DNA of 64,000 bases, taken from NCBI GenBank assembly GCA_963826715.1, contig CAWGYA010000007.1, positions 211,445 to 275,444 of the forward strand, read 5' to 3'. The notes below the pieces were generated by a model. That model made no database searches. It saw only the letters and a program-made list of their open reading frames with translations, and was not told the origin of the DNA. The stretch is from Candidatus Bathyarchaeota archaeon. Lineage in GTDB: Archaea > Thermoproteota > Bathyarchaeia > Bathyarchaeales > Bathycorpusculaceae. Positions within the stretch are counted from its first letter, which is position 1; each line of letters opens with the position of its first letter. Positions 1 through 64,000 of the stretch are shown here, in pieces. Position numbers and translations under genes: made by a program.

Positions 1-1075
1 TTTTCTTTCTTGCTTTCTGAAGGCGTCTCCTACTGATGAAGTTTGAGTCTGGAGCAAGAACTGTAAATTGAAAAGCAATGTATGACAGAACAGTTTTAAT
101 GAAGAAAATCACTACTCCACTTAGCAAAGCCACAGATGCTCCTATGGCGAAAGGAACACCCAGCGCGTTGTAGATTTCACTTGAAATTATTTGAGCATAC
201 CCAATAAAAGCATATCCTTGAGCTTCAACATTACCTGCGACTGAACGAACTATTACAACCTTGTCAAGTGGAATTAGTTGTCCAAGTGATGCGAACACAA
301 AAAGTAAGGCGAGGACTTCAAATCCCCACGCAAAAAATGAAAGTATCATCGGTTTTATAAGCACTCTAGTGTTTTGCAACAACTCCTTCATGCCTTCATG
401 ATAATCATCCAACGCTTTTTGCACCTTAATTTCCAATAGCGCGAGTCTTTTGCGATTTCTACCCAGGGACGATATGAACCCGAATAGAGTACTGACAAAC
501 TTCTTTGCGCTGTTAGGTTTAAAACTAGCAAGGAGCAGTATGAAAAGCGGCAGAGTTAGAAGGAACATTATGCTCCCAAGAGTTATGAGAAGAGAACCTT
601 CGAGAGTGTAGTTCAGTAGAAGCAGAATAATCCCAAGAATCATGCTGCCTAAGTTGAATATTGCTTCATATACATTCTTTGCAACAACCGAAGCTACAGC
701 TTTACCACTTTCTATCTTTGGGTCTTTATTGAGAATATATGCTTTAAATAAGTCGCCTGACCATCCTCCCGGAATCAAATTATCTACAAATACTCCGACC
801 CAATAGAGAATGTATGTTCGGCGAAAACTTAACCTAATCTTTAAGGTTTTGAGGAGCTGGAACCAAACTAGAGTGTGAAAAGTTAATGATATTAAGACGC
901 TAGCGATTGCCAAAGCATAGATGCCTATGTTTACTTTTTCTATAACCGCAATTAATTCGGCCAGACCAACGAAGTACAGAAGATAAAAAATCAGTCCTGT
1001 GTAGCCAAGTAACGCTGAAATAAGTATCCATTTTTTAATCGAAGGGCTAATCAAAGGATGTTGGTCTTTTGTCAT
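1..1075 (-). CDS. Flippase-like (lysylphosphatidylglycerol synthase TM / UPF0104) membrane protein, 3' end outside the window
   Basis: Manually translated minus-strand frame from ATG at 1075 (MTKDQHPLISPSIKKWILISALLG...WVGVFVDNLIPGGWSGDLFKAYIL...); multiple TM helices and the family-typical NxxPxG..GD..KAY motif. Confidence 0.75.
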   Translation of the reverse strand, partial: MTKDQHPLISPSIKKWILISALLGYTGLIFYLLYFVGLAELIAVIEKVNIGIYALAIASVLISLTFHTLVWFQLLKTLKIRLSFRRTYILYWVGVFVDNLIPGGWSGDLFKAYILNKDPKIESGKAVASVVAKNVYEAIFNLGSMILGIILLLLNYTLEGSLLITLGSIMFLLTLPLFILLLASFKPNSAKKFVSTLFGFISSLGRNRKRLALLEIKVQKALDDYHEGMKELLQNTRVLIKPMILSFFAWGFEVLALLFVFASLGQLIPLDKVVIVRSVAGNVEAQGYAFIGYAQIISSEIYNALGVPFAIGASVALLSGVVIFFIKTVLSYIAFQFTVLAPDSNFISRRRLQKARKK

Positions 1076-1205
1076 ATAATCTATCGTAGGAAAGACGGAA
1101 GCTGGAATATATCAGGGTTACCAAATTTAATCTTCCACTAAATTAAAATCTGTTTTTCAAATCCCGCTTTCCTTATATAAACAGAAAACACATTAAGCCC
1201 TTAAG

Positions 1206-1724
1206 GTGCATAGTTTGCCCAAACTCGTTGCTGTTGTGGGAGCAAAGCATTCAGGCAAAACTACAATTATAGAGCATTTAATCGCGGAGATCAAAAGTCG
1301 AGGTTACACAATAGGCATTATTAAAGAGATGGTGCGCATCCCTAGCATAGATACACCAGCTAAAGAAACTGATCGATATGCTAAAGCAGGCGCAGAAACT
1401 ATCGTTGCAGTCCCGCAGAAAGAAACGGTATTTTTCATCAAGAAAAAGCTTACCTTAAAGGAAATTATGCTTCACTTAAAAGGCATAGATTTTGTGATTT
1501 TAGAAGGCTTTGAAATTGAAGCCTCAATCCCCAAAATTGTTGCCGCTAAAACCTCTGAAGAAGCCCACAGTTACCCAGCCAAGACCATTGCAGTCTCAGG
1601 CATAATCACCGATTCAGAAACAGAAACTAAGCTCGCTTTGGACTTAAAAATTCCGTTGCTTAGTAGTTTTAGTGAAATAAAGCAATTGGTTGATATAGTT
1701 GAGCATAAGGCGTTGGTTTTTTAG
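1206..1724 (+). CDS. mobB: Molybdopterin-guanine dinucleotide biosynthesis protein B
   Basis: P-loop GAKHSGKTT, IGIIK, D-T-x-R-Y-x-x-AGA and VILEGF motifs typical of MobB. Confidence 0.85.
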   Translation: MHSLPKLVAVVGAKHSGKTTIIEHLIAEIKSRGYTIGIIKEMVRIPSIDTPAKETDRYAKAGAETIVAVPQKETVFFIKKKLTLKEIMLHLKGIDFVILEGFEIEASIPKIVAAKTSEEAHSYPAKTIAVSGIITDSETETKLALDLKIPLLSSFSEIKQLVDIVEHKALVF

Positions 1725-2233
1725 TTGACTTGGATCGCTGAGATGCCCCTAACCCACCGTTGGGCATAAAGGTCATCACCGATGATTAACCGCAAGGGTC
1801 CCTCGCCGCCGTCTTTTAACAGCGTGAGAGGTGTGTCATCTTTTTTATAAGCGATTAGGGTGTTTTGGTTTTGTGCTTCCTCCATTGTTATAGTTGCTCC
1901 ATAGCCGTCTTGAGCTTGCACAAAAACCGAAATGCCATTGATATTTGCTTGAGCTTGATTGAGTAGGTCTTTTAAGCAAACCCCTGTGTAATTGAAGACG
2001 CCATTATCTTCTGTTCTGCTACTGGAAGTCAAGCTCACCTGTATGGTCTTTGAAGGATAAGATTCTAGTTCGGCAAATGTTAGAGTGATGGGATTGTGGA
2101 CGTCGCCTTTAACCTGGAGTGAATTAAGCTGTGAATTATCGGGGTGCGTGTAAATATAGAGAGGGACGGCCACTAGGATTAAAATTAATAAAAATATAAG
2201 GGCCCTTTTGGTATTTTTTTGCATTTTAGTCAC
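1721..2233 (-). CDS. Membrane-anchored sulfite-oxidase-fold (Oxidored_molyb-like) protein, single domain
   Basis: N-terminal TM helix; YTGVxLKDLL, AQDGY, LIAY, GPLRLII, RWVRG motifs; GTG start abuts the upstream stop codon. Confidence 0.75.
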   Translation of the reverse strand: MTKMQKNTKRALIFLLILILVAVPLYIYTHPDNSQLNSLQVKGDVHNPITLTFAELESYPSKTIQVSLTSSSRTEDNGVFNYTGVCLKDLLNQAQANINGISVFVQAQDGYGATITMEEAQNQNTLIAYKKDDTPLTLLKDGGEGPLRLIIGDDLYAQRWVRGISAIQVN

Positions 2234-3163
2234 CTATGAAACCGTTATCTCAGACATCCATCTGACCCAGTTTTGACCCCATTTAAACTCTTCAGTGGGT
2301 ACAAACAAACGGAATGGTGCTCCATCATTGGGCGGGATGTATTTTCCGTTTTCTTGGTAACCAATTAACATGTCGTTACTTTGTACTTGTGCGAGAGTGA
2401 ATTCTCTACTGTAGCCATCGATGGCAGTTACCGTGATTTTGGTTGCGTTTGAAAATATACCACTTGCCTGAAGTACGCTCTCGACAGTAACCCCGGTCCA
2501 TTCTGATGTTCGCTGAGGTTCTCCACCAGGAGCAAAAGGGGCATTTACAGTTTTTACTTCGTAGTTTGTAATGTTGTTTCCTGTCAGTACCATTGGATAT
2601 GTAACTGAGCCATTGACGGTTATGGTCCAGGGATCTATGTTAATTTCCGCGACACTTTTAACGTTAAAGTTAGACTGTAAGCCTGGTGTAATGAGTTTTA
2701 GTGGTCCCTCGGATGTATCAGTTATCCAATGTCCATCTTTAGCTAAAGCTAAAATGAATTCGTTTCCCGAATATTGGGTACTGTTGTATGCTTGATAGGT
2801 GTTTATTGTTCGTTTGAAGCCGTCAGAGGAAATGATATTGATGAAGCCAGCGTTCCAGGATGCATTTGTTTCATTAAGAAGTTGTGTTACCGATACTCCT
2901 AGATATGTTGCAGTTTCATCTTTAATTGTAGTCGTGACTTTAGTCAAGTGCATACGAATTAAATCTGATATGCTAAGTGTCTTTTCAACTGCAACGTCCC
3001 CCGTGATCCTTAGTTCTGCGTTCGGAGAATTTCCGAATGGGATTTCTTGATTAGTTGTTTGAGGTTTGTTGATGTTGGTTAAATAATAAAGTGATGATCC
3101 CAGAGCAACTACCACAACGATAATTGTCATAATGGTTAAGACGATTTTTGTGTTTTTATGCAA
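2234..3163 (-). CDS. Membrane-anchored protein with two sulfite-oxidase-fold (Oxidored_molyb-like) domains
   Basis: N-terminal TM helix; repeated YLGVSV..SSDGF..GPLKLI and WTGVTV..AIDGY..GAPFRL..NWVRW; no Cys; several N-x-S/T sequons. Confidence 0.75.
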   Translation of the reverse strand: MHKNTKIVLTIMTIIVVVVALGSSLYYLTNINKPQTTNQEIPFGNSPNAELRITGDVAVEKTLSISDLIRMHLTKVTTTIKDETATYLGVSVTQLLNETNASWNAGFINIISSDGFKRTINTYQAYNSTQYSGNEFILALAKDGHWITDTSEGPLKLITPGLQSNFNVKSVAEINIDPWTITVNGSVTYPMVLTGNNITNYEVKTVNAPFAPGGEPQRTSEWTGVTVESVLQASGIFSNATKITVTAIDGYSREFTLAQVQSNDMLIGYQENGKYIPPNDGAPFRLFVPTEEFKWGQNWVRWMSEITVS

Positions 3164-3725
3164 TTTTTTTTCCTCCTAATCCAAGGGACCCTACTCTGAC
3201 AAGAAGCATATTCGCGATGAACCCACCGACAAAACCACTGATTGCTGCAATTACACTTAAAAAAGCAAGCACAACCCACGGCAAAAAAAGTACCGTAACG
3301 CCAACAAGTACAGTTCCTACAACGTTTGCCAGACTGGATGCCCCCATACAACATGCAAGGCAGCATGCTCTATGTCTAGAAAATAAAAAGAAAACGTCGA
3401 TAGCTAAGCCCGGGGCAAGGTATATTATGAAATTAAGCAAGCCAAAGTTGCCAAAGGGTAGAATTAAGCTAATGAATGCTTGAGTAAGCGATACTAAGGA
3501 TGCGGCGCCGATTTTACGGACAAAGCCAAACGCCATAATTGGCCACATCATGTATAATCCGCCTAAAACAGCTCCTGTCGGGATGTAAGCTGCTCCTATG
3601 AATGGTCCCAATAACGGGTGAAGAAGATTTTTGGTTGCTAAGCCCAAGCTTGCAAAAAGTGAAATAATTACTAGATCTACTGTTGCGATTCTTAGGTTGC
3701 TGTTGCGATTGGTTTGGTTTAGCAG
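3156..3725 (-). CDS. ECF transporter S component (probable CTG start at 3725; ORF track starts at 3647)
   Basis: About 6 TM helices; the frame is open upstream through RIATVDLVIISLFASLGLATKN, a typical first S-component helix; CCLACC motif. Confidence 0.7.
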   Translation of the reverse strand: MLNQTNRNSNLRIATVDLVIISLFASLGLATKNLLHPLLGPFIGAAYIPTGAVLGGLYMMWPIMAFGFVRKIGAASLVSLTQAFISLILPFGNFGLLNFIIYLAPGLAIDVFFLFSRHRACCLACCMGASSLANVVGTVLVGVTVLFLPWVVLAFLSVIAAISGFVGGFIANMLLVRVGSLGLGGKKIA

Positions 3726-3738
3726 ATTCTTAAAGCTC

Positions 3739-3762
3739 CGATATTATATCTTGGTAATATCG
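3739..3762. promoter_or_regulatory. Candidate ModE-type operator (CGATATTA-N8-TAATATCG)
   Basis: Perfect 8-bp inverted repeat between the regulator gene and the ECF-S start; resembles ModE boxes (CGnTATATA-Nx-TATATAnCG). Confidence 0.55.
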
Positions 3763-3797
3763 AGAAATTAAAACGTTACCATTAAAAATTCATGTAA

Positions 3798-4127
3798 TTA
3801 TGAAATTTCTTTAAGAGTGGCCTCCAGTTTAGCCTGAGCTTTTCTAAAACGAAATACCAAATCCTTTCCGACCATGGTTACCTCTGAGGAACCGCCGCCT
3901 TTTGCGCCACCGCGAACTCGTGTAACCAATGATTCCTCAAGCCGATCTTCTGCAAGCGTTATTCGGTGAAGTGCATAACGATAGGACATCCCTAATTCTT
4001 TGGCAGCCTCTAATATTGAGTGGTGTTTGTCTATTGCCTCTAGAAGTTGCGCTAAGCCATCCCCGAAGACTGCTTCGTTTTTCCCGTTTATCATCCAAAG
4101 TTTAAAATTGTAACTCAGTGGGTGCAT
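3798..4127 (-). CDS. modE: ModE-family winged-HTH regulator (short form, no TOBE domains)
   Basis: FGDGLAQLLEAID..HSILEAAKELGMSYRYA..RGGAKGGGSEVT-like signature of the ModE DNA-binding domain. Confidence 0.8.
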   Translation of the reverse strand: MHPLSYNFKLWMINGKNEAVFGDGLAQLLEAIDKHHSILEAAKELGMSYRYALHRITLAEDRLEESLVTRVRGGAKGGGSSEVTMVGKDLVFRFRKAQAKLEATLKEIS

Positions 4128-4264
4128 TTCGCATTCACTAAAGTTAGTTAAGGTTTATGCAAATAAATTTAATGCCAGTTTGTGTGGGTTTGGCTCTATT
4201 ACGGTTCGCTTTTTTTAATGTTGAGGTTGCTTTGATGATCCAGCAACACTTTTATAGCATATAT

Positions 4265-4278
4265 ATTGTATATACAAT
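4265..4278. promoter_or_regulatory. Perfect 14-bp palindrome ATTGTATATACAAT in the modE/nfnA divergent promoter
   Basis: Self-complementary sequence about 55 bp upstream of nfnA. Confidence 0.4.
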
Positions 4279-4332
4279 TAATATTATTGCCGAACACGTT
4301 TGCAAATGGAGAACGGAAGTGCTAGAAAAACT

Positions 4333-5199
4333 ATGCAAAAATTAGAACTCAACCAAATTGTTGAAAAAGAACAACTTAATTCTGTAACTAAAAAAATCAC
4401 CGTTTACGCTCCTGATATTGCAGCAAAAGCCAAAGCTGGGCAATTCGTAATCTTCAAAGTACATCAGGACAGCGAACGCATTCCCCTAACTTTATCCTCT
4501 TGGGATAAAGAAAAAGGCACTATCTCCCACATATTCCAAGAAGTAGGTTTTTCAACAAAAGAACTCGGCGCACTTGAAGTCGGACAAAAAATCCAAAGCG
4601 TAGCAGGTCCATTGGGAAACCCGAGCGAAATCAAAAACTTTGGAACCGCTGCAGTAATTTGCGGAGGCTTAGGTACAGCCGTGGCTTACCCTGTAGCTAA
4701 AGCCCTCAAAGAGGCCGGGAATAAAGTCATATCCATAATCGGTGCGAGAAGCGCTGAACTATTCATTTTGGAAGATGAAATGAAAGCGGTATCTGACGAG
4801 GTCTTCTTAACCTCAGACGACGGTACAAAAGGACAGAAAGGGTTTGTCAGTGACGTGCTTAAATCCTTGATCGCGAAAAATTACGACTTTAACATAGTTT
4901 TCGCTATTGGACCCCCCATTATGATGAGCGTAATAGCAGACATCACGCGACCCTACAAAATCAAAACTATTGCCAGCCTAAACCCAATAATGGTAGATGG
5001 CATGGGGATGTGTGGTGCCTGCCGGGTTTCGATTGGTGACAAAACCCAATTCGCCTGCGTGGACGGACCAGAATTTGACGCTCACCAAGTTAACTTTAAA
5101 GAGCTAATGCAAAGGCTCAAATGTTACTGCACTGAAGAAAAACATGACGCCTTAACAACTCAAAAACCAGGAGGAACATGCCAATGTCACAGCCAATAA
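4333..5199 (+). CDS. nfnA: NADH-dependent reduced ferredoxin:NADP+ oxidoreductase small subunit (NfnA/SudB)
   Basis: ERIPLT, GPLG, GGLG and MVDGMGMCGACRV..CVDGPEF 2Fe-2S motif; ATG at 4333. Confidence 0.9.
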   Translation: MQKLELNQIVEKEQLNSVTKKITVYAPDIAAKAKAGQFVIFKVHQDSERIPLTLSSWDKEKGTISHIFQEVGFSTKELGALEVGQKIQSVAGPLGNPSEIKNFGTAAVICGGLGTAVAYPVAKALKEAGNKVISIIGARSAELFILEDEMKAVSDEVFLTSDDGTKGQKGFVSDVLKSLIAKNYDFNIVFAIGPPIMMSVIADITRPYKIKTIASLNPIMVDGMGMCGACRVSIGDKTQFACVDGPEFDAHQVNFKELMQRLKCYCTEEKHDALTTQKPGGTCQCHSQ

Positions 5200-6617
5200 A
5201 AGAAACCCCTAAACACCAAAACCGATTAAAAGCAGTTGAAGTCCAAAAACAGGAACCATCCGCCCGAAGCAAAAACTTTGATGAAGTCGTTTTGGGCTAC
5301 AATGAAGAGCAAGCTCAAGCTGAAGCTTCTCGGTGTCTAAACTGCCCTAAACCCTTCTGTGTGGAGGGATGCCCTGTCAGCGTGGAAATCCCCAAATTCA
5401 TTGCGCTAATCAAACAGAAAGACTATGACGCAGCAATCAAACAAGTCAAAGAAAAAAATAGTTTACCGGCCATCTGCGGTAGAGTTTGTCCGCAAGAAGA
5501 GCAATGCCAAAAAAGATGTATTCTTGGCAAGAAAGGCGAACCTGTTTCCATAGGACGCCTTGAACGCTTCGTTGCCGATCTTGAACAGAAGAAAGGCATA
5601 TCTGCCCAAGCTGTTCCAGCGTTAAACGGCAAAAAAATCGCAGTTGTCGGCGCAGGACCCGCTGGCTTAACAGTTGCCGCAGACCTTGCCAAACTCGGTT
5701 ACAAAGTCACAATATATGAAGCGCTCCACACTGGAGGAGGCGTCTTAGTTTATGGTATCCCAGAATTCAGATTACCCAAACGGATTGTGCAAGCCGAAAT
5801 CGATTACATCCAAAAACTCGGGGTTGAATTACAGCCTGACTATCTAATCGGTAGAATATTTACCGTCGAAGAACTTTTTAAGAAAGGCTTCAGTGCCGTC
5901 TTTATTGCCACGGGTGCAGGACTGCCTAAATTCCTCAATGTTCCAGGAGAAAACCTAAACGGAATCTATAGTGCCAACGAATTTCTCATCCGTGTTAACT
6001 TGATGAAATCGTATGACTTCCCAAAAAACAAAACGCCTATTCGCGTCGGCAAGCAAGTGGCGGTTATAGGGGGCGGCAACGTAGCTTTAGACTCAGCGAG
6101 ATGTGCGCTGCGTTTAGGTGCTGACAAAGTAACAATAATCTATCGCCGTACAAGAAATGAAATGCCTGCACGCCAAGAAGAAATCGAGAACGCTGAAGAA
6201 GAAGGAATAGTTTTCAAGTACTTAACTGCCCCGCTTAAATTCATGGGAGATGAGCTAGGGAATGTTAAGATCATGGATACAATTTCAATGAGACTTTGCG
6301 ACTCAGATGACACTGGAAGACACCAAGTTGCTCCAATCGAAGGCTCACAAGAGGTTATGGATGTTGATACAGTAATAGTTGCTATCGGGCGCACCCCAAA
6401 CCCCATCATACAGGGGACAACACCGGGTTTGAAGACCCAACGCGGTGGCATTATAGCTAGCGACGAGAACTTCAAAACCAGCATCGATGGCGTATATGTA
6501 GGTGGCGACATCGCAACAGGCGAAGCAACCGTTATCAGTGCTATGGGTACAGGTAAAACTGCGGCTAAGGCCATCCACGAATATCTCTCTAAGGAAAAAC
6601 AAAAACCCAAAAAATAA
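5178..6617 (+). CDS. nfnB: NfnB/SudA large subunit (GltD-like)
   Basis: RCLNC..CVEGCP, CGRVCPQEEQC, GAGPAG, GGGNVA; overlaps nfnA. Confidence 0.9.
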   Translation: MPMSQPIKETPKHQNRLKAVEVQKQEPSARSKNFDEVVLGYNEEQAQAEASRCLNCPKPFCVEGCPVSVEIPKFIALIKQKDYDAAIKQVKEKNSLPAICGRVCPQEEQCQKRCILGKKGEPVSIGRLERFVADLEQKKGISAQAVPALNGKKIAVVGAGPAGLTVAADLAKLGYKVTIYEALHTGGGVLVYGIPEFRLPKRIVQAEIDYIQKLGVELQPDYLIGRIFTVEELFKKGFSAVFIATGAGLPKFLNVPGENLNGIYSANEFLIRVNLMKSYDFPKNKTPIRVGKQVAVIGGGNVALDSARCALRLGADKVTIIYRRTRNEMPARQEEIENAEEEGIVFKYLTAPLKFMGDELGNVKIMDTISMRLCDSDDTGRHQVAPIEGSQEVMDVDTVIVAIGRTPNPIIQGTTPGLKTQRGGIIASDENFKTSIDGVYVGGDIATGEATVISAMGTGKTAAKAIHEYLSKEKQKPKK

Positions 6618-6651
6618 ACTGCTAACTTTTTGTTAGCCTCAAAATTTTTCT

Positions 6652-7698
6652 TTATTGTTTTATTTTTAATTCATAATTTTCAGGTGAGGCTTCTTTAAAA
6701 GCTCGGTTTACTGCTGTTTCGGCTATATTGAAGGTGCAATGAGCAATTCGTTTGATGTTGTCGCGAATCGAACATATTCCGCATACCAACTCTGCACTTT
6801 TTTGTGGTCCTGTAAAGGCGCGGGAAGTAATTTCAACATCAATTTTATCCATTTTCTGGCGGAACTTCATGATTCTTACTGCGTTGTTGACGTCTTTTGC
6901 GAAGAAGGCTTCAACCGCCTGTACGTAAAGATTTGTAACTTCTGTTCCTGCGCTGACCATAAGAGCCAATACGTCATTGGGAATGGTTTGTTGGACACCG
7001 CTTAGCATGATTATGTGGCGAGTTATGTCCGAGGCGTAATCAGAGGCATGTTCCATATGGGTGACAAGCATCTGATGGTCCATACAGTCCAACGGGTCAA
7101 CGTGTAACTCCTTGGCTAAATGTGGGTCTTGACCTGCATTACGCAAAATTCTGATAATGAAGAAGGCAAATTGATCCACATCGTCATCAAGAGAAAAGGA
7201 GGATTTCGCAAGCGCTACATCATTGTTTTTAAGGGCGGTTAAAGCGCCTTCGCACATTGACCTTGAAATTAGATGCATACGTTGAAGTGCCTGCTCGAGA
7301 GATGCTTTAGACTCATCCATGAGGCTTTGGATATAAACGCATTTTGCATCAGCCTCCATAACTCTAAGATAAAGGCGCCCAGCCATGTTGCGGATGGCTT
7401 TGGTTTGAGGTACAGTGAAAATATTGTCAGATGTAAGCATAATGCCTGTGTAACCGTTGAGGAAGGCGCCCAGAATCTTTTGGGTTATGTAAATTTCCTC
7501 TTCGTTTTGCCCCACAGCTAATGTAATTTCTTTTAGATCAGATTTCTTTGTCGCGCTGGGGTAGATAACCAAAGAGCGGTCTTTTTGAATGTTGACGATA
7601 ACAGTTTGTCCTTTTTTGAGGTCGTTTAGCTGCATCCAATCTTTTGGAAGGGAAACTACTAGCGAGGATTTCCCCAGGGACATGATTTTTCGTTCCAA
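6652..7698 (-). CDS. Phosphate uptake regulator PhoU family with N-terminal AbrB domain
   Basis: RKIMSLGKSSLVVSLPKDW AbrB start; DDDVD, EH..DY and KRIAH PhoU-like repeats. Confidence 0.85.
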   Translation of the reverse strand: MERKIMSLGKSSLVVSLPKDWMQLNDLKKGQTVIVNIQKDRSLVIYPSATKKSDLKEITLAVGQNEEEIYITQKILGAFLNGYTGIMLTSDNIFTVPQTKAIRNMAGRLYLRVMEADAKCVYIQSLMDESKASLEQALQRMHLISRSMCEGALTALKNNDVALAKSSFSLDDDVDQFAFFIIRILRNAGQDPHLAKELHVDPLDCMDHQMLVTHMEHASDYASDITRHIIMLSGVQQTIPNDVLALMVSAGTEVTNLYVQAVEAFFAKDVNNAVRIMKFRQKMDKIDVEITSRAFTGPQKSAELVCGICSIRDNIKRIAHCTFNIAETAVNRAFKEASPENYELKIKQ

Positions 7699-8055
7699 TT
7701 CTAATTCACAACTCGGCAGATATTAACTGTTAATACTATGTCGCATTAAATATATATTATGCGTTAGTTGATTAGAGAAAATCCAGTTGACAAATAACAA
7801 GCTTCGTTAACTTCCAGAATTAAAGAAAAAAAGTGTTACATTTTACTAATTGTTGACCAAACTAAATTTAGAAAGAAAATTACTACACTTGAATAAAGGA
7901 AAGCAGCCTCATTTTTATCAGCATTGAAAACTAACTCTTATAACCCGATGATTTGCTGGTTTTAGAAAAATTCGCAATCCCACTTCATTTTATCGGGAAT
8001 TGACGGGCAGATTCAATGGAACAGATTTAAGTGGTAGACCAAGTCTTGTTTGATT

Positions 8056-8895
8056 ATGTTCCAAATCAAAAAATTGCGCAAGATCGACTTTACTTTTGCA
8101 GTAGAGTTAGCAAATACTATGGATTGGAACATGGCCCCTGAAGATTTTGAATTCATGAACATGCTGGAGCCAGAAGGTTCTTTTTTGCTTTATAACGGAT
8201 CAGAGAAGATTGGTATAGCTACAGCTATCAGCTATGACAAATTAGGTTGGTTCGGTAACTTAATTGTTAAGAAAGAATACCGTGGAGGGGGCGGCGGTAG
8301 CGCCCTTGTAGATCACGCCGTTAATTTTCTGTGCGGCAGGGGTGTCAAAACTATTGGTCTTTATGCATATCCCCATCTCGTTGACTTCTACACCGGCTTA
8401 GGCTTTAAGCAAGATGAGGACTTCTCAGTTTTACAATCCACAATTGTTAGGACGGTTGCTGCTGAAAAGCTTCCTGAAATCGAAAAAAGTCAGCTCTCTA
8501 AAATAATCAAATTTGATAAGGATTGCTTCGGCGGCGATAGAACACGGCTGCTCAAAGCAATACTTCCTGAAGAAGACAACCTAAGTTTTCAAGTTACTGA
8601 AGACGACCAGATTGTTGGATATGTTGCGGTCACAGTTTATCCGACGTTGGCTTGGGTTGGACCTTTAATTTGTCAATCCCATAGAAGCGATGTTGCACGT
8701 TCGCTTGTAATGGCAGCATTATCTCGTCTAACCGGAAAAAATGTGTATTCTGTAATTCCAAAAAATAATTCTGTTCTCTTTGACACATTTGTAAATGCAG
8801 GGTTTAGGGAGAATTTTTTTGTGAAACGTATGTTTTGGGGTCAACCTACAGGACAAAATTGTATATACATGGCTGAATCTTTAGAAAGAGGCTAA
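8056..8895 (+). CDS. GNAT family N-acetyltransferase (two-domain)
   Basis: LIVKKEYRGGGGGSAL acetyl-CoA motif; FYTGLGF; second domain with VGPL. Confidence 0.85.
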   Translation: MFQIKKLRKIDFTFAVELANTMDWNMAPEDFEFMNMLEPEGSFLLYNGSEKIGIATAISYDKLGWFGNLIVKKEYRGGGGGSALVDHAVNFLCGRGVKTIGLYAYPHLVDFYTGLGFKQDEDFSVLQSTIVRTVAAEKLPEIEKSQLSKIIKFDKDCFGGDRTRLLKAILPEEDNLSFQVTEDDQIVGYVAVTVYPTLAWVGPLICQSHRSDVARSLVMAALSRLTGKNVYSVIPKNNSVLFDTFVNAGFRENFFVKRMFWGQPTGQNCIYMAESLERG

Positions 8896-8899
8896 GCTT

Positions 8900-10261
8900 A
8901 TGGAAGATTACTGCAGAATTATGCTAGAGGATTTTCTGAATAATTCTTTTATGACCGTTGAGGCTTTAGTGGAAAAAATATCTGTTGTTAAGGGGCAAAA
9001 CATTGATCGAAAAGTAACTTTGTTTCGCTACGTCAAAGGAGAAAAAGTATCTATACCATTTGAAGGCGACCACTTTTTTTTGCGGGGCTCAGTTGAATAT
9101 ACCAATCCCCAAATAACAATTGAGGAAATTCAAGGAATAGTTGCGACGAGGTTACTTGAAACCTGCAGCAATTATTTTTACGAGGCGGGATTGCATAAAC
9201 CAGATAAGCGTGATGTTGACGCAATCTATGAGGCACTGCAGAAACCGACTAGCGGTTATATTGTTCCTTTTTTATTAAACACCGACGACGTAGAGGCTGA
9301 TCGCTACTCGATTAATCCGCTTCGACATTCAATTGTTGAGAGCGGGCAGAGCGCCTTTCCTGTCGTTAACGTAAAAACTGGAATGTTAAAAATTGACTGT
9401 GAATACGTCAAAAAATATCTTGGAAAACTCATTTCTCAAGAAGACCTTGATCTAATTGAGAGTGAACTCAAAGAAAGCAGCGGATCCTACATAGATCTGG
9501 TTGATTCGATTAAGTATCGTCAACTTCAAGAATTAACAGGGTTCTGTGGCATGAATCTCTCTCTCTATACGCTACGGATGCCTCTTACAACTCTCCAGGC
9601 GGAAAGCGAGGATGGCTTGCTTCACCACATTATTAGCGAAAGTAACCGTGACTACAAATCAGTAGAAGAAGCATACACTTGCATGGGTCGCAGTATGAAT
9701 AAACGCACAACACTGCTGACGGTGCCACATTCAAAGCAAGGATTCGGGTCCAAACGTGCTGCTCGAGGCAAACTCCATTTTGAAGATGGCAAATTACAAA
9801 ACGTAACTGTCAAATACCAAACTACACCGCTTTATCCCAACGGAATCGACCCAAAAGATGTTTCTACAGCAGTCTGCGAAGACAACTTTGTGGTCGCAGG
9901 CGAAAAACTCTCCAATTACAACTATGCGGAGACACCATCATCTCCTCAGTTTTTCCTCTATATGATTGGATCCCCTGAGGATGCAGCAGTCTGGCATGGC
10001 GTGGGCGCTTTCGCTTCTTCACAACTTCTTCAAAGTTACTCATCTGCTCGCAACGCCTGCAAGGTCGGGACGTTAATTAGGGATTTAAGCCAGAAGTACC
10101 GTGTTAACATGGGTGTTCCATTACAATTTAATCTTGTACCCGACGGCATGTGGCGCCACCCTAAATACAACAACATAGACGCAAGTGTGGGTAGCGTTGA
10201 AAATCTTGCTGATCTAGTAAAAAGAGGCATGAGAGTTGAGTTTCTCTCTGATTTCAAGTAG
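8900..10261 (+). CDS. Hypothetical protein (453 aa, soluble, family not recognised)
   Basis: Long intact ORF 4 bp after the GNAT gene. Confidence 0.8.
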   Translation: MEDYCRIMLEDFLNNSFMTVEALVEKISVVKGQNIDRKVTLFRYVKGEKVSIPFEGDHFFLRGSVEYTNPQITIEEIQGIVATRLLETCSNYFYEAGLHKPDKRDVDAIYEALQKPTSGYIVPFLLNTDDVEADRYSINPLRHSIVESGQSAFPVVNVKTGMLKIDCEYVKKYLGKLISQEDLDLIESELKESSGSYIDLVDSIKYRQLQELTGFCGMNLSLYTLRMPLTTLQAESEDGLLHHIISESNRDYKSVEEAYTCMGRSMNKRTTLLTVPHSKQGFGSKRAARGKLHFEDGKLQNVTVKYQTTPLYPNGIDPKDVSTAVCEDNFVVAGEKLSNYNYAETPSSPQFFLYMIGSPEDAAVWHGVGAFASSQLLQSYSSARNACKVGTLIRDLSQKYRVNMGVPLQFNLVPDGMWRHPKYNNIDASVGSVENLADLVKRGMRVEFLSDFK

Positions 10262-10272
10262 GAGCCATCAAT

Positions 10273-10803
10273 TTGCCTGGGCTTGAATACATTTTCTTCC
10301 GGGTTCTTAGAGTATTCCGCCGTTTGCCAATTAACCCTCTGAGTATTGGTAACCAAAAAGGTTTTTTCCTCGACTATTTCAAGGGCTTTGATAAGGTTCC
10401 TGCAGTGAGGAGGGTATTTGGTGAAAAAACTACACATATTCTCACCCACTTAAAAGTCGAGTTTACATGGCTTAACGGCTACATGTTCGTCGATGGCTCC
10501 GACGGACATCTTGTTATAAGCAAAGGCTACTTTAACAGGGGGGATAAAACTGATATTTACCTCGACTTGATCCACGAACTTTGTCATGTAAAGCAATTTA
10601 TGGCTGGACATGAACTCTTTGATCCCAGTTATGACTATGTTGACCGCCCCACAGAGATTGAAGCGTATAAGTATGCGGTCTGTGAGGCGCGGCGGCTAGG
10701 TTTTGACAAAGAGCGAATTATGTGTTACCTTAAAACTGAATGGATGAGCAACCACGATCTCAAAAAACTAGCTAATAATATTGACTTAGAAAAGACAGGT
10801 TAA
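10273..10803 (+). CDS. Putative zincin-like metalloprotein (HExxH)
   Basis: DLIHELCHVKQ followed by PTEIEAY as the third-ligand motif. Confidence 0.7.
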   Translation: MPGLEYIFFRVLRVFRRLPINPLSIGNQKGFFLDYFKGFDKVPAVRRVFGEKTTHILTHLKVEFTWLNGYMFVDGSDGHLVISKGYFNRGDKTDIYLDLIHELCHVKQFMAGHELFDPSYDYVDRPTEIEAYKYAVCEARRLGFDKERIMCYLKTEWMSNHDLKKLANNIDLEKTG

Positions 10804-10839
10804 AAAAGGAATAGGGGTTCTGTAATTTTGCTCTCAGTT

Positions 10840-12039
10840 TTACATCTCCAGGGCTTCTTTATAAACGCTTAACATTCTATTTGCACATAAATCCCAACTG
10901 AAATTCTCGCAAACAAACCTTCGACCCTCAGCACCCATTTTTTCCCTCAAAGACTTATCCGAAAGAACCTTCAATAAATAAGCTGCCAATTCTTCACAAT
11001 TGCCGCTTTTAACTAAAAACCCCGTTTTCCCGTCGCGAATAGTTTCACAAACTCCGCCGGTCCCAAAGCCAATTACAGGTATACCGCATGCCTGTGCTTC
11101 TAGCAAAACAATACCTTGACCTTCCTGAATCGAAGGTAAAACAAAAACGTCAGCGGATTGGTACACACCCGCGAGTAATTTTTCTGTTAGGTTTCCTAGG
11201 AACACAAAGTTATCTACGAGACCTAATGCTTTTATTGAATCCTTAAGTTTAGCCTTAAGCGGTCCTTCACCAACAATTAGAAACTTTGTGTTGATTTGTT
11301 CTTTAACAACCTGTTTTGCTGCCTCAATAAGAAATGGCAAGCCTTTTCTTAGAATTAAGCTGCCTACAAACAGCACACAAGGCTCGGCGCCTAAGCCGAA
11401 GAGCTCTCTTGCAGTTTTTGCATCGCCAGGCTTGAATTTTTCTAGATCGACTCCGTTGGGGACAATCCGAACCTTCCCAGTGTCTATGCCATAGAAACTC
11501 TGAATCTTACTAAGGGAATATTTGCTTATAGTCACTATTAGTGATGCATCTTGGGCAGTTTGTTTTTCTAGTTTGGATAGATATGCCATAAAAGTGTTGG
11601 TCACTCGTGCCTTTAGCGATGGGTAACCGCTTAGTTTTGCTTGTTGATACTCGTCAGCTAGAACGCCATGGATGGTGTGAATGAAAGGTCTTTTGCTCCC
11701 GTTTTGCTGAAGTTTTTTGGGAAATCCATATCCGCTCACCGTGTGGGCTTCATAAACGTCAGCTTGGATTTCACTGGCTTTTTTGGTTAGGCTACGGTTA
11801 AAAAACCAGTTGTCGAGGGGGAATACTTTATCGCTTGCATAGAGGGGAATTAATTTTATTTCTTCGATAGATATGGGTTCTTTAAAACCTGTTTTAGTGC
11901 CGCTGTAAATGGTGGTTTCTGTTTGAGTTTGTAGCCGCTTAGCAGTTTCTATGATACGTCGCTCTACGCCTCCATAGTAAAGGTGAGGCGGCTGGGTATT
12001 GAAAACTGCTAACTGAAATTTTGTTAATATTTCCCGCAT
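10840..12039 (-). CDS. Glycosyltransferase family 4
   Basis: GGVERR, VPNGVD, FVGSL..RKG, EGQGIVLLEAQACG. Confidence 0.92.
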   Translation of the reverse strand: MREILTKFQLAVFNTQPPHLYYGGVERRIIETAKRLQTQTETTIYSGTKTGFKEPISIEEIKLIPLYASDKVFPLDNWFFNRSLTKKASEIQADVYEAHTVSGYGFPKKLQQNGSKRPFIHTIHGVLADEYQQAKLSGYPSLKARVTNTFMAYLSKLEKQTAQDASLIVTISKYSLSKIQSFYGIDTGKVRIVPNGVDLEKFKPGDAKTARELFGLGAEPCVLFVGSLILRKGLPFLIEAAKQVVKEQINTKFLIVGEGPLKAKLKDSIKALGLVDNFVFLGNLTEKLLAGVYQSADVFVLPSIQEGQGIVLLEAQACGIPVIGFGTGGVCETIRDGKTGFLVKSGNCEELAAYLLKVLSDKSLREKMGAEGRRFVCENFSWDLCANRMLSVYKEALEM

Positions 12040-12340
12040 TAAGTGTCTGCTTGTATGTTATGAATTTAAAAATATAAACTCTGCACTCGGCTTAGAATAA
12101 AATTCGAATTTGGTTGAATTACTTCCTTAGTTGTACTTCTTTTGACTTTTAGTTTATTTTTTAGTCGACAATAGAAGGAATTCAAAAATTATTATACTCA
12201 GTTTTAGAGAAAATTCATTTTTTTCAAAAATTTTCAAAGGAATCTTGAAAATAGTTTTTCTATTTTTCTCAACAATTGGTTTTTTTTTAACTCTGTTAAT
12301 TATAATACTTCTTTTTTAAACAAAAGAAAAAATAGTGAGA

Positions 12341-13321
12341 TTATCTCACATAGTCGTCGAATGTCCAGAAGTGTTCTTCTTCTTGGACTATGATGTCTTC
12401 GAACATGCGCCTTGTAGTTGTGTCACCGAGCTCAAGGGCTTTAGCGATGATTTTTCGGTAAAGGGTAATTGTGTCACTTTCGAGTTTGTGGTCAAGCGCA
12501 AGAAAGTCCTGGGCAGTTTCACCTACAACTGGCAGAGTTTCTGGCTTTGTTACTGCTTCACCTTCAAGAAGGTAAATTCGTTCACTGATTTTTTCTAGAT
12601 GATCCATTTCCTGCATGAATATTGGTTTGAGGAGTTTGCTTATGACCTCAGCTTTGTTGGTTTCGGTTACTGCTTCAAGGGCTGAGTTTTTCTTTCGTAG
12701 TTCTAAGAAAGCGGCTTTTTCGTGCTGGGTGATGTATTGGACGATGCCTGTGATTTCCGCTGAGACTGCCTTGTTTAGTAGAGCGAAGTAGTCTTCGGTG
12801 TAGATTTTGCGCCACTCTGGTACAGATGTCGAGGAGTATTCATCTTTTTCATTTTGGAAGCTGGTGTATTCTTGGAATTTGAAGAGGTGACTTTCTTCTT
12901 CCTTGTAAATTTTCTCGAAGAGCTCTCGGGTTTTCCAATCACCAATCTGTCCTGCAGTGAGGATAATTTCCCTGTAAAGAGTAAGAGCTTCTTCTTCGGC
13001 CGCTACTCCTAGCTGAGCGAATTCACTGATGCTGTTACCGATGACAGGTTTGCCTCCTTTTGTAGTGGCTTGACCGCCGAGATAGTAGATGCGTTCCATT
13101 ATGTCTGCGGCATGCTTCATCTCTTGGATTGCGATGTCTCGGAGGAATTTGCCGACTGCGTCATATGTGGTTTTGTCTAAAAGAATATTCTCAGGAATGG
13201 TTTTGCGAATGAGCTTCTCCATTTTTCCATGTTGAAGAATATATTGGACTGATACTGCTAGTTCCCGTTCAACAGCTTTGTTTAAGAGATCTACATACTC
13301 TGTTGTTATTTTAACAGTCAT
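12341..13321 (-). CDS. Tandem two-domain bacterioferritin-like protein
   Basis: Two repeats of LLNKAV..E..QY..QH, EMxH..I.ERIY.L.G, E...LYR and EE.H. Confidence 0.85.
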   Translation of the reverse strand: MTVKITTEYVDLLNKAVERELAVSVQYILQHGKMEKLIRKTIPENILLDKTTYDAVGKFLRDIAIQEMKHAADIMERIYYLGGQATTKGGKPVIGNSISEFAQLGVAAEEEALTLYREIILTAGQIGDWKTRELFEKIYKEEESHLFKFQEYTSFQNEKDEYSSTSVPEWRKIYTEDYFALLNKAVSAEITGIVQYITQHEKAAFLELRKKNSALEAVTETNKAEVISKLLKPIFMQEMDHLEKISERIYLLEGEAVTKPETLPVVGETAQDFLALDHKLESDTITLYRKIIAKALELGDTTTRRMFEDIIVQEEEHFWTFDDYVR

Positions 13322-13517
13322 AAATATCACAATGTCTAAGCTCAAAGAGCCATCTCTGAGATATAAAATTTTTTGTAAACCAATATAGCTTGCGATGACA
13401 TATTGTAGAACAATAAGTTAAACGCTGTTTTTCAAATAAAGGTTAGTTTTTGAGATTTAGAGTAAAAAGATTTTTGCTCAACCAATTAATGAGAGTTAAA
13501 AATTCGAAGAGGAAAAA

Positions 13518-13946
13518 TTATTTCCAGTGACCTTGTGACCAACGGTAATAGCTAGTCGGTGTAATTTTGATAATTGGCAAGTCACCTTCTTTCCATCCGC
13601 CTTCTTCAGTTTGGTACTCTGGGAATTTCTCCTTCAGCAAATCATGTGCATATCGGTACTCTTCCCCGTTCCAAAGCAGTTCTGCTTCACCTTGAATGCG
13701 AATACCTTTGATGTTGGACCAATTACTTTTGTCGTAGTCGTCAATCACCAATGATATTTGAGGATTTGCTTCTATATGCTCTAGTTTAGGAGTGTCAGGA
13801 TCGGATGCTATATAGAAATAGACGCCATCAAAGACAGGCCAAACCGGTCTCACTACGGGTTCACAGTCTTCAGTCGCTGTTGCTAATCGTCCAACTGGCA
13901 ATTTATTAATAAATGCTTTATCAGATTTTGATAGTTTAATTCCCAT
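13518..13946 (-). CDS. Pyridoxamine 5'-phosphate oxidase-like (PPOX/F420-dependent-like) protein
   Basis: VGRLAT..PVVRPVW..KLEHIEANPQISLVID..GIRIQGEA. Confidence 0.85.
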   Translation of the reverse strand: MGIKLSKSDKAFINKLPVGRLATATEDCEPVVRPVWPVFDGVYFYIASDPDTPKLEHIEANPQISLVIDDYDKSNWSNIKGIRIQGEAELLWNGEEYRYAHDLLKEKFPEYQTEEGGWKEGDLPIIKITPTSYYRWSQGHWK

Positions 13947-14203
13947 TTGATCACCAATAAAGGCGCAGGAAACCTGCACTGAATACTTAATTTGTCTCCC
14001 TTTTAAAACTTAATGCTCTATGAAACAAAAAAGAATTTAGACCACTCATCCCGGACTTAAATCTTAGGAAACCTGCTGAAAACTGGAAAAGCCAGGTCGC
14101 TATTGAGAAGGGGTTATGATTAATTGTTAGAATCGTTAGTTCAGATTTCTGCTTCATAAGAGATTAATAAACAAACAGCAGTTTCACAGTGAAGAGGAAG
14201 CAT

Positions 14204-14425
14204 ATGAAAGACTCAAAAGGTATAAATAAAAAGACTCTCAAAGCAAAAATGGCTGTAGCCCTAAATGATAACATTTCAACACTATCTTCTGAAATGCGCA
14301 ATATCCTTGTAGATGATTTAATTTGCGCTTTTGAAAACAGACTAAAAATATTATCAAAAGCAGACTCTAACGTTAATCTCTCAGTGAATATTGAAGATAT
14401 AGAGATTGTCAATCCAGCGCTCTAA
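14204..14425 (+). CDS. Small hypothetical protein
   Basis: GAGGA ribosome-binding-like sequence before ATG 14204; helical, protein-like composition. Confidence 0.55.
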   Translation: MKDSKGINKKTLKAKMAVALNDNISTLSSEMRNILVDDLICAFENRLKILSKADSNVNLSVNIEDIEIVNPAL

Positions 14426-14911
14426 GGAAAAAATATTTAGATTTAATATCCTTAGCAAAATAGGCTTTAACTAGAGAATCAATTAAAGCTCAAAAGCAGA
14501 ACGGTACGAGTCATTCTTGAATTTTTAGTTTCAATAAAATAATATGATTTTAATTTTAAAATAAAGTTTTTATTTACTTAAATACTCAAAGTAATTTTTT
14601 TTTACTCACCACTATTTCATTTCTTTCTCGAAGTTTTGATTATCAGTCAAATTTTCTTCTTAACAAGCACTTATGACAATGAACTTTTTTAAAAATGGGT
14701 TGCGAAATAAAGATTATTTACAACAGTTTTTAATCAAAAGTATTTAATTATTCAACTGCAAAAAATCTAAAACAAAATAACATTAGGTTCTTGAATTTTT
14801 TAGTACAAAAATAAACAACAGAATTGTATCATTATGCGATAAATAAAATTGTGTATTTTGAATTCATAAAAGTCATATGCTAATTTTTAATAAATATTAA
14901 TTTGATTAAAA

Positions 14912-15103
14912 TTGACACATTGTCCTAACTGCGGGAAAGAAGTAACCAAATCAACAAGAGCCCTGAAGAATCAATGTTTTACTATAGAGATATATGACTG
15001 CAAAGAATGCCACCACAACTTCAAAGTTACAATTAATCAAGCACCATACATCTTTGAAACCTTCTTCACAAATTCACAGTCCCAAAAAATGGTTGCGGAA
15101 TGA
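14912..15103 (+). CDS. Small CPxCG-type zinc-ribbon protein
   Basis: CPNCG..CKEC. Confidence 0.6.
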   Translation: MTHCPNCGKEVTKSTRALKNQCFTIEIYDCKECHHNFKVTINQAPYIFETFFTNSQSQKMVAE

Positions 15104-15412
15104 TCGAGTTTGTAATTTTGTCGCGAGCACGCCGGACAGGCAAATGATTATGTCTAACATAGATTCTATTTATCTATTACAATTAGCTGCCAATTCATTT
15201 GCAACAACTCACCCTGTATAATTTTATGGCACTTTCAAGAAAAAATAATTTTTTTCTGTATAATTATGACCCGATAGTTTATTTGTAAAGGAAGCTGGGA
15301 AAACTTTAATTAAAGAATGTCTTAATGAATCTGCAGAAGCTGTCAACTAGGTGTTAAGAAATATGGGACACCTGATAATAGCTAAAACAGGCTTGGAATT
15401 AAAAATATTATT

Positions 15413-16351
15413 GTGCGGGATTCCCCAAGCCTGGTATGGGGCAGGCCTGCTAAGTCTGTGGTCGAAAGGCCGCGTGGGTTCAATTCCCACATCCCGCGCC
15501 ACAACTCCAACACACCGTTTATTGATTTTTTGAACCATAGCTTACGAGAAGTAACCGTTAAAACCTACATTAAACGCCTTCAATTACTATCTAAGATAGG
15601 CAATTTGGATAATCCAGAGCAAATAAAAACCTTAATTTGTACTTACCAAGCGACTGAATCTTTTAAGGAACTATTAACGAACAGCTACGATTACTATGTA
15701 AGATTTATTGGTAAAACCTGGGTGAAACCACGTTTTACCCGTGAAGACAAACCGTTCTTTTTGCCAACTGAAACAGAGATAGACCAGCTAATTTCTAGAA
15801 GTTACTTTAAGATGTCAGTGTTTCTACAACTTCTAAGGGAAACAGGCGCGGATAGCGGGGAAGCATGGAAACTCCGTTGGATTGAACTTAACCCTATCGA
15901 AAACACGATTTCATTAACTCCGACTAATAACCATAATGCAAGAACCGTTAAGATAAGCGCTCATTTAACAGGTAGGCTTTTACAGTTGCCTCGTAAGAAT
16001 GAAAGGGTTTTTGGTTGCAAAGAATTAGATGACTTTCGTCGACGCTATGAAGATATGAAGAATAGTTTATCTGTGAAATTGCAAAATCCCCGTTTAAAAG
16101 AAACCGCTTTTCGAAGCTTTCGACACTGGAAAGCAACAACTGAATACAGGAAAACAAAGGATATTCTTTACGTTAAATGGTTGCTAGGTCATAAACGAAT
16201 TGAGAATACACTTGTTTATACTCACTTGGTTCCGTTGGAAAACTCTAATTATGTTTGTAAGGTTGCTAAAACACTTGAGGAAGCTACTTTATTGATTGAG
16301 GAAGGCTTCGAATTTGTAACTGAGATGGATGAGGTTAAATTGTTAAAGTAA
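15413..16351 (+). CDS. Tyrosine recombinase/integrase (Int-C-like; frame runs through tRNA-Ser; catalytic residues atypical)
   Basis: QLLRETGxxxGEA, FRHWKAT, LLGHKRIENTLVY; true start unclear (TTG 15530 possible). Confidence 0.85.
   Translation: MRDSPSLVWGRPAKSVVERPRGFNSHIPRHNSNTPFIDFLNHSLREVTVKTYIKRLQLLSKIGNLDNPEQIKTLICTYQATESFKELLTNSYDYYVRFIGKTWVKPRFTREDKPFFLPTETEIDQLISRSYFKMSVFLQLLRETGADSGEAWKLRWIELNPIENTISLTPTNNHNARTVKISAHLTGRLLQLPRKNERVFGCKELDDFRRRYEDMKNSLSVKLQNPRLKETAFRSFRHWKATTEYRKTKDILYVKWLLGHKRIENTLVYTHLVPLENSNYVCKVAKTLEEATLLIEEGFEFVTEMDEVKLLK
15415..15501 (+). tRNA. tRNA-Ser(GCT)
   Basis: Acceptor stem GCGGGAT/ATCCCGC, anticodon arm CAGGC-CTGCTAA-GTCTG, long variable arm, GTGGG-TTCAATT-CCCAC T arm, discriminator G, encoded CCA. 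Confidence 0.95.
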
Positions 16352-17339
16352 AATTTGTTTTTTAAGTATTTAGCTTTTAGAAGTTTCAAATCCAACTGAA
16401 TGCAAAATCTAATAAACAAAAAGCAGAGATAGCAAACATAATCATGATTCATAAAACCATGTTAATATAGTCTTAACAAAGGGTTTTCGAGTCCTTTAGC
16501 GGTTAATTGTACAATTTCAATTGGTAATGTTGAAAGCCCTTTTCGAAGCTCATTTTATTCTTCATAGAAAAAGTTCCAACCATTCAAGAGATTGCGCTTG
16601 TTAGCTTTTTTATTCCAGTCACCGCTAAAATGGTCAAATATAATTAAGGTTCTATCGGGGATTTCTTTGTGGGCACAACATCAAAAAGCTTTTCGTGCGT
16701 GAACCTTTGAATTTCTGTTCTTGCAGTACTGCAAGTGAACCAATTCAAAGCAAACTTGAATTCGCAAAGAAGGATTTTTTCATCATCTAACTCTAAAACT
16801 GAATCAACTATTATATTTTTTAGTGAATAAAACTCCTTTAGACCCAAAGATTGCTTATTTTCAACAAAATTTAAGGCCTTATTCTCAAGGTCTGCTATTT
16901 TAATTCGAATTCTTTTTATACCCGAATGTTAGATGAAGATACGATTATTCCTGCTCTTCTTTTTCGTACTTCAGGCTTTGTTTTTTTTATGAATAATTCT
17001 TCTATTTTCATTCTAATTAATTCCTTGCTGGCTGAACTAATGACACCTACAATTAGGGGCAAATAAGTTACTTTTTCTTACGTGTCTTTCCGGCGTCTTT
17101 ACGTTTTTTTCTCCAAGACCCATCTTTGTTACGTTCTCGTTCTTTCTCCCATTTCCCTTTTTTATTTTAGGTGTTGTCATTCATATTCCTCAAGGAAACT
17201 TAAGTGACGAATTTGGAAAACTTGAAAAATCTGGCTTTTTTTGATGTTCTTTTTTTTTAACTTGCCTCACGTAGAGTTTTGTAATCTTTTCTAAAAGACC
17301 CTTTCTTTTTTTGATAAGAGGGTGATTTTAAGTCTCGTT

Positions 17340-17531
17340 TTATTTCATGTAAATTTGAAGGACAATCTGACAAACGAATCTAACAGTTTTTTCAGTTGGA
17401 GATATAGAAGGACTCCTCGTATGGTGGAATATTCCTCTAGTTCCTGTACCCCTACTTCCCCACTTTAAATTTTTATTACAATTTCTACTTTCACATTGAC
17501 CTTGTGCTCGTTCAAAAACTGCCTTCTTCAT
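17340..17531 (-). pseudogene. HNH endonuclease-like remnant
   Basis: VFERAQGQCESRNC..FHH..VRFVC; second CxxC broken. Confidence 0.5.
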
Positions 17532-17719
17532 TTATGCGCATATTGTTCTTCTACTTCACTGGAGTTCAAATGGATTCTTAGCGCTAAACATATCGAACCC
17601 TCTATTACTTAATTTACTCAGTTTCTTTTTAAACTGGTTAATTACTAATAAGTTCGATTATTCAGGAACAAGTTGGTTAAATACTTTAAAAATAGTGTTT
17701 CCTGTTAGAAGGTTCTATC

Positions 17720-18429
17720 TTGGCGAAAATAGACAAAAAGTACACTGCAATAATAGCTATGATCTGCATTATTTTGCTAGTAGTCATTTTGATTTGGTTT
17801 CAAATAAGCCCAAGAGACTTAACACCTAACCTAAACAAACTCGACGTAACAAATCTAAGAATAGAACCTTTCAGTGACTGGAAGAGTTCACAACTCTTTT
17901 TTACGGTAACTAATGTCTACGATTCACCTATAACAGTAATAGGTTCACGCCTAAATGGAGTTAATTTTCATTATATAGATTTTGAGTTACCTCCAGGACA
18001 AACAAAAGACGGAAACATTATCCTCAACGGTCTAAACATCCAAAATTCATCAAGCTATCATGTCAAATTAGCATTTACTGCATGAGGATGGACAATATTC
18101 GAGTTACTCTCAAACAATTACCCACAAAAAATATAGCCCTGGCTTTTAATCATGGATGCAAACGAACCATTAAAGATTCTAACTCCGTTGTTTACGTCGT
18201 TGAGCTGCAAAACACTGGAAATATTCCTATGGTGAGTGCTAAAATTTTGATTGATAATTATCAAGTCTCTTTGTCACTAGAAAAATGGTTGCAACCAAAA
18301 GACAAGATAACTTTAGACACATCAATTTCTTTGCCTTTCCAAAAAGGAACCTCTTGGAATATTGAGTTAGAGGCAACATATGCAGAGGGAAGCACTTTTT
18401 CCGCTACTAACATCTTCACTTTTCAATAA
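17720..18429 (+). pseudogene. Membrane-anchored beta-sandwich surface protein, split near 18080-18150
   Basis: N-terminal TM helix; two similar Ig-like halves (FTVTNV..YHVKLAFT / VELQNTGN..IELEATYAEGSTF) in different frames. Confidence 0.5.
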
Positions 18430-18527
18430 TCAAAAAGCGTTTTTTGCAATTTTATAGAAAGGGCAGTGAATTGTTTTGGTAAGGTTAACAAAAAATAAAT
18501 AAGTGAAACGGAGCAACTAAACAACAC

Positions 18528-18878
18528 ATGTTTGATATACCGCTATCCAATCAATCGCAGAATGAAGGAGAATATCTAGGCGGACACATTCAACATCAAA
18601 GCGGGATTCGAATATTAATGAAGTTTGAGAATTCAAAAATTGATATTTTTCAATATAATCCCGAAAAAAACCATAGTTCTGAATTAGTGAGTAATAGACC
18701 GTGTATTTCTATACTCTATGATAAGTTTGTAGGTGCTCAAGTCATCGGTCAAGAAAAGCTCAATACGCTACATTTACTTGTATATGGTTCTCTTGTAGCT
18801 CTATTAACCAAAAAGAATGAGTTGTTTTTACAATTAATTTTCAAGGATGATATTGGGTTAGAGCAGAATTTAATCTAG
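18528..18878 (+). CDS. Hypothetical protein, possibly truncated
   Basis: ATG-started ORF with EGEYLGGH motif in the island. Confidence 0.4.
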   Translation: MFDIPLSNQSQNEGEYLGGHIQHQSGIRILMKFENSKIDIFQYNPEKNHSSELVSNRPCISILYDKFVGAQVIGQEKLNTLHLLVYGSLVALLTKKNELFLQLIFKDDIGLEQNLI

Positions 18879-19147
18879 ATTCAAGGACAATAATGTTGTC
18901 CAATCGACGATATTAAATAGAGTCACTAAGAGTAGGCAGAAAATTTAAGTTCCATAGGTAAAGACTGGTAAAGTCACAGGATTAACCCCTTCCGGTTTAT
19001 GATTGCTTTTAGTATTAAAATTTTTTAGGAAATTAAGTTAATCTATACCAATTTTTCCGCGTTTTTTAGTTTAGAGTCGTCAGTAAGTTTGAAAGGGAAC
19101 ACTAACATATTGTATTTGTTAGGGGTTTGAATGGTCTTTAAAATTGA

Positions 19148-19589
19148 ATGCGATTTCCAAGGATCGCAACTGCCCTTCTGTTATCAGCTAATTATGAGGC
19201 AAAGGAAGTTAGAAAAATTAATTGCAACAACGATAACGAGCAAGCATGTTGTTACCTCTGTTCACGCTATCAAGGCTGCGAAATAAGCTGCAATTTCCTA
19301 GGTGAAAACAAAAACGCGCCACAAAAAAACAACTTGGTAGAAAATTTTGAGGATAATAAAATCCGGATTCTGAGATGTTCTTTGTGCAATTCTAAAATGC
19401 TTAACACAAAAATGAACTTGCGCGCTGGAGGTTGGGAAGGGTTTACAAAGGGTTTCGTTTGGAATAGGTGAGTTTGGAGAAATATCTGAAGAACTGCTTC
19501 CAGTAATTGTTTATGTTTGTCCTAAATGTGGCAAATTGGAATTTATGGCGCAAGAGAAAACAAAACAAAAGATCATCAGTAGACTCTGA
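19148..19589 (+). pseudogene. Cys-rich/zinc-ribbon protein, frameshifted
   Basis: CCYLC..C and CSLC in the ORF; continues in another frame as GEISEELLPVIVYVCPKCGKLEFMA. Confidence 0.55.
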
Positions 19590-19825
19590 GTGGTGGAACA
19601 GTTTTCTTTTCTGTCAAGGTTGATTATTTCCCATTTGTTGTGCCAACTCTGACTTTTCTTTTAGAAGATGATTTCTTAATGTCGGTAAAATGTAAGTATC
19701 AAAAAACATATCCCAACTTTCTAGAGTGAAAGTGTCGCATTGCGTCTTAAAATATTCATCAACTAAATCAGATGCGTTATAGTCGTTAATTTCTTCTCTT
19801 CCACTGGCTCTGGTTTAAGCTTTGG

Positions 19826-20170
19826 TTGTGGTCTGATCATAGCTGTTTAGTCAGCTTTTTCTTGCTTCGTTTCTTTGAAAAGATTCCGACAAATAATCCA
19901 ATTCTAAAATCTGTGATTCTAAGCATCGCCGCCATAGTCGTTATCGAAGTCCTTTCAACTTTTGGCAATCCAAGCAATGCCTATGTCTACCTTTTAGTCG
20001 ACACAGTAATGAACATTCCAAGGATTCTTGCTCTTGGAATAGTCATTTTGCTATCTATACAAAAAGCTGTACGGATCAGAGAGTTTACGCCAATCAGACA
20101 AGCACTAACTAAATTCAAGATACCACCTATATTGCAGTTTTCAACTCCCTTGTACTTGCCACAAGGGTAA
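19826..20170 (+). pseudogene. Membrane protein fragment
   Basis: Hydrophobic ORF lacking a clear start; paralogous remnant at 20700-20876. Confidence 0.4.
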
Positions 20171-20269
20171 AAAACCCCAGCGTACCAGGAGTCATCTTTT
20201 TTTTATGATGAGGCGTGTAGTGGCTCGGAGACAAGTGTTAAATAAAGGAAAAAGCCATAAAGGCAAGTC

Positions 20270-20683
20270 ATGGGCGCCAAAGCTTCAAAGCCAAATTATG
20301 CTAGCTTAATTACCAAAATTCTGATAGTTCTGGTCATACTCAACATTGCTGGGGACGTTTTAGCTGCGGCGTTTTTTCTGTCGGACCCTTCCTTAGGAGA
20401 GTTGTCAGTATACGGCGGTTTGATTGCAAGTTTTTCGGGACAAAATGGTGCCGTTATGATAACAAGCGCCATTCTTTTAGGCTACGCGGTGGTTTACGCT
20501 GTTTCTGTTTTTGGGTTGTTAAGTAAATTAAAGTGGGCACCGCTTCTGGTTATTGCAGTTTCGGTAGTGAATCGTGTGCTTGCGCTGGGGGTTATTTTTG
20601 AGCCAAACGTTGCTTGGCTAATCTGGTCAGCATGGAAACTTGTCATAATAGCTTTAGCTTTCTATCTTTGGCGCAAAACGTAA
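20270..20683 (+). CDS. Four-TM hypothetical membrane protein
   Basis: Intact ATG-started ORF with 4 hydrophobic helices. Confidence 0.65.
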   Translation: MGAKASKPNYASLITKILIVLVILNIAGDVLAAAFFLSDPSLGELSVYGGLIASFSGQNGAVMITSAILLGYAVVYAVSVFGLLSKLKWAPLLVIAVSVVNRVLALGVIFEPNVAWLIWSAWKLVIIALAFYLWRKT

Positions 20684-20699
20684 TCAACTCTTGGGAGGT

Positions 20700-20876
20700 C
20701 GTGATACTAAGCTTCGTCGCTATGGGCATTGTCTTTCCCTTGCTCGGATTTGCAGCAAGCCTTACGAATGATGCCTTGCATATCTTCCTCCATCGCGTAC
20801 GTTTAACATACCAAGGTTTCTCTTTGCAGGAGTAGTTATTGGATATCTATACAAAAGGCTGTTCGGATCAGCTTAA
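20700..20876 (+). pseudogene. Remnant paralogous to the 19826-20170 membrane protein
   Basis: Diverged nucleotide repeats, e.g. tatctatacaaaaagctgtacggatcag (~20052) vs tatctatacaaaaggctgttcggatcag (~20844). Confidence 0.5.
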
Positions 20877-21133
20877 TTTGGGTCTGGTTTTGAACCTGTT
20901 TGAGTATGCCCCCGGCGGATCCATCAAACTCCAATACTCCAGGTGGTTTTTATTGTGGAACTTAAACGTGGAAGTAAATCTTACACCTCGAGCAATTTAA
21001 TTTAGGTCTTAATGCCATTCATAATACTGAATTTGTCAAATAGAAATCGCGCTTTGTTTATGCGATATTGGCTTTTTTTGGGGTTGTTACTTTTATATAG
21101 TCTCTACGCATATTTTGCCTTACGGTAATAAAT

Positions 21134-24100
21134 TTGACTGCCCCCGCCATAGCTGAGCAAAACCAGAATCTGCCACCAAATTACACCCCGCTTGAACTTG
21201 AAAAAGAAATCCGCGAATTCTGGACTGAAAACATTATACGTGAAAAACTCGAGCAGATTCAAAATTCATCAACCATTAAAGGCACACTCGGATATGTTGA
21301 AGGTCCACCCACCCTCAATGGTATCCCTCATATTGGACACGCTCGTGGACGCATTATGAAGGATATCCGTTACCGTTGGAAAACTATGGAAGGTTACTAC
21401 ATGCCTTTTTGGGCAGGTTGGGATTGTCAAGGCTTGCCTGTGGAATTGGAAGTCGAGAAACTTTTAGGTGTACGCAACAAGAGGGAATCCATCGAAAAAT
21501 ATGGCATGGAACGTTTCATAGAAGAATGCAAAAAAGCAATTATGCGATATCATGTGATGTGGCTTACCGCTGACAGTAAACTAGGGATCGCTATAAACCA
21601 AGAGAAAGCGTATTGGACCTACAAGGACAGTTACATCGAACGAGAATGGCAAATCCTAAAACGCGCTTGGGAACAGGAGCTTCTCGAAGAAGGGCATTAT
21701 GTTGTAGCATACTGTCCAGGCTGCCAAACCAGCCTTAGTAGCGCCGAAGTTGGCTACGAAGGAAGCTACAAGGAGATCGAAGATCCCTCATTATATTTCA
21801 AATTCAAAGTGTCCGGTACTATGAACGAGTTTTTCCTTGTCTGGACAACAATGCCCTTTACAGTTATTACCGACACAATGCTTGCGGTTCAGCCAAACGC
21901 CGAATACGTTAAGGTCAAAGTCGGAGACGAAATTTGGATAATGGTTCGTCAACGCGTGGAACCACTAATGGCTGAAATGGAAATTCAAAACTACCAAATT
22001 ACCCAAACTATGACAGGGAAAAGTCTTGAAGGAACAGCTTATGATTACCCCCTCAAAGATATGATCCCAAAGCAAGCAGAACTTGAAACTAAGCATCCAC
22101 TTGTCCATCACGTCATCGGTGAAGACTTCGTGGATGTAGACACAGCCACAGGTATTGTGCATCTTTCCCCGGGCAACGGCGAAGACGACTTCTGGGCAGC
22201 CCAGCGCAGAGGAGTGCCAATCTTTGCTCCATATGATGACGAAGTCAAATTCACAGATGACGCTGGATTATTCACCGGCGTTTTCGCTAGGGATGCGGAC
22301 ATGCTTGTGGTTGAGGAATTGCGCAACCGCAACTCCTTTGTCAAAATTAAAAAAATCAAACATGAGTACCCAACCTGTTGGCGAAGCCATCACAAACTGG
22401 TTTGGATTGCACGAAAAGAATACTTCCTACGCACGGACAAAATCAACAAGAAAGTGCTCCAGTCAGCCGAGCAAGTCAACTACTATTATGATGAACCTAA
22501 AAACCGCTTCTTAGGTTTTCTCAAAGAGGGCAAGCCATGGTGTATTAGCCGCGAACGCATCTGGGGAACTCCGATACCGATATGGAAGTGCGAGACATGC
22601 GGCGAAAAACGCCTATTGGGAAGCAAAAAAGAACTGATTTCATTGGCGCAGGAACCGATTCCGGAAGATTTTGAACTTCATAAGCCCTGGGTAGACCGTA
22701 TTACTCTGAAATGCCCAAAATGCGATGGCGTCATGCGGCGAGAAGACTTTGTGCTCGACACCTGGCATAACAGCGGAGCTTCCCCATATGCACGCTTCAC
22801 CGACGAGGAAGTTGCGGAGTTTGTGCCAACAGCATTCTTAACCGAGGGCATAGATCAGACAAGAGGTTGGGCAAACTCACTTTTGCTTGAATGGGTAATC
22901 TTAACGGGGAAACCCCAGTCGCCATACAAGGCATTTCTATTTCAGGGGTTAACCCAGGATGCAAGAGGCAGAAAAATGAGCAAAAGCCTTGGCAATGTAA
23001 TTGAAACCAACAAGCTGCTTGAAAATAACAGTGCGGATCTCTGTCGCTTTTACATGATGCGAAAGTGTTCACCTGTAGATTTCATGAGTTTTGATTTACA
23101 GGAACTCAACCGTAGAAGCTATCAGGTGCTATCAACGCTTTATCATTTAAATCGCTTTTTTATTGATAACGCAACTTTTGACGAATTCCAGCCTTCTAAA
23201 TACACTTTGAAATGGGCACTTTGTTCGAAACGTGTTGAGGCCGCGGATCTCTGGATGCTTTCAAAGCTTCAGGAAAAAATCGAAGACTACACTTCTAAGT
23301 TAGAGTGTTGTGAATTCAATTCTGCCGTGGCGGTTTTGGAGGATTTCGTCATCGAAACGCTTAGCCGACTTTATGTGCCCATGGTTCGAAAGGAGCTCTG
23401 GACCGATGACCCAGAAACCTTTGAACGTCGTCAAACTATCTATGCTTTGCTGCATCATGTTTTAAAAACGGTAACGTTGTTGTTTAACCCTATTACACCA
23501 TTTCTCAGTGAAGCTCTCTACCAAAAAGTATACCGCAAGTTGGAGCCAAGTTTGCCTGAATCTGTAAACTTGGCAGTTTGGCCAACGGTTAACAATGACA
23601 TCCGTGACAAAACCCTTGAAGAAAAATTTGATGTATTATTCAAAGTTGTGTCAATTTCTTATGCTGCACGTCAGCAAGGCAAACTTAAGCGACGTTGGCC
23701 TCTAAGCAAAATTCTCGTGGTCGCACCCGAAAAAATCATTATTGCCCTCAAAAGTCTTGAGGTTCTGCTTCTGGAGCAAACAAACGTGAAATCCGCTGAT
23801 TATACTATATCAGTTCCCGAGTTTGTTGGCGGCGAAAATTGGGTCTTTAGCCAAGAAGATGACATAACAGTATTTGTTAGTGGACAACGCGACGAAACAT
23901 TGCTAGGTGAAGGTATCATGAGGGATTTAGCTCGTCGAGTTCAGGCGCTACGTAAAGAGATGGGTTTTGTGCCTACTGAAGTTTTGGAATCAGTACATAT
24001 CTCCGAATTGGATACCGAGAGTGTAGGGTTGTTGCAGCCGTATCTTGTGGAGATGGCTGGGCTTGTTCGTGCTCGAAAGGTATATCTCCATGTTAATCGA

Positions 24101-24169
24101 AGCGAAATTGAAACAGATTGGCATCAATCCGAATTGGATGGCAAAAAAATCTTTATCAACATCCACTAG
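21134..24169 (+). CDS. ileS: Isoleucine--tRNA ligase
   Basis: EGPP..PHIGH, GWDCQGLP, WCISRER, EGIDQTRGW, KMSKS. Confidence 0.97.
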   Translation: MTAPAIAEQNQNLPPNYTPLELEKEIREFWTENIIREKLEQIQNSSTIKGTLGYVEGPPTLNGIPHIGHARGRIMKDIRYRWKTMEGYYMPFWAGWDCQGLPVELEVEKLLGVRNKRESIEKYGMERFIEECKKAIMRYHVMWLTADSKLGIAINQEKAYWTYKDSYIEREWQILKRAWEQELLEEGHYVVAYCPGCQTSLSSAEVGYEGSYKEIEDPSLYFKFKVSGTMNEFFLVWTTMPFTVITDTMLAVQPNAEYVKVKVGDEIWIMVRQRVEPLMAEMEIQNYQITQTMTGKSLEGTAYDYPLKDMIPKQAELETKHPLVHHVIGEDFVDVDTATGIVHLSPGNGEDDFWAAQRRGVPIFAPYDDEVKFTDDAGLFTGVFARDADMLVVEELRNRNSFVKIKKIKHEYPTCWRSHHKLVWIARKEYFLRTDKINKKVLQSAEQVNYYYDEPKNRFLGFLKEGKPWCISRERIWGTPIPIWKCETCGEKRLLGSKKELISLAQEPIPEDFELHKPWVDRITLKCPKCDGVMRREDFVLDTWHNSGASPYARFTDEEVAEFVPTAFLTEGIDQTRGWANSLLLEWVILTGKPQSPYKAFLFQGLTQDARGRKMSKSLGNVIETNKLLENNSADLCRFYMMRKCSPVDFMSFDLQELNRRSYQVLSTLYHLNRFFIDNATFDEFQPSKYTLKWALCSKRVEAADLWMLSKLQEKIEDYTSKLECCEFNSAVAVLEDFVIETLSRLYVPMVRKELWTDDPETFERRQTIYALLHHVLKTVTLLFNPITPFLSEALYQKVYRKLEPSLPESVNLAVWPTVNNDIRDKTLEEKFDVLFKVVSISYAARQQGKLKRRWPLSKILVVAPEKIIIALKSLEVLLLEQTNVKSADYTISVPEFVGGENWVFSQEDDITVFVSGQRDETLLGEGIMRDLARRVQALRKEMGFVPTEVLESVHISELDTESVGLLQPYLVEMAGLVRARKVYLHVNRSEIETDWHQSELDGKKIFINIH

Positions 24170-24177
24170 GGAAGACT

Positions 24178-24351
24178 ATGACCGAGCAAAACAGGAAACA
24201 CTATCAAAAATGTCCATATTGCAACTGCATTTTTTTTACGCAGGTAGACCTTCAAAAACACCTAAGTGTATTTAGTGAATCCAAGGGACAGCATGAATAT
24301 CTCTACAGCAAAACCCATGGCAGACTAGAACGTGGTTATGGCAACGAATAG
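24178..24351 (+). CDS. Small C2H2-like zinc-finger protein
   Basis: C-x2-C-x3-F-x5-L-x2-H; ATG 8 bp after the ileS stop. Confidence 0.6.
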   Translation: MTEQNRKHYQKCPYCNCIFFTQVDLQKHLSVFSESKGQHEYLYSKTHGRLERGYGNE

Positions 24352-24702
24352 CCCTGCTCTTTTACGATTTTTTTTAAATTCCTATTCTGGGTAACCAGAT
24401 TAAAAACACTTCGTTGTCATTTTTTCTTAATCAAATTTAAATTCTGCTTGCTCCTCAAAAAATGATGACTTTTTATTCCTTTAAAAAATAGTTTTCCGAA
24501 ACCTTAAATTCCTTTAACTCCCAAAACTACTTGTGGCAGAAGCGAAGAAATCAGTCTTGATAATATGAACAGGAACTTTGATCAATGACTTTAGCTAACA
24601 AAAACCCTATTGCGATAAACCGAAAAATTCACCCATTGAACAGCGGGATAAATAAAAAAAATAGCGCACATAGCCACAAAAACATTTTCGATGTGAAGGC
24701 AA

Positions 24703-26631
24703 ATGGTTATTGAAAGTTTAAACTGGATGGCAGGCGGACCACAAGGCAGCGGAGTCGATACAGCATCCAACATATTTGGAAGAGCCTGCGGATACGGCGG
24801 ACTTTACGTCTTTGGTAGAAGAGAATATCACTCAAACATCAAAACAATGCATAGCTATTTCCACCAAAGAATCTCCAAGCAGCCTACTTTAGCTAACATC
24901 AGTGACGTGAATTTGCTAGCTGCGTTTGATGCAGAAACTGTGGTTAGGCATGTTGGTGAAGTCGTGAATGAAGGCGGCGTTATCGTGGATTCCCAGTTTC
25001 TTGATGCAAACGCTTTAGGCATAATTACTTTCTCTGAGGAATACAAAAACACCGTTCGTCAATTTATCAAAAACAATAACGTTAGTGGCGAAACAATCAA
25101 TGATTTTCTTAATTGGGCTAAACAGAAAAATATCCAAATTTTCCCAGTTCCATATATGGAACTTTTAAAGCAAGTCGGAGAAAAGCTAAAAATAGAAAAA
25201 ATTAGCCTACTATCAAAAATGATTAATGTTCTAGCAATCGGCGTATCTTTTGCGCTTTTAAAGTATGACCGAAAACTCGTTGAAGACGCCATCAAAGCAA
25301 CCTTCAACGAAAAAATTGCTGCCATGAATGTAACCGCAGTAAATGTGGCGTACGATTTCACAGAAAAAAACTTCAACGTAAACAACTTTAAACACAAACT
25401 AGAAAAACAGCCTACAAATGAAACACGGATTTTCCTAACAGGAAACCAAGCAGTGGCCATGGGTAAAGTTTTGGGTGGTTGTAGAGTTCAAACATATTAC
25501 CCAATTACGCCAGCAGCGGACGAGAGCGAATACTTGGAGGCCCATGAAATTCTGAAAACAACAAAAGGTAGTCAAGAAGCTATAATTGTGCTGCAAACTG
25601 AAGACGAAATCGCTGCTATTAACTCAGCGTCAGGCGCATGCCTCGCTGGGGCAAGAGCTGCCACTAGTACCTCTGGACCTGGTTTCTCTTTGATGGCTGA
25701 AGGATTGGGCTGGGCAGGTAATAACGAAGTTCCAGTGGTTGTCACACTTTATCAGCGAGGTGGACCCGCAACTGGGCAACCGACACGGCATAGCCAGCAA
25801 GATCTTCGATTTGCGATGCATGCTGCACATGGGGAGTTCTCAAGAATTATTGTTGCGTCAGGTGACATAGAAGAATGCTTCTTTGACGCTGCAGGTGTTT
25901 TTAATTTGGCTGAGAAATACCAAATGCCAGTTATTCACCTGCTTGACAAAGGAATGGCGAATTCTTCTCAAACATATCCTATTTTTGACTACAGCGGAGT
26001 CAAAATTAACCGCGGCTTAATCGTAGATGAAAAAGACCTTGAAGGCAAAACTTATAGCCGTTTCCAATTTACCGAATCAGGTGTTTCTCCTAGAGCATTT
26101 TTGGGAACAAAGAATGCTATTCAGTGGTATAGCGGTGATGAGCACAATGAAATGGGTAACATTAACGAGGAACCTGAAAATCGGCGGAAGATGATGGATA
26201 AGCGCATCGGAAAACTCGATTTGGTCCAAAAAGAAGTGCCTATTGAGCTCAAATTGAACGTTTACGGCGATAAAGACTCAGAGAATATAATTGTTAGTTG
26301 GGGTTCGCCTAAGGGTGCAATAATCGAAGCGTTAAATCAGCTTAAAGAAGAGGGTTATAGTTTGGGTTTCATCCAAGTACGGATGGTGTTTCCACTTCCC
26401 TCTACCTACCTAAACAAAGCGCTTATGGGTAAAACTAGAATAATTGACATCGAAGACAATCACAATGCCCAGCTCGCAGGCGTAATCACCCAATATGCAC
26501 TGATTAAACCAAATTACTACATTCTCAAATATTCTGGGCGTCCCATGACAGTTACTGAAGTTTATAACGCCCTCAAGGCGATTTTAGATGACAAAGCAGC
26601 CGAAAGGCAGGTACTCAACAATGGCGCATAA
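24703..26631 (+). CDS. korA: 2-oxoacid:ferredoxin oxidoreductase alpha subunit (fused gamma-alpha)
   Basis: GGPQGSG, YPITP, EDEIAA, TSTSGPG, RGGPATG; substrate specificity not determinable. Confidence 0.9.
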   Translation: MVIESLNWMAGGPQGSGVDTASNIFGRACGYGGLYVFGRREYHSNIKTMHSYFHQRISKQPTLANISDVNLLAAFDAETVVRHVGEVVNEGGVIVDSQFLDANALGIITFSEEYKNTVRQFIKNNNVSGETINDFLNWAKQKNIQIFPVPYMELLKQVGEKLKIEKISLLSKMINVLAIGVSFALLKYDRKLVEDAIKATFNEKIAAMNVTAVNVAYDFTEKNFNVNNFKHKLEKQPTNETRIFLTGNQAVAMGKVLGGCRVQTYYPITPAADESEYLEAHEILKTTKGSQEAIIVLQTEDEIAAINSASGACLAGARAATSTSGPGFSLMAEGLGWAGNNEVPVVVTLYQRGGPATGQPTRHSQQDLRFAMHAAHGEFSRIIVASGDIEECFFDAAGVFNLAEKYQMPVIHLLDKGMANSSQTYPIFDYSGVKINRGLIVDEKDLEGKTYSRFQFTESGVSPRAFLGTKNAIQWYSGDEHNEMGNINEEPENRRKMMDKRIGKLDLVQKEVPIELKLNVYGDKDSENIIVSWGSPKGAIIEALNQLKEEGYSLGFIQVRMVFPLPSTYLNKALMGKTRIIDIEDNHNAQLAGVITQYALIKPNYYILKYSGRPMTVTEVYNALKAILDDKAAERQVLNNGA

Positions 26632-27586
26632 ACCCTCAGAATATAAAACAGACGTGTACGTGGATTGGTGCCCAGGATGCGGCAACCACGGTATAGTTTC
26701 TGCGGTGCAGATGGCTCTTGACGAGATGGCTCTGGAACCCCATAACGTCGTAGTGGTTTCAGGAGTCGGCAATGCCTCCAAACTCCCTCACTTTGTTAAA
26801 GTCAATGGCGTCCATACTCTTCATGGTAGACTCTTGCCCTTTGCCATGGGAATTAAGATGGCTAATCCCAACCTTGAAGTAATAGGAGTGGGGGGCGATG
26901 GAGATGGCTTAGGTATAGGTGCGGGGCACTTTGTAAATGCTGGTAGAAGAAACATCGATATGGCCTATATTATCCATAACAACGGCGTTTATGGTTTAAC
27001 CAAAGGTCAGGCTTCGCCAACGCTTCACCTTGGAGAGCAAACCAAAGGGTTGCCTAAACCCAACATAAACGAAGCTGTCAATATTGTTTCACTCGCCATA
27101 ATTTCAGGCTTTACCTTCGTAGCACGTTCGTATGCATTTGACATTGTTCACCTAAAAAACATGATCATTCAGGCAATAAATCACAAAGGTTTAGCAGTAG
27201 TTGAATGCCTGCAGCCCTGCCCACCCTACAACAACATAAACACTAAAGATTGGTATGCAGGAATGGACCGTATAGACTCCGCTACAAATAAACCACAGCC
27301 ACGACTCTACAACCTTCAAGATCAAGGCTTCGATCCGCTAGTACATGAAGAAAGCGAGATTTTCAAAAAGAAAGTCGCTGGCATGGAGAAAGCCCAGGAG
27401 TGGGGTGACAAAATCCCCTTAGGTGTCTTCTATCAAAATCCATTTGAATCTACGTTCCAAGATCGCTTTGTCAAACGCATACCCTTTTACCTGCAGAATC
27501 CACCCGCAAAGCAACCTCTCAAGGACGAAACAGGTGCTTCGACTGTGGACCTAAGTGTATTCATGGATGACCTGAAAACAAGTTAA
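26621..27586 (+). CDS. korB: 2-oxoacid:ferredoxin oxidoreductase beta subunit
   Basis: WCPGCG, HGR, GDGD..NNGVYGLTKGQ TPP-binding motif. Confidence 0.9.
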   Translation: MAHKPSEYKTDVYVDWCPGCGNHGIVSAVQMALDEMALEPHNVVVVSGVGNASKLPHFVKVNGVHTLHGRLLPFAMGIKMANPNLEVIGVGGDGDGLGIGAGHFVNAGRRNIDMAYIIHNNGVYGLTKGQASPTLHLGEQTKGLPKPNINEAVNIVSLAIISGFTFVARSYAFDIVHLKNMIIQAINHKGLAVVECLQPCPPYNNINTKDWYAGMDRIDSATNKPQPRLYNLQDQGFDPLVHEESEIFKKKVAGMEKAQEWGDKIPLGVFYQNPFESTFQDRFVKRIPFYLQNPPAKQPLKDETGASTVDLSVFMDDLKTS

Positions 27587-27680
27587 GATAGAAAGAAACT
27601 GTGAGGAAGCTTCTCCTTTCTCCTCATCAGACTATTTTCTTCTTGAGCTTATTAATCACTATTTCCAATGTCGATATATG

Positions 27681-28043
27681 TCATGGTTCTTCGTCAACAT
27701 AGCACTCCTGGGTGAAGCGGGGAGTACATACACAATAAAACACCAACTCCTCTTTGCCAGTGTTAGTAACCTTTTGGGATGTTAATGCTGGGATAATTAC
27801 TACATCGCCGATAGTTACCTCGGTTGGTTCTAAGTTGCCGATGTAGACCTTTCCTTTTCCGCTTGTTACAATGTAGATTTCCTGTACATCTTTTATAAGG
27901 TGGTGGGCTTTGGTGGTTACCCCGGGTTTTACAGTTGCTCGGGCAATCGACACTTTTGGGTCACTGTAGTTTTCAGCTATATAACATCTCTCAGGAGTCA
28001 AGTATTCGTAAGGTGTTTGGGCTTTTACTATCTTTGGATTCAT
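27681..28043 (-). CDS. Cupin domain protein
   Basis: PGVTTKAHH..EIYIV..GKG..GDVVIIP..NTG. Confidence 0.85.
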   Translation of the reverse strand: MNPKIVKAQTPYEYLTPERCYIAENYSDPKVSIARATVKPGVTTKAHHLIKDVQEIYIVTSGKGKVYIGNLEPTEVTIGDVVIIPALTSQKVTNTGKEELVFYCVCTPRFTQECYVDEEP

Positions 28044-28295
28044 TTTCAAGTTTTTCTCCAGGCTTTTTGGTATAAGACACTTCTATTTTAAAATAAATAC
28101 GGGTGATTTGTCTTTAATTATTATAATATTTGCGCAAGCCTTAATCAAAGTGTGTATTTGTTCAGATAAGGCTGTTTTTGCGAAAAGGGGTTTTTTCTGC
28201 TTTTTTTGTTGTTGCAGTTTTTGTATATTTTTCATGGTGTTGTCTTTGGTATTTAATGTTGTATTGTGGTTTTGATGTAAAAATACCTTATATAG

Positions 28296-28311
28296 GCGCT
28301 AACTGTAGTGT
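28296..28311. promoter_or_regulatory. Candidate NrdR box gcgCTAACTGTAGtgt
   Basis: Resembles acaCwAtATaTwGtgt; lies just 3' of a TTATATA TATA-like box upstream of nrdR. Confidence 0.45.
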
Positions 28312-28364
28312 ATGGTTATGCTTGTTGGCACTATGCACATGCAGACCATGAGTATGAATAATCT

Positions 28365-28811
28365 ATGAGATGCCCTTACTGCAACTCTGAAAATTCAAAA
28401 ACCCTTGAAACGCGTGACTCTCCAGAGAATACTACGCGCCGCCGCAAAGAATGCATCACCTGCGGCAAACGGTACACTACCTACGAATACCTCGAAACGG
28501 TCGAACTCATGGTCCGCAAAAAAAATGGTGAACTCCAACGCTTTGACGTTAACAAAATCATTCGCGGTTTGCAAAAATCCTGCGAAAAACGCCCTGTAAA
28601 CATGAACCAAATTAACGAGTTAGCGGATAAAGTGCGCCAGGACCTAATGACTAAAGGCACCGAAGAAGTCGCTTCAAGGGAAATCGGGGATTTAATCATG
28701 AAGCATCTAAAAAAAGTCGACCGCATAGCCTACATACGGTTTGCTTCGGTTTACAAGCAGTTTGAAGAGCCTGAAGATTTCAGGAAAGTACTCTCGGAAG
28801 TGAAGAAATAA
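28365..28811 (+). CDS. nrdR: Transcriptional repressor NrdR
   Basis: MRCPYC..RRRKEC..CGKRYTTYE, ATP cone, AYIRFASVY. Confidence 0.95.
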   Translation: MRCPYCNSENSKTLETRDSPENTTRRRKECITCGKRYTTYEYLETVELMVRKKNGELQRFDVNKIIRGLQKSCEKRPVNMNQINELADKVRQDLMTKGTEEVASREIGDLIMKHLKKVDRIAYIRFASVYKQFEEPEDFRKVLSEVKK

Positions 28812-30937
28812 TGAAGTTTGTCCTAAAACGTGATAGTAAATTAGAACCCTTCGATCAAGAACGCATAACAATCGCAATTTGGAAAGCCGCAAAAGCAGTT
28901 GGCGGCAAAGATAAATCGCAAGCAAAGCGTGTCAGTGACCAAGTTGTTTCTGAATTGCAGAGACTCTACGGCGACGATGGGGTGCCAACAGTTGAGGAAG
29001 TTCAAGACCTCGTTGAAAAGCAGTTAATAGAAAACAGCCATGCCTCCACTGCTAAAGCATACATACTTTACCGCAAACAACACACTGACATGCGTGAACT
29101 CGCAGCGTTACTGAGTTCTTCGGACATGGTTGATCAGTACCTTGAGGTCGCAGACTGGCGCGTAAAAGAAAACAGTAACATGAGTTATTCGCTTCAGGGT
29201 TTAAACAATTATCTCTCATCCGCTGTTATTGCTAAATACTGGATAGCCCGTATATACCCAGAAAGCATTGCTGCTTCTCACTTCGCAGGCGACATACACA
29301 TCCACGATCTCGGCGTTTTGGGACCATACTGTGTTGGTTGGGACATAAGCGACCTTTTACTATCTGGCTTTGGTGGTGTGCACGGCAAAATTGAGAGCAA
29401 ACCTGCTAAACACTTACGGACCGCCCTTGGGCAAGTGGTAAACTTCTTCTACACTCTACAAGGTGAAGCAGCTGGCGCACAGGCGTTTAGCAACTTTGAC
29501 ACTTATTTGGCTCCCTTCATAAAATACGATAATCTCTCACAGAGGGATGTGGAGCAGGCGCTACAGGAATTCTTTTTCAACATGAACGTTCCCACCCGCG
29601 TCGGCTTCCAAACACCATTCACCAACCTCACGTTGGATTTAACAGTGCCTGATTTCATGAAGGATGAAGCTGTACTCTATAATGGCAAAATCACTCAAGA
29701 CACCTATGGTAGCATGAGCAAGGAGATGGATATGTTCAACACAGCCTTCGCCAAAGTCATGGCGCAGGGCGATTCCAAAGGCAGAGTATTCACCTTCCCC
29801 ATCCCCACATACAACATAACCAAAGACTTCGACTGGGACTCGCCTGTTTCGCAGGCAATCTTTGAAGTCACCGCCAAATATGGTGTTCCATACTTCAGCA
29901 ACTTTGTTAACAGTGACATGAAACCCGAAGACGTCCGCAGTATGTGCTGCCGCCTTCGTATCGATAACCGTGAACTGCGCAAACGCGGCGGTGGATTCTT
30001 TGGCGCTAATCCCCTTACCGGCAGCATTGGAGTTGTCACTCTAAACCTTCCTCGTATAGGATACCTCTCCAAAAATGAAGACGAATTCTTTGAACGCCTT
30101 GAAACGTTGATGGAGACCGCCAAAGCTAGCCTAGAACTGAAGCGAAAGGTGCTTGAATCCTTCACGGAAAGCGGATTGTACCCCTATTCTCGTCGTTATC
30201 TGCGTCATATTAAAGATGGTTATGATAAATTCTGGAAAAACCACTTCTCCACTATAGGAATAGTCGGAGTTAACGAAGCCATACTGAATTTGCTTGGACA
30301 AAACATTGCCTCACATGATGGACAAGCCTTTGCAGTTAAGATGCTTACGTTTATGCGTAAACGCTTAGCGGATTACCAAGAGGAAACAGGCAGCATATAC
30401 AACCTTGAAGCAACCCCTGCCGAGGGTACCTCTTATCGGCTTGCACGTTTAGACAAGAAACGATACCGCGACATTATCTTTGCCAATCAAAAACATATGG
30501 TTGCAGAACATGCTGAACCCTTCTACACAAACTCCTCACAGTTGCCTGTGGATTTCTCAGGTGATCTCTTCGAAGCTCTGGAGCATCAAGAAACTCTGCA
30601 GACACTCTATACAGGCGGGACGGTTTTCCATATTTTCCTCGGTGAACGCCTCAACTCATGGAAATCCGCAGCGGAACTTATCAAAAAAGTCAGTTGGAAC
30701 TCGCATCTGCCTTACTTCACGCTGAGCCCGACCTTTAGCATATGCCCAACCCATGGCTATACAAACGGGGAACACAAAAACTGTCCAACCTGTGGAACAC
30801 GATGTGAAGTGTACTCGCGAGTAGTTGGTTACTTGCGTCCGGTTGATCAATGGAACGACGGTAAACAATCTGAATTCGCTATACGTAAAACCTTTGACCG
30901 CTCATCCGTGATGGCATCTGCACCCCTATCAGTATAG
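28811..30937 (+). CDS. nrdD: Anaerobic (class III) ribonucleoside-triphosphate reductase
   Basis: ATP cone, IHIHDL, SMCCRL, EATPAE, YSRVVGYL glycyl-radical loop. Confidence 0.95.
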   Translation: MKFVLKRDSKLEPFDQERITIAIWKAAKAVGGKDKSQAKRVSDQVVSELQRLYGDDGVPTVEEVQDLVEKQLIENSHASTAKAYILYRKQHTDMRELAALLSSSDMVDQYLEVADWRVKENSNMSYSLQGLNNYLSSAVIAKYWIARIYPESIAASHFAGDIHIHDLGVLGPYCVGWDISDLLLSGFGGVHGKIESKPAKHLRTALGQVVNFFYTLQGEAAGAQAFSNFDTYLAPFIKYDNLSQRDVEQALQEFFFNMNVPTRVGFQTPFTNLTLDLTVPDFMKDEAVLYNGKITQDTYGSMSKEMDMFNTAFAKVMAQGDSKGRVFTFPIPTYNITKDFDWDSPVSQAIFEVTAKYGVPYFSNFVNSDMKPEDVRSMCCRLRIDNRELRKRGGGFFGANPLTGSIGVVTLNLPRIGYLSKNEDEFFERLETLMETAKASLELKRKVLESFTESGLYPYSRRYLRHIKDGYDKFWKNHFSTIGIVGVNEAILNLLGQNIASHDGQAFAVKMLTFMRKRLADYQEETGSIYNLEATPAEGTSYRLARLDKKRYRDIIFANQKHMVAEHAEPFYTNSSQLPVDFSGDLFEALEHQETLQTLYTGGTVFHIFLGERLNSWKSAAELIKKVSWNSHLPYFTLSPTFSICPTHGYTNGEHKNCPTCGTRCEVYSRVVGYLRPVDQWNDGKQSEFAIRKTFDRSSVMASAPLSV

Positions 30938-30950
30938 GTGAAGACTAAAA

Positions 30951-31628
30951 GTGAAGTTTAGTGGATTACAAAAAACAAGCCTCCTCGACTATCCTGATCA
31001 CATAGCTTCAGTGCTGTTCACTCCAGGCTGCAACCTCCGTTGCCCCTACTGCCATAATTGGAAAATCGCTACAAACCCCCAACCTCCTTTTCTTCAAGAA
31101 GGTGCTGCCCTCTCAATTTTAGAGAGTCGCAAAAAATACGTTGACTCCGTAGTCATCACTGGTGGCGAACCGTGTATGCACAAGGAGCTGCCTCGGTTCA
31201 TCACAAAACTCAAAGAACGAGGCTTTCAAGTTAAGCTAGACACAAACGGCTTCTTCCCAGTTACGCTAGAAGAATGTCTCGACAAAGTCGATTATGTAGC
31301 CATGGACATTAAGACTAGCCCCGAAAAATATTCCCTTTTAGGTCAAGACAGCAATGCTGATTTGAGGAGTTCGGTTGAACTGCTCCGGACAGGTAACGTC
31401 AAATATGAATTTCGTACAACAGTTGCTCCTGAAATAGTTACTAAGCAAGACATTGATGCGATGGGCGAGATGGTTAGAGATGCAAAGCTACATGTTCTTC
31501 AACAGTTTATCCCTGAGAGCACACTGGACAAACGTTATCAAACACTAAAGCCTTACTCGCCCGACGAAATCCGTGAGTTCGGTGAAATTTTAAAAAAATA
31601 TTGCCAAAAAGTTGAGTTTAGGCTTTAA
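30951..31628 (+). CDS. nrdG: Anaerobic RNR activating radical-SAM protein
   Basis: GCNLRCPYCHN, TGGEP, DTNG. Confidence 0.93.
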   Translation: MKFSGLQKTSLLDYPDHIASVLFTPGCNLRCPYCHNWKIATNPQPPFLQEGAALSILESRKKYVDSVVITGGEPCMHKELPRFITKLKERGFQVKLDTNGFFPVTLEECLDKVDYVAMDIKTSPEKYSLLGQDSNADLRSSVELLRTGNVKYEFRTTVAPEIVTKQDIDAMGEMVRDAKLHVLQQFIPESTLDKRYQTLKPYSPDEIREFGEILKKYCQKVEFRL

Positions 31629-31791
31629 TTTCACTGATTTTTTAACCATAAAAATTAGCCATTTTTATGCGATTTTTTCACATTAAAATTAAAAAAATAT
31701 ACATTAAAATGTATGCAAATCTTAAATTAAAAAAAGGTTGATAAGGGCAAGTATGCGCTCGCAAAGCGCATATACTTTTAGGAAAAAAAAG

Positions 31792-34308
31792 ATGAAAACA
31801 ATAAACAAAAAAACGACAGCGGCATTGTCACTGCTCTTAATAGCAGTTTTTCTTGTCTCAATGTTTGCTTTACCAACCTCAAATTCCCAGACAACAACTA
31901 AAACAAAAGCAACATACGCTGTATGCGGTCTTATGCCAAATCCTGTAGGAATAAATCAAGAAGTACTATTATGGATAGGTATCACCGATTATTTGGAGAA
32001 TGAATCTCAAAGTTGGAAAGGCTTAACTGTTACCGTAACCAAACCCGACGGAATAATCGAAACCCTTGGCCCCTTTAAAACTGATGCAACAGGCTCAACA
32101 GGCACAGTCTTTGTCCCTGACCAAATAGGTAATTATACCTTCCAAACTCACTTTCCAGCGCAATGGTTCAACTGGTCTATGCCTTCTATGTTCGACCCTC
32201 AGATCAGCGGCAACATATTCTATAAAGCAAGCGATAGTGAAGTAGTAACGCTAGTCGTTACTGATGAACCAGCTCCTAGCTATCCGTTTAATGCGCTTCC
32301 AACAGAATACTGGACACGGCCAATAGATTCCGAACATTATACTTGGAATACAATCTCAGCCAACTGGCTCCAGATCCCGGTTAACAAAAACGCAATCGAT
32401 AATGACTTCGCCCCCGAGAGTTCACATATACTTTGGACTAAACCATTAAACCTTGGAGGTCTTTCTGGAGGATTCAATGATGATCATGGACATGAAACAG
32501 GCGATGCCTACGAAGGAAAATTCGCAAACTCTGTTATCCTTGACGGTAGATTATACTACAACAGGTACGCACAAGGTTTTAGCGGCGGCTGGGCACAGCA
32601 AGGTATCTTTTGCGTAGATCTTAGAACCGGTGAAGAAGTCTGGTTCAAGAACAACAGTCGATTAGCTTTTGGTCAAACACTCTATTGGGACGCATGGAAT
32701 ATGCACGGAGTTTTCTCATACATCTATACATCGACATCTGAATTTGATTTCGCAACCTTTTCTTCAGTCACAACTTGGAATGCGTATGATCCATTAACAG
32801 GTGAATACGAATTTAGCATTAGCAACATTCCATCAGCAGGCGCAATGTTTGGCGCAAGCACCTTGCAAACAGGTCCAAACGGTGAATTTATCATTTACAA
32901 TATCGATTTGGTGCACGGATGGGTCGCCAAATGGAACTCAACAACTGCAGTTATCGGATTGCACCCCTCAGGAGATATGAGTGGTGGTAGTTGGGGTTCA
33001 GCAGCTAACACACAGCAAACCTTTGACGGAAACCGAGGATACGACTGGAACAAAACACTCACTGCTGGCGCAGGTAATTTACCAGGCGGTATTAGCGCGG
33101 TTCTCGATGACAGAGTAATAGGTTCGACTGCTGAAGCATGGGCAGGCATGGGCGATAAACCCATCAGTTTATGGGCTTTCAGTCTTGATTCAACCACCAA
33201 CACGCTACCGACATTATTCAATACTACTTGGACACCACCTGCAGGAGACTTAACGGTTAGCTTTGGCGATTCGAGTTTACCTGACAAAGTTTTCACGCTT
33301 GAAATCAAAGAGAAACGGCAAATCTATGGATTCAACATGGATAATGGTCAGATAATTTGGGGTCCAACTGAACCCCAGACACAACTACAAGTCTATGGTA
33401 TGTCAGGTTGCATCGTTGACGGAAGACTTTTCTCTACTGGGTATGGTGGCATAGTATACTGCTATAATGTTACAAACGGAAACCCTCTCTGGACCTATGA
33501 AGCAAAAGATCCTTACAACGAAATTCTATGGAGCACTGATTGGCCTCTACAGGTCTGTTTTGTCGCAGGAGACAAAATCTATCTGTCACACAGCGAACAC
33601 TCCCCTGTAAATCCTTTACCAAGAGGCGCACCCTTTGTTTGCCTTGACGTCGTTAATGGCTCAAAAATTTGGGACATCCCATTGCGTGGAAGCAGTTGGG
33701 GTGGCAACGGAATAATTGGCGACAGTATCATCGCAACTTGGAATTCCTATGACGGATTAATCTATTCTGTAGGTAAAGGCGAAAGCGCTACAACTGTTAT
33801 CGGACCCGATATCGGCATTCCCTCAGGCTCCTCAGCTATTATCAGGGGAACCGTTACAGACCAATCACCAGGTGCTAAAGGAACACCCGCCATATCTGAC
33901 GAATCCATGGATGAATGGATGAGGTACATATACATGCAGTTTGATCAACCTATAAATGCTTCAGGAGTTCCAGTATCTATAGATTCCATTGATCCCAACG
34001 GCAACTTCATTCATCTTGGTGACACAACAAGCGATACAAGTGGTACCTACAGCTTTAGATGGATTCCACCTGCAGACATTCCAGGTAAGTACACGATAAT
34101 TGCTACTTTCGCAGGCTCTAATTCGTATTGGCCTTCACACGCAACGACAGCAGTTTCCGTTGATCCCAGCGCGGAACCAACAGCTATACCGACAGAGGCA
34201 TTAGTCTCAATGGCTGACACATACATTGTCCCCATTGGCGTGGCAATAATCATAACAGTAATTATCGTCGGCGCAATGCTCGCTTTGCTTATGAGAAAAC
34301 GATCCTAA
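31792..34308 (+). CDS. Secreted, C-terminally anchored PQQ-like beta-propeller repeat protein
   Basis: Signal peptide, PNPVG, EYWTRPI, repeated D/N-x-x-T/N-G-x-x-x-W blade motifs, C-terminal TM plus RKRS. Confidence 0.85.
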   Translation: MKTINKKTTAALSLLLIAVFLVSMFALPTSNSQTTTKTKATYAVCGLMPNPVGINQEVLLWIGITDYLENESQSWKGLTVTVTKPDGIIETLGPFKTDATGSTGTVFVPDQIGNYTFQTHFPAQWFNWSMPSMFDPQISGNIFYKASDSEVVTLVVTDEPAPSYPFNALPTEYWTRPIDSEHYTWNTISANWLQIPVNKNAIDNDFAPESSHILWTKPLNLGGLSGGFNDDHGHETGDAYEGKFANSVILDGRLYYNRYAQGFSGGWAQQGIFCVDLRTGEEVWFKNNSRLAFGQTLYWDAWNMHGVFSYIYTSTSEFDFATFSSVTTWNAYDPLTGEYEFSISNIPSAGAMFGASTLQTGPNGEFIIYNIDLVHGWVAKWNSTTAVIGLHPSGDMSGGSWGSAANTQQTFDGNRGYDWNKTLTAGAGNLPGGISAVLDDRVIGSTAEAWAGMGDKPISLWAFSLDSTTNTLPTLFNTTWTPPAGDLTVSFGDSSLPDKVFTLEIKEKRQIYGFNMDNGQIIWGPTEPQTQLQVYGMSGCIVDGRLFSTGYGGIVYCYNVTNGNPLWTYEAKDPYNEILWSTDWPLQVCFVAGDKIYLSHSEHSPVNPLPRGAPFVCLDVVNGSKIWDIPLRGSSWGGNGIIGDSIIATWNSYDGLIYSVGKGESATTVIGPDIGIPSGSSAIIRGTVTDQSPGAKGTPAISDESMDEWMRYIYMQFDQPINASGVPVSIDSIDPNGNFIHLGDTTSDTSGTYSFRWIPPADIPGKYTIIATFAGSNSYWPSHATTAVSVDPSAEPTAIPTEALVSMADTYIVPIGVAIIITVIIVGAMLALLMRKRS

Positions 34309-34310
34309 AT

Positions 34311-34342
34311 ATCTCTCTCCTTTCCCTTCCTTTTTTCTTTTG
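34311..34342 (+). terminator. Pyrimidine/oligo-T terminator
   Basis: ctctctcctttcccttccttttttcttt immediately after the stop codon. Confidence 0.5.
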
Positions 34343-34485
34343 TAGTTAAGATTCTTAATCAAAAATGACTACAAAGGTTAACTGATTGAAAACCAAAAAT
34401 GGCTTTTAAAAAAAATAGCTAAAAAATTTCTATGCTTCTTTACCTCTCAGAGATGATGGGAAGATAGAAACATGAGGGCTTAAGG

Positions 34486-35397
34486 TTACTTTACCACTTT
34501 TTGCCAGTTTTCAACCCTATCAAGGAACTCTTGTACAGGTTGCCCGCCGAAGCTTCTCAGTTTTTGTCGCAATTCAGTTTTCTCGACAGCTGCTTTCTGA
34601 AAATCAAGCATTTCTTTTTTTCCATCAATCAGGTAGAGAAAGCCATTTACGCCTCCAACGCGTCCGCAGCGGACAGTGACAGTGAGTAACTCGGCGGGGG
34701 TGGGTACATCTTGAGGGATGTCGCCTGGACCGTAAACATAGAGGCTTATGTAGAATGGTTTTTTGAGCAGTTTCTTGAAGCCTCGGGTCAGCATTTCCCA
34801 ATACCATGGTGTAGCGTAATTTTTGCTAAACATGACCACGTTAAAAGCGTCGGCGTATTTGGCTGAGTCTTCAAAATCCACACCATAACGTTCAAGTGAA
34901 CTAACTGGGTCGGGCTGGAGGCTCAAAATAAGTTCCTTTTTAACAACGTCACGGATCTGGGCAATGTAATCGGTGACTTCTTTTCGACGCCACTCAATCC
35001 AGCTTAAGCCGCTTTTTTGGTAACGTTGTGTACATCTAGGGCAGGTGCAATGTCCGTGCTCGGCGAAGTATTGACTGTTTAGACAGATACCTTGTGATTG
35101 CCTATCGACTTCGGCCATATATTTGAGTTGTTCTTCGCGGTAGTCAGGTTGGGTTGCACAGAGAACGCTCCAGTAAATATTAAAATTGTTGTTTCCAAAT
35201 TTGGCTGGCCCTAGCGGGGATTGTGAAATCCAGTCCGGGTGAGTTTGGCCAGTTTGTGTATCTGCAAAGACAGCGATGTTGCTGTACATGTCTGAAACTG
35301 GCTTTAGTCTTAGACCTGTTTCGGGTTTGACCCGGAAAACGTGGAAGTCAAAACCTTCTGGTTTTTGTGGTTGGAATGTAAGTGTGCCGAACTTCAT
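34486..35397 (-). CDS. Glycoside-hydrolase-like TIM-barrel protein (GHL10-like) with CxCxxC motif
   Basis: HPDW, LCATQPDY, HCTCPRC, WRRKEVT, YGVDF. Confidence 0.6.
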   Translation of the reverse strand: MKFGTLTFQPQKPEGFDFHVFRVKPETGLRLKPVSDMYSNIAVFADTQTGQTHPDWISQSPLGPAKFGNNNFNIYWSVLCATQPDYREEQLKYMAEVDRQSQGICLNSQYFAEHGHCTCPRCTQRYQKSGLSWIEWRRKEVTDYIAQIRDVVKKELILSLQPDPVSSLERYGVDFEDSAKYADAFNVVMFSKNYATPWYWEMLTRGFKKLLKKPFYISLYVYGPGDIPQDVPTPAELLTVTVRCGRVGGVNGFLYLIDGKKEMLDFQKAAVEKTELRQKLRSFGGQPVQEFLDRVENWQKVVK

Positions 35398-35826
35398 TTG
35401 GATTGCCTATTGGGGCAATGAAGCGCTGTTGTTTTATAAGGTTTTTTGCTGAGGAAGCGAAAATGAAAATTTGTTTTATAGAGCTGTTACTATGTGAGGA
35501 AGGTTATTTTAATTGAAGTTTTCATAATTATTGATTGTCTGAGCTGTTGTAATTCACATATTGACTGGTGAAAGCGTTATGTTTTTTTGTTTTCTTTGTT
35601 AATGATTGATTGTTTATTTTTTTAGTTACTTTTTGAATATCTTTTTATTTTTAGCTTTGATGTTTAGTTTATTTTGGATAATTGCCTTGCTTTTGAACAA
35701 AAATTTGGATGTTTATTTAGTAATTTGATTGTGAAACAACCAAATGGATAGTTTTAAATAGTAGAATGTTGTAATTGCACAGATAATAAAGAAAAAAATA
35801 AACAAATGTCGAGAGGAATATGTAAA

Positions 35827-37116
35827 ATGGCGTCAGGAGATATAGCTTGGATAATAACTGCAACAGCTTTAGTCATGTTAATGACTCCCGCGTTAGGATT
35901 TTTTTATGGAGGATTAGTCCGCAAAAAGAACCTTATATCAACTATTGTGCAATGCTTTGTCATTTTTGCAGTCATAAGCATAGTCTGGGCTCTCTGGGGA
36001 TACAGTCTAGTTTTTGGCGAATCCATCGGTGGAGTCATAGGTTTCAGTCCAGGATTACTGGGGATGGGAAACCTGAGCATAAGCTTCGTTAACACTTCAC
36101 TCGCACCAGAAATTCCTGAACTGTTATTCTTTGCGTTTCAGCTTAAGTTCGCCGCTATCACTCCTGCTTTGATTATCGGTGCATGTGCAGAACGTATACG
36201 CTTTAAGTCGTTGCTCATCTTTATGGTGCTTTGGTCTACTATCATCTACGTTCCAATCGCACATTGGGTATGGAACCCCGATGGGTGGCTCAAAGGCATA
36301 GGGGCCATTGACTTTGCAGGAGGAATCGTTGTGCACGTTGCAGCAGGAATATCTGCGCTTGCAGCAGCACTAGTCGTAGGTAGAAGACAAAGTGAAAGTT
36401 GTCCAACTTCCGGAGGCAGTTCAATTCCATGGAAAACCCACATGGTAAAGCTAGATGCGCCCCCGCCAGCTTTCAAACCAACAAACATCCCATATGTCTT
36501 GTTGGGGGCCGCATTGCTGTGGTTCGGCTGGTTCGGATTCAACGCAGGTAGTTCCCTTGCCGCAAACGACTTAGCTGCATCAGCACTAGTCACTACAAAC
36601 CTTGCAGCTGCAGGAGCAGCAGTCAGCTGGATGATCGCGGACTGGGTAATCAAAGGCAAACCTTCCGCAGTCGGTGTGGCAATCGGTGCTGTAGTTGGTT
36701 TAGTTGCAATTACGCCAGCAGCGGGCTTTGTCAGTGTTCCAGCTGCGATGATTATCGGTTTATCAGCCGGAGTCATCTCAAACTTAGTAGCTAACTGGCG
36801 GGCTGGCAGATCACGAATCGACGACTCACTTGATGTATTTGCATGTCATGGCATTGGTGGTCTTTGGGGTTCAATTGCCACAGGTATCTTTGCTTCTGCT
36901 GCGATCGGCGGGGTCAACGGCTTGATCTTCGGGAACGTTGGTCAATTCATTGCACAGCTTGAAGCTCTTGCAGTGGTTGTTCCGTTTGCTTTTTTCGGCT
37001 CGTATGCCCTGCTGAAGGTTGTGAACATATTCTCTCCACTGCGTGTGAGTGCCAAAGCTGAAGATGCAGGATTAGACCTAAGCGAGCACGGCGAAGAAGC
37101 CTACCAGCTTGACTGA
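35827..37116 (+). CDS. amt: Ammonium transporter Amt (copy 1)
   Basis: LMTPALGFFYGG, HWVW, DFAGGIVVH, WFGWFGFNAGS, DDSLDVFACHG, GLDLSEHGE. Confidence 0.95.
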   Translation: MASGDIAWIITATALVMLMTPALGFFYGGLVRKKNLISTIVQCFVIFAVISIVWALWGYSLVFGESIGGVIGFSPGLLGMGNLSISFVNTSLAPEIPELLFFAFQLKFAAITPALIIGACAERIRFKSLLIFMVLWSTIIYVPIAHWVWNPDGWLKGIGAIDFAGGIVVHVAAGISALAAALVVGRRQSESCPTSGGSSIPWKTHMVKLDAPPPAFKPTNIPYVLLGAALLWFGWFGFNAGSSLAANDLAASALVTTNLAAAGAAVSWMIADWVIKGKPSAVGVAIGAVVGLVAITPAAGFVSVPAAMIIGLSAGVISNLVANWRAGRSRIDDSLDVFACHGIGGLWGSIATGIFASAAIGGVNGLIFGNVGQFIAQLEALAVVVPFAFFGSYALLKVVNIFSPLRVSAKAEDAGLDLSEHGEEAYQLD

Positions 37117-37302
37117 TAGTTAAGCTTCACTTCCTTTTTTTATTTTTTTGTTTTAGTCTTGATACAGTTTGTAGTTTTGCTTTTAATTTAATTAGTTTCC
37201 CTATGATGACTTTTAGATAAGTTTTAAATAGATTAATTTCGTATAAAAGCGGCATACACTAATTCAATATGGTGTATTATTATAAAAATAGGAGAAAAGA
37301 AC

Positions 37303-39855
37303 TTGATAAACAACAAAACAATAGCTAAGATAATGGCAATTATACTGACAATAGCAATAGCAATACCAATAGTCGGCATGCAGACTGCAAGTGCAGATAA
37401 CGAAGGAGTAACCTACGCTTACATCGGCGCAACACCAAACCCCGTAGGAATCGGTCAAGAAACACTGCTACACTTAGGCATTTCTCACCCAACCGCTTGG
37501 CCACAAGTGGGTTGGGTAGGTATGACCGTAGTAGTTACTCACCCAGATGGGCACAACGAGACCTTGGGACCATTCACCACTGACCCAACCGGTGGAACAG
37601 GTACAGTCTTAATTCCTACCGAAGTGGGCAACTATACTCTGCAAACCTTCTTCCCTGAACAAAAACTAACAACTGCAGCATACGGTACACCAGAAAATAC
37701 AACAATGCAAGCAAGTATTAGTCCACCTTTAACATTAGTTGTACAGGAAGAACCTACCTCTGTACATCAACAATATCCGCTCCCTTCCGAATACTGGTCA
37801 CGCCCAATTAATTCCCAATTCTGGGCATGGAATGACATTGCAGGCAACTGGCTCGCATATAGACGAGGAACTGATTTCGCTCCATCCTCATCGATCGCGC
37901 CATATACCACAGGACCCGAAACCGGTCACATACTATGGACTGAACCCCTCGTTCTCGGCGGACTAGCCGGCGGCGTAGAAGTTGGTCCACACAGTTATGA
38001 CATTGGAGACGCTTATGAAGGCAGATGGGGACACAACTCTGGCAATGGAGGACCTGTAATAATCCAAGGAATACTATTCTACAACATCTATCAAAGCGAC
38101 GGAACTGATGCACTGGAACAAACAGTCAAAGCAGTAGACTTAAAATCCGGCGAACTTCTCTGGGAAAGACAATTAACTGATTCCGAAGGCAATGTACACA
38201 GACTCGCTTTTGGACAAGTATTTTACTTTGATGGCTTTAACCAGCACAGTGTCTATGCATATCTCTGGGCAGTTGATGGAAGTACATGGCATGCATTTGA
38301 CCCACTAACAGGAAGATGGGTCTACAGTATGACAGATGTACCCAATTCCAGCAACCGAGTATATGCTGAAAACGGCGAAATCTACACATACGGTATTAAC
38401 CTCAACCAAAACACTCTTACCTGGTGGAATTCAAGCAAAGTAGTCGAAGAAACTCGACGCGAATTATCCCGCGACTATGATACTGATTCATCTCGAGGCA
38501 GCTGGATTAGACAATACAATGGAATGGTACTCAACGGAAGCTTAGGCATTGAATGGGTAAAGGCTATCGGAGGACAACCAACCGGGACAAGAATTTTGCC
38601 TGGTTCTGCATACAAAATGCGCGATGGTGTAATCCTTGGCGCGAACTTCCAACGCGGAGCAGCTGCACCTTCACCTGCAGCAATGTGGGCAATTAGCTTA
38701 CAGTCAGGACATGAAGGACAAATACTATTCAACACCACCTACACATTCCCACCTAATGCGCACATGAGCATTGAAGATGCAAGCCCAGAAGACAACGCTT
38801 TTAGCATCGCTTCTCAAGAAACAACACAGGTTTGGGTCTTCGACCTAAGCACAGGTCAAAAAGTATGGGGACCATCCGCCTCGCAGAATTACCAAGACCA
38901 ATTCGGCTACGCTTCAGGAAACCGTTGGGATGTCATATACAATGGCACACTCTACACGGGCAACTGGGGCGGAACATTATACGCTTATGATATACAAACA
39001 GGCAATCTTAAATGGAGATATGATATTGTTGACACCCACAACCAAATCCTCTGGGGCAACAACTGGCCACTACGAATTGCATTCATCGCTGACGGCAAAA
39101 TATACCTCGAACACACTGAGCACTCACCAGTTGATCCACTTCCACTCGGTGCACCATTCACTGCTGTTGACCTAGAAACCGGCGAAAAAGTCTTTGACAT
39201 AACCATCCGCGGAACAGAATGGGGTTCAACTCCAATTATTGCTGATGGCGTAATTGCGATGTTTAACACCTACGACGGTCAAATATACAGTATCGGCAAG
39301 GGTCCAAGCTCAACTACTGTCACTGCACCAAACGTTGGCGTTGAAACAGGTAAGTCAATTGTAATTCGAGGATCAGTGCTTGATGTCTCTGCTGGCACAA
39401 CCCAAACCTCAATCGCTGCTCGTTTTCCAAACGGTGTCGCTGCTGTCTCCGACGATAGCATGACTACATGGATGGAATACGTTTACATGCAAACACCTCT
39501 TCATTTGGACATTTCAGGCGTTGAAGTCTCAATCGATGTCATTGATGCAAATGGCAACTATAGAAACCTTGGTACTGCTATAAGCGACTCTACAGGCATG
39601 TTTAGCTACACATGGCAACCAGATATTGAAGGCTCCTACACGGTCTTCGCAACATTTGCAGGCACTAAATCATACTGGCCATCATACGCAGAAACAACTT
39701 TCGTAGCTGATCCTGCAGCAAATGACACACCCCAAGCAACAGCCCAACCTAACTCTACTGCTGACACCTACTTTGTCCCAGCAATCGCAGGTCTTATAAT
39801 TGCCATGGTTATAGGTTTTGCCTTAACCATTCTGCTGCTAAGAAAACGACCATAA
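37303..39855 (+). CDS. Secreted, C-terminally anchored PQQ-like beta-propeller repeat protein (paralog of 31792-34308)
   Basis: Same architecture: PNPVG, EYWSRPI, GDAYEG, HTEHSP, C-terminal TM plus RKRP. Confidence 0.85.
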   Translation: MINNKTIAKIMAIILTIAIAIPIVGMQTASADNEGVTYAYIGATPNPVGIGQETLLHLGISHPTAWPQVGWVGMTVVVTHPDGHNETLGPFTTDPTGGTGTVLIPTEVGNYTLQTFFPEQKLTTAAYGTPENTTMQASISPPLTLVVQEEPTSVHQQYPLPSEYWSRPINSQFWAWNDIAGNWLAYRRGTDFAPSSSIAPYTTGPETGHILWTEPLVLGGLAGGVEVGPHSYDIGDAYEGRWGHNSGNGGPVIIQGILFYNIYQSDGTDALEQTVKAVDLKSGELLWERQLTDSEGNVHRLAFGQVFYFDGFNQHSVYAYLWAVDGSTWHAFDPLTGRWVYSMTDVPNSSNRVYAENGEIYTYGINLNQNTLTWWNSSKVVEETRRELSRDYDTDSSRGSWIRQYNGMVLNGSLGIEWVKAIGGQPTGTRILPGSAYKMRDGVILGANFQRGAAAPSPAAMWAISLQSGHEGQILFNTTYTFPPNAHMSIEDASPEDNAFSIASQETTQVWVFDLSTGQKVWGPSASQNYQDQFGYASGNRWDVIYNGTLYTGNWGGTLYAYDIQTGNLKWRYDIVDTHNQILWGNNWPLRIAFIADGKIYLEHTEHSPVDPLPLGAPFTAVDLETGEKVFDITIRGTEWGSTPIIADGVIAMFNTYDGQIYSIGKGPSSTTVTAPNVGVETGKSIVIRGSVLDVSAGTTQTSIAARFPNGVAAVSDDSMTTWMEYVYMQTPLHLDISGVEVSIDVIDANGNYRNLGTAISDSTGMFSYTWQPDIEGSYTVFATFAGTKSYWPSYAETTFVADPAANDTPQATAQPNSTADTYFVPAIAGLIIAMVIGFALTILLLRKRP

Positions 39856-40256
39856 AACAACCAATCTAAAACCTTACTTCCCTTTTTTTAGTTTTAAACC
39901 GAGAGAAATATGGGTTGAAAAGACTTTGGCAATTACTCTGATGAATAAAGCCATAGTTCATCATTCGTGTTTGCATTTGGAACTCTCCTATCTGCCGAGT
40001 CTCAACAAACCATTTCTTTTGGTTAATTTATTTGGACTGCTGCCCGTATTATAAACATGTTGGCATTTTTAGTGTTTTTTTGGACAATTTTATTGTTATA
40101 AGCTTTAGAATCGATATTTGTTTGAGTGTATGTATCGGCAATTTTAGTATTTTGAACGTTTATCAAAAAATAGCTATTTAATCGATGCGAATGTATCGTT
40201 TATATATTTGTTTGAATAAACCAGAGGAATAAATACGCATTAAAATAGGGAAGCAG

Positions 40257-41549
40257 ATGGAGAACGCAGCGGACATCGCATGGCTTCTTATGTCAACCGC
40301 AATGGTTATGTTAATGACTCCTGCCTTGGCCTTCTTCTATGGTGGGTTAGTCCGCAGAAAAAATCTCGTCTCTACACTCGTCCAGTGCATTATTATCTTT
40401 GCCGTCGTTAGTTTGATATGGTTTTTTTGGGGCTACAGTCTAGTTTTTGGTCCCAGTCTAAACGGTATCATAGGCAACCTTTCTCTGGTGGGATTAAACG
40501 GTTTAACAATAGACCACATAAACGTAACCTATGCTCCCGCCATCCCTGAAGTATTGTTTTTCGCTTTCCAGCTAAAGTTCGCCGCTATCACACCTGCTCT
40601 AATTATCGGTGCGTGCGCTGAACGCATACGGTTTAAATCCCTGCTGATATTTGTTATTCTCTGGTCAACCTTCGTTTACTCCCCCATTGCACATTGGGTA
40701 TGGAACGCTGACGGTTGGCTGCATGTTTTAGGTGCATGGGATTTTGCCGGGGGGATAGTTGTTCATGTAGCTGCTGGTCTCTCCGCCTTGGCGGCGGCTC
40801 TAATTGTTGGAAGAAGGCAAGGATGTATTTACTGGAAAGACCAACTCAAAGCACTTGACCGTAAAGTTAACAACAGTAAAATGCCTGCAATGGGAACTGA
40901 ATTCAAACCTACCAACATACCCTACGTCATACTTGGTGCAGGGCTTCTATGGTTTGGTTGGTTTGGCTTTAATGGCGGTAGTGCTTTGGCCGCTGATAAT
41001 ATCGCTGTTTCAGCTGTTATCGCTACCAATTTGGCGGCCGCGGCAGCTGCGGTAAGTTGGATGCTTCTTGATTGGGTAATAAAAGGCAAACCCTCCGCTA
41101 TTGGCATCTCTGTTGGGGCGGTTTCGGGTATGGCAGCGGTTACTGCGGCTGCGGGCTACGTAAACTTTACTGCGGCTGTCCTGATCGGTTTGGCCGCAGG
41201 GATAATTTCAAATTTAGTCGCTAACTGGCGAGCGGGGCGCTCTCGAATCGATGATACCTTAGATGTATTTGCTTGTCATGGAGTTGGCGGTATTATTGGT
41301 GCGGTAGCGGTGGGTTTGTTTGCAACTGCTGCAGTTAACCCTGTAGTTCAGGGTCTTTTCTATGGCAACCCTGTTCAGCTAGGTATTCAGGTTCTGGCAG
41401 TTCTGGTTGTCGCAGCCTTCGCTTTCTTTGGGTCTTATCTTCTCCTAAAGCTGGTGGATATTTTCTCGCCTCTTCGCGTGAGCCCACAGGAAGAAGATGA
41501 AGGATTAGATTTGAGCCAGCATGGCGAAGAAGCTTATCACCTAAACTAG
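40257..41549 (+). CDS. amt: Ammonium transporter Amt (copy 2)
   Basis: Same Amt motifs; clear paralog of copy 1. Confidence 0.95.
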   Translation: MENAADIAWLLMSTAMVMLMTPALAFFYGGLVRRKNLVSTLVQCIIIFAVVSLIWFFWGYSLVFGPSLNGIIGNLSLVGLNGLTIDHINVTYAPAIPEVLFFAFQLKFAAITPALIIGACAERIRFKSLLIFVILWSTFVYSPIAHWVWNADGWLHVLGAWDFAGGIVVHVAAGLSALAAALIVGRRQGCIYWKDQLKALDRKVNNSKMPAMGTEFKPTNIPYVILGAGLLWFGWFGFNGGSALAADNIAVSAVIATNLAAAAAAVSWMLLDWVIKGKPSAIGISVGAVSGMAAVTAAAGYVNFTAAVLIGLAAGIISNLVANWRAGRSRIDDTLDVFACHGVGGIIGAVAVGLFATAAVNPVVQGLFYGNPVQLGIQVLAVLVVAAFAFFGSYLLLKLVDIFSPLRVSPQEEDEGLDLSQHGEEAYHLN

Positions 41550-41636
41550 TTTTAGATTCGCTGGTTTTTATTACTGCTACTGTCGATTATTTTTTTAGAT
41601 TAAAATTCAGTTTAGATGAGAGCTGCTATCTCCCAG

Positions 41637-42476
41637 CTATTTTCTCAAAAATTCCCGTTTAACCTCATCTATGCTTGAACCCAAAATTTCGATATTATCT
41701 ATTTCACCGACTTCTTTTTGGTAAGCGCCTCTAATATGGCTGATTTCATGAGGGTTAAACCCCATAACTCTGGCGCATGTGGCGTCGGTGGAGACGGGAT
41801 CTTTACCTGCTATTATTAAATTCATCTTAACGGGCTTTCCATCAGTAGGTCCCCGTCCTTCCATCGCAACGAATCCATCCACAACTGTCAGGTGAGGTTT
41901 TAGAACTGTATTAATGTCAACAATGACTTTACTTATGCCTTTGGTATGATACTTGAATTTGAGTTTGTCGGGAAGCATTCCAAACATGTTCTTCATGCCC
42001 AATGTCACTTTTGTTGCCATGTGGGTTTTCATTTTGGCGGCACTAATAATGGCTGATTCGGTAGCTATACGGGGAACAGTGATTTCTTTGAGGGCGTCGC
42101 CGTTGGGAATGGTAATTTTAACTTTGTCTTCTATATGCCTTAGGTTAAGAGTTTTGACGCCGTTGCGTTGGCACATTTCAGCCATACCCGTGGCTTCAAA
42201 TGCTTTATCGGCATTAGTCATGGTTGCGTCAGATTCCACGACAAAGATCTCTACAGGTAGTTTTTGGAGTCGTAGAATAATTGCTTCAACCATAAGGGGA
42301 TCTGTTGTAGCGCCAGTATCCCAGGTCATGGTTGTTATAAAGTTGACTTTTATTAGGACTTTGCGGAAGCCAGCGAGGGCAGACTGGTAGTCTATTAAAT
42401 CCAGTGCTTCAAACACTGGTTCATGTCCACGTTCACCTCGAACAATTGCAACTGTGGATTTTGGCTTGGAAAACAT
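41637..42476 (-). CDS. DUF362 domain protein
   Basis: VLIKVN, TTDP, KMKTH..VTLGMKNMFG, VVDGFVAMEG.GP, DPVSTD. Confidence 0.85.
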   Translation of the reverse strand: MFSKPKSTVAIVRGERGHEPVFEALDLIDYQSALAGFRKVLIKVNFITTMTWDTGATTDPLMVEAIILRLQKLPVEIFVVESDATMTNADKAFEATGMAEMCQRNGVKTLNLRHIEDKVKITIPNGDALKEITVPRIATESAIISAAKMKTHMATKVTLGMKNMFGMLPDKLKFKYHTKGISKVIVDINTVLKPHLTVVDGFVAMEGRGPTDGKPVKMNLIIAGKDPVSTDATCARVMGFNPHEISHIRGAYQKEVGEIDNIEILGSSIDEVKREFLRK

Positions 42477-42540
42477 AGTATTTAGTGAGTTATCCTATAG
42501 CTTTAACCTTTATCCTCTTGTAAGGAGCCAAAATTATCTA

Positions 42541-43488
42541 TTATATTCCTGGAATTGAGAGACCTACTGATAAAGCGGTTAAGAAACCTGCGGCCAAGCC
42601 CATTATGATTGGAAAAGGTAAACCCGGAAAGATGCCTCTTTTTTCAAGCATATAAAGTGTTAATACAGAGCCTGTCATGATGCCAAATATTGATGCAATC
42701 ACTGGATAAAGTGAATTTGGAAATCCAAATATCATGGCGCCTGTGAGCATTGAATAAAATACCAAGTCCCCTAGCCCCATTTGTATTTCCTTGAATGAAA
42801 AACTTAAACCCTGCAGCTGGTCAAGTCCAGAGGATTGAGCAATTTTACCCACCGGTCCCTTATAAACAGCAAACACGTCGTAGATAGCCAAGAAAATCAA
42901 AATTAAAACGGCGCTCCACAGCGAGATCCCTGCGATGTTGTAGCCAAAGAACATACCTAACGCCCCACCCATTATTATAACGGCAGCGTTGCGGGGAACG
43001 TTGCCTAAACGGAAAATTGCTAAATCAAAGGTTGCTGTAAAGAAAAGAGAAAGCGGAATGATAATTAGCCAATTCCCTATGATTGGAAAGTATTCTGACA
43101 GAGCGATTAAATAAACTATTGAAAGCAGCAGTGCGGCTGTAGTTAGTGCAAAAATTATTAGACCTTTGATTATTCGCTTACTATTCCGCTTGAGTAGAAT
43201 ATAGAATAAAGTTGCGCTAATTGCTATGAGTACTAAAAAGTAGACCGCGTTTCCCCAATCAGCACCTGGGGTCCCTGGCGAGATGGGCGTGACCTGCGTG
43301 GGAGGTACGGTTTGAGGCAATAATGCAAATGCGCAGACTAACCCAAAAAGTATGCTTGCCAGTATTGGTAGGATGTAAACGAATTCAAATTTGAATCTGT
43401 CCTGTTCGCTTGGTTTAGGTTTACCTTGTTGTTGAGTCACTTGGCTTTCTCCTGTTTGGGTTCGGTGCTTGTTGTTTGTAGATTGCAA
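42541..43488 (-). CDS. Presenilin/signal-peptide-peptidase-like GxGD intramembrane aspartyl protease
   Basis: IYD, MGLGDL and PGLP motifs within TM helices. Confidence 0.85.
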   Translation of the reverse strand: MQSTNNKHRTQTGESQVTQQQGKPKPSEQDRFKFEFVYILPILASILFGLVCAFALLPQTVPPTQVTPISPGTPGADWGNAVYFLVLIAISATLFYILLKRNSKRIIKGLIIFALTTAALLLSIVYLIALSEYFPIIGNWLIIIPLSLFFTATFDLAIFRLGNVPRNAAVIIMGGALGMFFGYNIAGISLWSAVLILIFLAIYDVFAVYKGPVGKIAQSSGLDQLQGLSFSFKEIQMGLGDLVFYSMLTGAMIFGFPNSLYPVIASIFGIMTGSVLTLYMLEKRGIFPGLPFPIIMGLAAGFLTALSVGLSIPGI

Positions 43489-43583
43489 CGCTCACAGAAT
43501 AAGTTTTGTTTTTTCTTACTCAAATCCATTGAAAATCGCCTAAATGCGCCTCGGTTTTTTAAATAAAGGCGATCATATTTTTT

Positions 43584-44840
43584 TTAAATGTTGAATTGGT
43601 CGCCCGTTCGTGGAGCTACTGCTTCCAATCCAAGTTCTGTTCTTGCCCAATTTGCAAATAGCTCACAATTTCCCTCTGCGCCATGTACCATGTAAACTTT
43701 AGGTTTGCCTCCGAGTTTGGCGAGGGCTTCTTTGAGTTTACTTGCACCGCAATGGCTTGAGAAATCAAAGTGTCGGTATGCTGCTTTGATTTTTCTTACT
43801 TTTCCATCGATGGTACAAATTCCTTTTTCCATAAGTTCACATCCGGGAGTGCCTGGGATTTGGTAGCTAACAAGATAAACTGCGTTTATGGCTTTCTTGC
43901 CTAGTTTAGATATGTAAAACGCAGCCGGTCCACCTTTAAGCATGCCCGCAGTTGAGATAATAACACCGGGGTTTTCGAGAGCTTTTTTGCGGTCTCGCCA
44001 ACCTTCTACCCAATTACAACTATGCATGGCGTTCATGAATAGTTTGGGGTCTTTTAGGAATTCTTTGTAGTTCATTATTACTCGGCTGGCTTCTCGTGCC
44101 ATGCCATCTATGGTTATAGGGTATTCAAAGTGGCTAGCCGTTAAGATGCATGCCATCTCTTGTGCTCTCCCTACACCAAAAGAAGGCACCAGTACGGTTC
44201 CGCCAACTTCTACCACAGCGTTGCAGGACTCTACAAATTGCCGCTCCACTTCTTTTCGTTCGGTATGATTTGCGTCTGCATAGGTGCTTTCTATGACGAC
44301 TGCGTCTAAATTGTCGTAATCCATTGATGCGCCAGCTAGTAGTTTGCTTTCTTCAGTGTTAAAGTCGCCTGTGTATAGGAAGCGTTTGTTGTCTGCTTCA
44401 ATTAGCACCTGCGCACTTCCAGGGGTATGTCCTGCATTAGCCAGCTTCATTTTCATGTCTCCAATAGTTTCTTCCTGTCCAAATTCAAGGTGGTGATTGT
44501 TTTGCATCATGCTTTCGAGTTCAAGGTATTCAAAGGGGAGGTAGTAGCTGGAAAGGTGGATGAAGTCTTTAATGAGGAGCTGTGATAGTTCAAGATTGAG
44601 TTTGTTTGTATAGAGAGGGATTTTATCGTTAATGTAGAAAAGCGGTAAGGCTCCGGAGTGGTCGAGATGGCTGTGGGTTAGAATCAATGCATCCACATCT
44701 TTGGGTGGGATATGCCTTGGGAACCCTGGTTCGTTATCTAACATAACACCGTAATCTAGCACAACTTGAGTCTTAGCTGACTTAACCGTGATGCCAAGTC
44801 TGCCAACCTCTCGCGCACCGCCCAAAAATCCAATCTGCAA
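43584..44840 (-). CDS. Beta-CASP metallo-beta-lactamase ribonuclease (aCPSF2-like)
   Basis: GGAREVGR, THSHLDH, AGH, TGD, ESTY, FSSH, VHG. Confidence 0.88.
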   Translation of the reverse strand: MQIGFLGGAREVGRLGITVKSAKTQVVLDYGVMLDNEPGFPRHIPPKDVDALILTHSHLDHSGALPLFYINDKIPLYTNKLNLELSQLLIKDFIHLSSYYLPFEYLELESMMQNNHHLEFGQEETIGDMKMKLANAGHTPGSAQVLIEADNKRFLYTGDFNTEESKLLAGASMDYDNLDAVVIESTYADANHTERKEVERQFVESCNAVVEVGGTVLVPSFGVGRAQEMACILTASHFEYPITIDGMAREASRVIMNYKEFLKDPKLFMNAMHSCNWVEGWRDRKKALENPGVIISTAGMLKGGPAAFYISKLGKKAINAVYLVSYQIPGTPGCELMEKGICTIDGKVRKIKAAYRHFDFSSHCGASKLKEALAKLGGKPKVYMVHGAEGNCELFANWARTELGLEAVAPRTGDQFNI

Positions 44841-45153
44841 ACAAACCAGCCTTTCACGTATGGTTATAGATAAAAATGGGCTTATGCTGTTTTAAAAATG
44901 TTCGGGAAGAATTCAGAAAACGACTTTTTATTAGGGTTACGCGTTTTTTTGTTTCTACAAAAATAAAAATATTGTTAATTCTTTGCCACAATTACTTATT
45001 ACAAGTGGTATCAGCACGTATTAACGCTTGCATCTAAATCTTGTGTGATATTGGTTCCTTGTCCATAACTGCATCTGTTCTATTTCAATTTAGGTAAACG
45101 GCTACAAAAGACTTTGAACGGCAAAACTGTTAGAACTATACAAGTTGATAATA

Positions 45154-45762
45154 TCAATTTACTGGTGGTCTTGGTAATTGAGCTTCGACTAAACCCTTTT
45201 TTATTGCCGCTAAAACCGAATCTACCTCTAACTTAGACTCAATTCGATTAGAAACACTAAACAACTCCGAAACCATATGTGCATCACTACCTGCGGTTCC
45301 GGGCAAACCGAGTTGATTCGCGAGTTCTTTGGCTTGTTGGTTTGCCTCTTTGCTTGAGCCTCCGTTCAGAACTTCTATGGCGTCGACTTTTATATTTCGC
45401 GAGGTCTCGCCCATTCCATATGTTCGGAAAGGATGAGCTACAATTGAGACACCATCAATGGATTTTGCGAAATCTGCCACATTTTCGGGTGACCAAGGCT
45501 TTGGTGGCAGTTCATAAGTACCTAAAACTACCATGTCCCCTTGTGGTGTGCTGATCTCACATCCGGGGATAATTAGGATGTCGGGGTAGGCGCGCGCTAA
45601 CTCTACCGTTGCTTTGCACCCTCTGACGCTGTCATGGTCGGTGATCGCCGCGACTTTGATGTAACTATGTGCAGCGAGCATGTCGATCAACGTTTTAGGT
45701 TGAATGAGCGAATCCGAAGAATAGATTGTATGAATGTGGAAGTCTGCAAAGAGGAGGGTCAT
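45154..45762 (-). CDS. PHP domain phosphoesterase
   Basis: DFHIHT, AITDHD, AHP, GSDAH. Confidence 0.9.
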   Translation of the reverse strand: MTLLFADFHIHTIYSSDSLIQPKTLIDMLAAHSYIKVAAITDHDSVRGCKATVELARAYPDILIIPGCEISTPQGDMVVLGTYELPPKPWSPENVADFAKSIDGVSIVAHPFRTYGMGETSRNIKVDAIEVLNGGSSKEANQQAKELANQLGLPGTAGSDAHMVSELFSVSNRIESKLEVDSVLAAIKKGLVEAQLPRPPVN

Positions 45763-46024
45763 ATGTTGCTTATAGGGGTTGGATGCTAAAAAGTTTCTTG
45801 GTTGATCAGCTTTCAAAATTTGGGGTTGTTTAGGTTATTTTTATTATTTTCTTCGTTCCTTTTTAGTTTACTGTACGGCATTTTCTAGGTCATTGGATCG
45901 ATTTCGTTATTCTAAGTTTTAGACTTTTTCGTCTATATTTATCAAAAAAATGTAGGTTTAGATAAAATCTCGGGTTTAAGCTTTCAGGAATAATACTTTA
46001 CTTCTTATTTTCAAAATATAACTT

Positions 46025-47650
46025 TTAGTCGCCTACTTGGTTGCGCAAAAGTTCTTCTAATCTGACAAGAAGATCTCTTGTTCCAGAAAAATGAGCGTCG
46101 GCTGAGCCAAATCTAAGATCTTTTGACTTACACGCTGTATTGCATGCAGTTTTGATGTTGTCTCCCCATAGGTTTTCATCGTTTAACAAAACAACTCCTT
46201 GGTAGTTGCTACGCTGAATGTATTGAGAGACTTGAGATGCAACGTACATGATAGTTCCTAAATCTAGTGGCAATGTGGTTTCATGCTGACTGAGCGGGTA
46301 GACTTCATCAAGTTCTAATGGGATTACACCAAATGGAGCGGCGTAAACACAAAGATGTACTTCTTTCCTTTTTTCTGATAGACGGCGAAGAAGATGGCGG
46401 ATTTTTTTCATTTCAGGTGCCTTGTGGAAGGGTTTACAGCGGGTTTGAGGCACTAAAAACAGGACTTTAGCTTCAGTAGGCGGAGAGAAGCGCTCGCTAA
46501 GGCGTTTTTGGTAATGAGTGATTTCAGGTCTTACCAACCCAACTTCGTCGAAATAGAAAAAACCGCTACTTTTTACGGCTGGACTGTACTTTTCTAAGAA
46601 GTCACTTTGACTGCGGATATGTTTTAAGGCAGAGAGCAAAGCAGGGTGGGCATGGAGGCGCATTTCAGTGTGTTCCCAGAGTCTGCCGTCTCGGATAGCT
46701 TGTTTAATCCTGCGTAACTCGGCAACGCAGACATGAAGATTATGTTCCGCTAGCGCAATTTCCCGTTCTTTGGGGGTTTTCTTTCGTAAGCTCTCTGGAG
46801 TATCAGAGATACATTGGGGGCAACTGCAGGGGAAATAGTCAAGTTCCGATAGTCGCCAGGTTCCGTTTTCGGTCATGTAGCGACCTTCACGAGCATATAG
46901 CGCGTATGCGGCGCTATCGAAAAGATCACACCCCAAGGATACAGCGAGCGCGAACATGGAGGGGTGACCTGCGCCGAAAAGGTGTAATGGGCGCTCAATA
47001 GGGATGCCTTTTTTACAGGTTATTATCATGTCGGCGAGGACGTCATATCGGTAGTTTTCCATAACCTCTGTGGGACTGCCTAGGGCGTGGATGGGGAAAT
47101 CGAGTTTACCCATTTCTATAGCTGATTGCGCCACTAAATCGAGGTGTCGCCCCCCTTGGACTGGTCCAACCCAGAGGATGTCATCACAGGTTTTTTCTTT
47201 AAAAAAGGCTTTGGCGCGCCTTAAAGTTTCAGCCACAGTAACTTCTGCTTCCTCTTTGGTGACTTTCCACCCTGTTGGGATATCAAGTATAGTGGCTATG
47301 TCGCTTCCTATATCTTCTTGATAGTTAACGATTTCTTTTTGGGAAACTTCAACTTCGCCGTAAACAAGAATTTGATAAGCGCCGGAATCGGTCATGATTG
47401 CGCCATCGTAGTTGAGAAATTTGTGCAAACCACCGATTTCAATAATTTTGTTACCGTACCGTTTTTTGTTAATGTAGCTATTGGTGATTAAGGCTTGACA
47501 ACCGAAGGTTTCTTTGAGTCGCTTGCAGGATATCGGTTGGTTGTTGGGGTTTATAACCGGGAAAAGTAAAGGTGTCTCCACTGTGGCAGATTTAGTTTTT
47601 AGTTTGCCGATTCTGCCAAGCAAATCTTTCTCTTTAATTTCGAAGCTCAA
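46025..47650 (-). CDS. tgtA: Archaeosine tRNA-guanine(15) transglycosylase
   Basis: MTDSGAYQ, LDIPTG, PVQGG, HLFGAGHP, DLFDSAAY, CSCPQC. Confidence 0.93.
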   Translation of the reverse strand: MSFEIKEKDLLGRIGKLKTKSATVETPLLFPVINPNNQPISCKRLKETFGCQALITNSYINKKRYGNKIIEIGGLHKFLNYDGAIMTDSGAYQILVYGEVEVSQKEIVNYQEDIGSDIATILDIPTGWKVTKEEAEVTVAETLRRAKAFFKEKTCDDILWVGPVQGGRHLDLVAQSAIEMGKLDFPIHALGSPTEVMENYRYDVLADMIITCKKGIPIERPLHLFGAGHPSMFALAVSLGCDLFDSAAYALYAREGRYMTENGTWRLSELDYFPCSCPQCISDTPESLRKKTPKEREIALAEHNLHVCVAELRRIKQAIRDGRLWEHTEMRLHAHPALLSALKHIRSQSDFLEKYSPAVKSSGFFYFDEVGLVRPEITHYQKRLSERFSPPTEAKVLFLVPQTRCKPFHKAPEMKKIRHLLRRLSEKRKEVHLCVYAAPFGVIPLELDEVYPLSQHETTLPLDLGTIMYVASQVSQYIQRSNYQGVVLLNDENLWGDNIKTACNTACKSKDLRFGSADAHFSGTRDLLVRLEELLRNQVGD

Positions 47651-48055
47651 GATTGTGAAACCTACAATTGATGCGTAACTCGCTTATTAAAAACATTAGC
47701 TCAAAATGATGTTTGCTAACCATTAGTAATAAGCACGGAGGTTTTTTCTGTCAAAGCGAAGGTTTATTTCAGGATAATAATGCCCGAAGTTAATTTTGCT
47801 AAAACTATGACAAAGATGTTGGCTATCGTGAAAAAGAGAAAGTCAATTCATTGTTGATTAAATTGTAGATTTATGTAGGCTTTTTTTTACGTCGTAGGTA
47901 CCAGTATACTCGCGATTATTGAAAATTTTAATTGGCTTAAATATCAAAAATGTAGTTGGTGGAGAAACCTAAAGGCCGATTAATGCTCTTCTAATATGAG
48001 GCATCTCTTTATATCAGCAAGTTCTCTAACTTACCAAAATAGAAGGCAAAGTGTC

Positions 48056-48808
48056 ATGGTCTGCGCAATCGATATAATCGAGAAACCTCAACTCAACGAC
48101 CCCATTTTAATCGAAGGGCTACCGGGAATCGGCTTTGTAGCAAACATTGCAGCCCTACACCTAATCAAAAAACTTAATGCCAAAAAATTTGTTCAAATCT
48201 TCTCCTCCAGCTTCCAGGACTTTGCAATAACAACCGAAGACGGTGGAGCCCGCACACCGATAAATGAGCTCTATTATGCAAAACGCGAAGACGGCGGACG
48301 CGATATCATCATCTGGTATGGTAACACACAGGCGCTTACTACGGTAGGACAGTACGAACTCGTGGGCAAAGTCCTTGATATAGCACTGGATTTAGGCTGC
48401 AGATTTGTCGTCTCAATCGGTGGATTCAAAAAAGATGAAGTACAGCCTGTTCCAGCTATTTATAGTACTGCAACCGATTTGGAAACGATGCAAGATGCAC
48501 TAGATTTAGGCACCAAAGTCATGGTTGGTCACGTCTTTGGAATTGCAGGTCTCTCGATTGGACTTGCGCGGATTAGGGATTTGAAGGGTTTCTCACTTCT
48601 AGTAGACACGCCAGGCATGGATCCGGATATCAATGCAGCTCGGCACGCGCTTCTTACCTTAAGCAAATACCTAAAATTAGAAGTAGATCTGTCGAGTTTA
48701 GAAGCAAGTGGCGAAGAAATCAAAAAAATGCTCGAGTCATTTGGAATTATTCGAAGCATTACAGAAGAAAAGAAGAAAGAGGAACAGCAATTACGCTGGT
48801 TTATTTAG
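48056..48808 (+). CDS. Proteasome assembly chaperone (PAC2) family protein
   Basis: LIEGLPGIGFVANIA, SIGG, FGIAG. Confidence 0.85.
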   Translation: MVCAIDIIEKPQLNDPILIEGLPGIGFVANIAALHLIKKLNAKKFVQIFSSSFQDFAITTEDGGARTPINELYYAKREDGGRDIIIWYGNTQALTTVGQYELVGKVLDIALDLGCRFVVSIGGFKKDEVQPVPAIYSTATDLETMQDALDLGTKVMVGHVFGIAGLSIGLARIRDLKGFSLLVDTPGMDPDINAARHALLTLSKYLKLEVDLSSLEASGEEIKKMLESFGIIRSITEEKKKEEQQLRWFI

Positions 48809-49227
48809 GCTTTAGCTTCGCTCATGAATTGATCATAGACTTTCTGGACGCGGTCAGCAGCTGGTCCAGAGCCTTCCACGATGCCTTTTTCTGTTAGTTT
48901 AACTTTGTCCATGACCCAGATGAAGCCATTGTCCTCATAAAGTTTAACCATAGTTGGGAAGACCTTTTCTAATCTCCCTGCTAGGGCTTTGAGGTCAAAG
49001 GGTTTTTCGGCGCTAGATATTTGGGCGACGATTGTACCGTTTATGATGAGGCGGTTGAGGATTTTTCCGTTTTCGTCTTTTACGTCTGCTAAGGTTAAGC
49101 TGAGGGTATCTGGGTTGATGCCGATGAGGGTGCCATTGAAGATTTTTCCGTTAGTGGTTACGACAGCGACTACTTTTTCTGATAATGCTGCCACTTCTGT
49201 AAAGTATTTTCTTTGAGCTACAGACAA
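48805..49227 (-). CDS. Lsm/SmAP3-type RNA-binding protein
   Basis: Sm1/Sm2 motifs (GKIFNGTLIG..LTLAD..IINGT) plus C-terminal domain. Confidence 0.85.
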   Translation of the reverse strand: MSVAQRKYFTEVAALSEKVVAVVTTNGKIFNGTLIGINPDTLSLTLADVKDENGKILNRLIINGTIVAQISSAEKPFDLKALAGRLEKVFPTMVKLYEDNGFIWVMDKVKLTEKGIVEGSGPAADRVQKVYDQFMSEAKA

Positions 49228-49559
49228 CTTTTATTTCTCCTTATTTGTTTTATGAGATTGCGTTTCAACTATTTATCTCCAACTGTCTCTTAGCTGAAAC
49301 TTTCAGTAGAAATGCTATAACGAGTAGGCTTATGAAGAATCTTTGAAATTGTAAATAGTGAATAAATTATTAGCGGTGTTTAAGCTACTTACTATTTCAG
49401 GGTAATTGATAGTATGGTTAGTTTGAGGACCTTTCTAGTGACTCAAAATTTTTTTGCGCTTTGATGATGATTATGCAATACAAGCGAAAAGGAGGTTAAT
49501 TCTGCTTGGCTTCAACAAAAAATTATGAAATTGAAAGTGCTTGTAGTGTTGGTGAAAGA

Positions 49560-50348
49560 CTAAATGAATTTGATAATCATTTGAATACTAATTAGAATAA
49601 GGGTCGCGCCAAGGATTAATTGAAGCCTATCACCTGAAACTTTCTTAGATAGCCAAGCGCCAACTTGTGCACCTATAAATGCACCTATTGCAAGCAAAAG
49701 CGCAAACGTAAAATCTATGTTTCCAAGTGCATGATGTTGAAAAACTCCGAAAACTGAAGTTAATACCATTACAAACATTGAAGTGGCTACCGCAACATGA
49801 ATTGGCACAAATACTACAAATAACAAAATCGGTACCAACAAAATGCCTCCTCCAATACCCAGCAACCCAGAAGCTAAGCCTACAAAAAAACACAATACAA
49901 AACCCGTGATTAAATGCGACCTATCAGCAAAACAATCCCTCTCGCATTTAACGGTTAGTTCTTTATCACTATTTTTCCTTTTTCGAACAAGTTTGTTAAC
50001 TGAGATAATCCTGATTGCAATTATTATTAGAAAAACACTGAAAATGATGCTTAAAATTGTTCCAGGTAAAAAAGAAGTTAAATAGGCTCCAACAATTGCC
50101 CCCGGTGCAGTTATTAGTGCAAAAAGTAATCCGACCTTAAAATAAACACGTTTTTGTCTGGCATAACCTATAGAGGCACCTATTCCCCCAAAAACCATGA
50201 TCAATAAGCTTGTGCCTATAGCATGATCAGGTGAAAACCCATACCCCAACGTTAACAAAGGTACGAAGAAAACTCCTCCACCTATGCCCGTCATGGCGGC
50301 AATTACTGCAATAAAGAAACCTAGAAGAGGAAGAATCAGTTCCCACAA
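49560..50348 (-). CDS. TauE/SafE (TSUP) family transporter
   Basis: Two GIGGG repeats, AIGTS/AVATS. Confidence 0.88.
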   Translation of the reverse strand: MWELILPLLGFFIAVIAAMTGIGGGVFFVPLLTLGYGFSPDHAIGTSLLIMVFGGIGASIGYARQKRVYFKVGLLFALITAPGAIVGAYLTSFLPGTILSIIFSVFLIIIAIRIISVNKLVRKRKNSDKELTVKCERDCFADRSHLITGFVLCFFVGLASGLLGIGGGILLVPILLFVVFVPIHVAVATSMFVMVLTSVFGVFQHHALGNIDFTFALLLAIGAFIGAQVGAWLSKKVSGDRLQLILGATLILISIQMIIKFI

Positions 50349-50491
50349 ATTATTAAAGACTCCATTCTAAAACATTTTCTATTAAGATTAATATAATCTC
50401 TTCTTCGGATACATTGGGTTTAAGCTTTAAAATCAGATGAGGCGGGTCACCGAAAGCTCTAAATGTGCACAGCACCGTATTTTTGCAGAAC

Positions 50492-50569
50492 GGGCCGGTA
50501 GATCAGCCTGGTATGATCGCCGCGTTCGCAACGCGGAAGCCGCGGGTTCAAATCCCGCCCGGTCCACCA
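50492..50569 (+). tRNA. tRNA-Ala(CGC)
   Basis: GGGCCGG/CCGGTCC acceptor stem with G3:U70, anticodon arm CCGCG-TTCGCAA-CGCGG, T arm GCGGG-TTCAAAT-CCCGC, encoded CCA. Confidence 0.96.
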
Positions 50570-50806
50570 CATAAAATTGGGTATGCCGTAGTTCTTGTTG
50601 ATTTCTTTTTATATGTGGAAAAATAACTTGCGCCCGTTTACTATGTTTTTCTTGAATATACGGCAGGCTATATTACTGACGTCCTCAAAATGATTACAGA
50701 ATTGCTATTAGAATTCGAGGCGGCACAGCTGAGTCTCGATAAATCCATCTAAATAATTTTCATGCCCAATAGTAGAACGGTATAGCGTGGCTTGAAACTC
50801 TGAAAA

Positions 50807-51796
50807 TTAAATCTGCGTATTCTTAGGTCGAAGAAGTGTATCAGCTGCACTTTGAGCCCACAAATTATCATGCCAGAGAGCCCGTCCCACTGCCACTAAG
50901 TCTACTCTACCCTCTTCCACTATTCTATCCGCAAATTTTGGGTCTGTAATGCCGCCTACACCGATGACCGGAACCTTAACCGCCTTCTTGATTGCGCTTG
51001 CCTGTGGGATAAAGTAGCCTTCGATTTGTCGAAGTTGTTTTGGTTCGCTGCCGCACATGCCACCTGAAACATCCAAAACATCCACTCCTTTCTCTACAAG
51101 CCTTTGGGCAAAAGTAATAGCGTCTTGGATGTGTGTGCCCATAGGTGCCAAGTCATCTGAGCCCAGTCGATACAGTAGCAATCGCTCGCCAAGACATCTG
51201 CGGACACTCTCAACCACAAGTAGGGGGAATCGCATGCGATTCTCCAACGAACCCCCGAACTCATCAGTGCGCTTGTTGAGAAGAGGAGTGAAAAACTGAT
51301 TTAGCAAATAGCCGTGTGCTCCATGGAGTTCTACGCCATCAAAGCCTGCTTTAATTGCCCGCTTTGCCGCGGCAGTGAAATCGTCGACGAGGTCATAGAT
51401 CTCCGATTTTTCAAGCATGCGGGTTTTCTCTCCCTTACAAGGACCCACAGGGGTTGTGCCTATGACTCTTTTGTTTGTGACTGCGCCTGAATGGCTGAGC
51501 TGTACTACAGCAGGAGCCCCCATTGTGTGTATGCCCTCTGCAAGTTTCTCAAACCCACCGATTATGCTATCGTTGTAGATACCTAGCTGTTTTGGTCCGA
51601 TTTTACCCATAGTGGAAACGTAAGCATGCTCAACGATCGGTAGACCTACCGCACTAGAGCGCCGAACATAGAAGTTAATGAGTTTACTTGTGACTTCGCC
51701 TTCAAAAGAAGCTCGTCCTGATTGCATCGGAGGCATCACTATGCGGTTGCGAAATGTAATATGCTTAACCGTTAGAGGCGTTAGTAATCCAACCAA
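50807..51796 (-). CDS. NADH:flavin oxidoreductase (Old Yellow Enzyme family)
   Basis: RNRIVMPPM, GFDGVELHGAHGYLLNQF, RTDEFGGSLENR. Confidence 0.92.
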   Translation of the reverse strand: MVGLLTPLTVKHITFRNRIVMPPMQSGRASFEGEVTSKLINFYVRRSSAVGLPIVEHAYVSTMGKIGPKQLGIYNDSIIGGFEKLAEGIHTMGAPAVVQLSHSGAVTNKRVIGTTPVGPCKGEKTRMLEKSEIYDLVDDFTAAAKRAIKAGFDGVELHGAHGYLLNQFFTPLLNKRTDEFGGSLENRMRFPLLVVESVRRCLGERLLLYRLGSDDLAPMGTHIQDAITFAQRLVEKGVDVLDVSGGMCGSEPKQLRQIEGYFIPQASAIKKAVKVPVIGVGGITDPKFADRIVEEGRVDLVAVGRALWHDNLWAQSAADTLLRPKNTQI

Positions 51797-51865
51797 ACCT
51801 ACACCAACGCCCTCTATGGCTCCTCGGAATAATATAAAAACTATCTTTCAAGATGCAAAATGTTT

Positions 51866-52072
51866 CTATCTACTTTTCTTTATAGATTGACTGACTATTT
51901 CCTCTTCCTCTATGCTTTTCTGCATTAGACTTCGTATTGCTTCATTAATATTGCCATTGAAGTAGGGTCTAACGATTTTAACAGCGAATTCTTTGAGCAT
52001 CTCGGCGGAGAAGTTGTGGAATGTCAACGATACAAGTAGCTCTTCTTCTTCAGCTATTTGCTTTTGAGTCAT
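51866..52072 (-). CDS. Small protein, possibly ribbon-helix-helix
   Basis: Strand-helix-helix pattern SLTFHNF..EMLKEF..GNINEAIRSLM. Confidence 0.55.
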   Translation of the reverse strand: MTQKQIAEEEELLVSLTFHNFSAEMLKEFAVKIVRPYFNGNINEAIRSLMQKSIEEEEIVSQSIKKSR

Positions 52073-52369
52073 GGCCTTTTCACATTTGCCATCTATGGCT
52101 AAATTGCTTTTAATGGGCTTCCTCCAAACGACACTGTACATCTGGGGAGAGGTCGATGAAAGTAACTGTGTTATTGGCAGGTATCTTTTGCGAAGTTGCA
52201 GCTATCCTTTTGGAGGATTTTCTATGCTATTGGAAAACTGGAAGGACCCGTATAGAATTTGGCATAAAAACACTTCAGAGGCATTAAGCTATCTAATACT
52301 GGATAATTGCGTGTTTACCAAGGAAGCTATTTGTAATAAAAAAGATTTGTAGCCAGAAATTGGTGATGG

Positions 52370-53788
52370 CTATTGGGTAAAAGCCATAGGCCAATTCGGT
52401 GGCGCTTTGTTAAGCTCTTGCTTTTTTATGTGAATGGCAGCAACAGTTGCACCAACGTTTTTCTCTTCCACGACAAGAATAATCTGTGAAGTATGAGGCG
52501 CAAAGATGCCTCGTTTGATATTTATTCCTGATATTGCCCCAATTGCCAGAGAAGCAATTCCTGGCGAATCCTTCATGCGATCGCCAATAAGTGTAACCAC
52601 ACCGAGACCATATTCAATTCGCAAGTTCTCATCAAAGCCCTTGAGTTTCTCCTCATTTCTCTTAAGAAATTCGCTATCTAGAAAGAGAAAGTCGCGGATT
52701 CGCTCACCTGTCTCCATAGTTTCCGCTCCAAGGTCCAAGAAGTCGTTTCTGCGCTCCCAAATCCGCAGACTATCTTCGAGACTTCGACTTTTTTCATCAT
52801 TCATGGAAAGGATAGCGCAACCAGATTTGCCTGTTAAGCATTTCACGGTTTCGTCGCCCTTGTTTTTTGCCTCAATCACTGAAACGTTTGCTGGTTCGTC
52901 AATTGGGACAATTGTTAAGGGTTGAGCAAAATGTCTTGCAGTAGAGATCGCGGGACCCATAACGATTTTCATGCCCATCAAAGATGCTTTGTGGGCTTCA
53001 TTGTAGGTTAATGCTTTGACATGTTCGGTTGTTTGTCCTTTTACCACTTTAGGGTCGGCACTCTGCACGGGGACGTCTTTATAGAGTAACGTATTTGTAG
53101 CGTAGGAGTTTTTCAGTAGACATGATGCGAACACAGCGGTTAAATCTGAACCTCCTCTTCCCAAGATAGTTTCCAGCCCATCCTGGGTGACGCCAAAGAA
53201 ACCCGCTAAACAAACAACCTTACCTGCTTCGATAGGGTTAGTTAGACTGCGTAGCCTTTTTTTACTTAGGTCAAAGCTTGGCACAGCGTCTTCAAAGTTA
53301 TCGTCGGTGACTACGGGCCAATTTTCTGTTGGGAGGCAGTAAGAGTCTACGCCATTACTTTTGAGAATATAATCCATAAGCATAGACATGGCAAGCTCAC
53401 CCCCTATTGTGAGGGTACGGGCTTTGATGTTTCCATTGAAACGTTTGTTGACTGAATCAAGTGCAGTTTGAGCGAGTGCTTTATAGTTGGATAGTTCATT
53501 CTGAGCCTTTTTTTTCCATTCACTGCTAACATATAGATTTGCTAAGTGCTCGTAAACATCAAAAACAGGCTCCAAAGGCAAACCGCATCCCTGCGCGTGA
53601 GATTCGCCAATTCTAATTAAAGCATTAGTGCAACCCATTGGTGCTGAAAACACAGCTATGGGTCCATTGCCATCTTTTTCTTTAATTGATTTGATTTGCT
53701 CTATGATTTTTGGGATTCCTTTGCCTTCTGCGTCAAGGAGGCTGCCGCCAAATTTAGCTACAGAGAGAGTTTTGAAAGGGCATTCCAC
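52370..53788 (-). CDS. Aspartate kinase family protein with C-terminal ACT domain
   Basis: VAKFGGS, IGGE, LGRGGSDLTA, SADPK, VTLIGDRM. Confidence 0.85.
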   Translation of the reverse strand: MECPFKTLSVAKFGGSLLDAEGKGIPKIIEQIKSIKEKDGNGPIAVFSAPMGCTNALIRIGESHAQGCGLPLEPVFDVYEHLANLYVSSEWKKKAQNELSNYKALAQTALDSVNKRFNGNIKARTLTIGGELAMSMLMDYILKSNGVDSYCLPTENWPVVTDDNFEDAVPSFDLSKKRLRSLTNPIEAGKVVCLAGFFGVTQDGLETILGRGGSDLTAVFASCLLKNSYATNTLLYKDVPVQSADPKVVKGQTTEHVKALTYNEAHKASLMGMKIVMGPAISTARHFAQPLTIVPIDEPANVSVIEAKNKGDETVKCLTGKSGCAILSMNDEKSRSLEDSLRIWERRNDFLDLGAETMETGERIRDFLFLDSEFLKRNEEKLKGFDENLRIEYGLGVVTLIGDRMKDSPGIASLAIGAISGINIKRGIFAPHTSQIILVVEEKNVGATVAAIHIKKQELNKAPPNWPMAFTQ

Positions 53789-53997
53789 CTATAATCGATG
53801 GTAACAGAATCTGGCATGCGGTTAAATAAATTTTCTAGTTAATCCACTAAAATGAGCTTTTAATTTTTGAGTCAAATTCATGCTTATATAACTGTTACAA
53901 TGGAGAAGATCACGGAACATAGTCAGTTGGTGCCAATTCGTTAACCACTAAGTTAACTTAAAAAGTCGCTCGGCATAACCAAGTAAGGCGATGCGAT

Positions 53998-54789
53998 ATG
54001 GACTTGCTGCAATCCATAACCTTAGGTTTAATTCAGGGCACAACCGAATGGCTGCCTATCAGCAGTACAGGTCACCTTCGAGTCGCTGAATACTTCTTTG
54101 GATTAAGTGTGCCGCTGCTTTTTGATGTCCTGCTCCATGCGGGCACTCTGTTCGTAACATTGATTTATTTCAGGGGAACCATCAAAAATTTACTGCTTTC
54201 TCTTTGGCATCGAAACTTCCACTCAGCTAATGGAAAACTAATTGTGCCAATAATTATTGGTTCTATTCCTACGGCTATTATAGCATTTTTAGCTGGGGAT
54301 TGGTTGGACTCTTACTTTAGCAACTTGTTTTGGCTAGGTGCATGGTTCATAGTAAGCGGTGCTCTACTATTTGCAACAAAATATAGTTCTGAACGAAGAG
54401 ATTCGATAAGTGTTCCCGCGGCTCTGTTTGTCGGAATCATGCAGGGGTTATCTATTATCCCCAGTGCCTCTAGAAGCGGCTTCACTATCGCTGCACTATT
54501 ATTGCTCGGTGTAAAGCAGGAGATAGCCTTCAAATTTTCTTTTCTACTCTCAATACCATCAATAATAGGGGCTGTGGGCTTAACGCTCTATCAAGAGCAT
54601 GGTTCACTTTCTATTGCTGGAATCGGTAACTTGGAAATCATAGTAGCGCTTGGCGTTGCAGTGGCAATTAGTTTTGTAGCTCTTAAAATATTGGAAAAGA
54701 GTTTGGAGAAAAAGAAATTCTACTTATTCTCCATTTACTGCTTTGTAATAGGTGTTGTGATGTTGGCATTGAGTTTAATGGGTTTTTAG
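53998..54789 (+). CDS. uppP: Undecaprenyl-diphosphate phosphatase (BacA family)
   Basis: GLIQGTTEWLPISSTGH, PSASRSG, FSFLLSIP. Confidence 0.92.
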   Translation: MDLLQSITLGLIQGTTEWLPISSTGHLRVAEYFFGLSVPLLFDVLLHAGTLFVTLIYFRGTIKNLLLSLWHRNFHSANGKLIVPIIIGSIPTAIIAFLAGDWLDSYFSNLFWLGAWFIVSGALLFATKYSSERRDSISVPAALFVGIMQGLSIIPSASRSGFTIAALLLLGVKQEIAFKFSFLLSIPSIIGAVGLTLYQEHGSLSIAGIGNLEIIVALGVAVAISFVALKILEKSLEKKKFYLFSIYCFVIGVVMLALSLMGF

Positions 54790-56190
54790 CCAAACCGGCT
54801 TTCCCGACAGAAATTTTGTTAGGAAAACTGCGAAATCCGAGTTTTCAGTGTAACTCTTTAGCACTTGTTTATCGCACAGAATTTTTAATTCTTCTTGCAA
54901 TGCTTTTACAACCAATTCTGCTACGCCAGCGTTTTTGCCTCCGTCAGCAAGCTTTTCTTTCAATAGTGCCACTGCATCAGTAAATTTGCGGGGTATCTCG
55001 ACAACCCAGCGTCCGTCTTCTACATATGGACCCGCTACCAGTTCTTTGCCGGTATATTTGGAAAGGAATTTCGTGCATTCGTCCCCCCGTTCAAGTTGGG
55101 GTCCCAGATGCTTCTTTACGTTGGGTAATAAGTGTTGTTCAAGCTCAAATGCGAAGATGTTAAGGGATTTTTCATTACTCCATGTTGCGTCTCTTAGCAC
55201 TCGAAAATCATTTGTTTCTAATAGTTTGCGGAGGGCACGTTTGGAGCGGTAGAGTTGCCCCCAAAGAACGTCTGGCACAGTATCCAACTCTCCGATCACT
55301 AAATACAAGTGAGAAGAATTTTCGCCTGAAAGATGGCTTTCTACAATGTTGGGCGGTAACGCATGTATTGGACGTGGATAGAAGAATTCCTCACTTGGAT
55401 TAGACAAAAATGCTCTTGTTGCTGCAATGAATTCGTAAAGTTTCTGGGTTCGCACTGCGGAGGCTACGTTTCTGCCTGCATCAACAGGGTCCACAATCAC
55501 CAGCGGCTCAGTAAACAGCATCTCAAGATCTTTCGTGCGATGGATATAGACGTCTTCCATGTCAATTATAATACGTTGACTGTATGCTGCAAAAGCTTCG
55601 ATTACTTTGTCAAACGAGCCATACTTCATAACCAGCAGTTCACAGAGGTAACCGCTGAAGCCGCCGACTTTAATTTCTGCACCATAAACACCAATACCTT
55701 GCATGAAACGCTTTAGAAGCCGAACCTGACCATGCAGCTGCTCTTTCAGATGTTTTTTAATATAGTCGGTGTGGTATGGGGTGCGGTCTGTGGCGCTTTG
55801 CCACTCACCAGGCTTGGTCTCATAGCATGGCACGATATCCACGCGGTAGCCATCGGTGAAAATTTCAAGATAAGGATGCTCCGCGAAGCGCTCAAGCTGT
55901 TCTGCATCTCCTGAGGCGATTTTAGCGATTTTTAGACCTATTTCGCCAAGGTTTTGGCGGGGAATTGAGATAGGTAGCCTAATAAAAATATCTATATCGG
56001 GGTTCTCAGCTAGCCAGGTATCCTTGGCGACGGATCCCTCTACTCTAACCGTGGCAATTATGCCTTCGGCTTTAGCGACTTCGGCGATTTTCTTTTCAAG
56101 TTTACGGCTAAGGGTATCAACTCTGGCGCGTTCCTGATCTTTTGGTGTAATTTTTTCTAATATCCGTTTGTTTAATTCTTCAAATTCCAT
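54775..56190 (-). CDS. cca: CCA-adding tRNA nucleotidyltransferase (class I)
   Basis: GSVAKDTW..DIDIF, AEHPY, DRTPYH, GFSGYLCELL; ATG at 56190. Confidence 0.95.
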   Translation of the reverse strand: MEFEELNKRILEKITPKDQERARVDTLSRKLEKKIAEVAKAEGIIATVRVEGSVAKDTWLAENPDIDIFIRLPISIPRQNLGEIGLKIAKIASGDAEQLERFAEHPYLEIFTDGYRVDIVPCYETKPGEWQSATDRTPYHTDYIKKHLKEQLHGQVRLLKRFMQGIGVYGAEIKVGGFSGYLCELLVMKYGSFDKVIEAFAAYSQRIIIDMEDVYIHRTKDLEMLFTEPLVIVDPVDAGRNVASAVRTQKLYEFIAATRAFLSNPSEEFFYPRPIHALPPNIVESHLSGENSSHLYLVIGELDTVPDVLWGQLYRSKRALRKLLETNDFRVLRDATWSNEKSLNIFAFELEQHLLPNVKKHLGPQLERGDECTKFLSKYTGKELVAGPYVEDGRWVVEIPRKFTDAVALLKEKLADGGKNAGVAELVVKALQEELKILCDKQVLKSYTENSDFAVFLTKFLSGKPVWLKTH

Positions 56191-56201
56191 ATTTTTGGCC
56201 T

Positions 56202-56765
56202 TCAAGGGCAATATTCTTTGAGGGTAGTGTACGTTGGACCCTTTGGCGATATTTGACTTTTCTTGAGTCGTAGACATTCGGCGCGAATGTTGCCGAAGTC
56301 ATAGTTTTCTTGGCGTTGTACCAAATCAACCAGTCGTTGCTTGTTGGCTCCGCTGCGAACTCTAGCAATTGTAAGATGAGGGCTGAAGCCGTTTGGTTCG
56401 GGCGTAAAGCCTAAATCGTGTATTTGGGGTTCAAGCTGTTCAAAGATGCTTTTAAGCTGATTTGCGCCGTCAGTTATCCCTGCCCAAACCACTCTGGGGT
56501 AATTCATTGTGGGAAAAACGCCCATTCCAGATAGTTGAATGTTGAAGGGAGTGAATTTGATGTTTTTCATGGTGTCATAAACTTTCTCCACCATCTCTAA
56601 GTTAATTGCGCCCAGAAAACGGACGGTGACGTGAATGTTTTTGGGTTCGACCAGTTTGAGGTCTGCGTTGGTTTGTATCAGCATTTTCTGTGCGGCGGCA
56701 AGCCTGTTCAAAACGCTGTCATTATCAATGTCGAAAGCTATGAAGCTTCTTATTTGTTCGGACAT
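56202..56765 (-). CDS. thpR: RNA 2',3'-cyclic phosphodiesterase (2H family)
   Basis: RSFIA, HVTVRFLG, PHLTIARV. Confidence 0.92.
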   Translation of the reverse strand: MSEQIRSFIAFDIDNDSVLNRLAAAQKMLIQTNADLKLVEPKNIHVTVRFLGAINLEMVEKVYDTMKNIKFTPFNIQLSGMGVFPTMNYPRVVWAGITDGANQLKSIFEQLEPQIHDLGFTPEPNGFSPHLTIARVRSGANKQRLVDLVQRQENYDFGNIRAECLRLKKSQISPKGPTYTTLKEYCP

Positions 56766-56858
56766 ATGCGATCTTCAAGTAATTTAAAAACGTAACCTTA
56801 CATAAATGCTTTTTAATAAAAGGAGAGCTGCTATACATCCAAAAAAGGGTAAGTTACA

Positions 56859-57425
56859 ATGGATACTGACAAACTCATAGTGGGCTTAGGTGGTATGCCT
56901 GGTTCAGGCAAATCCATAGTTGTTGAAACTGCCAAAGAAATCGGCTATAGCATTGTCACAATGGGTGATGTAATACGCGAGCAAACTCGGTTGCGTGGTC
57001 TTGAACCGACCCCCCAGAACATAGGCAAGGTTATGTTAGAGCTGCGTGCGGAGGGCGGCAACTATGTAATTGCTCAAAAATGCATCCCAAAAATCGAGGT
57101 TCAACCCAGTCGTTGCATCCTCGTCGATGGCTTACGCAGTCTATTTGAAGCGGAAATATTCAAACAGCACTTTCCAAGCTTCACATTAGTTGCGGTTCAT
57201 GCGCCGCCAACTGTTAGGTTTGAGCGTCTTAGGATTCGTTGTAGAAGCGACGATCCCCCGAACTGGGCTGTTTTCCTTGAGCGAGATATGCGGGAGCTTG
57301 GCGTTGGTTTAGGGAACGTTATTGCGATGGCGGAGAAAATAATAATTAACGACGACAGCATAGATGGCTTTAGGGCACTTATTAAAGAAAATTTTAGCAG
57401 GATTGAGAAGACATGGTTGAAGTAG
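56859..57425 (+). CDS. UPF0200 / dephospho-CoA-kinase-like P-loop protein
   Basis: GMPGSGKS, MGDVIRE, DGLRS, RDMREL. Confidence 0.8.
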   Translation: MDTDKLIVGLGGMPGSGKSIVVETAKEIGYSIVTMGDVIREQTRLRGLEPTPQNIGKVMLELRAEGGNYVIAQKCIPKIEVQPSRCILVDGLRSLFEAEIFKQHFPSFTLVAVHAPPTVRFERLRIRCRSDDPPNWAVFLERDMRELGVGLGNVIAMAEKIIINDDSIDGFRALIKENFSRIEKTWLK

Positions 57426-57820
57426 AAGTGTTTGTGGAAACCGAAGTTAACTCCACAGAAGAGGAAGCCAAAGTTCGCTTGGCAATAAATAATGTGGTTG
57501 GCAATGTCGAATTCGCATTAAAACCCGCTGCAAAAGGGGACGTTCTAAGTGCCCATGCAAAAGGACAAAACTCTTTGGTTAAACTTCGCAACCTCATAAG
57601 GAACGACCTTATCCGTGACGCGGCAAGACGTCTGCTTTTCAAATCAATTCATGGTAATAAAATAAGTTTTTTCCTAAACAAACAAGTTGCTTTTGCAGGT
57701 CATGTTTCCTTCTCAGAAGAGACAGCGGAGTCTCCACTAGGACCTATCCGATTCACAATAGAAACAGATAATCCGCCCCAGATAGTGGAATGGTTGGCAG
57801 AAAAAACCCGTGAAGGATGA
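57413..57820 (+). CDS. UPF0201 RNA-binding domain protein
   Basis: TEEEAKV, IRDAAR, LNKQVAFAG, ESPLGPI. Confidence 0.85.
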   Translation: MVEVEVFVETEVNSTEEEAKVRLAINNVVGNVEFALKPAAKGDVLSAHAKGQNSLVKLRNLIRNDLIRDAARRLLFKSIHGNKISFFLNKQVAFAGHVSFSEETAESPLGPIRFTIETDNPPQIVEWLAEKTREG

Positions 57821-57823
57821 ATT

Positions 57824-58849
57824 TTGGCTGAGAGGGCTCTGGTAACTAAAAGCGGTGCGATTCTGTTAGGGGATCATGTCGCCTGCGATGCTTTTGACGG
57901 GACGCGCCCACTACGTGTTGTGACGCATGCACATGCCGATCATCTCTATGGGTTACGCAGAAGTCTCAAGAGCTGCCAGAAAGTTATCATGACTAAAGCT
58001 ACCCGCGATCTAACTGAAACCCTTCATGATTCCCTCAAACTTCAAGATTCACCTATAGAAACCCTCGAATATGGCAAAGCTCTGGAATTTGGCGGGGAAA
58101 AAATTACTTTGTTAAAAGCTGACCACATTTTGGGGGCGTGCCAAGTTCTAGTGGAGGATGCAGGAGGCATTCGGATTGCATGGTCAGGCGATTTCCGTTT
58201 AGAAGGCACTGAAGCGGTAGACTGTGATGTTCTCGTTGTTGAAGCCACATATGGCAGCCCCTCATGCCGTCGAAATTTCGACGTTGATGTACGGGAGCTA
58301 TTGGTGTCGATGGTTGAGAAACGCCTGCGTGGAGGAGCCGTCTATGTTTTTGGTTACCATGGTAAACTTCAAGAAGTCATGCAGATTCTGCGTAACGCCG
58401 ACGTGCAGGTTCCCTTCGTAACTCCCGAACGAGTATATGAAGTCACTAAGGTTTGCGAGAGACATGGCATGAATCTTGGTTGCCTCTCACTTTCAACCGA
58501 CAAAGATGGACATGAACTCTTGGACGGAAACTTGCCTTGTGTCGCTTTCTATCACATGAACCAACGGCAGCATGTGGGATTACATAACTCGCGTATTTGT
58601 GTAAGTGGCTGGGAATTTCAACGGCCTTGTCGTCAGATAGGCGACCGTGAACACCTCATAGCTTTAAGCGATCACTCCGATTTCGACGGGCTAATTGAAT
58701 ATGTGAAACGGACTCGCGCCAAAAAAGTTATCACTGATAACTATCGAAGCAATGGTAGTGCATTAGCTAAGGAAATTAGAAGACGTCTAGGTGTTTGTGC
58801 TATTGCCCAACCGATAGCCCCCGGCAAAACTACACAAACTACTCTGTAA
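57824..58849 (+). CDS. Metallo-beta-lactamase-fold nuclease
   Basis: THAHADH, ADHILG, SGDF, EATYG, LSDHSDF. Confidence 0.85.
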   Translation: MAERALVTKSGAILLGDHVACDAFDGTRPLRVVTHAHADHLYGLRRSLKSCQKVIMTKATRDLTETLHDSLKLQDSPIETLEYGKALEFGGEKITLLKADHILGACQVLVEDAGGIRIAWSGDFRLEGTEAVDCDVLVVEATYGSPSCRRNFDVDVRELLVSMVEKRLRGGAVYVFGYHGKLQEVMQILRNADVQVPFVTPERVYEVTKVCERHGMNLGCLSLSTDKDGHELLDGNLPCVAFYHMNQRQHVGLHNSRICVSGWEFQRPCRQIGDREHLIALSDHSDFDGLIEYVKRTRAKKVITDNYRSNGSALAKEIRRRLGVCAIAQPIAPGKTTQTTL

Positions 58850-58916
58850 TTATACGTTTGAGGCTAAGTTAGTTAAAGTTTAAAAGCCAAAAACCGTTTT
58901 CTCTCTTCCCAAGTGA

Positions 58917-60194
58917 ATGAGTATGGCTAAGTCATCAGTTATTTCAGGCTTCTACAAGCTTTCCCCTAAAGCACGCCTGGAAATAGTTGCCGATTTCGCG
59001 GGTTTAACAGCCGAAGAAGTCCAGTTTCTACAGCAATCTTCATCCTTACCCGTTGAAGTAGCCGACCATATGGTGGAAAACTTAATCGGGGTATTTCCGG
59101 AGCCCATGGGAGTAGCCGTAAATTTTCAAGTCAACGGCAAAGATTACCTTATTCCAATGGCAACAGAGGAACCTAGCGTTATCGCAGCTGCCAGTTATGC
59201 GGCGAAAATGGTGCGAGACGGAGGAGGTTTTAAAACCAGCAGCACTTCCCCCGTTATGATAGGGCAAATTCAAGTTGTTAAAGTAGATGATGCTGAAAAT
59301 TCAAAGAAGGCCATTCTTGGTGCCAAAGTTGAAATTCTCAAAAAAGCTAACGAGCAGGACCCTATCCTTAACAATTTTGGAGGAGGTGCAAAGGATCTCG
59401 ACGCTCGAGTTATTAACACCTCTATGGGAAAAATGGTTATTGTGCATCTATATGTGGATTGTCGAGATGCTATGGGCGCCAACGCCGTTAACACAATGTG
59501 CGAAGCCGTTGCTCCAATGATTGAAATTCTTAGCGGTGGACACGTTTATCTTCGCATCATATCTAACTTAGCAGTAAGACGTCTCGCTAAAGCCAAATGT
59601 ACTGTGCCTAAAGAAGCAGTCGGTGGTGCTGAAGTTGTTGAGGGGATAGTATACGCCTCAGCTTTTGCAGCGGCAGATCCATACCGGGCGGCTACCCATA
59701 ATAAGGGCGCAATGAATGGCATGATAGCTGTGGTTTTGGCAACAGGTAACGATCACCGCGCCATTGAAGCTGGGGGGCACGCATATGCCGCTTTAAATGG
59801 ATCTTACACTACTTTTTCGAAGTGGACTAAAAATGCGTCCGGCGATTTGGATGGGGAAATCGAATTGCCCATGGCAGTTGGTTTGATCGGGGGCGCTGTT
59901 AAAACTCATCCGATAGCCAAAATTGCCATGAAAATTTTAGATGTGAAAAGCGCCAATGAATTTGCCGAAGTTTTGGCTGCAGTAGGTTTGGCTCAAAACC
60001 TTGCAGCTTTGCGTGCACTTTCAAGCGAGGGGATTCAGCGTGGTCATATGTCCCTTCATGCTCGCAATATTGCAGTAAACGCAGGTGCAAAAGGCACGCA
60101 AATAGACTTGGTTGCGGAACGCATGGTTCGAGAGAAGAAAGTCCGGATGGATCATGCCAAAGAAATCTTGGATGAGTTAAACAGTAACAAGTAG
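58917..60194 (+). CDS. mvaA: Hydroxymethylglutaryl-CoA reductase, class II
   Basis: ENLIG, ATEEPSVIAA, DAMGAN, ATHNKG, EGIQRGHM. Confidence 0.92.
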   Translation: MSMAKSSVISGFYKLSPKARLEIVADFAGLTAEEVQFLQQSSSLPVEVADHMVENLIGVFPEPMGVAVNFQVNGKDYLIPMATEEPSVIAAASYAAKMVRDGGGFKTSSTSPVMIGQIQVVKVDDAENSKKAILGAKVEILKKANEQDPILNNFGGGAKDLDARVINTSMGKMVIVHLYVDCRDAMGANAVNTMCEAVAPMIEILSGGHVYLRIISNLAVRRLAKAKCTVPKEAVGGAEVVEGIVYASAFAAADPYRAATHNKGAMNGMIAVVLATGNDHRAIEAGGHAYAALNGSYTTFSKWTKNASGDLDGEIELPMAVGLIGGAVKTHPIAKIAMKILDVKSANEFAEVLAAVGLAQNLAALRALSSEGIQRGHMSLHARNIAVNAGAKGTQIDLVAERMVREKKVRMDHAKEILDELNSNK

Positions 60195-60398
60195 TTTTTA
60201 CTCTTGCAGGATCAATTTTTATTTTTTTCTTGTTAGGTATCCGCGATTCACGCAATAGTGTATTTGTGCACTTTTTCTGGTTGTTGCTTTGAGTTAATGA
60301 TATTTAGGCGAATTTAGCCTCATTTGGTATTTAGGCTCCAGAAAAAGCGTTATCACATATGTATTTTAAAGGGAAGGGGGATCTCTTTTGAAGACAGC

Positions 60399-61092
60399 TT
60401 ATTCCAGGATGATTCTTGCATCAACAGTTATTGCGCCTTTTGGGTATGCCATGACGGGGTTTAAGTCAAGTTCTTTGATTTCAGGGTATTTCATAATTAA
60501 CCGTGATGTGTTGCAGAGTATGTTGATGAGTGCGTCTATGTCTGCTGGTTCTGCTCCACGGTATCCGTTTAGTAAAGGGTACGCCTTTAGTTTGGTTATC
60601 ATTTCTTTTGCCTCCTCTGAGGTGAGGGGGGCAATACGAAAATTCACATCTTTTAGAAGTTCCACAAAAATGCCTCCTAAACCGAACATTACTGTTTGGC
60701 CGAATTGAGGATCTTTAATTGCGCCGACGATGACTTCTATTCCCTGAGGGCCATTTCCTGCACAAGAACACCAACAATTTTGGCGTCGGGTTTGTACTTT
60801 TTGGCGTTTTCAATTATTGTTCTGTAGGCTGTTTCAACTTCAGCCGCGGTTTTTAGGTTAACTTTGACGCCTCCAGCATCTGATTTATGGCTGATGTCGG
60901 GAGAGACTATTTTGAGTACTATTGGATACCGATTTGTTCTGCTTGTGCAGCGGCTTCCTTTTCGCTTTTGGCGAGGTTAAATTTGTTAACTGGGATCTTG
61001 TATTCTGCGCAGATGGTTTTTGCTTCAGTTTCCAGAAGTGCGTGTCGACCTTCGTTTTTGGCTTGGTTGATAATTTTTGTGGTTTGGTTCAC
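60399..61092 (-). pseudogene. Acetate--CoA ligase (ADP-forming) beta subunit, two -1 frameshifts as assembled
   Basis: LLETEAK / GYPIVLKIVSPDISHKSDAGGV / MFGLGGIFVE..ELDLNP..VDARI are restored by adding one base near 60927 and one near 60749. Confidence 0.8.
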
Positions 61093-61190
61093 ATTAATTC
61101 TTCCGTTGGCATGTGTTTGTTTATTGGATGTTTTGGGGGGTTTAAAAATCGTTTTGTTGTTGTTGCGTATTTTTGCTTGTTTTAGGTTCA

Positions 61191-61270
61191 GTTGTGTAGT
61201 TGTTGAACACATTACTTCCAGTGTTTATTGAGACATAATACTTAATAGTGATTCTTAGAAAAATAATATA
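61191..61270 (+). repeat. Diverged ~80-bp intergenic repeat, copy 1
   Basis: tgagacataatacttaatagtgattct matches tgagacataatccctaatagttgtattct at ~63799. Confidence 0.6.
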
Positions 61271-61394
61271 TCAGCCCCCCAAAACTGGCCACTGATCCTT
61301 TCAAATAACAATTCAAAATCAATTACAACAAAACCTCCCAATAACAGCATCACCCAAAAAATCAAAACAAAAATAAAAAAACAGGTGAAAAATC

Positions 61395-63541
61395 ATGTTT
61401 AAAAAAATCCTGACCGCAGCAACCATATTTTCAGTGGTAGTGTCCGTTACAATGATGGTAAACTTAACTACTTTCGCAACAACAACTAAACCTATAGAAT
61501 TAAAAATCTATGTTAGCCCAAGTAGCATACTCGCAGATAACAACACATACACCTGCATCTTTGTCCAATTATTAAATGCTGATGGAAATCCTGCCCGAGC
61601 AGAACAAGATACAATCATTGACCTATCATCTAGCGCTCAAGGCATAGGAATCGTAGACCTAACAACAACAATTCCCAAAAACTTCACATATGGGTCAGCC
61701 AACTTCACCTCAACCTATTTACCCGGCACAACAACCATCACCGCCACAGCTCCAAACTACTCCACTGTAACTTCAACTCTAACAACAATCGGACCTTACC
61801 CTTACCAAACAACTGTCTATGGGTTTCCCTCTGTTCTTCCGGCTGATGGGGGAACATATGATGCAGTAATGGTTCAATTACAAGATTCTAACGGTTTGCC
61901 TGCTGGGGCACCAAACGATGTTCAAGTATCGCTCTTCTGCTCAGACAATTCAGTTGGGTCGGTTACCCCGTCAATTACAATTCTTCAGGGTCAAACTTTC
62001 GCAATCGCTACTTTCAATACGACCACAATGCCAGGGATTGCTAACATCACCGCGGTAGGTCATGGCTATGCTTCAACTCAGCAAACATTTAATACAACAA
62101 CTACAACCTTCCCAGTAAAACTTGCTATTTTTGAAGGTCCCCCACAAGTCCTTGCTGATAACAATGTATACAGGCAAATTGCCGTTGAGTTACAGGATTC
62201 TTCAGGTCTATCAGCGACCCGATTTTCAGATACCTTAGTTACAGTAGCTTCTTCTGATAATACTATAGCTACAACAGATAATGAAATAACAATTCCAGCG
62301 GGTTCCACATATGCTGTGGTCGCTATCATATCTACTTATAAGGCAGGCGAAGTAACCATAACGGCCGCAACAAACGGTTTGGCAATGACCGTGAGACTTT
62401 GACTACTGTTGGTTATACTCCATCAAAATTGGCGGTTTTCTGTGCTCCGTCTAATTTACCCACAATAACTCGGCTTACTCCGCTATTCAGGTCAGCTTCA
62501 AGATGCCCAGGGAAGACCTGCGAGAAATCCTGATTCAGGTACCATTTTGAAGTTATTCTCTTCAAATTTAATTGTGGGGGATATAATCTCACCCATAACG
62601 ATACCGCTAGGACAAACCCAGGCAACAAGCAACTTCACTTTAACCAATACCCCTGAAAAAACTACGATCACTGCTATATCCTCAAACTATACAACAGGTC
62701 AAACTGACATGACAACATTCTTTATCGATTACCGCCCAATGCAGACTACTGTAACAGTCCATCCAGACCTCGTCACTGGTGGAAACAGCCTGCAAGTTTC
62801 AGCCTATGTTACAGGAGAAGACACCCACTTGACGGGTGCAAGTGTAATATTCACCTCAGTATCGGCGGAACCTTCTCAGAAGTACAACAAGGAAACGGAT
62901 ACTATAACACCACATTCCGAGTCCAAATCTTTTTCAAGAAGCAATTTGCACAATTACGGTGTATGCATCAAAAACTGAATGGTTAGACTGCGTTGGAACA
63001 TCACAAATAACTGTTTTACCCGTAGTCATTCCAACAACTAATCCCACTGAAACTCCTGTTTCAACGATAACACCGACGCCTTCTCCGTCTCCACAGTCGA
63101 ACATCTTCCCCGACTTCTTCTACGGTTAATCCAAGTTCAACCGGAACTGAAATGGCAATCCTTCAGTTATGGGTTAAAAATAGTGACGGTATGTCTTTAA
63201 GTGGAATAAATGTACAATCAACATCGCAGCCAGAGGACTACCGGCATTATCCGCTAAGACGAACTCAACCGGATTCGTTACTTTCCAGAAGTGTCAGTGG
63301 GATCTTATACTTTCCAAATAAGTAGCGAAGGATACGAAAAAGTAAACCAAACATTCGAAGCTACAAACAAACAATTGACACATACAATTTTTCTAAACAA
63401 CGATAACTCTGAAAGTGCAGAACAAAACAGCGCCGCATCGCCTTTTCTATTCCAGCTGTAGTGGCGATAATCATTGTTGTGTCCGTGGTTAGTATTGTGC
63501 TTTTCGTTAGGCGTCGTTGGAGCATAAGACTCTCCCTTTGA
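61395..63541 (+). pseudogene. Cell-surface protein with Ig/invasin-like repeats, frameshifted as assembled
   Basis: Signal peptide; repeats P-x-x-L-x-AD..VQLQD..G.PA continue in another frame after 62400; P/T linker; C-terminal TM plus RRR ending at 63541. Confidence 0.7.
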
Positions 63542-63760
63542 TTTTTGTCCAATAAGTAGATCAACAGAATTGTAGTTGGTATGGTTGTATTTGATTGCCT
63601 TACAGTTGCTAAATTGATTTAATGAGTTTTTATGGAAAATCAATCACTTTTAAATTCCTTAAGGTAAATGCTTCTTACTTTTTCTGTTTGTTAAGTTCGA
63701 GAATTTTTTGGTAATAGCTTAGTAAGGTTGTTAGTTTTCTTAATATTGCCTTTTGGGGTA

Positions 63761-63840
63761 GTTGTATTTTTGTTTGAACAGGTTTACCTGACATTTAGTG
63801 AGACATAATCCCTAATAGTTGTATTCTGTGAAAATATGTA
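63761..63840 (+). repeat. Diverged ~80-bp intergenic repeat, copy 2
   Basis: See copy 1. Confidence 0.6.
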
Positions 63841-64000
63841 GGCTGAAAATGCGAATCCCTCCTATCAAAGAATCTCTCAAACAATCAATCCAGAGATCAT
63901 CCGCCAAATTAGCCCAAACTCTTACAAACATGAAAAATATCAATAACAAAAATTTATTCCAAAAAAAACCGAAAGAAAAAATCAAAAAATCTTTAAAAAA

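Follow-up and report, generated by a model that had tools for sequence, protein, structure and literature searches.

A putative ECF-type importer for metal-loaded molybdopterin in Bathyarchaeia and Bacillota

A minus-strand operon in a 64,000-nucleotide stretch of the genome of a Candidatus Bathyarchaeota archaeon (the window) probably belongs to an ECF-type importer for metal-loaded molybdopterin, of which it would encode the putative substrate-capture part. The operon joins the gene of a YkoE-like ECF S-component to the genes of two membrane-anchored proteins of the sulfite oxidase (SUOX) fold, and the most likely cargo appears to be metal-loaded, nucleotide-free molybdopterin (Moco/Wco). 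The distribution of this module, as read from genome sequences, suggests that its carriers are genomes that have lost molybdopterin synthesis and kept pterin-dependent enzymes, without being confined to auxotrophs, and that microbes take up ready-made Mo/W cofactor instead of making it. An earlier note on this DNA had proposed capture of extracellular Moco/Wco by the SUOX-fold proteins, an idea that now has strong comparative support as far as computation allows.

The five-gene layout described in the earlier note (modE upstream, a coupled minus-strand operon, mobB convergent) was recovered in full, and the observation of the operon is confirmed (Table 1). The 309-aa gene starts with a TTG behind a GGAGG and overlaps the S-component stop by 8 nt, the start of the 170-aa gene abuts the stop of the 309-aa gene, and the 170-aa gene and mobB meet tail to tail with a convergent overlap of 4 nt. 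The product of the latter passes the TIGR00176 equivalog model for MobB, a P-loop protein of molybdopterin guanine dinucleotide synthesis.

Table 1. Genes and candidate regulatory elements of the locus, in window coordinates
Feature	Position	Strand	Evidence
mobB	1206-1724	+	PF03205 83.8 bits; TIGR00176 88.7 bits (cut-off 76.2)
170-aa membrane-anchored single-domain SUOX-fold gene	1721-2233	-	one Oxidored_molyb domain, E 5e-17
309-aa membrane-anchored two-domain SUOX-fold gene	2234-3163	-	two Oxidored_molyb stretches, E 4.5e-31
ECF S-component gene, PF09819 (YkoE-like), ~190 aa	3156..3731	-	PF09819 52.9 bits (cut-off 25.2)
ModE-type HTH regulator gene, 109 aa, DNA-binding domain only	3798-4127	-	PF00126 and TIGR00637 scores
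BRE/TATA-like box AACGTTTTAATTT	3765..3777	-	by eye, aligned upstream regions
Candidate palindromic operator CGATATTA-N8-TAATATCG	3739..3762		by eye, aligned upstream regions

The S-component had been taken as 163 aa long, a length revised here to about 190 aa, since the PF09819 match (profile positions 2-120 of 121, within a 195-aa open frame) and all homologues (298, of about 190 aa each) extend upstream of the TTG at 3647. The window's genome has AAG at 3731-3729 where the homologues have ATG, and contigs of two runs (X1, X4) covering the site show no difference, so that expression of the S-component in this genome is uncertain. The AF2 model (pLDDT 84.4) consists of six helices, and a Foldseek search of the PDB with it gave the ECF S-component 5edl as best match (TMq 0.72), followed by the S-components PanT and RibU. 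YkoE-type S-components are linked to thiamine-precursor uptake in Bacillus. The protein shares with YkoE (PF09819; PDB 5edl) the Pfam family, the six-helix fold and, presumably, the use of an EcfAA'T module, but would stand under ModE or a Moco riboswitch and is paired with SUOX-fold proteins on the outside. It forms a separate subfamily of PF09819, marked by a motif not shared with YkoE proper, GG[LVI]YMMWP, and in Bathyarchaeia also by CCxxCC; the longer RH(K/R)ACCxxCC is invariant, as are the four Cys in 11 Bathyarchaeia sequences, and CCxxCC is not present in the homologues of two further loci (L048 and L049). The model and the positive-inside rule would place CCxxCC at the cytoplasmic end of helix 5 and not in the outer pocket. 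As to whether the S-component clusters with a known vitamin family, a point raised by the earlier note, it does belong to the Pfam family of YkoE, but a search of 32 loci with Rfam models at gathering scores gave no TPP element, the thiamine/HMP context of YkoE proper; RF01055 was the only element found, and the neighbours are Moco genes, not thiamine-related ones.

The absence of ECF A/T genes at the locus was borne out, with no CbiQ/EcfT match on the window's contig, and the shared Ecf module implied by that absence does occur elsewhere in the genome as an ecfT-ecfA-ecfA' operon (CbiQ and two ABC_tran genes; G000 C8:949006-951475), which presumably serves this S-component. A complex prediction for the S-component with the 170-aa protein, in which runs agreed in at least 87% of contacts and partner pLDDT was at least 75, hints at an association of the two; it scored 0.45 (best of three controls, 0.00). 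Of 80 solved complexes 58 score at least as high, as do 2 of 110 mismatched pairs; among these, just 7 of the solved complexes but both mismatched pairs lie at 0.60 or lower.

Both SUOX-fold proteins match PF00174 above its cut-off and carry a single N-terminal hydrophobic helix each. In the 309-aa protein the helix lies within residues 3-32, and the sequence has no Cys and six N-x-S/T sequons; the 170-aa protein has a GGEGP motif and one Cys, C86, in TGVC. Anchors, sequons and Cys content are thus as the earlier note had them. An alignment with Cys-bearing paralogues from the same genome, three of which carry the Cys motif HCVEGWS, puts C86 outside the Mo-ligand column. This column is occupied by Ser in the 170-aa protein and by Pro/Gly in domain 2 of the 309-aa protein; in domain 1 of the latter the hairpin is 7 residues shorter, and the position of the Mo-ligand Cys falls in the deletion. 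The AF2 model of the 170-aa protein (pLDDT 88.4) has a helix at residues 6-29 followed by the SUOX fold, and Foldseek matched it to SorA, SoxC, YedY and chicken sulfite oxidase (probability 1.00), and also to PruR. Among 52 homologues, D109-G-Y111 (the pterin-stacking Tyr and a neighbouring Asp), G-x-G-P-x-R-L and R-W are invariant or nearly so, Y111 being invariant. The predicted combination of a kept pterin pocket and an absent Mo-ligand Cys therefore holds for the modelled protein. Bacterial SUOX-fold partners have the same build as the 170-aa protein, with the Mo-ligand Cys missing in 11 of 11 aligned. The SUOX-fold proteins bear plain membrane anchors or lipoprotein signals, and no Tat signal, Tat being the usual export route for cofactor-loaded enzymes, was noticed in their sequences.

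Forty loci with the S-component, 38 of them Bathyarchaeia-type, were inspected for conserved neighbours. A SUOX-fold gene adjoins in 38/40, a MobB-family gene is found in 32/40, and MoeA, a MobA-like gene and FdhD lie nearby in 14/40, 14/40 and 10/40, respectively. The 170-aa type is the constant partner of the S-component; a 309-aa homologue follows the S-component directly in 19 of the 38 Bathyarchaeia loci, or about half, as read from locus maps. The distant archaeal locus L048 combines the S-component with two SUOX-fold genes, MobB, a membrane-anchored pyrophosphatase, two ECF-type ATPases and a MobA-like gene. The anticipated link of homologous loci to Mo/W genes is thus found in Bathyarchaeia with ModE, MobB, MobA, MoeA and FdhD, and in Bacillota with XdhC, a MobA/MocA-like gene and Moco/Tuco riboswitches.

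Profile searches of the window's genome (96% complete, 8 contigs) gave no match for MoaC, the MoaA C-terminal domain, MoaE or SBP_bac_11 (ModA/WtpA); in control searches of 14 named genomes, MoaC, the MoaA C-domain and MoaE were matched in 11 and SBP_bac_11 in all 14. The genome still encodes AOR, FwdB/A/C and FdhD as well as three Cys-bearing SUOX enzymes. A sample of 151 genomes of the class Bathyarchaeia contained six with a strong S-component match, five of which (G000, G135, G141, G081 and G087) keep AOR and are missing MoaC, MoaE and the MoaA C-domain, in a data set of mostly MAGs where a missing match is not proof of absence. MoaC and MoaE are both present in each of the seven congeners, from two genera, that have no cluster, and eight genomes of one family (f28) without MoaC, MoaE and the cluster are also without AOR and PF00384. 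Another carrier (G007) has MoaC, judged by a fragment at a contig end, and six Bathyarchaeia genomes, fragmented into 90-280 contigs, have AOR with no MoaC, MoaE or cluster. Among the 40 genomes behind the archaeal loci MoaC is present in 23, corresponding to 22 of the 38 with Bathyarchaeia-type loci.

A sample of 401 genomes from the phylum Bacillota yielded 52 strong S-component matches. Among the best 30 of these 52 loci, 23 have adjacent SUOX-fold genes, 15 an adjacent Phosphodiest (PF01663) gene and 12 adjacent ABC ATPase genes; ECF ATPases and a nucleotide pyrophosphatase anchored in the membrane are frequent companions of the bacterial module. The module occurs in 21/39 bacterial genomes with AOR and without MoaC (the other 18 having no strong S-component match) vs 24/206 with both AOR and MoaC, a difference for which a naive Fisher test gives p = 2.6e-8, a value that overstates the case because it treats related genomes as independent; only 2 of 84 genomes with neither AOR nor MoaC have the module. 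Where MoaC is missing, AOR or an XDH-family enzyme is encoded in 22 of 23 genomes with the module and 6 of 30 without it. MoaE was found in none of 29 MoaC-negative bacterial genomes tested. MoaC is present in 29 of the 52 bacterial carriers.

With regard to regulation, the ModE named in the earlier note holds as a ModE-type HTH gene upstream of the operon but not as a full ModE: the 109-aa protein has no Mop/TOBE molybdate-binding domains, and its TIGR00637 ModE_repress score of 61.7 bits is below the cut-off of 98.5, with PF00126 above its own (29.5 vs 26.6 bits). A ModE-type homologue lies directly upstream of the S-component gene in 32 of the 40 related loci. Alignment of 37 upstream regions with that of the window brought out a BRE/TATA-like box, AAGGTTTATTT in most homologous loci vs AACGTTTTAATTT here, which may be an archaeal promoter, and, between this box and the S-component start, a palindrome with the family consensus CGATRTTAC-N6-7-GTAAYATCG, recognizable by eye in most of the 37. 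A stricter pattern matched in 4 of 40 loci and occurs a single time in the 2.64-Mb genome, at this locus. Changes in one half-site are not matched by changes in the other, as suits a protein site rather than an RNA stem, and we infer that the ModE-type protein may bind this candidate operator. Of 30 bacterial loci, scanned with flanks of 1.5 kb, three have an RF01055 Moco/Tuco riboswitch immediately in front of the operon (59-78 bits vs a cut-off of 36).

The following mechanism can be envisaged. Cofactor released by other cells would be trimmed from MGD/MCD to the molybdopterin form by the membrane-anchored nucleotide pyrophosphatase (in many bacterial loci and one archaeal locus) and bound by the membrane-anchored SUOX-fold proteins in the pterin pocket of their family, a binding that would be reversible since the Cys ligand is missing. 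The SUOX-fold proteins would hand the cofactor to the YkoE-like S-component, working with the shared EcfA-EcfA'-EcfT module, and in the cytoplasm MobB (with MobA, MoeA, FdhD or XdhC where present) would finish and insert it. Expression would be controlled in Bathyarchaeia by the neighbouring ModE-type repressor at the palindrome over the promoter, and in three Bacillota loci by the riboswitch observed upstream. The most specific form of this proposal, a cross-domain ECF import of the intact, metal-loaded W/Mo pterin cofactor with Cys-less SUOX-fold chaperones outside, a surface pyrophosphatase trimming guanine/cytosine dinucleotide forms, MobB, MobA, XdhC or FdhD rebuilding the enzyme-specific forms and, in Bathyarchaeia, CCxxCC holding the metal-dithiolene at hand-off, is more tentative, and we give it slightly less than an even chance.

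The alternative that fares best, although unlikely, is an importer of molybdate/tungstate (or thiomolybdate/thiotungstate) in which the anion is bound outside by the SUOX-fold proteins and metal alone passes through the S-component. Classical targets of ModE-type regulators and Moco/Tuco riboswitches are the metal transporters modABC and tupABC (PMC2408646), most carriers still make molybdopterin, and the invariant CCxxCC of the Bathyarchaeia S-component is a plausible soft-metal site. The window's genome, moreover, has no TupA, its best PF12849 match being PstS inside a pst operon, and together with the missing SBP_bac_11 this leaves it otherwise without a metal route. Import of metal, however, does not account for the enrichment of carriers among MoaC/MoaE-negative genomes that keep AOR or XDH, where it would be useless without molybdopterin synthesis and MoeA, the latter found in 0/5 tested among module-bearing bacteria without MoaC and in 2/5 archaea tested. 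Anion uptake leaves the outside nucleotide pyrophosphatase without a function, CCxxCC is cytoplasmic by the model and missing in the L048 and L049 homologues, and the SUOX fold provides a pterin pocket, in which PruR binds pterins without a metal ligand (PMC11194511). The module resembles ModABC, WtpABC and TupABC in that these supply the Mo/W cofactor pathway under the control of ModE or Moco/Tuco riboswitches; they differ in having receptors of the periplasmic-binding-protein fold and a bare anion as cargo, in contrast to an ECF architecture with a pterin-pocket receptor that occurs in genomes unable to make the pterin.

A less probable alternative still is import or sensing of another pterin (such as one of the neopterin/monapterin type, or a precursor of methanopterin or folate), after the manner of PruR, a pterin binder without catalytic function from the periplasm of Agrobacterium and other Proteobacteria (PDB 7kos, 7kou, 7kom and 7rkb; PMC11194511). 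PruR ties for the top PDB sequence match of the 170-aa protein (E 4.7e-7; TM-scores of 0.72-0.75 in Foldseek, normalised to target); both are small, secreted proteins with one SUOX-fold domain and no Mo-ligand Cys, and D109-G-Y111 aligns with N102-D-Y104 of PruR, reported as pterin contacts (PMC11194511), so that the stacking Tyr is kept (Y104 in PruR, Y111 here). PruR binds pterin in a remnant cofactor pocket, as is predicted from sequence and model for the 170-aa protein. Small pterins fit the cleft of PruR, which is said to be too short for Moco (PMC11194511), and the 170-aa protein aligns to PruR with no hairpin gap, which speaks against a pocket fitting the full cofactor; a hairpin matching that of the Cys-bearing paralogues in the same genome speaks for it, and the pocket may accommodate the full cofactor. 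Bathyarchaeia also use a tetrahydromethanopterin branch (PMC10477458). The conserved cofactor-gene neighbours, on the other hand, are all of Moco maturation (MobB, MobA, MoeA, FdhD, XdhC), the sole riboswitch found is Moco/Tuco, and it is to loss of MoaA/C/E that the module is linked phyletically. PruR furthermore has a Trp (PW motif) in its Cys column, where Ser, Pro or Gly stands here, and signals to the cyclic-di-GMP enzyme DcpA; the present loci have neither the PW motif nor a DcpA-type partner gene, their operon partner is an S-component (38/40 loci) amid Moco maturation genes, and their role would be uptake.

A role of the SUOX-fold proteins as genuine redox enzymes outside the cell (MsrP/sulfite-oxidase-like), with the small membrane protein as electron or assembly partner, as MsrP works with its membrane partner MsrQ and as Pfam and public automatic annotation (molybdopterin-dependent oxidoreductases) would have it, is very improbable given the absence of the Mo-ligand Cys from all three domains and the 11 bacterial partners beside Cys-bearing paralogues in the same genome, the lack of a haem or Fe-S partner in the operon, the ECF S-component fold of the membrane protein, whose gene has ECF-type ATPase genes next to it in L048 and in 12 of 30 bacterial loci, and the plain anchors or lipoprotein signals with no Tat signal noticed.

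As regards import of metal-loaded molybdopterin, ECF transporters, to our knowledge, normally work without outside binding proteins, which counts against this reading. Searches of open-access papers found no such uptake system described. If the proposal is true, Moco import in prokaryotes would have its first example here, as would an ECF transporter equipped with outside binding proteins of its own; several hundred 'orphan molybdoenzyme' organisms without Moco synthesis or known Mo transporters (PMC6147048) would be explained, and the Mo/W cofactor would be a shared good in anoxic communities. Dietary uptake of ready-made Moco from other cells, including protein-bound Moco, has been described for Caenorhabditis elegans (PMC7849362, PMC9793310), an animal system that has no sequence relation to the S-component/SUOX module and for which the abstracts of the two papers name no transporter. 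Public annotations of the S-component homologues refer to thiamin/hydroxymethylpyrimidine.

The window's own genome (G000; 96% complete, 8 contigs) appears unable to make molybdopterin: no match to MoaC, the MoaA C-terminal domain or MoaE was found in it, with controls positive in 11 of 14 named genomes. It encodes AOR, FwdB (TIGR03129, 547 bits vs a cut-off of 327.8) together with FwdA and FwdC, FdhD, a second MobB, MoeA, and three Cys-bearing enzymes of the sulfite oxidase (SUOX) fold. A PF00384 search gave no match in G000 or its congener G135, and only weak matches in G141, G081 and G087; FwdB was confirmed with the NCBIfam model. No match to SBP_bac_11 (ModA/WtpA family) was found in G000, and a PF12849 match considered as TupA proved to be PstS, encoded within a pstSCAB-phoU operon.

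Five genes occupy 1206-4127 of the window, and their domain matches and junctions bear out the earlier note, which had described a translationally coupled minus-strand operon of an ECF S-component and two SUOX-fold proteins with mobB convergent. The S-component and 309-aa genes overlap by 8 nt behind a GGAGG, the stop codon of the 309-aa gene abuts the start of the 170-aa gene, and mobB overlaps the latter tail to tail by 4 nt. The proposed modE gene stands in part: a ModE-type HTH gene is indeed located upstream, but its product falls below the TIGR00637 cut-off and lacks Mop domains. As far as seen, the LPG_synthase_TM gene at the window start has no relation to the cluster; the gltD-like and PhoU/AbrB-type genes that flank modE away from the operon are found again in 13-18 of 40 loci.

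Features of the operon, its surroundings and related sites (plain positions count along the window; C2, C7 and C8 are contigs of G000; L043 is a Bathyarchaeia locus)
Feature	Position	Strand	Evidence or remark
LPG_synthase_TM family membrane protein	2-1075	-	PF03706, E 2e-35; runs off window start
mobB	1206-1724	+	TIGR00176, 88.7 bits vs 76.2
170-aa protein, one Oxidored_molyb domain	1721-2233	-	E 5e-17
309-aa protein, two Oxidored_molyb stretches	2234-3163	-	E 4.5e-31
PF09819 ECF S-component	end at 3156	-	52.9 bits vs cut-off 25.2
TTG, later candidate start of S-component	3647	-	
AAG in place of ATG of S-component	3731-3729	-	
Palindrome, candidate operator	3739-3762		CGATRTTAC-N6-7-GTAAYATCG
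ModE-type HTH protein, 109 aa	3798-4127	-	PF00126 above cut-off; TIGR00637 61.7 bits, below 98.5
gltD-like pyridine-nucleotide oxidoreductase, its small Fe-S/FAD subunit, and PhoU protein with AbrB/MazE-type domain	4300-7698		
SUOX-like paralogue	C2:137760-138554		LRCFGD or LYCDGA motif
SUOX-like paralogue	C8:480484-481308		LRCFGD or LYCDGA motif
SelD, HGD-D family protein and DsrE-like protein	C7:194034-197104		~14-17 kb upstream of window start; SelD NF010705, 335 bits vs cut-off 291
Near-match to relaxed operator pattern	C8:108297		GATGTTA-N10-TAACATC
ecfT-ecfA-ecfA' operon	C8:949006-951475		
520-aa membrane-anchored protein	L043:8240-9802		Oxidored_molyb model match

The S-component exceeds the mechanical ORF, in that the Pfam match and homologues of ~190 aa reach upstream of the TTG to an AAG that takes the place of the ATG in all aligned homologues and in G135, and that is supported without difference by contigs of two sequencing runs. 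GGAG is located 4 nt upstream of this codon, and further in, translation might begin at a CTG two codons on or at the TTG itself, which would cost the first helix; given the AAG at the usual start, translation of the S-component in this genome is uncertain. The structural model (pLDDT 84.4, six helices) matches the ECF S-component 5edl at TMq 0.72 in Foldseek, followed by PanT and RibU, and a protein atlas search returned only generic "ECF transporter S component" clusters. Its Pfam family is YkoE, within which it forms a separate subfamily. The motif RH(K/R)ACCxxCC is invariant across 11 Bathyarchaeia S-components and is located in the model in the helix 4-5 loop and the start of helix 5, where it would face the cytoplasm by the positive-inside rule; the CCxxCC motif is not present in the distant homologues of the archaeal locus L048 and the bacterial locus L049, and any role assigned to it would be a guess. 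Complex prediction of the S-component with the 170-aa protein gave a score of 0.45 (best of three controls 0.00; runs sharing at least 87% of contacts; partner pLDDT at least 75), weakly suggesting that the two may associate. Of 80 solved complexes 58 attain this mark, as do 2 of 110 mismatched pairs, but with a score of 0.60 or under only 7 of the 80 solved and both mismatches do so. A candidate for the shared ECF module that the lack of energizing genes in the locus had implied is an ecfT-ecfA-ecfA' operon elsewhere in G000.

Each of the two SUOX-fold proteins begins with one hydrophobic helix, and, in agreement with what had been noticed before, Cys is absent from the 309-aa protein, in which there are six N-x-S/T sequons; C86 is the single Cys of the 170-aa protein. 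The AlphaFold model of the latter (52 homologues, pLDDT 88.4) has a membrane helix at residues 6-29 followed by the SUOX fold, for which Foldseek found SorA, SoxC, YedY, chicken sulfite oxidase and the PruR pterin-binding proteins, all at probability 1.00; its best PDB sequence match is a tie of PruR (7kos) and SorA (E 4.7e-7). PruR, which binds a pterin in the periplasm without catalysis, has a SUOX fold that lacks the Mo-ligand Cys; its pterin stacks on Y104 and W160 and is hydrogen bonded to N102 (PMC11194511). It is the closest solved relative in function, having the same fold, no Cys and a bound pterin, but differs from the module in that it acts in signaling. N102-D-Y104 of PruR aligns with D109-G-Y111 of the 170-aa protein, in whose family D109, Y111, G143, G145, R148 and L149 are invariant and R159 and W160 nearly so. 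Three paralogues in G000 harbor the canonical Cys motif HCVEGWS. Alignment of the three operon domains with two Cys-bearing and two other SUOX-like paralogues revealed Ser in the Cys column of the 170-aa protein, Pro/Gly in domain 2 of the 309-aa protein, and a hairpin seven residues shorter in its domain 1. The proposed SUOX fold, with pterin-contact residues kept and the Cys absent, is recovered in the 170-aa model and in these columns. Evidence on whether the cleft would take the full cofactor is divided: the hairpin equals that of the Cys-bearing paralogues in length, but shows no gap when aligned by profile with PruR, whose cleft is described as too short for Moco (PMC11194511).

A third kind of SUOX-fold protein at the surface is represented in G000 by two further SUOX-like paralogues, with a signal sequence, a C-terminal membrane anchor and Cys in non-canonical motifs (LRCFGD, LYCDGA). 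In addition, some Bathyarchaeia loci (L043, and similar ones in L023, L028 and L040) encode membrane-anchored proteins of 486-530 aa; the 520-aa example of L043 appears by eye to contain several Oxidored_molyb repeats, and next to its gene are another gene of the 309-aa type and one for a calcineurin-like phosphoesterase anchored at the surface.

A palindrome separates the start of the S-component from a BRE/TATA-like box and recurs, by eye, in most of 37 related upstream regions; with a strict search pattern it occurs in G000 at this site only. We infer that the adjacent ModE-type protein uses this palindrome as its operator. A strict pattern, CG.TAT...ATA.CG, was found in only 4 of 40 upstream regions, and in-register reading gave the consensus listed in the table; an RNA hairpin was rejected, the half-sites varying independently. 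The only other near-match to the relaxed pattern in the genome is on C8, with no ORF of at least 90 aa starting within 300 nt. Of 30 bacterial operons, three have an RF01055 Moco/Tuco riboswitch directly upstream (L059, 77.7 bits; L071, 72.3 bits; L088, 59.1 bits; cut-off 36), and all three lack the hairpin at model positions 59-73, taken to be the P3 stem whose absence Regulski et al. linked to the tungsten cofactor (PMC2408646).

The expected co-occurrence with molybdenum genes was evident among 40 archaeal loci, scanned with one genome per species and neighbors assigned by BLAST and clustering. The S-component is accompanied by a SUOX-fold gene in 38, by a modE homologue and a MobB-family gene in 32 each, by MoeA and a MobA-like gene in 14 each, and by FdhD in 10. 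The constant partner is the 170-aa type, the 309-aa type directly following the S-component in about half (19/38). Five Bathyarchaeia loci add a calcineurin-like phosphoesterase, whose L043 representative combines a signal sequence with an anchor at the C terminus. In the distant archaeal locus L048 (39% identity) the order is S-component, two-domain SUOX-fold protein, MobB, membrane-anchored type I nucleotide pyrophosphatase (PF01663), 170-aa-type protein, two ABC ATPases and MobA-like gene, and in the bacterial L049 the S-component is convergent with XdhC and a MobA/MocA-like gene.

The distribution of the module was examined in 151 Bathyarchaeia of at least 80% completeness; here and in Bacteria the genomes counted are mostly MAGs, and relatives are not independent. 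A strong S-component match (E < 1e-70) is present in six: G000, G135 and G141 (genus g1), G081 and G087 (genus g19), and G007. MoaC is encoded in 123 of the 151 and MoaE in 125, yet both are absent from the first five carriers, which also lack the MoaA C-domain (0/5), all have AOR, and include only two with MoeA. Conversely, all seven cluster-less congeners have MoaC and MoaE (G038, G084, G090, G111 and G117 in g1; G132 and G144 in g19). The two genes occupy different contigs in four of the five g1 congeners, so that a single assembly gap would not remove both, and the G081 assembly is a single contig. The sixth carrier, G007, cuts against the loss pattern, as it encodes MoaE and, at the end of a contig, a fragment of MoaC. 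MoaC, MoaE and the cluster are all missing from fourteen genomes, of which eight (family f28) are also without AOR and PF00384; the other six do have such enzymes, in fragmented assemblies (90-280 contigs, 82-96% completeness). The simple rule that the module marks an auxotroph fails, because MoaC is present in 23 of the 40 genomes behind the loci and the cluster thus mostly coexists with synthesis. The complete chromosome of Candidatus Bathyarchaeum tardum (L036) carries the cluster, with no MoaC match in its genome; this organism is reported to have multiple cofactor deficiencies and to depend on a methanogenic partner, in a paper whose available text does not mention molybdenum (PMC10477458).

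In the phylum of L049, the S-component profile gave 66 matches in 401 genomes, 52 with E < 1e-25. Within 1.5 kb of the 30 best loci were SUOX-fold genes (23), PF01663 pyrophosphatases (15) and ABC ATPases (12). The SUOX-fold partners are of two kinds, membrane-anchored proteins of ~170-180 aa with the same GGxGP motif, and lipoproteins; the Mo-ligand Cys is found in none of 11 aligned, and the DG[YF] motif is kept in all but one. From hit lists compiled by hand, the module is present in 21 of 39 genomes with AOR and no MoaC (54%), in 24 of 206 with both (12%), in 5 of 72 with MoaC only and in 2 of 84 with neither. Among AOR-bearing bacteria this corresponds to an odds ratio of 8.8 for module against MoaC absence, with a naive Fisher p of 2.6e-8, too strong a value given the non-independence of related genomes. 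The 23 carriers lacking MoaC have AOR in 21 cases, an XDH-family enzyme in 13 and at least one of these in 22, compared with 6 of 30 non-carriers lacking MoaC, these controls being those with the lowest handle numbers and not a random draw. Tests for MoaE in 29 MoaC-negative genomes and for MoeA in 5 carriers gave no match in any of them; in one genome, G472, an XDH-family gene is located 3 kb from the S-component.

Genomes that keep pterin-dependent Mo/W enzymes but lack MoaA, MoaC, MoaE and often MoeA must obtain finished pterin from outside, and in two domains such auxotroph-like genomes are the ones enriched for the module. Its parts are an S-component, Cys-less SUOX-fold outside proteins, often an outside nucleotide pyrophosphatase, and Moco-specific regulation, for which the simplest account would be uptake of metal-loaded, nucleotide-free cofactor, the transported form being a guess. 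The SUOX-fold proteins may capture or protect the cofactor, dinucleotide forms would be trimmed by the pyrophosphatase, and where synthesis is kept the module could act in salvage, a role common among vitamin importers. Metal-only uptake is possible in genomes that keep synthesis, but cannot account for auxotrophs lacking MoeA. Import of a pterin other than Moco, to which the likeness to PruR might point, is disfavored by the gene context and the riboswitch. Catalysis by the SUOX-fold proteins is disfavored too, as they have neither the Cys nor a redox partner. We file the module as a putative ECF importer with a new substrate class and outside binding proteins.

The Mo/W cofactor has been regarded as too unstable for exchange between cells, and a search of the open-access literature found neither this module nor any prokaryotic importer of Moco or molybdopterin described. 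Type 11 secretion proteins have been speculated to serve molybdopterin uptake (PMC12282271), and the available text of a riboswitch-regulon survey lists uptake systems for B12, thiamin, riboflavin, queuosine and folate, and none for Moco (PMC3766115). A 2018 survey identified several hundred prokaryotes with molybdoenzymes and an incomplete cofactor pathway ("orphan molybdoprotein" organisms), mostly without a known Mo transporter; its available text would account for them through new biosynthetic components or through enzyme forms independent of Mo, does not propose uptake, and leaves the question open (PMC6147048). The module supplies a concrete gene set for testing uptake as an answer. If the proposal is true, Mo/W cofactor auxotrophy and cross-feeding would enter the ecology of Bathyarchaeia and many Bacillota, including the partner dependence of cultured Bathyarchaeia, genome-based metabolic predictions for both groups would change, ECF transporters would gain a working mode with outside binding proteins, and a laboratory route for cofactor delivery into cells would become available.

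Two minor observations concern the archaeal loci. A SelD gene is clustered with genes for HGD-D family and DsrE-like proteins on C7 of G000, and within 7 kb of the S-component SelD-like AIRS genes are found in 16 of the 40 loci and HGD-D genes in 10, a recurrence that may point to a selenium or sulfur step tied to Mo/W enzymes. Lastly, Bathyarchaeia-type clusters (63-64% identity) occur in MAGs labeled Saccharibacteria, Methanocella and Limnocylindrales (L031, L032 and L046), probably through mis-binning rather than gene transfer.
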